Part shown: in pieces, positions 1 through 64,000 of the stretch
Layout of the letters: each line of letters begins with the position of its first letter
Position numbering within the stretch: the first letter of the stretch is position 1
Assembly: GCA_051891395.1 (NCBI GenBank)
Contig: JBJFFC010000003.1
Span: 40,300-104,299 of the forward strand
DNA: 64,000 nt
Reading direction: 5' to 3'
Source: Clostridia bacterium
GTDB lineage: Bacteria; Bacillota; Clostridia; TANB77; CAG-508
The notes under the pieces: generated by a model
Database searches by the model: none
What the model saw: only the letters and a program-made list of their open reading frames with translations
What the model was told of the DNA's origin: nothing
Made by a program: the position numbers and the translations under genes

Positions 1-56
1 ATTTATTTTTCATATTTAATGATATCCCTTCTCTAAATTTCTTACTTTCCTATTAT

Positions 57-85
57 ATAAATAAAGTTGGCACCAAAGCCAACTT
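57..85 (-). terminator. Putative intrinsic terminator after the GT2 gene
   Basis: Hairpin aagttggc / gccaactt (64-71, 78-85) immediately after the stop at 88; T-rich tract follows on the minus strand. Confidence 0.4.
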
Positions 86-87
86 CT

Positions 88-1335
88 TTAATTTCTTTCC
101 TCTTGCAATCCCGCATCTGCAATTTTAATATTTCTAACATGATTAATTTTTTCCCAAGTAGTTTCTCTTTTAACCAAACATTTAAGGTTTATTAATATCC
201 AAGAACCCATAAATAATGGATAGCATGCTAAGCCCTTAAGCATTGGTTTGATTGGTCTTTTATCTAAATACATAGCAATTACAGCTGTTCCGATTGGTAA
301 TAGAAAAGTTGGAATTAAGTATCTTAATATATTTATAATCAACTCCGTTTGGGTCATTCCATTGCCTGCATACATCAAGAAGTTCGTTCCAAGTAATAGT
401 AATGTTATAATAAATAATGGTATACTTCCTACAATATATAAAAATCCGTCAAAATTCATCATTGTTTTATTTTCTTTTGTAGCTATTACCAATGATTTTG
501 TATATTCTTTCATACATTGCATATGTCCTACTGTCCATCTGCTTCTTTGAGACCAACTTTGTTTAAATCCTACTGGTTGTTCATCATAACAAATAGCGTC
601 TGTTGCCCAGCCTAATCTTTTTCCTTTTATGATTCTTTTAAGCGAGAATTCAATATCTTCTGTTAATGTTACTGTATCCCATCCTTGGGGTTTTACTATA
701 TCGAATTTAACCATAAATCCTGTACCATTTAATAATGGTGATAATCCTAAATTATATCTTGCTAAATGATAAAATCTATGCATCGTCCAATAAAAAAGTG
801 CATATCCTGCTGTAATCCAACTATCTGTTGGATTTTTAATATCTCTATACCCTTGTACCACATCTTCTCCTTGGCACAATTTTTTATTCATATTTTTAAT
901 AAAGTCTGGATGCACAATATTATCTGCATCAAATACAAAAAAAGCATCGTAAGGCGCATCTTCTTCTATTTTTTGCTTTAAAAACCAATCTAAAGCATAT
1001 CCTTTTGTCTTTTTTGAATTATTAAATCTTTCATAAACAATGGCACCTGCTTCTTTTGCTACTTTTGCTGTGTTATCGGTACAATTATCTGCAATCACAT
1101 ATATATCATACAAATCTTTATTATAGTTTTGATTTTTTAGGCTTTCAATCAAATTTCCAACAACTGCTTCTTCATTATGGGCTGGTACAATCGCCATAAA
1201 TCTATGATCTTTTTTTACTTTTAATGGTTTATCCTTGATTTTTACCAACGAACATAAACTTACCACCACTTGATATAACCAAAATATTGTTATAACCCAT
1301 ACTAAAGCTTCTCTTAGTATATATAAATAATCCAT
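88..1335 (-). CDS. Family 2 glycosyltransferase, membrane-embedded processive type
   Basis: 415-aa ORF with GT2 motifs AIVPAHNEE, IADNCTDNT, FDADN, TEDIEFS and QRSRW (QxxRW), then C-terminal TM helices; RBS gagagg before the ATG. Confidence 0.8.
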   Translation of the reverse strand: MDYLYILREALVWVITIFWLYQVVVSLCSLVKIKDKPLKVKKDHRFMAIVPAHNEEAVVGNLIESLKNQNYNKDLYDIYVIADNCTDNTAKVAKEAGAIVYERFNNSKKTKGYALDWFLKQKIEEDAPYDAFFVFDADNIVHPDFIKNMNKKLCQGEDVVQGYRDIKNPTDSWITAGYALFYWTMHRFYHLARYNLGLSPLLNGTGFMVKFDIVKPQGWDTVTLTEDIEFSLKRIIKGKRLGWATDAICYDEQPVGFKQSWSQRSRWTVGHMQCMKEYTKSLVIATKENKTMMNFDGFLYIVGSIPLFIITLLLLGTNFLMYAGNGMTQTELIINILRYLIPTFLLPIGTAVIAMYLDKRPIKPMLKGLACYPLFMGSWILINLKCLVKRETTWEKINHVRNIKIADAGLQEERN

Positions 1336-1498
1336 TTTTTTACCTCTCTTTTTAATAATATCTTTTTAATATTATTATGCTACATATAATATTATACTAT
1401 GATTGACAAATTAATGCAATATTTTCCTGTTAATTTTGTTAACTTTTTTCATTTTTATTGCATACTTTTATTATAAATAAATGTATTGGAGGTATATC

Positions 1499-2491
1499 AT
1501 GAGAGGAAAATATAAAGTTGCAATTGTCGGTAGTAGTGGCTTAGTTGGTAGAACTGTTCTAAAAATTTTAGAAGAAAGAAATCTTTCTAATGTTATCTAT
1601 ACTCTTCTCTCTTCCAAAAATTCTGCCGGAAAAAAAATAAAATTTTTAGGTGAAGACTATATTTTCTGTGAGTTAGATGAAAATTCTTTTAATCTTCATT
1701 TTGATTATGCTATTTTTTGTGCTGGAGGAGAAGTTTCTAAAAAATATGCTCCGATTGCAGTTTCTAAAGGATGCATTGTCATTGATAATAGTAGTATGTT
1801 TAGAATGGATAAAAATGTTCCATTAGTAGTTCCTGAGGTAAATCCAGATGAAATATTCAAAAATCAAGGTATTATTGCTAATCCAAATTGTTCTACCATT
1901 CAAGCAGTACTTCCTTTAAAAGCTTTGGATACTGCTTATGGAATCAAAAGAATTATTTATTCTACTTATCAAGCTGTTTCCGGTTCAGGTAGATATGGAA
2001 TTGATGACTTAGAAAACAAATCTTACGGTGACAATCTAAAAAAATTCCCTCACCCTATTTATAATAATTGTATTCCACATATTGATGTTTTTATGGATGA
2101 TGGTTATACAAAAGAAGAACATAAAATGATAAATGAGACTAGAAAAATTTTAAATAAACCCGATTTACCAATTACAGCTACGGCTGTTAGGGTTCCTGTT
2201 GTTAATTGTCATAGTGAATCCATTAATGTTGAATTCGAAAAAGATTTTGATTTATATGATGTTAGAATGTTACTTCAAAATTTTCCAGGTATTATTGTTG
2301 CAGATAATTTAGAAAAAAATCAATATCCAATTGCTACTCGAGTAAATGGAAATGACGAGGTTTTTGTTGGAAGAATCAGAAGGGATAATAGTGTTCCATA
2401 TGGTCTTAATTTATGGGTTGTAGCCGACAACTTAAGAAAGGGAGCTGCTACAAACGCAATTCAAATCCTAGAAAAATTAATCCAAAGCTAA
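1499..2491 (+). CDS. asd: Aspartate-semialdehyde dehydrogenase
   Basis: KVAIVGSSGLVGR Rossmann N-terminus, NPNCSTIQ active-site Cys motif, full-length Asd-like ORF; start moved to ATG 1499 behind ggagg RBS. Confidence 0.9.
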   Translation: MRGKYKVAIVGSSGLVGRTVLKILEERNLSNVIYTLLSSKNSAGKKIKFLGEDYIFCELDENSFNLHFDYAIFCAGGEVSKKYAPIAVSKGCIVIDNSSMFRMDKNVPLVVPEVNPDEIFKNQGIIANPNCSTIQAVLPLKALDTAYGIKRIIYSTYQAVSGSGRYGIDDLENKSYGDNLKKFPHPIYNNCIPHIDVFMDDGYTKEEHKMINETRKILNKPDLPITATAVRVPVVNCHSESINVEFEKDFDLYDVRMLLQNFPGIIVADNLEKNQYPIATRVNGNDEVFVGRIRRDNSVPYGLNLWVVADNLRKGAATNAIQILEKLIQS

Positions 2492-2555
2492 ATTTGCATT
2501 ATCATCTTACTTATGTTATACTAAAAAGGAAGTACATAAGAGTTAAGAGGTTTAT

Positions 2556-3092
2556 ATGAAACAATATATAGAAGATTTAATAAAAGAAGATAACGATTTT
2601 AGCGATATTATTCGTCCCTTAATAGAAAATGAAACTGTTCTGCAAATGAAAAATTTTAGGCAACATTATGAGACTACTTGTTTTGATCATTGCCTCACTG
2701 CTGCCTATTATTGTTATTGCATTTGTAAAAAATACCATTTAGATTATAAATCGGCTACTAGAGCTGCTATGCTTCATGATTTGTTCTTATATGATTGGAG
2801 AGAAAGACAACCGGATCGAAAAGGTCTTCATGCCTTTACTCATGGAAAAACTGCTTGTGAAAATGCTTGCAAGTTATTTAATCTAAATGATAAAGAAAAG
2901 GATATTATAATAAAACATATGTGGCCTGTTACGATAGCTTTTCCAAAATCTTTCGAAGGATTTGTATTAACTTTTGTTGATAAATACTGTGCTATGTCCG
3001 AATCATTTGAAATTCTAAAATCTAGATTATTTACGAAAAAATCTTTTCGCTATGCTTATATATTCTTAAGTATGATTATCATTAAAATTTGA
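2556..3092 (+). CDS. HD-domain phosphohydrolase
   Basis: 178-aa ORF, H...HD metal-binding pattern (FDHCLTAAYY ... AAMLHDLFLYDW); RBS aagagg. Confidence 0.7.
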   Translation: MKQYIEDLIKEDNDFSDIIRPLIENETVLQMKNFRQHYETTCFDHCLTAAYYCYCICKKYHLDYKSATRAAMLHDLFLYDWRERQPDRKGLHAFTHGKTACENACKLFNLNDKEKDIIIKHMWPVTIAFPKSFEGFVLTFVDKYCAMSESFEILKSRLFTKKSFRYAYIFLSMIIIKI

Positions 3093-3134
3093 GCCAAGGG
3101 GCAATTGGGGACGGTTCCTCTTTGCTCCTATTTT
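3091..3134 (+). terminator. Hairpin terminator between convergent genes; loop carries a GGGGACGGTTCC motif
   Basis: gagccaagggg (3091-3101) pairs with cctctttgctc (3117-3127), followed by ctatttt; loop resembles the GGGGACAGGTC repeat core. Confidence 0.45.
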
Positions 3135-3466
3135 GATGTTGATACCCATCTTACCATTTTAATATCTTTATATTTTTTCAAGACTTCTTTATATTTATCA
3201 TATTCTTCTTCCCACAATTCATCTGGAACATTATCAAAAGCTTTAAATATCTTTTCTGCTTCCGACAAGTAGATCACCTGCTCCTGTGGTGACATATTCT
3301 CGTATTGTCTAGCAAATTTATATAATTTATCCAACATTTGGTTTGCTTCAATAAATGACCAAAAATCTTTTACCTTCATTCCAAATAGTTTTATTTGTAA
3401 CACTGCATATGCTACTAATGCAAATATTATAAATATTAATATATATATTATCGTAAGTATTGCCAT
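3128..3466 (-). CDS. Hypothetical membrane-anchored protein
   Basis: 112-aa ORF, N-terminal TM helix ILTIIYILIFIIFALVAYAVL, strong RBS aggagg; no recognisable family. Confidence 0.5.
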   Translation of the reverse strand: MAILTIIYILIFIIFALVAYAVLQIKLFGMKVKDFWSFIEANQMLDKLYKFARQYENMSPQEQVIYLSEAEKIFKAFDNVPDELWEEEYDKYKEVLKKYKDIKMVRWVSTSK

Positions 3467-3572
3467 TTTTCCTCCTCTTTAAAGTTTTCACTTTTGTACT
3501 TTTCAATTATAGCACTTATTACTTTTTTTTGCAATCATTTCTTTTATTGCTATTTATTATTTCTAACAGCTG

Positions 3573-3581
3573 TGTTATAAT
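3573..3581 (+). promoter_or_regulatory. Extended -10 promoter element upstream of the CDF transporter
   Basis: tgtTATAAT (TGnTATAAT) 24 nt upstream of ATG 3605; no good -35 hexamer. Confidence 0.35.
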
Positions 3582-3604
3582 CATAAAATGTAATTAAGGA
3601 GAAG

Positions 3605-4489
3605 ATGAATATGGAAGAAAAATTTGTAGCCACAAAAAAGGCAGGAATTTATGGAATTATTGGAAATATATTTTTATTAATGATAAAAGCAACAATCGGA
3701 TTTATAAGCAAGAGTCAAGCTATGATTGCAGATAGTGTTAATAGTGCAGGTGATATCTTTGCTTCTTTAATGACTTTTATAGGTAATAGAATTGCAAGTG
3801 CACCAAATGATGAAGATCATAACTTAGGTCATGGTAAAGCTGAATATATATTTTCTATGTTTATTAGTATCGCTATGATCTTAGTTTCTGCTAAGTTATT
3901 ATTTGACTCTATTTCAACTTTAATAGTAGGTAGTGAACTTCATTTTTCTTGGTTTCTTGTTGCTGTTTGCATTGCTACTATCATTACTAAATTGTGTTTA
4001 TACTTATACACTTTAAAAACTTATAAAAAATATAATAGTATTTTATTAGAAGCCAATATGAAAGATCATAGAAATGATTGTATTGTAACTACTTTCACAT
4101 TAATTTCAGTACTTCTTACATTGGTTGGCATTTATTGGTTTGATAGTATTGTAGGTATTGGTATTTCTATTTGGATTTGCTATACTGGTGTCACCATTTT
4201 TATGGAAAGCTATAATGTTTTGATGGATATTAGTGTAGATGATAAAACCAAAGCCTTGATTATGGATATTGCTCATAGTTATAAAGAAATAGAAAAAGTA
4301 GAAGATATTGTTTCTACTCCTGTTGGTGATAAATATTTAGTTTTTATCACTATTGGTGTTGATGGAAATATGTCTACTTTTGATAGTCATAAATTGGCTG
4401 ATGATTTAGAGGTTACGGTTAATGGTTTGGATAAAATATACAAAACGGTGGTTCATGTCGAACCAATAAAAATAGGTAAGAAAGTATAA
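3605..4489 (+). CDS. Cation diffusion facilitator family transporter
   Basis: 294 aa, six TM segments, CDF signature ADSVNSAGDIFAS and HGKAEY, C-terminal cytoplasmic domain; ATG at 3611 is an alternative start. Confidence 0.85.
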   Translation: MNMEEKFVATKKAGIYGIIGNIFLLMIKATIGFISKSQAMIADSVNSAGDIFASLMTFIGNRIASAPNDEDHNLGHGKAEYIFSMFISIAMILVSAKLLFDSISTLIVGSELHFSWFLVAVCIATIITKLCLYLYTLKTYKKYNSILLEANMKDHRNDCIVTTFTLISVLLTLVGIYWFDSIVGIGISIWICYTGVTIFMESYNVLMDISVDDKTKALIMDIAHSYKEIEKVEDIVSTPVGDKYLVFITIGVDGNMSTFDSHKLADDLEVTVNGLDKIYKTVVHVEPIKIGKKV

Positions 4490-4518
4490 ATTTCTTACCT
4501 ATTTTTATTATTTTTTCC

Positions 4519-5844
4519 TTAATTAGGTCCATTTGAAGATGGCATTTCATGTTCTGCTTCTGCAGAAGCTTCCATTTCTTCTTCTACTTGGTTCATTATT
4601 TCTTCTTCATCAAGCTCTTCATTATTTTTCATTTTTTCCTCAATATGTCTTTTTACATCATTATAATTATATACATTTGAAATCTCATCATTTTCTAAAA
4701 TTTGTTTTATCATATCATCGATATGATTATGTGACTTTGTTGTCATATCACCATCAATATCTTTTTCGTCCATTTTATCACAATCTGGATTATTTTCATT
4801 ATGCTTTTCTGCTTCTTTGTAACTATTTTCTGAATTATATACTCCCTTATAATGTCCCATAGCAGCTTTTCTCGTTTCTGTATCTGTTGCAAATGTTGTC
4901 TGATTACCTCTCATTTCAGTACTAACTAAATCATTCGTGTTTGGACTATATTTTCCAATATTAACCTCCAAATTATCACCTTGGTCTTTATCTAATTGAA
5001 TAATCTTATTTCCAATTCTGTATTCAGATAATACAGCATCCTTTTCTACTTCCCCATTTGTATTAATTTGATATTGGGTTTTAATTGGATTATTCCCCGA
5101 ACTATGATTTTGTTCTAATTGAGGTATATATTTCTTTAATGGCTCTACTCTTCCATCTTTTCCAATGACGACTAAAGCAAAACGAGTTGATGAATTATCG
5201 ATTACCCTACCTTTGTCATCTTTCATTTTTGACATTTCATCAGATTCTATTACTCCAATTTTTTGAATGTCATCTGGCAATTTTCCTCCTATCCATCTTT
5301 TAAAGTCTTGTACATCATTTGCCCTCTCACCTAAACCAATTTCTTGTTTAATGTTTACATCTTTTTTGGTAACTTTAGGAGTGGAAGTATTGGGATTGTT
5401 TGATTTTATTGGTTCTTTTGTTCTCTTTTTCTGACTTTCTTTCTCTTTTTCTTTATTGTTTCTTTCTTCTTTCTTTTTTTCTCTTTCTAAATCCATTACA
5501 ACAATATTTCTTACTCTTTCTCTGTCTACTCCTATTTCTCTCATATATCCATCAAGAGCTTTATTTTCTTTTGCTTCTGCATCAATGTCTTTTATATCTA
5601 TTTGTTCTATATTATCTTTTACTTCATCTATAACTTGCCTAATGTCGTCCTTTATTTCTGCACTGAGCTCATTGTCAATTGTATTATTTCTTTCTAAATC
5701 AATCTTTAGAAATTTACTATCTTTCATAGTATTGGGAGCATATACTCCTATAAGAATACCATCTGTGTAATATTCATACACACCTTTTTCATTCATTTCA
5801 ACATTTACTTTGATATATCTTCCATCCTTCAAATCTATTCTCAT
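4519..5844 (-). CDS. Hypothetical highly charged protein
   Basis: 441-aa ORF, K/E/D/N rich, no signal peptide or recognisable motif; aggag RBS; 12 nt downstream of rimO. Confidence 0.5.
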   Translation of the reverse strand: MRIDLKDGRYIKVNVEMNEKGVYEYYTDGILIGVYAPNTMKDSKFLKIDLERNNTIDNELSAEIKDDIRQVIDEVKDNIEQIDIKDIDAEAKENKALDGYMREIGVDRERVRNIVVMDLEREKKKEERNNKEKEKESQKKRTKEPIKSNNPNTSTPKVTKKDVNIKQEIGLGERANDVQDFKRWIGGKLPDDIQKIGVIESDEMSKMKDDKGRVIDNSSTRFALVVIGKDGRVEPLKKYIPQLEQNHSSGNNPIKTQYQINTNGEVEKDAVLSEYRIGNKIIQLDKDQGDNLEVNIGKYSPNTNDLVSTEMRGNQTTFATDTETRKAAMGHYKGVYNSENSYKEAEKHNENNPDCDKMDEKDIDGDMTTKSHNHIDDMIKQILENDEISNVYNYNDVKRHIEEKMKNNEELDEEEIMNQVEEEMEASAEAEHEMPSSNGPN

Positions 5845-5855
5845 ATAACCATCTC

Positions 5856-7223
5856 CTATTTAAAATTTGCTATCAAGTCATATTCACTTACGTCCGTTAT
5901 TCTACATCTTTTAAATTGATTTATAATATTTACTGTTTTATCTATCTTATTGTTTTTAACATAAACAATTCCATCAATTTCTGGAACATCTTGCATGGTT
6001 CTTCCGATGTAATATTTTTTGTCAAAAGAAATATCTTCTATTAAAACTTCATATTCTCTTCCTATCTTCTTTTCAAGATTTTCTCTGGAAATAATTTGTT
6101 GCTTTTGCATTATCTTATTATATCTTGATTTCTTTGTATTTCCATGTATTTGATTTGGCAATTTAGCAGCTGGCGTTCCATCTTCTTTGGAATACGGAAA
6201 AACTCCTAATTTATCAAATTTCGCCCATTCCACAAATTCTAGTAATTCTTCAAACTCCTCCTTGGTTTCTCCGGGAAAGCCAACAATTAAACTTGTTCGT
6301 AAAATAACTTCTGGCATCTTATTTCTAATTCTATTAATTAAATTGATAATATCTTTCTTACTTGTCTTTCTATTCATTTTTTTCAAAATACTATCTGATA
6401 TATGTTGAATTGGTATATCAAAATATTTTGCTATTTTTTTATTATTTGCTACAACTTCTATTAGCTCATCTGTAATTCCTTCTGGATAAGCATATAAAAA
6501 TCGAATCCATTTAATTCCTTCTATTTTGGTTAGCTTTTCTAGTAAATCTGCTAACTTACTTTCTCCATATATGTCGATTCCGTATTTGGTTGTATCTTGT
6601 GCTATTAAAATTAATTCTTTTATTCCTTTTTTACTAAGCTCTTTTGCTTCTTCTAATATTTCTTCTTCTCTTCTACTAACAAAAGGACCTCTTATATAAG
6701 GAATTGCACAATAGGTACAATTATTACTGCAGCCTTCTCCAATTTTTAGGTAAGCAAAATTGGCACCTGTTGTAACTGTTCTGTCTAAAAATTCTTCTTG
6801 CTCAAACATCGGCATTTGTGGAATCTCAGTTATCTTTTTTATCGTTTTCGTTTTTGATTTCTCTACTATATCTCTTTTTATTAAGTCTTCTACTTTGTCC
6901 CATAAATGGTCATATTCATCTATTTTTATGAACAAATTCACTTCTGGAAGTAGCTTTACTAAATCATCATAATATCTTTGCACTAAGCATCCCATTACAA
7001 TTAAATATTTGCATCTCTTTTTCTTATATTCTGCCATTTCTAAAATTGTATTAATTGCTTCTTCTTTAGCTGAATCGATAAAACCACATGTGTTAATTAC
7101 AATGATATCTGCTTTCGACTCCTCATTTACTATTGTAAAATTATTTTTCTTGAATTTCCCAATTGCCGCTTCTGTATCAATTAAATTTTTACTACATCCT
7201 AGTGACACAAATCCTACGTTCAT
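5856..7223 (-). CDS. rimO: Ribosomal protein S12 methylthiotransferase RimO
   Basis: MNVGFVSLGCSKNLIDTE N-terminus, radical-SAM CSNNCTYC, C-terminal TRAM region; start set at Met9 of the ORF behind aggaagga RBS (upstream codons belong to a repeat). Confidence 0.9.
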   Translation of the reverse strand: MNVGFVSLGCSKNLIDTEAAIGKFKKNNFTIVNEESKADIIVINTCGFIDSAKEEAINTILEMAEYKKKRCKYLIVMGCLVQRYYDDLVKLLPEVNLFIKIDEYDHLWDKVEDLIKRDIVEKSKTKTIKKITEIPQMPMFEQEEFLDRTVTTGANFAYLKIGEGCSNNCTYCAIPYIRGPFVSRREEEILEEAKELSKKGIKELILIAQDTTKYGIDIYGESKLADLLEKLTKIEGIKWIRFLYAYPEGITDELIEVVANNKKIAKYFDIPIQHISDSILKKMNRKTSKKDIINLINRIRNKMPEVILRTSLIVGFPGETKEEFEELLEFVEWAKFDKLGVFPYSKEDGTPAAKLPNQIHGNTKKSRYNKIMQKQQIISRENLEKKIGREYEVLIEDISFDKKYYIGRTMQDVPEIDGIVYVKNNKIDKTVNIINQFKRCRITDVSEYDLIANFK

Positions 7224-7239
7224 TTTTTCTTCCTTCCTA

Positions 7240-7357
7240 TGAGACAAGAGGGACAGGTCTTTAAATGTCTCATAATTTTGTCGTCTTTATAAGAAACGTT
7301 TTTCGACATTATTCTACCGTATGTATGGGACATTTAAGACCTGTCCCTCTTGTCTCA
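7240..7357. repeat. Family A 118-bp TIR element (full copy 1)
   Basis: tgagacaagagggacaggtct (7240-7260) and its exact reverse complement agacctgtccctcttgtctca (7337-7357); internal TTTTGTCG / TTTTCGAC motifs; second full copy at 53315-53432. Confidence 0.85.
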
Positions 7358-8452
7358 TTCTTTATGGCTACAAATATGTTTTCTTGTCATTTCCATTAAA
7401 TCCAATTTAGTAAAGCCTTCTACTTGTGTTTTAGTTCTATCCTTTTTTAATTCTTCTTTTAATAAATTCTCTATTGCTTCTCTGTCTTCTTGACTCTTCA
7501 TATCAATATAATCAATAATAATAATTCCGCCAATGTCCCTTAATCTTAATTGTTTTGCAATTTCTACTGTTGCTTCTTGATTCACTTTAAAAACTGTTTG
7601 CTCTAAACTTTTATTTCCTGTGTATTTTCCTGTATTTACATCAATCGCTGTTAATGCCTCTGTCTTATCAATGGTAATAAATCCTCCACATTTAAGCCAT
7701 ATTTTTCTATTTTGTACTTTTTCTATTTGCTTATCAATATCATATTTATGAAAAGCATCTTTTTCTTCTATTATTTTTACTTCTCTTTCTGTTAAATCCA
7801 TTAATATTTTTTCTATAATATCTTCACTTTTATATAGTAATTTCGCTTTGTTAAGTTTAGGATTTATACTTGTTTGAATGATTTTATTCCATTTACCTTC
7901 TATATGTTTTATGTCTTCTATCACTTCTTTATCTTTTCCTTGTGCAGAAGTCCTTATGATTGCTCCATTTCCCTTTGATAGATTATCCTTTACTAGTTTT
8001 ATTAGTCTTTCTTGTTCCTTTTCATCCTCAATCTTTTGAGAAATAGTAATTATATCTGTGTTAGGCATAAGTACAACATATTTACTTGGTAAATTCATAT
8101 GAGTTGATACTCTTGCCCCTTTTTTTTCATTACTATCTTTCTTTACTTGCACTAGGATTTTTTGGTTTGGCTGTATGATATCTGAAATATCAATATTACT
8201 ATCTTGTTGCTCTTTTGTTTGGTCTATTTTGGGTAAAATATCTTTCAAATGTATAAAACTATTCTTTTCTGTGCCAATATCTACAAATGCGGATTGCATT
8301 CCTTTTATAATGTCTTTTACAATCCCAATGTATATATTTCCTTCTCTTCTATGTGTATTTTCATCTTCTTCATAATACTCAATTAATTTTCCATTTTCTA
8401 CTAAAGCTATTTGTTTTTTTTCATCGCTTTTTTGTATTAATAATTCTGTCAT
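7355..8452 (-). CDS. rng: Rne/Rng-family ribonuclease (RNase G-like), apparently C-terminally truncated
   Basis: S1 domain GNIYIGIVKDIIKGMQSAFVDIG, catalytic region ITIDKTEALTAIDVN and IIIIDYIDM; ORF ends at ...MEMTRKHICSHKE with the TGA inside the repeat end. Confidence 0.8.
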   Translation of the reverse strand: MTELLIQKSDEKKQIALVENGKLIEYYEEDENTHRREGNIYIGIVKDIIKGMQSAFVDIGTEKNSFIHLKDILPKIDQTKEQQDSNIDISDIIQPNQKILVQVKKDSNEKKGARVSTHMNLPSKYVVLMPNTDIITISQKIEDEKEQERLIKLVKDNLSKGNGAIIRTSAQGKDKEVIEDIKHIEGKWNKIIQTSINPKLNKAKLLYKSEDIIEKILMDLTEREVKIIEEKDAFHKYDIDKQIEKVQNRKIWLKCGGFITIDKTEALTAIDVNTGKYTGNKSLEQTVFKVNQEATVEIAKQLRLRDIGGIIIIDYIDMKSQEDREAIENLLKEELKKDRTKTQVEGFTKLDLMEMTRKHICSHKE

Positions 8453-8475
8453 TTTTACCTTCCTTTTTTGTATTT

Positions 8476-9033
8476 TTAATTCAATTTATTCATAGCATTA
8501 TCTACACCACTTTTGATAATTTCTACAATTGCATTTTTAGCAAGTGTTGTAGCTTTGTCCAATATTTTTCTTTCTTCTTCTGGAACATAACCAATCACAT
8601 AATTTATTAAATCTGCTTTATGTTCTGGCATTCCAATTCCAACTCTAATTCGTGAAAAGTTTTTTGTGTTTAAATTTTGAATTACTGATTTCATTCCATT
8701 ATGTGTTCCTGGTCCCCCTGTTTTCCTAATTTTTATGATTCCAGGTTCTATATCAATATCATCATATACAATAATTAAATCTTTTTCTTCTATTTTATAA
8801 AAGTCTAAGCATTCTCTTATGCTTTCTCCACTTAAATTCATAAAAGTTTGAGGTTTTAGTAATATTACTTTCTCATTTTCTATTGTTCCGGTTCCATATA
8901 GTCCTTTAAATTTCTTTTTTGTTATTTCTATATGATATTGCTCTGCTAATTTATTTATGGTATCAAACCCCATATTATGTCTTGTGCCAGCATAGTCATT
9001 CTCTGGATTTCCTAATCCTACAATTAAATACAT
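8476..9033 (-). CDS. pth: Peptidyl-tRNA hydrolase
   Basis: MYLIVGLGNPENDYAGTRHNMGF, full-length 185 aa Pth pattern. Confidence 0.95.
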   Translation of the reverse strand: MYLIVGLGNPENDYAGTRHNMGFDTINKLAEQYHIEITKKKFKGLYGTGTIENEKVILLKPQTFMNLSGESIRECLDFYKIEEKDLIIVYDDIDIEPGIIKIRKTGGPGTHNGMKSVIQNLNTKNFSRIRVGIGMPEHKADLINYVIGYVPEEERKILDKATTLAKNAIVEIIKSGVDNAMNKLN

Positions 9034-9112
9034 TTCTTATCTCCTAATTTATATTACGATATTATTTATTTTACCTTGTTTTTCCCGTTTTTTCAAGTTT
9101 TTTTGAAAAATC

Positions 9113-9140
9113 AAATAAAAAAAGCATTCCTAAGAATGCT
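9113..9140 (-). terminator. Intrinsic terminator after spoVG
   Basis: agcattc-ctaa-gaatgct hairpin followed on the minus strand by a T run (A run 9113-9122 on plus). Confidence 0.55.
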
Positions 9141-9149
9141 TTTTATTTA

Positions 9150-9422
9150 TTATTCTGCTGATTCCTCTGTTTCTGGAGCTTCATAAGCTTCTAATATAGC
9201 TTTTTGAATTTTCTCTCTTGTTTCAGCATTGATTGGATGAGCTATATCTTTGAATTCTCCGTTTGGAGTTTTTCTGCTAGGCATAGCTATAAATAATCCA
9301 TTTTGGCTTTCGATAACTTTAATATCGTGAACTGCGAATTCATTATCGAATGTTACAGAAGCAACAGCTTTCATTCTGTTCTCTGAATTTACTTTTCTTA
9401 AACGTACATCTGTAATTTGCAT
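9150..9422 (-). CDS. spoVG: Septation/sporulation protein SpoVG
   Basis: [38 protein letters not shown]..., near-colinear with B. subtilis SpoVG; start set at MQITDV rather than the upstream GTG. Confidence 0.95.
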
Positions 9423-9681
9423 CTTTAAGTGCACCTACCTTCCTTAAGTTTTAAATATATTTTGTACATATTCGTTTAATCTTATGTACATTTATATTAT
9501 TCTTCAAAAAAAATGTTTTTCCTTCTTTTTTTTACAAAAATTAAAATTTTATTTTTTTCTTTTTTACAAAAGTAACATTTTCACTTATTTTTTCATATAT
9601 TGCACTGTAATAGTTCAAACTAAAATTTACATAGTAGTCCAAAGGATGATATATACCACACTATATTTTTTTCATAAACTA

Positions 9682-9710
9682 TTGAAATTTTACAGATATA
9701 ATTATATAAT
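9682..9710 (+). promoter_or_regulatory. Sigma-A type promoter for murC
   Basis: TTGAAA (9682-9687), 17-nt spacer, TATAAT (9705-9710), 31 nt upstream of the murC ATG. Confidence 0.55.
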
Positions 9711-9741
9711 TTGTTCTATATAAGAGGAGTGTGCGAGAAAA

Positions 9742-27432: not shown

Positions 27433-28162
27433 TCAAAATAATTCTTCTAATTTATATTCTTTTTCTAATTTCTCATTAAAATATATTTTGTTTATTAATT
27501 TAAACTCTTCTAAAGATTCGTCTTTTATATTAAAAGAATATATCTTTTTAGCCGGAGCGGTAACTGTATATTTAATTGCATTTTTTGTGCTTTCACTCAT
27601 TGTAATTGTTGACTTGTCTTGTCTGCTACATGCCTCACATTTAAATCCACTATCTTTTATACTAAATTTTTGTAAATTTTCTTTTTCTTTACAATTCACG
27701 CACTCTTTTATATTAGGTGTAAATCCAAGTATCGTTAATAATCGCATTTTAAATATACTTAATACTAAATCTAAATTTTTATCCGTTTCCGATATGGTAT
27801 ATAGCGTATTTAATAACAATTGCAATATGTTATAACAATTCTGATTTTCATGTGTTACATCTTGTATAATTTTATTAATATGTACTGCATACTTTAATTT
27901 ATCTAAATCAGTTCTGATATTATAAAATACCTCTATAGGTTCTACTGAATTTATATGATATGTGTTTGTTCCCTTATACATTAAATACTCACCAAAGCAA
28001 AACATTTGCGTGCCAGCTAAAAGAGCACTTTTAGGTCTTCTTGCCCCTTTAGCGACACAAGAGATTTTTCCGAGTTCCTGGCGTTAACATTGTTAGCATT
28101 TTATCAAAATCTCCTAAATTGTTTTCAGATAGTATTATTCCATTTATTTTCGTGTTGGTCAT
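27433..28162 (-). pseudogene. recO: DNA repair protein RecO, frameshifted
   Basis: N-terminal frame MTNTKINGIILSENNLGDFDKMLTMLTPGTRK... stops at 28049. The frame of ORF 27433-28005, which stays open upstream to about 28070, reads KISCVAKGARRPKSALLAGTQMFCFGEY... Span is 3n+1; removing one base of the T5 run at 28065-28069 restores a ~243-aa RecO. Confidence 0.8.
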
Positions 28163-28283
28163 TTTTTTTTACATCCTTTTCTTTGTTCATTTGACTTTCT
28201 ATGTTTTCTATTTGTTTTAATTCTAAGAACGCATTAATATCACCTGTTTTTTTAAAGGTATCCCATGCTATTTTCTTTATCAT
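28125..28283 (-). CDS. YqzL-family small protein
   Basis: 52-aa ORF MIKKIAWDTFKKTGDINAFLELKQIE... below the ORF-track cutoff; overlaps the recO start as in the Bacillus era-yqzL-recO arrangement. Confidence 0.7.
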   Translation of the reverse strand: MIKKIAWDTFKKTGDINAFLELKQIENIESQMNKEKDVKKNDQHENKWNNTI

Positions 28284-28371
28284 AAGCTTCACTTCCTTTA
28301 TTCTAACTTAAAGTTTTACCTTTAATTTTATCTTTTGCCTTTTTGCTTATTTTTATACTTATAAGAAATGA

Positions 28372-28599
28372 TTTTTACTGTATTTTAAAAATTGTTACTG
28401 TTCGACTAGACATATTCAAATATTCGTGCGAGAAGAGTTCTATATATTTTTTAAGCGAACTTTTCCGTGGGGACCGCTGAGAGCTGTTAAATGCATTAGC
28501 ATTGTTACAGCTCCAGTGGGAAGAAGTGAGTATAAAAATATATAAACTCTTCGGAAGCATTCGATTTTTATAAAGGCTGCACAGTAACTAAAAATTTTC
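28372..28599. other. Unique ~225-nt rod-like structured element between era and yqzL
   Basis: Nested complementary arms: aaaaattgttactgt / acagtaactaaaaatttt, gaagagttctatatattttt / aaaaatatataaactcttc, acttttcc / ggaagaagt; apical hairpin gagctgttaaatgc-atta-gcattgttacagctc; contains GGGGACCGCTG. Confidence 0.6.
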
Positions 28600-29501
28600 T
28601 ATTTCAGTTTAAACTTATCAACAATAGAATTATTGTCTTGCCAGTCTTCTTTGACTTTAACCCATGTTTTTAAATTAATTTTTACTCCAAAATTTTCTTC
28701 CATATCTATTCTAGCTGCTCTTCCAATTCTTTTTAACATATCTCCATTTTTTCCTATTATAATTCCTTTATGAGAATTTCTTAGACAATATATGGTAGCC
28801 TCTATATCATATATATCTTCATTATTTTTATTTTTTCTTTGCTTCATTTTTTCTACTTCTACATAAATTCCATGTGGTACTTCGTCTTGCAATAATTTCA
28901 AAGCCTTTTCTCTCACTGTTTCTTCTGCTAATTGTCTCAACGTTTGATCTGTATATTCCTCCATATCATAATATGCAGGTCCTGGTTTTAGGTTCTTTTC
29001 TATTTCCTCTAATATGACATCTTTATATTTAGCATTTGTTGCTGATACTGGAATAACTGCTTCAAACTCATATTCTTTACTATATATATCAATTAATTTT
29101 AAGAGTTTTTCTCTTTTAACTAAATCAATTTTGTTAATAATTAATATCGTCTTTCTTTTTGCTTCCTTAATTTTATCTAATATAATTCTATCTCCTCTGC
29201 CTATATCATCGCTCGTAGCTTCAATTAAAAATAGAACAATATCGCTATCTGCCAAACTAGTAAAAGATGTTTCTACCATAGTTGCATTTAATTTTGTTTT
29301 CGGTTTATGAATTCCTGGTGTATCGACAAATATAATTTGTGAATTTTCCCTATTAACAATCCCTTTTATAGCTGTTCTAGTAGTTTGTACTTTATTAGCA
29401 ATTGCTGCCACTTTTTCGCCCACTAATAAATTAAGTAAAGTAGACTTTCCTACATTTGTTCTTCCAATTAACGTTACAAATCCTGATTTAAATTCTTCCA
29501 T
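28599..29501 (-). CDS. era: GTPase Era
   Basis: GFVTLIGRTNVGKSTLLN (G1), DTPG, NKID, C-terminal KH domain; start set at MEEFKSG behind ggagg (upstream ORF extension runs through a hairpin repeat). Confidence 0.9.
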   Translation of the reverse strand: MEEFKSGFVTLIGRTNVGKSTLLNLLVGEKVAAIANKVQTTRTAIKGIVNRENSQIIFVDTPGIHKPKTKLNATMVETSFTSLADSDIVLFLIEATSDDIGRGDRIILDKIKEAKRKTILIINKIDLVKREKLLKLIDIYSKEYEFEAVIPVSATNAKYKDVILEEIEKNLKPGPAYYDMEEYTDQTLRQLAEETVREKALKLLQDEVPHGIYVEVEKMKQRKNKNNEDIYDIEATIYCLRNSHKGIIIGKNGDMLKRIGRAARIDMEENFGVKINLKTWVKVKEDWQDNNSIVDKFKLK

Positions 29502-29533
29502 ATTTTCCTCCATGTCCAATTGGGGACGTTTCC

Positions 29534-29604
29534 TAATGGACATTTTTAAGTTAGCTGTTAGAGCTTTGCTCGTTACAGATAACTTATGCAGCGGCTGTCC
29601 ATTA
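29534..29604. repeat. Imperfect hairpin next to a CAATTGGGGACGTTTCC motif upstream of era
   Basis: taatggaca...taagttagctgt pairs with acagataactta...tgtccatta; adjacent motif also seen at 3102-3116. Confidence 0.5.
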
Positions 29605-29868
29605 GTGACACATCTCAATTATCATTACTTTATATTATACACTACTTTTGTGCTAAATTTGTAGAAACTACAAACTAAAACATATTATTTTTTCTTTTTA
29701 TATTCTATCAGTAAATTCACTTTTTTTCAATCCAAAAAGCAATTTTTGAGTGAATATAAAAAAACGAATTTCAGAATTTCTAAGCGATGAAAATCGCAAA
29801 GAAATTCTAGCAATTCCCATATTTATCTTGTACGGAAAGTCCTCCTACTAGGAGAACTTTCCTACAAT

Positions 29869-29898
29869 ATAAAAAAGTCTGAATAGTAAATTCAGACT
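29869..29898 (-). terminator. Intrinsic terminator after the GT4 gene
   Basis: agtctgaat-agtaa-attcagact followed on the minus strand by tttttt. Confidence 0.65.
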
Positions 29899-29931
29899 AA
29901 TATTAATATATCGACTTTCTTGCTTGTATTG

Positions 29932-31224
29932 TTATGCATATGCTTGACGTTTCTTAAAGCTAAGTAAATTTGTAATCTCATTTTCTGTATTTTTGGCTCT
30001 TTTGGTCTTTTTAGCTCTTTCTTGTTCCAATTCTCTTTTTTGTTTTTCTGCCATTGATTGACAAATTGCTTTTTGATAAGTAAAGTGCGTATCTTGAGCA
30101 ATTTTACTCCAATTATATTCGTTTCTAACTTTGTTTTTTGCTTTTTTTGTTATATCTGCACATAATTTATGATCGTATAACAATTCTAATATAGAATCTG
30201 CTATAGAATTAGGATTTCCACAATATGCTTTCATCCCATTTACTCTATGTTCTACTATTTCATTTAACCCTCCGATATCGGAAACTACAATCGGATTTTC
30301 TGAAAGCATTGCTTCTAAAGCTACAATCCCAAATGGTTCATATGTACTTGGAAATACTGCTATATCTGCAGCTTTATACATTTTTTGAACATCTTTGCCA
30401 TTCATATAGCCTGCAAAATATACTTTATTTCCAATTCCCATTGCATTTACTTGTCTTTGTAGCTCTTCTTGCATTGCACCTTTTCCACATATTACAAGTT
30501 TACTATCTCGGTATCCTTGCAATATCTTAGGCATAGCTGCTATTAAGTGTTGTATTCCTTTTTCATAAACAAGTCTTCCCATAAATAGTATAATTTTTTC
30601 ATTATCCATGGCATATTTTCTTCTAAAGTTATAATCTCGCTCTACCCCATTGAATAGACTCAAATTAACTCCATTTGGTATAACATTTATTTTTTCGTAA
30701 GGTAATCCAAATAATCTTTGTAATTCATTTTTCATATAATTACTATTTACAATTACTTCTGCTGATTCATATGTTAACATCCATTCTGTATCATTAATGT
30801 ATCTTTGTTGCTCATCATGTATTCCACTATTTCTTCCTGCCTCTGTTGCATGTATTGTTGAAACAATTGGTATATTATAAGAATTTTTTAATGTTTTTGC
30901 TGCATATGTTACTAGCCAATCATGGGCATGTATTACATCAAAATTCCCTTGTTCTTTCATTATTTCATTTGCTTTTGCTACCATATTGAAGTTCATTTGC
31001 ATAATCCAATCAATAAAATTGTTTGGATTTATCATATAGTTATCAACCCTATAAACTTTTACACCTTTATCGTCCTCAAAATATGGTGCGTCACCTTCTC
31101 TATAGGTTACAACAGTTACATCATGCCCATCTTTTAATAAAGTTCTTGATATATCATATACTACTCTAGCAATTCCTCCTACAACCCTTGGTGGGTATTC
31201 CCATGTTAACATTAGTATTTTCAT
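29932..31224 (-). CDS. GT4-family glycosyltransferase
   Basis: MKILMLTWEYPPRVVGGIARVV N-terminus and EPFGIVALEAM ... GGLNEIV GT-B C-domain motifs; K/E-rich tail. Confidence 0.85.
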   Translation of the reverse strand: MKILMLTWEYPPRVVGGIARVVYDISRTLLKDGHDVTVVTYREGDAPYFEDDKGVKVYRVDNYMINPNNFIDWIMQMNFNMVAKANEIMKEQGNFDVIHAHDWLVTYAAKTLKNSYNIPIVSTIHATEAGRNSGIHDEQQRYINDTEWMLTYESAEVIVNSNYMKNELQRLFGLPYEKINVIPNGVNLSLFNGVERDYNFRRKYAMDNEKIILFMGRLVYEKGIQHLIAAMPKILQGYRDSKLVICGKGAMQEELQRQVNAMGIGNKVYFAGYMNGKDVQKMYKAADIAVFPSTYEPFGIVALEAMLSENPIVVSDIGGLNEIVEHRVNGMKAYCGNPNSIADSILELLYDHKLCADITKKAKNKVRNEYNWSKIAQDTHFTYQKAICQSMAEKQKRELEQERAKKTKRAKNTENEITNLLSFKKRQAYA

Positions 31225-31346
31225 TGATATACTTCCTTTCTCTTTTACATTTTCTTTTGTTAAACATTTTTCTTATAATAATTGATATCTATCAAAATAT
31301 ATTGTCTATTTTCGACATTTTATTCTTTATTTCTATTGTATACAAC

Positions 31347-31390
31347 TTTTTAAAAAAAGTAAATGCTTTTTTAAAAAAACATTTACTTTT
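31347..31390 (-). terminator. Intrinsic terminator ending the fab/acc operon
   Basis: aaaagtaaatg / catttactttt hairpin with a T7 run on the minus strand. Confidence 0.65.
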
Positions 31391-31427
31391 TTATATTGTT
31401 AAGTTAATGTTGTCAAGTTAATTAGTA

Positions 31428-31466
31428 GATTGCGACACACAAGGTGTAAGAAAATAATATAGTACA
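31428..31466 (+). repeat. Family B element, solo right half
   Basis: gattgcgacacacaaggtgtaagaaaataatatagtac matches the right arm of family B; no left arm present. Confidence 0.65.
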
Positions 31467-31485
31467 ATTTAGCAAATATCAACAT

Positions 31486-32832
31486 TTATTTCCCATTAAA
31501 TTTTTTAGCAATAAAAGATGTATCATAATTATTATTTTTAAAATCTTCATCTTCTAATATTTTTAAAATAAAATCAGAGTTTGTTGTTATCCCATCCACA
31601 ACCAACTCAGAAATCGCACTCTTCATTTTTGCGATTGATTCTTTTCTTGTTTTTCCATGAACTATTATTTTTGCTATCATAGAATCATAAGTTGGTGGGA
31701 TTTTATACCCACAATATATAGCTGTATCTACTCTTATTCCATTTCCTCCTGGGAGATGGATATCAGTAATTGTTCCTGGACATGGCATAAAGTTATTTTC
31801 TGGATTTTCGGCATTTATTCTAACTTCCATACTATGTCCTGTAAATGAAATATCCTTTTGCTTATAAGAAAGTTTCTCTCCACTTGCTATTTTTATTTGT
31901 TCCTTTATGATATCAACTCCTGTTACCATTTCTGTTACCGGATGTTCCACTTGTACTCTTGTGTTCATTTCCATGAAATAAAAATCTTTATTTTTGTCAA
32001 CTAAAAATTCAATTGTTCCTGCATTACTATAACCAATTTGCTTCACAGCATTTACAGCAATTTCTCCCATTTTCTTTCTTGCTTTTGTATCTAAGATTTC
32101 TGATGGTGTTTCTTCTAAAACCTTTTGATTTCTTCTTTGAACAGAACAATCTCTTTCCCCTAAATGAATACAATTTCCATGTTCATCTGCTAAAACTTGA
32201 ATTTCTACATGTCTTGGATTTTCAATAAATTTTTCTAAATAAATGCTATCATCGTTAAAGGAAACTTTCGCCTCTTGCTTTACTAAATCATAAGCCTTTT
32301 CTAATTGTTCTTGGGAATAAGCAACTCGAATTCCTCTTCCTCCACCACCAGCGGATGCTTTTAGCATAACGGGATATTTCATTTTTGCTGCTAAATTAAT
32401 TGCCTGTTCTTTGGATTCAATTAATCCATCTGATCCTGGTACTACTGGTACACCTGCTTTTTTCATTGTTTCTTTTGCTTTTGATTTATTTCCCAATAGT
32501 TCTATCAATTTATAATTAGGACCTATAAACTTAATTCCCATTTCTTCACATATCTTAGCAAAATTACTATTTTCTGATAAAAATCCGAATCCCGGATGAA
32601 TACAATCTGCACCGGTTAAACAAGCAGCTTCTAACACCGCCTTCATATTTAAATAACTTTTATTAGACGGTGCTGGTCCTACACAAATTGCTTCATCTGC
32701 TAGGCTTACATGTAATGCTGTTTTATCTGCTTCTGAATAAATAGCAACAGTTCTTATTCCCATTTCTCTACATGCTCTTATAATTCTAACAGCTATTTCT
32801 CCTCTATTGGCGATTAAAACTTTTTTTAACAT
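31486..32832 (-). CDS. accC: Acetyl-CoA carboxylase biotin carboxylase subunit
   Basis: MLKKVLIANRGEIAVRIIRACREMGI, ATP-grasp GGGGRGIRV, full length 448 aa. Confidence 0.95.
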   Translation of the reverse strand: MLKKVLIANRGEIAVRIIRACREMGIRTVAIYSEADKTALHVSLADEAICVGPAPSNKSYLNMKAVLEAACLTGADCIHPGFGFLSENSNFAKICEEMGIKFIGPNYKLIELLGNKSKAKETMKKAGVPVVPGSDGLIESKEQAINLAAKMKYPVMLKASAGGGGRGIRVAYSQEQLEKAYDLVKQEAKVSFNDDSIYLEKFIENPRHVEIQVLADEHGNCIHLGERDCSVQRRNQKVLEETPSEILDTKARKKMGEIAVNAVKQIGYSNAGTIEFLVDKNKDFYFMEMNTRVQVEHPVTEMVTGVDIIKEQIKIASGEKLSYKQKDISFTGHSMEVRINAENPENNFMPCPGTITDIHLPGGNGIRVDTAIYCGYKIPPTYDSMIAKIIVHGKTRKESIAKMKSAISELVVDGITTNSDFILKILEDEDFKNNNYDTSFIAKKFNGK

Positions 32833-32862
32833 CTCTCTCTCCTTTTAAAACATTGAAACATT

Positions 32863-32908
32863 GGGGACAGGTCTAAAATGTCTCATTTTTTTGTCACTTT
32901 TTGTCGTT
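32863..32908. repeat. Family A element, left half only
   Basis: ggggacaggtctaaaatgtctcatttttttgtcactttttgtcgtttt aligns with the left half of the 118-bp element; abuts the fabZ stop. Confidence 0.7.
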
Positions 32909-33334
32909 TTATACGATTGCGAAAGTAAGTTCTCCTTTTACTGCCACTTTTCCATCCACTGTAGCAATTGCCTCTCCAATTCCAATCGGTCCTTTTCTTT
33001 TTATAATTTTCACTTCTAATTTTAGTGTATCACCTGGTATCACTTGTTTCTTAAAACGAAGTTTGTCTATCCCTCCGAATAAAGCATTTTTCCCTTTATT
33101 TTCTTCCATAGAAAGTATCGCAATTGCCCCTGTTTGTGCTAATGATTCTACAATTAATACACCAGGCATAATTGGATTTCCTGGAAAATGTCCTTGAAAG
33201 TAATATTCATTTTCATTAACATGCTTATAAGCAATTGCACTTTCTCCCGGTATGTATTCTTCTACTTCATCTATCATCAAAAATGGTTCTCTTTGCGGAA
33301 TAATTTTCTTAATTCCTTCTTTGTCTAACATCAT
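32909..33334 (-). CDS. fabZ: 3-hydroxyacyl-ACP dehydratase FabZ
   Basis: LMIDEV ... [20 protein letters not shown] hot-dog fold motifs. Confidence 0.95.
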
Positions 33335-33394
33335 TCTATTTTTTTCCTCTCTTAATTTATATCTTGAATAGTAGTATTGTCAAAGTAGTATATT

Positions 33395-33865
33395 TTACTT
33401 TATTTTAAATAGTGGCATTCCATATTCAACTACTTCTTCATTTTTTACACAAACTTCTACTATTTCTCCATCAAATTCAGACTCTATTTCATTCATTAAT
33501 TTCATTGCTTCTACAATACATAGCACTTGTCCTTTTTGAACCTTATCTCCTACTTTTACAAATGCTTCCGCATCTGGCGAAGAACTCTCATAAAAAGTTC
33601 CTACCATTGGACTTTTTACTATTTTGTAATTTTCCTCTTTATTATCCATTACCAATAAACTGTCTTCTTGTTTTTCAGTAACTACTGGAACTGTCATAGG
33701 AGCGCTCGCTTCAATCACATCTGTTCCTTTAGTATTTACTACTACTTCTTTCTGACTATTTTTAGTCATACTAATTTTTATTCCATCCGGAAATTCTATA
33801 TCTAATGAATCTAATTTTGAATTTCCCATGTCTTCCATTAATTTTTTAATGTCTTTATAATCCAT
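33395..33865 (-). CDS. accB: Biotin carboxyl carrier protein AccB
   Basis: C-terminal biotinyl domain with CIVEAMKLMNEIE; start set at MDYKDIKKLM. Confidence 0.9.
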   Translation of the reverse strand: MDYKDIKKLMEDMGNSKLDSLDIEFPDGIKISMTKNSQKEVVVNTKGTDVIEASAPMTVPVVTEKQEDSLLVMDNKEENYKIVKSPMVGTFYESSSPDAEAFVKVGDKVQKGQVLCIVEAMKLMNEIESEFDGEIVEVCVKNEEVVEYGMPLFKIK

Positions 33866-33910
33866 TCTTTTACCTCTCTTAATCATGAATTCTTATTATT
33901 AAAAAGTTAT

Positions 33911-35149
33911 CTACTCTTCATATTTTTTTAATAAAATACTACTGTTGTGCCCACCAAATCCCAAAGAATTTGATATTGCATATTTTATCTCCACTTTTCT
34001 TCCTTGATTTGGTACTATATCTAGATCACATTCTTCATCTGGTACTTTATAATTTATAGTTGCTGGGGCAAAACCTTCTTCTATTGCTTTACTACATACA
34101 ATTGCTTCCACTCCTCCTGCTGCCCCCAAAAGATGTCCCGTATGTCCTTTTGTCGAGCTCACCATTACCTTTCTAGCACTTTCTTCTCCTAAAGCTGTTT
34201 TGATTGCCGCTGTTTCGCAAGCATCATTTAAATGTGTTGATGTTCCATGCGCATTAATATAAGTAATCTCTTCTGGTTTTACATTTCCTTCTTCCATAGC
34301 AATTTTCATTGCTCTTGCTCCACCTTCTCCTCCAGGAGCTGGCGAAGTAATATGATAGCTATCGGAAGTAGCACCATAACCAACAAGTTCAGCATATATT
34401 TTAGCACCTCTTGCTTTCGCATGTTCTAATTCTTCTAATACAAGGATTCCTGCACCTTCTCCCATAACAAATCCATTTCTTTCTTTATCAAATGGAATAC
34501 TTGCTCTTAGCTTATCTTCTGACTTGCTTAGAGCTTTTATATTACTAAATCCGGCTATGCTAAGTGGTGTAATTGAACTTTCTGTTCCTCCTGCTAATAC
34601 AATATCTTGATATCCATGCTTTATCATTCTGAAGCTTTCTCCAATGCAATGTGTTCCTGTTGCACATGCGGTTACCATGGCAATCGATTCTCCTTTTGCT
34701 CCAATTTCAATTGCCACATTTCCTGCTGCCATATTAGAGATTGACATAGGAATATACATAGGTGAAATTCTATCAGGTCCTTTTTCTATTATCTTCTTGT
34801 TTTCATTCTCAATTGTCTCAATTCCACCAATTCCAGAACCTAAGATAACTCCTACTCTTTCCATATTCTCTTTTTCTTTATCTAATCCACTATCTTTCCA
34901 AGCTTCTCTTGCTGCTATCATGGCATATTGTGAGAATTTATCTAATCTTTTTGCCTCTCTTCTATCAAAATAGTCTTCTGGATTATATCCTTTTACTTCT
35001 GCTGCTAATTTAACTTTAAAATCAGTGGTGTCAAATGCGGTTATTTTATCAATTCCACACTTTCCTTCTTTTATGCCATTCCAAAATTCTTCTACATTAT
35101 TTCCAATTGGAGTAATAGCTCCTAATCCTGTTATCACTACTCTTCTCAT
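33911..35149 (-). CDS. fabF: 3-oxoacyl-ACP synthase II
   Basis: MRRVVITGLGAITPIG, active-site ACATG, HGTSTHLND, GHLLGAAG. Confidence 0.95.
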   Translation of the reverse strand: MRRVVITGLGAITPIGNNVEEFWNGIKEGKCGIDKITAFDTTDFKVKLAAEVKGYNPEDYFDRREAKRLDKFSQYAMIAAREAWKDSGLDKEKENMERVGVILGSGIGGIETIENENKKIIEKGPDRISPMYIPMSISNMAAGNVAIEIGAKGESIAMVTACATGTHCIGESFRMIKHGYQDIVLAGGTESSITPLSIAGFSNIKALSKSEDKLRASIPFDKERNGFVMGEGAGILVLEELEHAKARGAKIYAELVGYGATSDSYHITSPAPGGEGGARAMKIAMEEGNVKPEEITYINAHGTSTHLNDACETAAIKTALGEESARKVMVSSTKGHTGHLLGAAGGVEAIVCSKAIEEGFAPATINYKVPDEECDLDIVPNQGRKVEIKYAISNSLGFGGHNSSILLKKYEE

Positions 35150-35200
35150 TTTACTCTCCTTATTTATATACTTGTAAGGGTGTTTGGAGCCATCCCCATA

Positions 35201-35363
35201 CTGTCAACTTAAGGTGTTATATATTATTTTTGCAACACCGCGTAAGCGACCAAACGAGCAAACTTGCGAGTGCGATTGGAGCAACTTACAGACTAGTATT
35301 TTTTGTTTAGTAAGTTGCGACACACAAGGTGTAAAAAATAATATGTAACACCTTAAGTTGACA
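35201..35363 (+). repeat. Family B long-hairpin element (full copy) inside the fabG-fabF spacer
   Basis: Core accgcgtaagcgaccaaacgagcaaacttgcgagtgcgattggagcaacttac...gtaagttgcgacacacaaggtgt with arms ctgtcaacttaaggtgttatatatt / aatatgtaacaccttaagttgacag. Confidence 0.8.
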
Positions 35364-35453
35364 GCGTTGGGCAACCCCCACCTATCCCAAAAGGTATGTT
35401 TTGGGACAGGTCACCTTTTAACTTTTTCTTCTTAGTTATACAACATTTTACCA

Positions 35454-35483
35454 TTTTTTTCTATTAGTATGACCAGTCAAATT
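35454..35483 (-). promoter_or_regulatory. Conserved fab-cluster motif, copy 1 (candidate operator)
   Basis: Minus-sense TTTGACTGGTCATACTAATAGAAAAAAA, right after the fabG stop; near-identical copy upstream of fabH at 38305-38331. Confidence 0.45.
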
Positions 35484-35487
35484 TATC

Positions 35488-36228
35488 TTACATAACCATT
35501 CCACCATCTACATTTATAACTTGACCTGTTATATAAGAACTTTTTTCACTTCCTAAAAAATAAATTAACTCAGCCACTTCTTTTGCTGTTCCCATTCTCT
35601 TTAAAGGTATCTGATTGTTAATATTTTCTTTTACTGTATCAGATAGAACACTTGTCATGTCAGTTTCTATAAATCCTGGTGCTACTGCATTTGCTCTAAT
35701 ATTTCTAGAAGCTAATTCTTTTGCAATACTTTTTGTAAATCCTATAATTCCTGCTTTTGAAGCCGAATAGTTACATTGTCCTGCATTTCCTGCTACACCT
35801 ACTACTGATGACAAATTCACAATGCTTCCTTGCCTTCTTTTCATCATATATTTTGAAACTGCCTTTGTTACCAAAAAAGTTCCTTTCAAATTAATATCTA
35901 CAACTTTATTAAATTCTTCTTCACTCATTCTCATCAATAAATTATCTCTTGTTATTCCCGCATTATTAACTAGTACATCTATCTTTTCAAATTTTTCAAT
36001 TGCTTGTTTTACCAAGGATTCTACATCTTCTTGTTTCGATACATCTGCCTTCACAATTAAACTTTCTATTCCTTTTTCGTAAAATTCCTTTTTTAATGTT
36101 TCAACATCTGTTTTATCTGAAATATAATTAACAATCACATCATATCCATTTTCTGCATACTTAATCGCTACTTCTTTTCCTATTCCTCTAGATCCCCCAG
36201 TTACTAATACTGTTTTTCTTTCTCCCAT
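35488..36228 (-). CDS. fabG: 3-oxoacyl-ACP reductase
   Basis: VLVTGGSRGIGKE, NNAG, YSASKAG SDR motifs. Confidence 0.95.
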   Translation of the reverse strand: MGERKTVLVTGGSRGIGKEVAIKYAENGYDVIVNYISDKTDVETLKKEFYEKGIESLIVKADVSKQEDVESLVKQAIEKFEKIDVLVNNAGITRDNLLMRMSEEEFNKVVDINLKGTFLVTKAVSKYMMKRRQGSIVNLSSVVGVAGNAGQCNYSASKAGIIGFTKSIAKELASRNIRANAVAPGFIETDMTSVLSDTVKENINNQIPLKRMGTAKEVAELIYFLGSEKSSYITGQVINVDGGMVM

Positions 36229-36230
36229 TA

Positions 36231-37160
36231 TTAATCCTCCTCTATATATTTTTCTAAACTTTCCAAATCATTAATATTATATATTTTTGCCTCTTTGTTA
36301 TCTTTTTTTATGAATCCTGTTAATGTTTTTCCAGGTCCTATTTCAACATATTCATCTACATTTTCATCTTTCATTAATTGAATAGCTCTATCAAATCTTA
36401 CAGGACTTATAATATGTCTTGCTAAAATATCTTTTATATTGTCTTTTTCAGAATAATAGCTTCCATCAATGTTTTTGATTACTTTTACTTTTCCTTTACT
36501 AAAACTTTTACTCTCTAACTCTTTTTTATAAGCTTCTTTTGCCTTTTCTAGTTTTATCGTATGAAAAGGTCCACTTGTTTTTAATGGTACTACTCTTCTT
36601 GCTCCTGCTTCTTTTAGTTTTTCCATCGCTTCTTGAATTCCATTATTATTTCCTGAAATTACAGTTTGCACACTACAATTATAATTTGCTGGTACAACAA
36701 AGTTACCTTTTTCACTTATTTCACAGCAAATTTCTTCTATTCTTTTAGAATCCAAACCTATTACTGCCGCCATAGAAAATTCTTCATCTGGTAATAAATT
36801 TCCCATGTAATATCCTCTTTTTTTAATTAATCTAATTCCATCTTCAAAACTGATTATTCCAGAATAAATAAGAGCTACATATTCTCCCAAACTTAATCCT
36901 ACTGCAATTTCAGCATCAATTCCTTTTTCTTTTAAAACTTCTAACATCGCTAAACTAGTAGTAAGTATTGCAATTTGTGTATTTTCTGTCTCATTTAATT
37001 TATCTTCTGGCCCTTCAAAACATAATTTCTTTACATCGACTCCAGATACTTCCTCTGCTTTATCATAAATTTTTCTCGCCTCTTCGTATTTTTCGTAAAT
37101 ATCCTTTCCCATTCCAACTGTTTGTGCTCCTTGTCCTGGAAATAAAAATGCTCTTTTCAT
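36231..37160 (-). CDS. fabD: Malonyl CoA-ACP transacylase
   Basis: FLFPGQGAQ and GLSLGEY motifs; start set at MKRAFLF (the ORF-track extension reads through a palindromic element). Confidence 0.9.
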   Translation of the reverse strand: MKRAFLFPGQGAQTVGMGKDIYEKYEEARKIYDKAEEVSGVDVKKLCFEGPEDKLNETENTQIAILTTSLAMLEVLKEKGIDAEIAVGLSLGEYVALIYSGIISFEDGIRLIKKRGYYMGNLLPDEEFSMAAVIGLDSKRIEEICCEISEKGNFVVPANYNCSVQTVISGNNNGIQEAMEKLKEAGARRVVPLKTSGPFHTIKLEKAKEAYKKELESKSFSKGKVKVIKNIDGSYYSEKDNIKDILARHIISPVRFDRAIQLMKDENVDEYVEIGPGKTLTGFIKKDNKEAKIYNINDLESLEKYIEED

Positions 37161-37194
37161 ATAAATTTCATTCCTTTCTCTTAAAACTAGTCTA

Positions 37195-37318
37195 GTTTGG
37201 AAAAGAATTGTTATTTGGCTAGGCGCACAAGTTTTCAATTTATGAGGCGTACTTATAGTACGTTGATTAAATTGAAAACGAAGTGCAACAACGCCAAATG
37301 GCAATTATTTTTCAAACT
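37195..37318. repeat. Unique ~124-nt imperfect palindrome between fabH and fabD
   Basis: gtttggaaaagaattgttatttggc...gttttcaattta pairs with taaattgaaaac...gccaaatggcaattatttttcaaac. Confidence 0.7.
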
Positions 37319-37326
37319 CCTTCTTT

Positions 37327-38253
37327 TTAAATTTCTAACAATATACTTCCTGTATTCAATCCCCCACCATATCCAAGCAAGATTATTTTGTCTCCTTCTT
37401 TTAGTAATCCTTTTTCTTGCATTTCTGAAATTGCAATTGGTATACTTGCACAAAATGTATTTCCTTTTGTTTCTATATTCATATACATCTTCTCTGTACT
37501 TATATTTAGCCTACCTGAAATTGCCTTCATTATTTTCTTATTGGATTGGTGTGGTACAATATATTTTATATTTTCAATTGTTTCATTTGCTTTCATTAGC
37601 AATTCTTTTACATTCTCTACTGTTTTCGTAACTGCATATTTATATATTTCTTTTCCTTCCATATAAATCTTTTGATTTGTCTTAATTTTAAGTATTTCAT
37701 TATTATAACTATCTGACTTTATATTCGAAAAATATTTTTTGTCTTCTTTTGTCCCCTCAATTAGTATTGCTCCCGCACCATCTGATAAAACTACCTTTGT
37801 TCCAATATCTTTTGAATCAATATATTTTGAAAGTATATCCACACCAATAATCAAGGCTTTTTTTACTTTTCCCATCACTATATACATTCTAGCAATATCC
37901 AAACTATTGATATATCCACTACATCCAGCTAATATATCTAAGCATATACAAGGTCCTATTCCTAGTCTCTTCTGAACTTCATTGGCTATTCCAGGCATTA
38001 AATAATCACTTGATGTTGTAGCTACTATAATTAAACCGATATCATTTTTAGATATACCATCTTTGAATACTTTTTTACTAGATTCCTCGGCCATTTCTAT
38101 CATTGTTTCATTTTCTATATAATATCTTTCTTTTATACCTGTTCTTTTATATATATATCCACTTTCTAAGTTTAATTCTTTTTCAATCTCCTCATTTAAA
38201 ATCTTTCTGTTAGGCAAATATTTACCGCTTTTTATGATTCTTATGTAATTCAT
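37327..38253 (-). CDS. fabH: 3-oxoacyl-ACP synthase III
   Basis: LAGCSGY active-site Cys, HQSN, GNTFCASIP motifs; 308 aa. Confidence 0.95.
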   Translation of the reverse strand: MNYIRIIKSGKYLPNRKILNEEIEKELNLESGYIYKRTGIKERYYIENETMIEMAEESSKKVFKDGISKNDIGLIIVATTSSDYLMPGIANEVQKRLGIGPCICLDILAGCSGYINSLDIARMYIVMGKVKKALIIGVDILSKYIDSKDIGTKVVLSDGAGAILIEGTKEDKKYFSNIKSDSYNNEILKIKTNQKIYMEGKEIYKYAVTKTVENVKELLMKANETIENIKYIVPHQSNKKIMKAISGRLNISTEKMYMNIETKGNTFCASIPIAISEMQEKGLLKEGDKIILLGYGGGLNTGSILLEI

Positions 38254-38304
38254 AAAATTCCTTCCTTTTTTATTTTTCTTTTTATTTATATACTATTTTT
38301 ATTA

Positions 38305-38331
38305 TTTTTTCTATTAGTATGAGTGGTCAAA
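38305..38331 (-). promoter_or_regulatory. Conserved fab-cluster motif, copy 2 (candidate operator/promoter element upstream of fabH)
   Basis: Minus-sense TTTGACCACTCATACTAATAGAAAAAAT, 52-78 nt upstream of the fabH ATG and immediately after the preceding terminator. Confidence 0.45.
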
Positions 38332-38365
38332 AAAAGACGAAATACTATTTCTAGTTTTTCGTCTT
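38329..38365 (-). terminator. Intrinsic terminator after the WG-repeat gene
   Basis: aagacgaaa / tttcgtctt hairpin followed by T7 on the minus strand. Confidence 0.65.
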
Positions 38366-38395
38366 TTTTATATTGTAGGAATTTTCTTCCTATTA

Positions 38396-39916
38396 TTATT
38401 CCTCATCATTTTGTTGTTCTTCATTGTTTTCTTGTTGATTCTCATTATTATCCTGCTGTTCTTCATTGCTTTGTTGTTCTTGTCTATTTGTTGTATTTTC
38501 TGTCGATTGATTATTATTAGAATTGCTTGATGTGTTTGTGTTACTTAATGTATTATTCTTGGTATTGGTTGTTCCACTAGTAGTAGTTATTCCAATTCTA
38601 TCTAAATATTCCTTCGCATCCATTTTTCCATTGTTAGCTGTTATATAATAATATTTTTCCCCTCCACTAATTGTCATGTAGATATCGTCTGCCACTGCTG
38701 CTGCAAATAATTCTTCTCCTGATGAACTCAATAAAGTATATTTTCTATTTTGACAAGCTACAAGTACATTATAGTCTGGTATTACTAATAAATTTAACGC
38801 TTCTTTATTACTTGAAGCAATATATCCAAAGCTATCATATTTAAAATCTACTACTTGATTTCCATTTTTATCATATAATCCCCAATAGTTGTTTTTTCTT
38901 ACTGGTATTAAATTTCCTGCTAATATATATTTACTTTTTATATTATTTTCTTCAAATTTTGAAATATCCATTCCTATTTCATCATTTTCAATATATATTT
39001 TAACATTTCCTTTTAAATCCAAGACACCATATTTATTATCTTTTTTCGTAACATACAATCCTGCATCACTATCCATTAATTCAATCGAATCATACATAAT
39101 TTGTATTTTAGTTTCTCCGCTTCCTGTCATAATTCCTACTTTTTTATTATTTTGTACTAAGAAATTTTGAGTTTTTCCATCAATCAAATTAGGAAGATAG
39201 GTAATATTATCATATTTTGCTTCTAATATTGCTTTACCATCTACACTAATCACACCATATTTTCCATTTTTTTCTACTACTAACATATCTTGTAGTACTG
39301 CTTTTTGGTTTGCAAACACAGAACTAATACTAGTATATCCATAATCTAGTACTTTGCTTGAGTAAACTTGTATTAAGTAAGGCATTGTTAATATCGTTAT
39401 TCTATTTTTATCTTGTTCATATTGAAAACTTATGTTAAATGCTTTTTCTATCATATCAGTGCTTGCATATAATACTCCACCTTTTGCTATAACTGGATTT
39501 TTTGTATATACATATTCATAATTTTCAGTAGATTTTGTTAAATCTAATATATATATTTTATTAGAATTCAGAGTAAAATTTACAACCTCATTTTCGTTTT
39601 GAATATAACATTTACTTGCATTTTCCGACTTTTCCGTATATTCCCCATTGTAACTTTCATATCCAAAGTAACTTGCAATTTCTTTGATAGGAACATATAT
39701 TGTTCCATCTTCTTCTATCATTAATGCTTCTTTTAATTTATCATTAGGTTGTCCATCCAAATATAATTTTAAAGTATTGCTTTGTACATACATTATATAT
39801 GCTACTATTGAAATAATGGCTACTAATAATATAATAATTACACTTAGTATAATTGTGGTCGTCATTTTTTTCTTTTTTTCTTCTTTTTCTTGAAAACCTT
39901 CTTCTATTAAATTCAT
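38396..39916 (-). CDS. Membrane-anchored WG-repeat protein with N/Q/E-rich tail
   Basis: 506 aa; TM anchor, stalk-like DGTIYVPIKEIASYFGY segment, repeated units KNGKYGVISVDGKAIL, KDNKYGVLDLKGNV, NNYWGLYDKNGNQVV; low-complexity C-terminus. Confidence 0.65.
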   Translation of the reverse strand: MNLIEEGFQEKEEKKKKMTTTIILSVIIILLVAIISIVAYIMYVQSNTLKLYLDGQPNDKLKEALMIEEDGTIYVPIKEIASYFGYESYNGEYTEKSENASKCYIQNENEVVNFTLNSNKIYILDLTKSTENYEYVYTKNPVIAKGGVLYASTDMIEKAFNISFQYEQDKNRITILTMPYLIQVYSSKVLDYGYTSISSVFANQKAVLQDMLVVEKNGKYGVISVDGKAILEAKYDNITYLPNLIDGKTQNFLVQNNKKVGIMTGSGETKIQIMYDSIELMDSDAGLYVTKKDNKYGVLDLKGNVKIYIENDEIGMDISKFEENNIKSKYILAGNLIPVRKNNYWGLYDKNGNQVVDFKYDSFGYIASSNKEALNLLVIPDYNVLVACQNRKYTLLSSSGEELFAAAVADDIYMTISGGEKYYYITANNGKMDAKEYLDRIGITTTSGTTNTKNNTLSNTNTSSNSNNNQSTENTTNRQEQQSNEEQQDNNENQQENNEEQQNDEE

Positions 39917-39931
39917 TTGTACACCTCTCCT

Positions 39932-41098
<1,167 letters not shown>

Positions 41099-41165
41099 TT
41101 AATAAGTATACAACCTCTCTTTGTTTGGTTGCATAAGTTATCTCTACGTCACTTCGTTCCAAGAG

Positions 41166-42209
41166 CTAACTTATAAACATAGCATCTCCAAAACTAAAAA
41201 ATCTATATTTTTCTTTTACAGCTTCTTCATACGCACTCATGATATAATCTTTTCCTGCTAATGCTGATACAAGCATTAATAGGGTAGATTGAGGTAAATG
41301 GAAATTTGTAATTAGTCCATCCAAACATTTAAATTGATAACCTGGATAAATAAATATTTGCGTATCTCCTTCTGTTTCTTTTACCATACCATTTTCATCT
41401 GCAATCGTCTCTAACACTCTACAAGAGGTCGTCCCTACTGCAATTACTCTTTTTCCATTTCTTTTAGCATTATTTATTTTGTCTACATCTTCTTGTTTAA
41501 TATAATAATGTTCTGAATGCATTTCATGAGCTTCTACTGTATCTTCTTTTACTGGTCTGAAGGTTCCAATCCCAACATGTAAAGTTACATTGGCTATCAC
41601 AATTCCTTTTTCTTCTAATTCTTGTAATAGCTCTGGTGTAAAGTGTAATCCTGCTGTTGGTGCTGCTGCTGAACCATTGTATTTAGCATATACCGTTTGA
41701 TATCTATCTTTTTGTTTTAATTCTTCATGGATATATGGTGGAAGTGGCATCAAGCCTATTTTATCTAAGATTTCATTAAATATTCCATCATAATGAAATT
41801 CTACTTTTCTAGTTCCTCCTGGCATAACATCTAGTATTTGTGCTTTTAATAGTCCCTCTCCAAAAATTACCTTAGTTCCAACATGAAGTTTATTTCCTGG
41901 TCTAACAATACATTCCCAAATATCTCCTTCTATGTTATTTAGGAGTAAAAATTCAACATTAGCACCAGTTTCTTTTTTTCCATATAATCTTGCTGGTATT
42001 ACTTTTGTATTGTTTCTAACTAGCACATCACCTGGCTCTAAATAGTCTATTATATCTTTAAAGGTTTTGTGTTCTATCGTTTGTTTTTCCTTGTTTAATA
42101 CCATTAGTTTTGATTCATCTCGTTTTTTAATTGGTGTTTGCGCAATTAATTCTTCTGGTAATTCATAATTAAATTCTGATACTTTCAACTTTTCTCTTCC
42201 CTTCTTCAT
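41166..42209 (-). CDS. queA: S-adenosylmethionine:tRNA ribosyltransferase-isomerase
   Basis: [18 protein letters not shown] and [11 protein letters not shown]; a TTG start at 42188 (LKVSEF) is an alternative. Confidence 0.9.
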
Positions 42210-42218
42210 TTATTAATT

Positions 42219-42271
42219 CGACGTTTTTCGACTTTTTTATGAGACATTTAACCACTGTCCCTGTTGTGTCA
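42219..42271. repeat. Family A element, degenerate right half
   Basis: cgacgtttttcgacttttttatgagacatttaaccactgtccctgttgtgtca aligns with the right half of the 118-bp element. Confidence 0.6.
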
Positions 42272-42713
42272 TCCTATTAATTAGATTTGTAAATATCTCT
42301 CTTATTTCTTCTACTATATTTTCTGGTTGTTTAAATACTTCTATTTTGTAAGAATTTTCAAAGTCATTGCTTTTTGCTGGTTTTAATGTATAAATTTCTT
42401 CTGGTAGTCCAATATTTCCTGAGGTGGTTTTTATCTCTTTATTCATATAATCTGTATACCATTTCTTTTGTCCTACTAGAGCTTCGTTTTGGTATCCATA
42501 TTCTTGGTAAGCATGTAACTCTGGTATATCATATCCATATTCTTTGGCGTTTCTTTCTAAAGAATGTAAAAATTCATGTAAAAATACTTCTTCTGGAAAT
42601 TGGTTAATACGTGTATTATATTTATAAATATAACTTTTGGAGTCGTTTGGGAGTCTTATATTTGAAAAACCGATTCCGTAATAATCCATAGAACCGAAGC
42701 CCAATCCAGTCAT
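42237..42713 (-). CDS. HExxH metallopeptidase-like domain (C-terminal fragment of a split gene)
   Basis: HEFLHSLE zinc-binding motif; last 11 codons lie in repeat-derived sequence; no RBS; upstream ORF ends 27 nt away in another frame. Confidence 0.55.
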   Translation of the reverse strand: MTGLGFGSMDYYGIGFSNIRLPNDSKSYIYKYNTRINQFPEEVFLHEFLHSLERNAKEYGYDIPELHAYQEYGYQNEALVGQKKWYTDYMNKEIKTTSGNIGLPEEIYTLKPAKSNDFENSYKIEVFKQPENIVEEIREIFTNLINRMTQQGQWLNVS

Positions 42714-42739
42714 TTACTTCTATATCATTTTCATGTTCA

Positions 42740-43615
42740 TTATCTCCGTAATCTTACGATTGCAAAAATATGATCATAATCACTATTTGAAATCGTATCT
42801 TTTATTTGTGTTTCAATATTTTCAGGCGCAACATAATATCCAAATTCATCATCATATGATAATTCACTTAGTGGTGTATCGATTTCATAAATATCACATT
42901 TAGCAGTCATTTTATTTTTAGATAAGCTTTGACACGATGATGAAAATCTTTTTATGGTATCTTTTATATCTTTTGTATCACTAGCTGTAACTTCTAATTT
43001 TACTTCATTCCCATCTAACTTAACATCTGTTGTTTTAAAAATAAAACAGGCAAACTTCCACTCATTATTTTTTTCTTCTGTTCCTTCTTCTAATTTAAAA
43101 TCAGAAAACCATGCTTTCCCTTTTGCTGCTCCTAAATATCCGCCTAATCTAAATCCTATATTTACCGTTTCTCTATCTTTTGAATTAAAAATCAATTCTA
43201 TTTGTTGCCAATCATTACTTCCTTGTATTGCAATCGATCTTTCTGTTGTTCCTTCAATTGAAATTTGTGCTCCTATTCCAGATTGCTCATCTTGTGCCAG
43301 TACATTTTCCGTTTTTACCATGCATGTTACCTTATATGGCTGATTTCTTTCTACTTTTACCTCTTTATAAAACATGGCATCATTATACTCATCTGAAGAT
43401 ATTCTATAACTTCTTTTTTCTGAATATTTTATTTCGTCATCTCGTTTAAATTCTGATGTATATAGGTTTTCTTCGCATCTAACAAAATCATTAAAATTAT
43501 TAGATTGATAATATTGATATGCAAAATATAATAATATGCATAAAATTATCAAGGTAATAAAATATGTAATTTTTCCTGATGTTGTTTTGCTTTTATTCAT
43601 AAATATTTTCTCCAT
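42740..43615 (-). CDS. Membrane-anchored beta-sandwich-like protein (N-terminal fragment of the split metallopeptidase gene)
   Basis: 291 aa; TM anchor ITYFITLIILCILLYFAY. Reading continues through DYGDNEHENDIEVNDW in a third frame into the 42237-42713 ORF. Total span is 3n+2. Confidence 0.55.
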   Translation of the reverse strand: MEKIFMNKSKTTSGKITYFITLIILCILLYFAYQYYQSNNFNDFVRCEENLYTSEFKRDDEIKYSEKRSYRISSDEYNDAMFYKEVKVERNQPYKVTCMVKTENVLAQDEQSGIGAQISIEGTTERSIAIQGSNDWQQIELIFNSKDRETVNIGFRLGGYLGAAKGKAWFSDFKLEEGTEEKNNEWKFACFIFKTTDVKLDGNEVKLEVTASDTKDIKDTIKRFSSSCQSLSKNKMTAKCDIYEIDTPLSELSYDDEFGYYVAPENIETQIKDTISNSDYDHIFAIVRLRR

Positions 43616-43801
43616 TCTTTTGTTTCTGCATAATTAATTATATATGATTTTTTTATATTTATAAAGGGGTTTGTTAAATTTTTTATATAATAGAAAAAAC
43701 AAGTTACACTTTACAGCCAATTTATACTTAAGAAAAAAATAAAAAGTAAGGAACTTTTCTTTACTTTTTATTTTTTCTATTATGAAATTTGCCTCTTTTT
43801 T

Positions 43802-45928
43802 CTATTCTTCCACTTCTTCATTTTTATCAGCTAAGTCCTTCATAGTAAGATTAATTCTTCCTTGATCATCAATTTCAATTACTTTAACCGTAACTTTATC
43901 CCCAACATGAAGAACATCTTCAACATTTTTAATCCTTTCTTTTGATATTTTAGAAATATGAAGTAGTCCTTCTTTTCCTGCACATCCTAAATCAACAAAT
44001 GCTCCAAAATTCATAATTCTTACTACTTCTCCATAGTAAATTCCGCCAACTTCTACTTCTCTTACGATATCTTCTATCATCTCTAAAGCTTGTTCAGCTT
44101 TTTCATTATCTGTTGAATAGATAAACACTTGTCCATCTTCTTCAATATCAATTTTCACTCCTGTTTCATCTATGATTTTGTTTATCATTTTTCCACCAGG
44201 TCCGATTACATCTTTAATTTTTTCTACTTTGATCGTTGTACTTACAATTCTTGGTGCATATTCAGAAACCTCTTTTCTTGGTTCTGAAATAACTGGCATC
44301 ATAACATCATCTAATATATGTTTTCTTGCTTTTCTTGTTCTTTCAAATGCTTCTGCTATTATTTCATAGGTCAAACCATCACATTTAATATCTACTTGAA
44401 TCGCTGTAATTCCTTTTTCAGTTCCACCAACTTTAAAGTCCATATCTCCAAAGAAGTCTTCTAAACCTTGGATATCTACTAACATTACGTAATCTTCATC
44501 ATTATCTGGATTTGTAACTAAACCTGTTGAAATACCTGCAACTGGTCTTTTAATTGGTACACCAGCATCCATTAGTGATAAGGTGCTTCCACAGATACTT
44601 GCTTGTGAAGTAGAACCATTAGAAGATAATACTTCTGATACCACTCTAATAGCATATGGGAATTCTTCTTTTGAAGGCAATACAGGAACTAATGCTTTTT
44701 CGGCTAAAGCTCCATGTCCAATCTCTCTTCTTCCTGGTCCTCTAGATGGTCTTGCTTCTCCTACTGAGTAACTTGGGAAGTTGTAGTGATGCATATATCT
44801 TTTTGATTCTTCCGTATCAATTCCATCCAATACTTGCTCTTCACTTATCATACCTAACGTTGCAATTGACATTACCTGAGTTTGTCCTCTTGTAAATAAG
44901 GCACTACCATGAACTCTTGGAAGTAATCCAACTTCACATGATAATGGTCTTATTTCATCTAAAGCTCTTCCATCAACCCTCTTATGTTCTACAAAGATCA
45001 TTTCTCTTACACATTTTTTCTCTAATTTGTAAATCGCCTCTCCTAAATCTCCCTTATGTTCTTCAAAAGCTTCTTCTCCAAATTTTTCTGTGTAGGTTTC
45101 TTCAATTTTATTGGTCAATTCATCAATATTATTGTCTCTTGTTTCTTTGTCAGCTTCTTGTACTTTTTCTTTCATTTCGTCTTTGAAATTTGACTCAACA
45201 AATTCATATACATCATGATCAACTTCAAAAGATTTATATTCGAATTTTGGTTTTCCTATTTCTTTTTGAATATTGCTAATAAATTCACATACTTTTTTGA
45301 TTTCTTTATGAGCTTCTTTAATTGCTTCTAACATTGTGTCATCTGGAACTTCATTTGCACCTGCTTCAATCATAGTAATTTTCTTTTCAGTTGCTGCTAC
45401 TGTTAAGGTTAGATCACTTTTTTCTCTTTGTTCCTCTGTTGGATTGATGATGATTTTTCCATCAACTAGTCCAACATTTACTGCAGCTGTTGGTCCATTA
45501 AAAGGAATATCAGAAATTGATAGTGCTGCTGATGCTCCTATCATGGCTGCTACTTCTGGTGAATTGTCTTGTTCTACACAAAGTACAGTTGCAACAACTA
45601 CAACATCATTTCTAAAATCTTTTGGGAATAGTGGTCTTAGCGGTCTATCAATTGCTCTTGATGTTAAAATTGCTTTATCACTTGGCTTTCCTTCTCTTTT
45701 TAAAAATCCTCCTGGTATTTTTCCTACGGAATATAATTTTTCTTCAAAATCTACAGATAATGGGAAGAAATCTATTCCATCCCTTGGTTCTTTAGAAGCT
45801 GTTACATTGACTAATACGCAGGTATCTCCATAACGTACTAACACACTTCCATTGGCTAATCCTGCCATTTTACCTGTCTCTATTACAAGTTTTCTTCCTG
45901 CTAATTCTGTTTCATAAGTTTTAAACAT
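43802..45928 (-). CDS. pnp: Polyribonucleotide nucleotidyltransferase
   Basis: 708 aa; two RNase PH domains, KH (GPGGKMINKI) and S1 domain (GEVVRIMNFGAFVDL). Confidence 0.97.
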   Translation of the reverse strand: MFKTYETELAGRKLVIETGKMAGLANGSVLVRYGDTCVLVNVTASKEPRDGIDFFPLSVDFEEKLYSVGKIPGGFLKREGKPSDKAILTSRAIDRPLRPLFPKDFRNDVVVVATVLCVEQDNSPEVAAMIGASAALSISDIPFNGPTAAVNVGLVDGKIIINPTEEQREKSDLTLTVAATEKKITMIEAGANEVPDDTMLEAIKEAHKEIKKVCEFISNIQKEIGKPKFEYKSFEVDHDVYEFVESNFKDEMKEKVQEADKETRDNNIDELTNKIEETYTEKFGEEAFEEHKGDLGEAIYKLEKKCVREMIFVEHKRVDGRALDEIRPLSCEVGLLPRVHGSALFTRGQTQVMSIATLGMISEEQVLDGIDTEESKRYMHHYNFPSYSVGEARPSRGPGRREIGHGALAEKALVPVLPSKEEFPYAIRVVSEVLSSNGSTSQASICGSTLSLMDAGVPIKRPVAGISTGLVTNPDNDEDYVMLVDIQGLEDFFGDMDFKVGGTEKGITAIQVDIKCDGLTYEIIAEAFERTRKARKHILDDVMMPVISEPRKEVSEYAPRIVSTTIKVEKIKDVIGPGGKMINKIIDETGVKIDIEEDGQVFIYSTDNEKAEQALEMIEDIVREVEVGGIYYGEVVRIMNFGAFVDLGCAGKEGLLHISKISKERIKNVEDVLHVGDKVTVKVIEIDDQGRINLTMKDLADKNEEVEE

Positions 45929-46183
45929 ATTTTTTCTCCTTTCTCAATGATACTAATTGTTTTTTACATTTTATAGTATCTATATGCAAATAAAACCTTG
46001 TTACTTGCATTTCAAATATTTTTTGCACCTTTTCTGCCAAGCAAATTTAGATGGTAACCTCTATAATGCATTAAAGCTTATTCATTAATACATTATACAA
46101 GCTACTTACCTAAATTTCTTACTTGACATTTTTTTTACTCATTTTTATATCAAAAAAGCATTTTTCTATTCTTAACTTTTCTT

Positions 46184-46221
46184 GATAAAAGCCCGTGCTA
46201 AAATAAGCATAGGCTTTTATC
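46184..46221 (-). terminator. rpsO-pnp intergenic hairpin (attenuator/terminator-like)
   Basis: gataaaagcc / ggcttttatc 10-bp stem just downstream of rpsO; no clean T run. Confidence 0.4.
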
Positions 46222-46228
46222 AGTAAAT

Positions 46229-46492
46229 TTATTTTCTTAATCCTAATTTTTCAACAATTTCTCTATATCTGTTAATGTCTTTTTTAGCTAAATAGTTTAA
46301 TAAATTTCTTCTTTTACCAACCATTTTTAAAAGACCACGTCTTGAGTGATTGTCTTTTTTATGAACTTTTAAGTGTTCTGTTAATTCGTTGATTCTCTCT
46401 GTTAAAAGAGCAATTTGAACTTCTGGTGAACCAGTATCTTTTTCATCTCTTTTATATGTGTTAATAACTTCTTGCTTTCTTTCCTTTGTCAT
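46229..46492 (-). CDS. rpsO: 30S ribosomal protein S15
   Basis: 87 aa; [36 protein letters not shown]. Confidence 0.97.
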
Positions 46493-46657
46493 TTTTTACA
46501 CCTCCTAATTTCTTTTTTGCCTTTAACTGAGCCTAAAGTTTAAGGTGCTTAAGCTTTAGCTAAGTAAAAGGTATGTCTTTTTTGACATACCTATTGTACT
46601 ATATTTTGGAATAAATTTCAAGTGTTTTTTTATATTTGCTATGTTTTTTTGAATTTT

Positions 46658-47314
46658 TTAACATACTTTTAATTCTTTTTTTAGTTTCTGTAGTTCGTTC
46701 TTGTCTATTCTTGCTATATGTAAAATCTCTTTATCTTTCATGTTCATTTTTAGCATTCTTTTTACCACTTCAATTTTTTCTGCTTTTGTTCCTTTTTCTT
46801 CTGCTTCTTGATATCTGTCATCAAAAATCTGAATAAAAAACTTTTCAAATTGCGTCATACTATCAACTCCTTCTTTTTTATTAATCTTTTCACGCCATTT
46901 TTCCGCTTCATCTGGATATTTTTCATTTATTACGTTTGAATAATTAAATATCATCTTTATACATTTTACTTCTTCTTTATTTAAACCTCTTTTCATTAGT
47001 AAGTACATTGTTTTTTCAAATTCTTCTTTGGTTTCTACTTTTTCAAAAAGCATCGCCTTTGCTACCATACTTTTTTCGTCTATTAATTCCTCTTTTGAAT
47101 AATTATTAACATCAACTAAATTATATTTTGGGTAATTTAATTGTGGAAAGTCACAATACTCTTCTTGACTATCACCTAATGTTAATGGTGCATTCCATTT
47201 TTTATTACCCGTATATAAAACAATAGGATATATTAGTGGATATATTGTATCTTTATTTTCACCTTTGTATCTTTTATCGTATTCTTTACTGAATTCCTTG
47301 ACTTGTATATCCAA
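46658..47314 (-). pseudogene. Rpn/YhgA-like (PD-(D/E)XK transposase_31) remnant lacking the N-terminal nuclease part
   Basis: IYPIVLYTGNKKWNAP and a C-terminal helical region typical of Rpn-family proteins. Only a TTG start. The upstream ATG with a good RBS (47367) is out of frame, and no N-terminal catalytic region is present. Confidence 0.5.
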
Positions 47315-47514
47315 TAATCTACGATAGTAAATATTACCATTGTTTCTTCTCCTTTCAGTATAATTGTTTTTGTTTCACTTGTCAATTTTTATTTATATGT
47401 AAAATGCCGATTTTTATTATTTCTTTGTTATATTTCTGCTTTTTCCACCTTCTTTCTGATTTTTTTATTTTTTCTTTTTGGATTTTTTTAGAATAAAATC
47501 TTTGAATTAAAAAA

Positions 47515-47567
47515 TAAATATAAAAAATACAATAACAATACTTTAAAATTTGTATTGCTATTGTATT
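47515..47567 (-). terminator. Intrinsic terminator after the pilin-like beta-helix gene
   Basis: aatacaataacaatac / gtattgctattgtatt 16-bp stem with a T-rich tract on the minus strand. Confidence 0.6.
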
Positions 47568-47605
47568 TTACTATTTTTTATTATGAATTTCAATATTTTT
47601 ACAAT

Positions 47606-49228
47606 TTATTCATTAATAATAATTGGAAAACCATTATTTTTGTTAGCATCATGTGTCCAAACCTCTTCTTCATTATTTAATAATACAAGCATTTCTTCTG
47701 ATTGTAATTCTTCTTTTGTTTTACTTATTACACTAGAATTTGAATCTTTAGTACTTGTATCTAAATAATAACAATTAATCCCTGCTGGTCCATTTCCTGT
47801 AATTGCATTTCCACCCAAACCAATGATGGTTCCCGTATTGTAACAATTTTTCACTTGACCATTCGTTCCTAAGCCTACTATTCCTCCTACTTGCCACCAC
47901 GCTTGTACAGTTCCTATATTATAGCAATTTATGACTAAGTTGCCATTAATACCTACAACACCACCTATATATACTCCACCTTCACAATAGACGTTTCCCG
48001 TATTAGAACTTTGCTTTACTATTCCAAAATTACTTTTGCAAATTCCAGCATTTCTTACATTACCTGTATTATAACAGTTACTTATTACTCCTGTTGCACG
48101 ATTAGTTAATGCAATACCACTTGATTGTCCAGTGCTATCCATATTTCCGCTATTGTAACAAAAATCTACATCTCCATAATTTTCATATACAATACCCGTA
48201 ATTCCACTACCTGTTATTGTACCCGTATTATAACAATTTTTTATGATTGCATTTTTTTGATTTATTCCCGCTATAGCACTTACATTTGAGGATGTTTTAA
48301 TATTGCCAGCATTGTAGCAATTTACAATTTCGCTAGAATTGCTTCCAACTAAAATTCCTATATTAGAATATGCTCCCCATGCAACTGTGGTTCTAGAAAT
48401 ATTATTACAATTTGTAATTGTTCCTTCATTGTTCCCTGCAATTAAACCGACATTAGCAAGTTGCCCTGACTCAATACGATTTTCTCCACTTACGATTATA
48501 TTTTCAATGAGTCCTTTATTATAACCAAAAATCCCTTTATTTTTTCCTGACCTTAAATATTGACTTATCGTTATTCCCCTTATATGGTTATTATTTCCAT
48601 TAAAAGTTCCTGAAAATGGGGTATCACTATTTATTCCAATATAAGGTATATTCAATTTGTTCCACTTATTATTCTCATCTTTTCTTGCTCCAAAGTCTAA
48701 GTTAGCAATTAATTTAAAATATTTTCCTTCAAAGCTATTTCCGTTATTTACCTCATTTGCTAGATAAGCCATATCTTCACAATTCTTTATTAAATAAGGA
48801 CCCTCTTCTGTTCCATTACCACTGAAAAAATCTGTGCTTATATTACCATTCCAAAATTGAACCTTATCTGAATAGATACTCTCATCTTCATATACTGTAA
48901 ATGTAAAACCATTAATTGTTACATAATATGCATCTATATTTATTATTTCAATTTCAGCATTTTCAATTTCTTGTAAATTATTTAATAATGTATTATCATC
49001 TTCAGTTTTATTTGATGTGATTGCTAACTCAATCATCTCTAAAGCTGATGCTTTTAATGTTTCTGTTTTACTATTTTCTGCTTGGTTTAAGATTCCATTA
49101 TCTCCTGTTAAAGTCGCAATTGTTACTCCCGCTAAAATTAACAAGACAATGATTGTGATCACTAAAGCAATTAATGTAATCCCTTTGTTATAAAATTCTC
49201 TTTTTATTTCTTCCTTTATAATCTTCAT
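47606..49228 (-). CDS. Prepilin-type leader protein fused to a repetitive beta-helix-like domain
   Basis: 540 aa; NKGITLIALVITIIVLLILAGVTIATL class-III-like signal, GDNGILNQAENSK, then about 8 repeats of NCYN(T/A/I)G(N/T) with GG/G-rich spacing. Confidence 0.7.
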   Translation of the reverse strand: MKIIKEEIKREFYNKGITLIALVITIIVLLILAGVTIATLTGDNGILNQAENSKTETLKASALEMIELAITSNKTEDDNTLLNNLQEIENAEIEIINIDAYYVTINGFTFTVYEDESIYSDKVQFWNGNISTDFFSGNGTEEGPYLIKNCEDMAYLANEVNNGNSFEGKYFKLIANLDFGARKDENNKWNKLNIPYIGINSDTPFSGTFNGNNNHIRGITISQYLRSGKNKGIFGYNKGLIENIIVSGENRIESGQLANVGLIAGNNEGTITNCNNISRTTVAWGAYSNIGILVGSNSSEIVNCYNAGNIKTSSNVSAIAGINQKNAIIKNCYNTGTITGSGITGIVYENYGDVDFCYNSGNMDSTGQSSGIALTNRATGVISNCYNTGNVRNAGICKSNFGIVKQSSNTGNVYCEGGVYIGGVVGINGNLVINCYNIGTVQAWWQVGGIVGLGTNGQVKNCYNTGTIIGLGGNAITGNGPAGINCYYLDTSTKDSNSSVISKTKEELQSEEMLVLLNNEEEVWTHDANKNNGFPIIINE

Positions 49229-49269
49229 ACAAATCCTCCTTTTATCTTTTGTTTACTATAATTTTTTCG

Positions 49270-49436
49270 TTGCAGTTCAGTATTGATTTGCAATATATTA
49301 TTCTTGAAATACCGCGTAAGCGACCAAGCGAGCAAAGCGAGTGCGATTGGAGCAACCTACAAATATTCCTTTTATTTTGGTTGCGACACACAAGGTATGA
49401 AAAAATAATATATTACAAATCAACGCTGAATCGCAA
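49270..49436 (+). repeat. Family B long-hairpin element (full copy)
   Basis: Core accgcgtaagcgaccaagcgagcaaagcgagtgcgattggagcaacc...ggttgcgacacacaaggtat with arms ttgcagttcagtattgatttgcaatatatt / aatatattacaaatcaacgctgaatcgcaa. Confidence 0.8.
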
Positions 49437-49671
49437 CATTTTTTCTATTTTTTGTTATTGTTTGCTATTTTTAAATATCATATACATTACTTTCCTATAC
49501 AAATATACCATCTATTTCTAGCAAAGAGGTTTTCCCTTTAAATAATTTCTAAATCACATTTTTAATATACTATAAGTCTTTATTTTTTACAATACTTTTG
49601 TATGGTATTTTTGTATTTCTTTTTGCGAGACAATGTACATAATTATTACTTATAAAATAGGAGGTGGAAAA

Positions 49672-49809
49672 ATGTTTGAGGTATCAAAATACAAGAAAAG
49701 TAATGTCAAAATCTCCATTCGATTGCCAGAAGCTATGAATGAAACTCTACGAAAAATTGCTAAAAAAGAGGATATGAGTTTTAATAATGTCATTGTTAGT
49801 TGCATTTAA
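49672..49809 (+). CDS. Ribbon-helix-helix (Arc/CopG-like) small protein, possibly truncated by an in-frame TAA
   Basis: MFEVSKYKKSNVKISIRLPEAMNETLRKIAKKEDMSFNNVIVSCI; aggagg RBS; the frame continues after TAA as NSLDQMDLKQYQ... to 49884. Confidence 0.55.
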   Translation: MFEVSKYKKSNVKISIRLPEAMNETLRKIAKKEDMSFNNVIVSCI

Positions 49810-50092
49810 AATTCTCTTGACCAAATGGATTTAAAACAATATCAAAATATTGATATCTATGATGATCATGAATTAAAAGTCTAATTTAAATATTTTATTT
49901 CACAAAAAAAGAAAACAAATATTATTTTTTAATATTTGCTTTCCTTAACTTTTTATTTTACTTATATTACAAATTTTATTTTCAAGGTTGTTTCATTTTT
50001 TCAAACTTTTAATCCTATTCATTTGCTTTAAAATATTTTACGTAATCAAGTTCACTATTTCTTTACAAATAAGCGCTGAACATTACAAACTT

Positions 50093-53000
50093 TTACTCCA
50101 CACTCTTCAAACTTTCAATCATATCAATTTTCTTCAAAGCAAAATAAGTAACAATATTTACAATCACTGTAAACCCAATCGTTATCAAGACTGCATATAA
50201 ATAGCTTATTGGTCTTATTACCTTAGCAAATCTTAACATATTAATTTCGCAAGTTCCGTATAATAAAATAATTTAAGAAATATCCACCAATTAATCCTAA
50301 TACAATTCCAATACAAGTTAAGATAACCGTTTCTCTTGTTACATAAGAATAAACTTCTTTATCGTAAAATCCTAATACTTTAATAGTTGCAAGTTCTCTA
50401 ATTCTTTCGCTAATATTGACGTTTGATAAGTTATACAATACCACAAAGGCAAGTAGTCCAGCTGATACAATCAATATAATTACCACATAATTTAAAGATT
50501 TCATCGTATCATCTAACATATCCATAGCCGTAGAAATTCTACTGACACTAGCTACTTCACTTTGGTTCATAATTTCCGTCGCCAAGCTTTCTTCTTGTTT
50601 TTCACTTAAATCATTATTTTTGGTAAATAGTACGTTTGTATCATAGGTTTCTCCATATAAGTTTTCATAAGTTGTTTTTGACATATAAACATAATGATAT
50701 ACATAGTTTTCTACTATATTAGAAATTTTTACTTTTCTTTCCCTGTCTTTACTATCTTTTAATGTGATTGTATCGCCTTGTTTAACACCTAATAATTCAG
50801 CAGCTTTATCGGTTAGGCATATTTCATTTTCTTGTAATTCTATCCTTTGGTTTGTTTTTACATCTGCTAGATTAATTATTCCATCCAAGTCATTTTCTTC
50901 TTTTGGTACAATAATTTGTACATCTTCCTTGTTTTCTTGGTTAATTGCTGTATTAGAAGTCACATAAGTTTCTACTACTTTTTCCATTTCTGTTTTTTCT
51001 TGTAGACTAGTAATATATTTTTGTTTTTGTTCTTCTTCTAATCCATTTTTTAGACCTATTTGCATATCATAGTCAAATACCTTTTCAAATTGATTTGGCA
51101 TAATACAGCGAATCGAATCTCGAACACCAAATCCCACTACAATTAATGCCGTACATCCTAGAATTCCGATAATCGTCATTAAAAATCTTTTTTGGTATCG
51201 AAAGATATTTCTGACTGTTACCTTTTGAGAAAAGCTCAAGCGTTTCCAAATAAATGGTATTTTTTCTAGTAGTACTCTTTTTCCCATTTTAGGTGCTTTT
51301 GGTCTCATTAAAGTTGCGGGTGTTTGGACTAGTTCTTTTAAAACTGCATATATGGTTGCACCAATAATGCATACACAAATTAGTAAAAGTCCGATTCCTC
51401 CAATGGATAGGTTGAAACTAATATGTATGTTGTCTGTCATTTGGTACATCATTTGATACATCATCCAAATAATTTTTGGTAACAAAACAAATCCTACACT
51501 CATTCCTAGTATGCCACCTATAATACAAGCTAATCCTGCATAGATAATGTATTTGCTTGCAATTTGTATTTTCTTATACCCTAATGCTTTCAGTGTTCCA
51601 ATTTGGGTTCTTTGTTCTTCCACCATTCTTGTCATAGAAGTTAATGAAATCAGTAATGCTACCATAAAGAATACAATTGGAAATACTTTTGCTATATTTT
51701 CAATACTTCCGGTGTCTTGTATAAAACTATTATATCCTGTATTGCTATAGCGATCTAGAACATACCACGTTGGATTTTCAATATTAGCAATTTCTTCTTT
51801 GGCATCGATTAGTTTTGTTTCTGCCTCCGCTATTTTCTCTTCAAATTCTTTCTGGTTTTGTTCTAGTTCTTTTTCTCCTACCTCTAGGTCTGCTTTGGAT
51901 TTTTCAATCTCTAGTTTTGCACTTTCTAACTGACGATAGGTATTATTTTTTGTTGTCTCATATTGTTTCTCTTTTTGGGCTACTTCGTTTTTGGCATCTT
52001 GCAACTGCGCTTTCGCATTTTCTATTTCTTGTTTCCCTGTTGTTATTCCATTGTTAATTTGTGTAATTCCTGCTTCTATGGTTTGTTTAGATTGTTTTAA
52101 ACTTTGCATTTGGGTTGCTATCGCTTGCTTTTGTTCTTCTGAGAAACTTAAATTATCTTTGATTTGATTATATTGTGTCTCCAGTTGTGTTAAGCTATTC
52201 TCTACAGTCTCTAATTGTGTTTGCAACTCTTGTCTTTGCGTTTCTAATTCAGCAATTTGTTGATTTGTTTCTTGCTCTTTTGTAGCTAATTGTGTTTCGT
52301 TTTCAGCTATTGTTTTTTTTGCTGTTTGAATTTGGTTATAGGCACTTGTAAATTTTGTATCTGCCTCTTTTTTACTATTATTTAACTGGCTTTCTGCTTT
52401 TTCTATTTCGTTTTTTCCATTTTCTATTTCTTGCTTAGCTTCTTCTATTTGTTGTTTTGCTTCTTGTTTTTCATCATTTAATTCTGTTTCTGCCTCTTCT
52501 ACTTTTGCTGTCGCAATATCGACTAATTTATCATGTCTTGCTTGTTCTCTTTCTTCTTTGATAGCTTCTATTTCTTCTTTGACTTCTGCAATATAGTCTT
52601 CATATTTTTCACTAGAAGTTGTATACTTTTCGCTATTTTTTACTTTTATGTACATACCGGTATAGATTTCATTTGCTTTGATATTTTCTTTTGGTATATA
52701 AATATAATAATCAATTTTACCAGAACCTAAACTGCTTGTCCCTCTATCTCTTGAAATATACAAAGGACTTTTTACGGTTCCCACAATTTTTAATTTACTT
52801 TGGTTTAGATATTCAATCTCTTCTCCTTCATCATTTTTGGTATTTTCTATCTCAACTTCAATGGTATCTCCGATTTGTTTATGGTTAGCCGTTAAGAAAC
52901 TTTCTTCTACTACACATTCATCTTGATTTTCAGGCAATTCTCCTTGTAATAGAATCGGCTGATTCAATTCCTCTATACACATAATTTTAGTAATAATTTC

Positions 53001-53300
53001 TTTATTCTCTATCTCCATTTTTCCTTCAATTTCATAGGTTCCCACAATTGTTTCCATGTTGTCTATTTTAGAAATGGCTTCTATGTCATCATTTGTTAGT
53101 CCCAAAGTAGATAGTATTTGAATATCATACACTTGGTTTTCCTTATAGTACTGGTCAATGGTATCCACCATATCTGGCGAAGCTGCTCTCATACCAGCAA
53201 AAAAGCCCACTCCTAAAAAAGCCATTAACAAAATGGATATAAATCGTTTATATGTATTTTTAATTTCTTTTACACTATCTTTTAACAATGCCTTCTTCAT
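50093..53300 (-). pseudogene. FtsX/MacB-type ABC permease with long coiled-coil extracytoplasmic insert, frameshifted near the 3' end
   Basis: Two FtsX 4-TM modules. ORF 50241-53408 stops after ...NYFIIRNLRN, but the +1 frame continues YTGTCEINMLRFAKVIRPISY...KKIDMIESLKSVE to 50093. Span is 3n+1, with an A4 run at 50265-50268. Start set at MKKALLKD (53300). Confidence 0.8.
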
Positions 53301-53314
53301 TTTTTCTCCTCTCA

Positions 53315-53432
53315 TGAGACAAGGGGGACAGGTCTTTTTTGTCCTATATTTTTGTCGTTTTTTGTCATTTTCTTTTTTCGACATATTTCTATCTATTTTA
53401 TGGGACAAAAAAGACCTGTCCCCCTTGTCTCA
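53315..53432. repeat. Family A 118-bp TIR element (full copy 2)
   Basis: tgagacaagggggacaggtct (53315-53335) and agacctgtcccccttgtctca (53412-53432); three T5-6GTC motifs inside; same length and orientation as 7240-7357. Confidence 0.85.
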
Positions 53433-54131
53433 CCATTCGATTTGTTCTACTGGTTCTGGATTCTGGTTTACTTCTATTGCACTAACTGTTCCATTTTTAA
53501 AATGAATTACTTTGTCTGCCATAGGTGCTAATGCTGTGTTGTGGGTAATGATTAATACTGTCATATTTTCTTTTCTGGCTGTATCTTGCAATAATTTTAA
53601 GATTTGTTTTCCTGTTTTATAATCTAAAGCACCTGTTGGCTCATCACATAGTAATAGTTTTGGATTTTTAGCAATCGCTCTTGCAATTGCCACTCTTTGT
53701 TGTTCTCCTCCTGATAATTGAGATGGAAAATTATTCATTCTATCTTTTAATCCTACTTTTTCAATTACTTCTTCAGGATTTAATGAATCTTTACAAATTT
53801 GTGTGGCAAGTTCTACATTTTCTTTCGCTGTTAAGTTTTGTACTAAATTATAAAATTGAAATACAAATCCTATGTCTTCTCTTCGGTATTTGATTAATTC
53901 TTTGTTTTTTAATCTAGTAACTTCTTTACCATCTACCATTACCTTTCCTGAAGTGGCTGTATCCATTCCTCCTAGAATATTTAGCGTTGTAGTTTTACCA
54001 GCTCCTGATGGTCCTACAATAACCACTAATTCTCCCTTTTCGATTTGAAAGTTGGTATTATCTAGAGCTTTGATAATTATCTCTCCCATTTTATATTCTT
54101 TACATACGTTTTTAAATTCGATATATGACAT
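53430..54131 (-). CDS. ABC transporter ATP-binding protein (MacB/LolD-like partner of the FtsX permease)
   Basis: [34 protein letters not shown]; stop codon TGA lies in the repeat end. Confidence 0.92.
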
Positions 54132-54204
54132 TTTCCTTCCTCCGTTTCTTTGAGGTTTTAATTGTTTTTCTGCTTGAATTATATCATATTTGTTTTCTAT
54201 TTTA

Positions 54205-54237
54205 AAGAAAAAAGCACAGTAAATTTGTACTGCGCTT
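54205..54237 (-). terminator. Intrinsic terminator after the DUF2442 gene
   Basis: agcacagtaaa / tttgtactgcgct imperfect hairpin followed by tttttt on the minus strand; a related sequence recurs at 54948-54985. Confidence 0.5.
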
Positions 54238-54246
54238 TTATTGTTA

Positions 54247-54495
54247 TTATTCTTTTTCTAATATACTATCATAATATAGATTTTCTGGTGCTACATCTTC
54301 ACCATTTTCCCATTCAATTGTATTTCCTGCAACTTTTACTTTTTCAAAATATTCTCTATCTTTTAATTTTTGATAAAATTTTTGATGAATATATTTTTCC
54401 ATATCAAAAATTCTCTCTTCTCCATTTTCAAATTTTAGCCATATCTTATAATTTTCTAATACTTTTACCTCTACTGGATTTGGTACTATATACAT
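54247..54495 (-). CDS. DUF2442-family protein
   Basis: 82 aa; VKVLENYKIWLKFENGEERIFDM pattern typical of DUF2442. Confidence 0.7.
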   Translation of the reverse strand: MYIVPNPVEVKVLENYKIWLKFENGEERIFDMEKYIHQKFYQKLKDREYFEKVKVAGNTIEWENGEDVAPENLYYDSILEKE

Positions 54496-54510
54496 ATTAT
54501 CCCCCCATTA

Positions 54511-54777
54511 TCATTTTAAAGGTTCTATCTTAAAAAATTCTCCTTGTTCGTGAATTAGAACCCATAAACTTTCTAATTCTTCTTGATGAATTGAAATCCA
54601 TGCTTCTACTAACTTCTTTTTCTTATATGGAATTTGCCCTTCCAATATTTTTCCGTTTAAATCATATACAGCTTCTTGTTCATTATATCTAACATGAATA
54701 TGTTTTTCATGATGTTTACCATCTTCGTTAAAAAACATTTGTACAACAATTCCATAGAATTGTGAAATAACTGGCAA
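54511..54777 (-). CDS. DUF4160-family protein
   Basis: 88 aa; MPVISQFYGIVVQMFFNEDGKHHEKHIHVRY pattern typical of DUF4160. Confidence 0.7.
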   Translation of the reverse strand: MPVISQFYGIVVQMFFNEDGKHHEKHIHVRYNEQEAVYDLNGKILEGQIPYKKKKLVEAWISIHQEELESLWVLIHEQGEFFKIEPLK

Positions 54778-55009
54778 TTTATCATCTCCTTTACTATATC
54801 ACTTTTTTTATTAACTTTCAATATTTGGGAAAATCTAAATGTAAGAATCACATTTAGAAAAAGAATAAAATCATATGAATTATATGTTATCTTACATTTT
54901 TTGTCAATTATTTTTCTACCAATTGATTGAACAAATCATAAAGCACAGTAAATTTACATTTATCTGTACTTTTATTATGCTATAATTTTTTCCTCCGTCC
55001 CTAAAATCA

Positions 55010-56008
55010 TCAAACAATATACTCGATTTTATTATTCGGAAAATATTTATTTATCTGCTCTCGTAAAAAAAATTCTCCATTTTTTCTCACATCAGTTTTA
55101 TACATATATTTACCTCTTCCTCTTCCAGTCATGATTTCTTTATTATACAGATTAATAGCATTAGGAAAAGCTTCTTCATTAATTTTCGTATGCACATAAC
55201 TGTAAGTCATAAAGATAATTTCAAAAAATACATCTCTTTTTACTTTTTCTGATAGTTCTACACTCAATCTTTCAATCAATTCTGCATATAATTCTTTCCA
55301 ATTATCTACTAGGATAACTGGTGCAATTAGAATTCCTATTTTATATCCCGCTTCTTTTAATTTGTTTATCGCTTCAATTCTTCCTTTTAATCTAGAAGTT
55401 CCAAATTCTACTTTGTTTATAATCTCTTCTGGATTAACACTCATTCTGATAATTACTTTACCTTTATGATCTAAAGATAGTATGTCATCTACCATATCAA
55501 ATTTAGTAGGAAAAGTTAAGAAATCTTTCGATGTATTTTTAAAATTTTCAATTGTCCAAGGTAGATTACCAGTAATGGTATTCTCTAAAATTAAATCACT
55601 GTTACTTCCTATTTCAAAGGTTAACTCCTTATCTGATTTTTCAGATGTTTTTATAATTTTTTCTAGCATTTGTTCTCTGTTTACAAACAACCTTAAATAC
55701 GCACATTTATTATAATTGCATACTAAATAACAATACATACAAGAAGCTGTGCAGCCAGAAGAAGTATATGGTACTAAGAAATCTGACGTTTTATGATTTT
55801 CTACAAATTTATGTGTTTTTCTAACTCCTATAATTAAGTTTCTTTTCATATTAGCAAATTCTTTGTTTTCTTTTTTCCTCATTTCTTCTATGTTATTGTG
55901 ATTTTCAATTTCGATTTTCGGAATATCTTTATATTTTTCCATTAATTCTTTTCCTAATGAATATTCTAGTATTTCTTTCTCAAAATAAATAGCTTTTGGT
56001 TTAAACAT
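55010..56008 (-). CDS. splB: Spore photoproduct lyase
   Basis: Radical-SAM CTASCMYC; colinear with B. subtilis SplB from MFKPKAIYFEKEILEYSLGKEL to FPNNKIEYIV. Confidence 0.9.
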   Translation of the reverse strand: MFKPKAIYFEKEILEYSLGKELMEKYKDIPKIEIENHNNIEEMRKKENKEFANMKRNLIIGVRKTHKFVENHKTSDFLVPYTSSGCTASCMYCYLVCNYNKCAYLRLFVNREQMLEKIIKTSEKSDKELTFEIGSNSDLILENTITGNLPWTIENFKNTSKDFLTFPTKFDMVDDILSLDHKGKVIIRMSVNPEEIINKVEFGTSRLKGRIEAINKLKEAGYKIGILIAPVILVDNWKELYAELIERLSVELSEKVKRDVFFEIIFMTYSYVHTKINEEAFPNAINLYNKEIMTGRGRGKYMYKTDVRKNGEFFLREQINKYFPNNKIEYIV

Positions 56009-56060
56009 TTCTATCTCCTTATTTTTTAGATATTTTTAGTTTAACCAAAAGCTATTCTAA

Positions 56061-56552
56061 TTATTTAATTCTCTCATAGATCACAAATTCATAGTCTAAA
56101 TTATTTTTCTCATCTTTTATCCCTTTTTCTCTATTTACTTCTTTCCATGTATCTTCATTTATTTTAGGGAAGAAACTATCTCCTTCAAATTCTTGATCAA
56201 TCTCTGTTACATACATTTTTTTAACATATGGCATTAAGAAGTTATAAATCATTGCACCACCAATTATGAATGTTTCTTCTTTCCCTTCAATTAAATCTTG
56301 TATTTGTAATAAAGAATGTACTACTTCTACGTTTTCATCCTTTACTTTAAAATCTGGATTTTGACTAAATATGATATGCTTTCTGTTTGGTAATACTTCT
56401 CCTAATGATTCAAAAGTTTTTCTCCCCATTATTATGGTATGTCCTGTTGTTAATTCTTTAAAACGTTTTAAATCTTCTGGTAAGTTCCATATAATTTTAT
56501 TATCTTTTCCTATTATATTATTTTTTGCTTTTGCTACTACTATACTTAACAT
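56061..56552 (-). CDS. folA: Dihydrofolate reductase
   Basis: MLSIVVAKAKNNIIGKDNKIIWNLPEDLKRFKELTTGHTIIMGRKTFESLG. Confidence 0.93.
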   Translation of the reverse strand: MLSIVVAKAKNNIIGKDNKIIWNLPEDLKRFKELTTGHTIIMGRKTFESLGEVLPNRKHIIFSQNPDFKVKDENVEVVHSLLQIQDLIEGKEETFIIGGAMIYNFLMPYVKKMYVTEIDQEFEGDSFFPKINEDTWKEVNREKGIKDEKNNLDYEFVIYERIK

Positions 56553-56613
56553 TTCTTTTGCTCCTTCTATTTTTCATTTTCTAAATTAATAATTCCCATT
56601 ATCTTTACTTATA

Positions 56614-64000: not shown

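Follow-up and report, generated by a model that had tools for sequence, protein, structure and literature searches.

A family of hairpin repeats at operon junctions of a gut Clostridium and its probable Y1/HUH transposase

In the genome of an uncultured gut Clostridium, a 118-bp sequence with long inverted repeats occupies the space between the stop codon of an RNase E/G-family gene and the ribosome-binding site (RBS) of a rimO-like gene. This placement raises the questions of what kind of element the sequence is and what moves it, whether the stop codon at its edge preceded it or came with it, and whether its hairpin is kept for the benefit of the operon. The window analyzed here, a stretch of 64,000 nucleotides, corresponds to C3:40300-104299 in a 1.54-Mb, 49-contig assembly with a GC content of 28%; positions given without a contig name refer to the window.

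Two full copies in the window

The two full copies, termed doublets because each consists of two inverted units, and their neighboring genes are as follows.

7240..7357, minus strand: full doublet copy 1, 118 bp (alignment, repeat search, profile match)
7302..7357, minus strand: A-type unit of copy 1, the 5' half in mRNA sense (nhmmer C3:47601-47656, E 1.8e-14)
7240..7287, plus strand: T-type unit of copy 1, the 3' half in mRNA sense (nhmmer C3:47539-47586, E 4.8e-12)
7355..7357, minus strand: terminal TGA of copy 1, the outermost three bases of the element
7355..8452, minus strand: RNase E/G-family ORF upstream of copy 1, 365 aa as listed (Pfam RNase_E_G 1e-78)
5856..7223, minus strand: RimO/MiaB-type methylthiotransferase gene downstream of copy 1 (Pfam UPF0004, Radical_SAM and TRAM_2)
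53315..53432, minus strand: full doublet copy 2, 118 bp, oriented relative to its genes as copy 1
53430..54131, minus strand: ABC-transporter ATPase gene upstream of copy 2, its stop being the terminal TGA of the element
50241..53300, minus strand: FtsX/MacB-type permease gene downstream of copy 2, ATG at 53300

The first and last 21 nt of copy 1 (TGAGACAAGAGGGACAGGTCT) form perfect inverted repeats, and the pairing of the arms extends inward (96% over 26 nt and 93% over a further 14 nt) to a total of about 34 bp. With up to three mismatches allowed, the terminal 21-mer had four matches in the window and none in 100 shuffles; the four matches are the two arms of copy 1 and the two arms of copy 2. 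The alignment and the shuffle test thus support the 118-bp element with perfect 21-bp terminal inverted repeats (TIRs) and approximately 33 bp of pairing that a first-pass annotation had proposed, as well as its second copy of the same length and orientation. Copy 2 differs from copy 1 by an A>G change that is present in both arms and is therefore compensatory.

In the direction of both flanking genes (minus strand), the 5' part of copy 1 is TGAGACA-AGA-GGGACAG-GTC-TTAAA-TGTCCCA, the interior is A-rich with GTAG/GTCG/CGAC motifs, and the 3' part is TGAGACA-TTTAAA-GAC-CTGTCCC-TCT-TGTCTCA. The A-type unit comprises the outer TGAGACA, the invariant GGGACAG and then CATACATACGGTAGAATAATGTCGAAAA; the T-type unit, read from its own outer end, has the same arm followed by CATAATTTTGTCGTCTTT.

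Both copies are located between co-directional minus-strand genes, and in both the outermost TCA (TGA in sense) serves as the stop codon of the upstream ORF. For copy 1, the TGA at 7355..7357 is the sole in-frame stop at the end of the RNase E/G-family ORF. A second stop lies beyond the element at both copies (TAG, TGA). On the opposite side, the left end of copy 1 is 16 nt from the ATG of the RimO/MiaB-type gene at 7223, as claimed earlier, and the RBS GGAAGGAAG is intact within the intervening positions 7226-7239. The ATG of the FtsX/MacB-type permease gene is 14 nt from the end of copy 2, with GAGGAG in between.

Half copies and unrelated matches

A profile built from the element arms detected two half copies in the window and no family members besides these and the two doublets. 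Both half copies lie near the coordinates given in the first-pass annotation, and the nhmmer matches confirm that they are real.

32854..32907, plus strand: T-type singlet (nhmmer E 1.1e-10)
42216..42271, minus strand: A-type singlet (nhmmer E 2.5e-9)

The next minus-strand gene starts (ATG at 32832) 21 nt from the outer end of the T-type singlet, whose inner end adjoins the TAA (32909-32911) of the upstream minus-strand gene. The ORF upstream of the A-type singlet (42237..42713, minus strand) runs 11 codons into the unit and stops at a TAA inside it. Four shorter sequences that had been listed as relatives on the basis of a GGGGAC(A/G)G(G/T)T motif do not belong to the 118-bp element family. 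Those at 3102-3116 and 29520-29533 are members of a second repeat family, CAATTGGGGACG[G/T]TTCC..., which surrounds a paralogous transposase gene; those at 28467-28478 and 35403-35412 are isolated short matches beyond which the similarity ends, and they look like chance occurrences.

Copy number and unit architecture

Genome-wide, the profile identified 65 units at a cut-off of E<1e-4, which provides the genome-wide count of copies that had been asked for. These units form 23-24 doublets of 108-158 bp and approximately 17 singlets; the element studied here thus represents a small mobile hairpin without coding capacity that is present in about 24 copies. From its outer end, a unit reads TGAGACA-N3-GGGACAG-N3-TWAAA-TGTCTCA-T-~8 nt-GT[A/C]G-6 nt-GTCG. 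The GGGACAG core is present in 64 of the 65 units and the outer TGA triplet in 54, the full GGGGACAG occurring in 20 of the 65 and AGGGACAG in 42. The doublets are heterodimers, in which one arm continues as CATAAATTAGGTAGAAAAATGTCGAAAA (A-type) and the other as CATATTTTTGTCGTTTTTTGTCG (T-type), so that the interior of a doublet is A-rich on one strand.

No known structured RNA was recognized in the element: a comparison with the covariance models of Rfam 15 at a permissive E-value returned chance-level matches alone (best E 0.76). An Rfam search of the transposase loci described below and of the C2 doublet locus returned no T-box, its one match being an incomplete tRNA at the end of a contig.

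Hairpin folding and covariation

The sense-strand RNA of copy 1 with its flanks has a predicted folding energy of -55.9 kcal/mol (z -9.0), in line with the earlier proposal of a hairpin in the polycistronic mRNA. Predicted DNA folds of the two strands of copy 1 (-33.9 and -35.6 kcal/mol, z -10 and -11) and of copy 2 (-36.0 and -36.7 kcal/mol) are similarly strong; over both copies and either strand, the values range from -34 to -37 kcal/mol (z -10 to -14), and each fold is one long hairpin. A single unit folds weakly (DNA -7.6 and -1.6 kcal/mol, z -2.2 and 0). The predicted functional structure is the doublet hairpin, rather than a REP-like stem-loop in each unit.

Covariation was assessed in an alignment of 18 doublets over a 34-pair hairpin. 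Standard pairs account for 93% of the cells, compared to 33-55% after a shift of the partner column by 1-3 positions. Changes on both sides were observed in 14 of the 34 pairs, covering 56 cells, and the covariation score of 0.272 (0.096 in shuffles) was reached by none of 500 shuffles. Doublets differ from one another in the variable triplets (positions 8-10 and 18-20) and in the AT stretch (positions 21-25), but the two arms of each doublet match there, indicating that the arms are kept complementary. Either selection on the folded single strand or some form of arm-to-arm correction may maintain this complementarity.

The GT[A/C]G motifs are found 8-9 nt and approximately 19 nt inside the arm, rather than at the foot of the stem. 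An alternative intra-unit stem, pairing TGAGACA with TGTCTCA around a GGGACAG loop, was rejected: the positions involved hardly vary and offer no covariation support, and the stem is disrupted by the few changes seen at position 29, one of which, in the C49 doublet, has a counterpart in the partner arm.

The associated transposase gene

The first-pass annotation had suggested a search for a full-length insertion sequence (IS) with the same ends. Such a parent exists on another contig, and it carries a Y1/HUH gene and no DDE transposase. In C34:14620-15562, two inverted units, which together with the sequence between them span 943 bp, enclose a single ORF.

C34:14758-15507: Y1/HUH transposase ORF, 249 aa, TTG start, beginning MPRQSR...

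Pfam identifies a Y1_Tnp domain (4.7e-11) in the 249-aa protein. Among NCBIfam models, REP_Tyr_transpos (NF047646) scores highest, at 70.5 bits under a cut-off of 80; the transpos_IS200 model (NF033573) gives 26.6 bits where 55 are required. Residues 210-248 match the helix-turn-helix (HTH) models HTH_Tnp_1_2 (7.8e-6), HTH_7, HTH_23 and HTH_28 (1e-4 range), all just below the Pfam cut-offs. The best PDB match, E. coli TnpA-REP (4ER8), is weak (18 bits); in this alignment, HVH pairs with HMH (the HUH motif) and YIHMNPVKAG pairs with YIYINPVKHG (the tyrosine helix). A sigma-70-like promoter, TTGAAT-17-TATAAT, is predicted between the left unit and the gene.

The transposase is present in the genome as one copy and a 35%-identical paralog at C3:190475-191259, the latter flanked by the second repeat family (CAATTGGGGACG[G/T]TTCC...) mentioned above. 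The cassette flanks read TAGGGACAG and AAGGGACAG, and thus the first G of the motif is variable. Both cassette arms are T-type, and they differ after GGGACAG (TGC vs GTC). An origin of the doublets by simple loss of the gene from the transposase cassette was rejected, since the cassette flanks are both T-type and unlike each other, whereas the doublets pair an A-type with a T-type unit and have matching arms.

Distribution among relatives and element-free sites

Orthologues of the transposase (51-90% identity) were found in uncultured Clostridium gut MAGs and in Clostridium sp. CAG:343, always between helicase-like and comF-like genes (conserved synteny, L001-L006). Each orthologue has a recognizable unit on at least one side, and those of L001-L004 have one on either side. 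Homologues of lower identity (29-39%) have other inverted repeats on their flanks, with GGGGAC or GGGGTCAGG cores.

We further surveyed 121 genomes of the order for the unit pattern and the transposase. The pattern was detected in two of them, the present genome (43 matches) and its congener G087 (54 matches), and was absent from the other 19 congeners sampled; a control pattern had 0 matches. A transposase with more than 47% identity was found in G087 only (54%), where it is bracketed by pattern matches. In another 42 genomes, whose homologues are more distant (47% identity at most), the unit pattern is absent. The confinement of the unit pattern and the transposase clade to the same two genomes shows that the repeat family and this clade go together.

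These data bear on the possibility that the element is an ordinary MITE of a DDE-type IS, whose TG...CA ends are read as double-stranded TIRs by an IS3/IS481-like transposase. The ends do start with TG and finish with CA, and both the length and the TIR architecture are MITE-like. However, no direct repeats indicative of a target-site duplication were found at any of the 24 doublets, and the only larger genomic unit with these ends is the Y1 transposase cassette. In addition, the repeat distribution tracks the Y1 gene, and the arms co-vary as a hairpin, which a transposase that binds double-stranded DNA does not need. We therefore consider a DDE-type parent very unlikely.

The comparison with orthologous intergenic regions of relatives, also suggested in the first-pass annotation, revealed element-free sites in congeners at 17 loci. 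At the RNase G/rimO junction, five congeners (G011, G007, G002, G013 and G012) have 12-22 nt between stop and start and no element, and two others (G006 and G010) have different hairpin repeats; the element-free site of G011 has TAG at the codon position of the element TGA. Queries made of joined flanks were used to look for such sites at 18 further doublets, and element-free orthologous congener sites were obtained for 16 of them; the 17 loci in all include the rimO and ABC-transporter junctions. These sites imply that the insertions are species-specific and that the element is mobile on an evolutionary scale. The insertions behave as expected of a mobile element and are not conserved regulatory sites.

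Orientation and placement

All 22 doublets that could be scored have their A-rich strand in the sense direction of the genes on either side. The first (5') triplet of the element is the only stop of the upstream ORF in approximately 12 doublets, and in four more the upstream ORF ends at a TAG within the variable triplet (positions 8-11); in most of the remaining doublets, the upstream ORF has its own stop 0-22 nt before the element. At the other end, approximately 17 doublets abut a purine-rich RBS (TGTCTCA|AAAGGAG), and the downstream ATG is 13-30 nt past the element end. Singlets mostly follow the same placement, A-type units being on the stop side and T-type units on the RBS side. The proposal that this is a REP-type, non-autonomous element of intercistronic spacers that leaves the RBS intact thus held for the family. 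The replicate offered by G087 is looser (6 consistent, 1 opposite and 3 ambiguous), and several of its copies are away from any RBS. Since the local GC skew (~+/-0.2) tracks the coding strand, replication and transcription are confounded as causes of the orientation. Only two doublets are oriented against the regional majority strand (C25:17404 and C28:3809), and both follow their own flanking genes.

The strict orientation relative to transcription (22/22), including the two doublets that follow their own genes against the regional strand, would be expected if the hairpin were a host-selected RNA element that does a job in the operon transcript, as an RNase III site, a 3'-end stabilizer or a translation uncoupler or tuner, with mobility being secondary. 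The strength of the RNA helix, the presence of an RNase III gene, the always free RBS and the co-variation of the arms also fit such a function. On the other hand, the orthologous junctions of most congeners function without the element, and the flanking genes share no function (RNase G/rimO, ABC ATPase/permease, spoIIIA-like small genes, a glycyl-tRNA synthetase leader). Moreover, the element is present in an all-or-none manner with one transposase clade, and several G087 copies are not beside an RBS. An effect on the mRNA is likely, yet it is distinct from a selected function, and we regard host selection as an unlikely explanation for the family.

Another possibility is that the sequences are non-mobile bidirectional or antisense terminators, or structural palindromes of local origin. 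Read in antisense, the T-type arm scores as an intrinsic terminator at the right flank of the transposase cassette and at copy 2, and a T-run often follows the full hairpin on the antisense strand. However, neither window copy has a hairpin-plus-U-tract terminator on the sense strand, and copy 1 is terminator-like on neither strand. The copies are inside operons, 13-30 nt before the next start, and the conservation of GGGACAG and TGA detailed above extends across units at unrelated loci; a palindrome of local origin leaves the link with the transposase unexplained. We give this explanation hardly any credence; an attC-like reading was likewise rejected, alongside the DDE-type MITE and terminator readings. 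Selection against the opposite orientation, in which the genes would read this terminator-like arm, could nevertheless be an alternative or additional cause of the orientation rule.

The stop codon as target or as part of the element

The sequence of the present genome with the element removed was aligned with the element-free relatives, which are about 20% diverged, at the 17 loci. A T-R-R triplet is found at the position of the first triplet of the element in 14 of the 17 element-free loci. At approximately nine loci, there is no other stop in the present genome, so that the length of the ORF was left unchanged by the insertion. The earlier claim that the element supplies the upstream TGA is thus one of two readings: the TCA at 7355-7357 does form the stop, but with T-R-R present at most of the element-free congener loci, the triplet may instead be the insertion target.

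The triplet of the relatives is TGA followed by A-rich sequence at five loci, and in four of these (C21:22721, C21:109017, C26:13692 and C3:106242) the TGA is out of frame, for which the probability by chance is ~2% per site (a rough estimate from base composition). At 8-9 loci, the relatives end the ORF with TAA or TAG. Of the three stops, TGA is used least often in the genome, ending 184 of 1264 long ORFs (15%). Within the family, TGA is conserved on the RBS-side arm (27/31) as well as on the stop side (20/25), and its equal conservation on the RBS side means that the triplet could be borne by the element. The second stop beyond both window copies would fit insertion before the old stop equally well.

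Three models were compared, with the cut ahead of the old stop, behind the T or behind T-R-R. No model accommodates all 17 loci, and the one with the cut behind T-R-R accommodates most; the termini are redundant with the target, which masks the exact cut. The out-of-frame TGAs in the relatives favor an IS608-like model, in which the element (GACA...TGTCTCA) is pasted 3' of a TGA on the target strand. On balance, we lean slightly toward T-R-R/TGA being the insertion target.

Comparison with known systems

The closest described system is TIRYT/TIRtron (TnpA-Y1 subclass 2.1). Di Nocera, De Gregorio & Rocco (2013; PMC3733652) describe RAYT-like genes with long flanking TIRs that contain GGGGWSAS, the TIRs being dispersed also as singles and dimers. 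Quentin et al. (2018; PMC6006769) assign 20 of 26 TIRYTs to TnpA-Y1 subclass 2.1, whose defining feature is a C-terminal HTH (Bac_DnaA_C, HTH_23 or HTH_28), and report that REP-like sequences were not found next to subclass 2.1 genes.

The present system resembles TIRYTs in its RAYT-like Y1/HUH transposase with a C-terminal HTH extension (matches just below the Pfam cut-offs), in the long inverted repeats that flank the gene and carry GGGGWSAS, here in the form [A/G]GGGACAG, and in the dispersal of the same repeats as singles and dimers in moderate numbers. The first-pass annotation had allowed that the ends might match a known IS family, making this an ordinary described MITE; the ends do match a described family in part, as the GGGGWSAS motif of the described TIRYT repeats is present. 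The described cases are mainly from Proteobacteria and Acidobacteria, whereas this system is in small-genome gut Clostridia. It also differs from subclass 2.1 as characterized by Quentin et al. (PMC6006769) in its clear link between the gene and nearby repeats. The fixed orientation, the placement between stop codon and RBS and the A-type/T-type heterodimer arms are not reported in the available portions of PMC3733652 or PMC6006769.

Compared to the REPIN-RAYT systems of Pseudomonas, Enterobacteria and Neisseria (Bertels & Rainey 2011, PMC3116915; Bertels et al. 2017, PMC5581495), the doublets similarly consist of two inverted units with a variable spacer, are ~100-130 bp long and form a long hairpin. 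The transposase is likewise single-copy and vertically inherited with the same units on its flanks, the repeats co-occur with the gene, their location is extragenic, and the singlets resemble decayed doublets. In contrast, the RAYTs of those systems (groups 2 and 3) are ~150-190 aa long and lack an HTH, while the present protein has 249 aa and an HTH; a classical REP unit is a stable stem-loop whose foot is tagged by GTAG (or CGTC), while the unit here folds weakly alone; and the copy number is in the tens here and in the hundreds there. By its score (70.5 bits vs 80), the protein is outside the REP-associated clade (NF047646; Bertels groups 2/3). The system thus works like a REPIN-RAYT pair, lacks two of the membership features of one (the equivalog cut-off and a stable GTAG-tagged unit), and has the features of TIRYTs.

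With IS200/IS605 elements (IS608, ISDra2 and palindrome-associated miniature derivatives), the family shares a Y1/HUH enzyme and the lack of target duplication. Strand- and orientation-specific insertion beside a short target motif, in the style of IS200/IS605, is the best-fitting model for the TGA|...TCA| ends and the single orientation. However, the gene here is single-copy and fixed in synteny, whereas IS200-type TnpA is usually multi-copy, and one long hairpin is present instead of two subterminal hairpins. The protein is also not an IS200-type TnpA by the NF033573 model (26.6 bits vs 55).

Correia/NEMIS elements in Neisseria, ERIC in Yersinia, RUP/BOX in pneumococcus and REP/BIME in E. 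coli are inserted beside coding regions and co-transcribed with them. Transcribed MITEs and REPs in operons form helices that can be cut by RNase III or can protect the upstream mRNA. Correia, ERIC and RUP differ in having DDE-type parents or TA duplications. To our knowledge, none of these elements sits so regularly on the stop codon in a single orientation.

Proposed mechanism

Taken together, the sequence comparisons make it likely, in our judgment with good confidence, that the element, a REPIN-like doublet or TIR dimer, is a non-coding hairpin transposon that is not autonomous and belongs to the single-copy TIRYT-type Y1/HUH transposase. The transposase would act in trans on the folded single-stranded element, as do the enzymes of IS200/IS605 and E. 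coli TnpA-REP. Insertion would take place without target duplication at T-R-R, with TGA preferred, followed by A-rich sequence, and in this genome the typical target would be a stop codon followed by a Shine-Dalgarno leader. The TGA on the left would represent the flank-side cleavage and target triplet, and the ...TCA on the right the element-side cleavage site. Such targeting would explain why the orientation is fixed, why no target sequence is duplicated, why both terminal triplets are conserved, and how the ORF keeps its length and the RBS stays intact.

An inserted element is expected to be co-transcribed with its operon, placing a perfect helix of ~34 bp between the cistrons as a plausible substrate for RNase III, which is encoded in the genome. 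This combination makes cleavage or 3'-end protection of the upstream message, and a loss of translational coupling, plausible. We infer that any such effect on the mRNA is a consequence of the insertion and not the reason for which the element exists.

A more specific proposal is that of an operon-junction-specific transposon, in which the Y1 enzyme inserts the folded strand directly on the 3' side of a stop-like triplet, most often TGA but at times TAA or TAG, where an A-rich Shine-Dalgarno leader follows. The stop codon of the host would then provide the left cleavage and target site and the element's own ...TCA the right one. Correction templated by the hairpin would keep the arms identical and would turn TAA and TAG targets into TGA. 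We put this proposal forward tentatively, as a serious possibility that falls somewhat short of probable. If it is true, junction targeting alone would set the orientation, preserve the ORF length and spare the RBS, providing a built-in safe harbor in a compact genome.

Significance

REPIN/RAYT biology has been worked out almost wholly in Proteobacteria, and the HTH-bearing TIRYT branch (subclass 2.1) has been described but barely studied. The family reported here offers a clean, small system with one transposase, about 24 doublets, an all-or-none link to the gene across 121 genomes, and 17 element-free reference sites from which the target rule can be read. Its hairpins will mislead gene callers, since stops, starts and short C-terminal extensions fall inside the repeat, and they will break short-read assemblies of such gut MAGs. 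The regular placement between stop codon and RBS, the single orientation and the concerted arms are most worth following. If the targeting of stop codon and RBS is true, it would provide a testable sequence rule for a Y1 transposase and show how a mobile element can persist in the 10-25-nt spacers of a 1.5-Mb genome with the operons unbroken.

Two transposase-repeat pairs

Outside the window, the genome carries a second Y1/RAYT-like paralog (C3:190475-191259), whose 262-aa product is 35% identical to the family A transposase and also possesses a C-terminal HTH. The paralog gene is flanked on both sides by inverted units of the form CAATTGGGGACGTTTCC-TTTTGGACA-..-TGTCCA-..-TGGGACAC. Approximately 28 units of this repeat family are scattered over the genome, several of them joined to the module TTTTTAAGTTAGCTGTTAGAGCTTTGCTCGTTACAGATA, and the family is represented in the window by the following units.

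~3097-3125, second-family unit
~29511-29545, second-family unit

Since the paralog has its own flanking and dispersed repeat, we concluded that the genome contains two transposase-repeat pairs.

The right end of the family A transposase cassette (C34:15542-15562) reads ...TGTTCTA, whereas the doublets have ...TGTCTCA at the corresponding position, and TCYTA occupies the cassette right end in five related species (loci L001-L005). If ...TCA is the element-side cleavage site, this departure from it would account for the fixed synteny of the transposase gene. Inspection of the transposase ORF by eye revealed no in-frame CGG.

Individual copies and their host genes

At an A-type singlet, or half copy, in the window, a 158-aa upstream ORF runs 11 codons into the repeat (42237-42271; ..MTQQGQWLNVS*) and ends inside it; thus, C-terminal tails encoded by the repeat occur in this genome.

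The doublet at C2:19769-19897 (locus L097) has a terminator-like hairpin on one side and the RBS of a glycyl-tRNA synthetase gene on the other. A T-box-like motif, GGGTGGAAACGCGG, precedes the hairpin, so that the doublet sits within a probable leader of the synthetase gene; Rfam reported no T-box at this locus at the gathering threshold. Another doublet (C5:12995-13123) has directly on its 5' side 12 nt (TGAGACAAGGGG, C5:12983-12994) that duplicate part of the element terminus in tandem and may be the footprint of a repeated or aborted insertion.

Family A junctions in congeners

Two operon junctions occupied by family A in this genome carry other hairpin repeats in congener genomes.

RNase G/rimO junction, G006 (L036): hairpin repeat unlike family A, with perfect ~36-nt arms GGAAAAGCGGGATTAGGGGACGGGGCTTAAAATCCCT
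RNase G/rimO junction, G010 (L035): hairpin repeat unlike family A
ABC/FtsX junction, G007 (L064): family-2-like doublet

The RNase G/rimO and ABC/FtsX junctions are sites that different repeats have colonised recurrently and independently.
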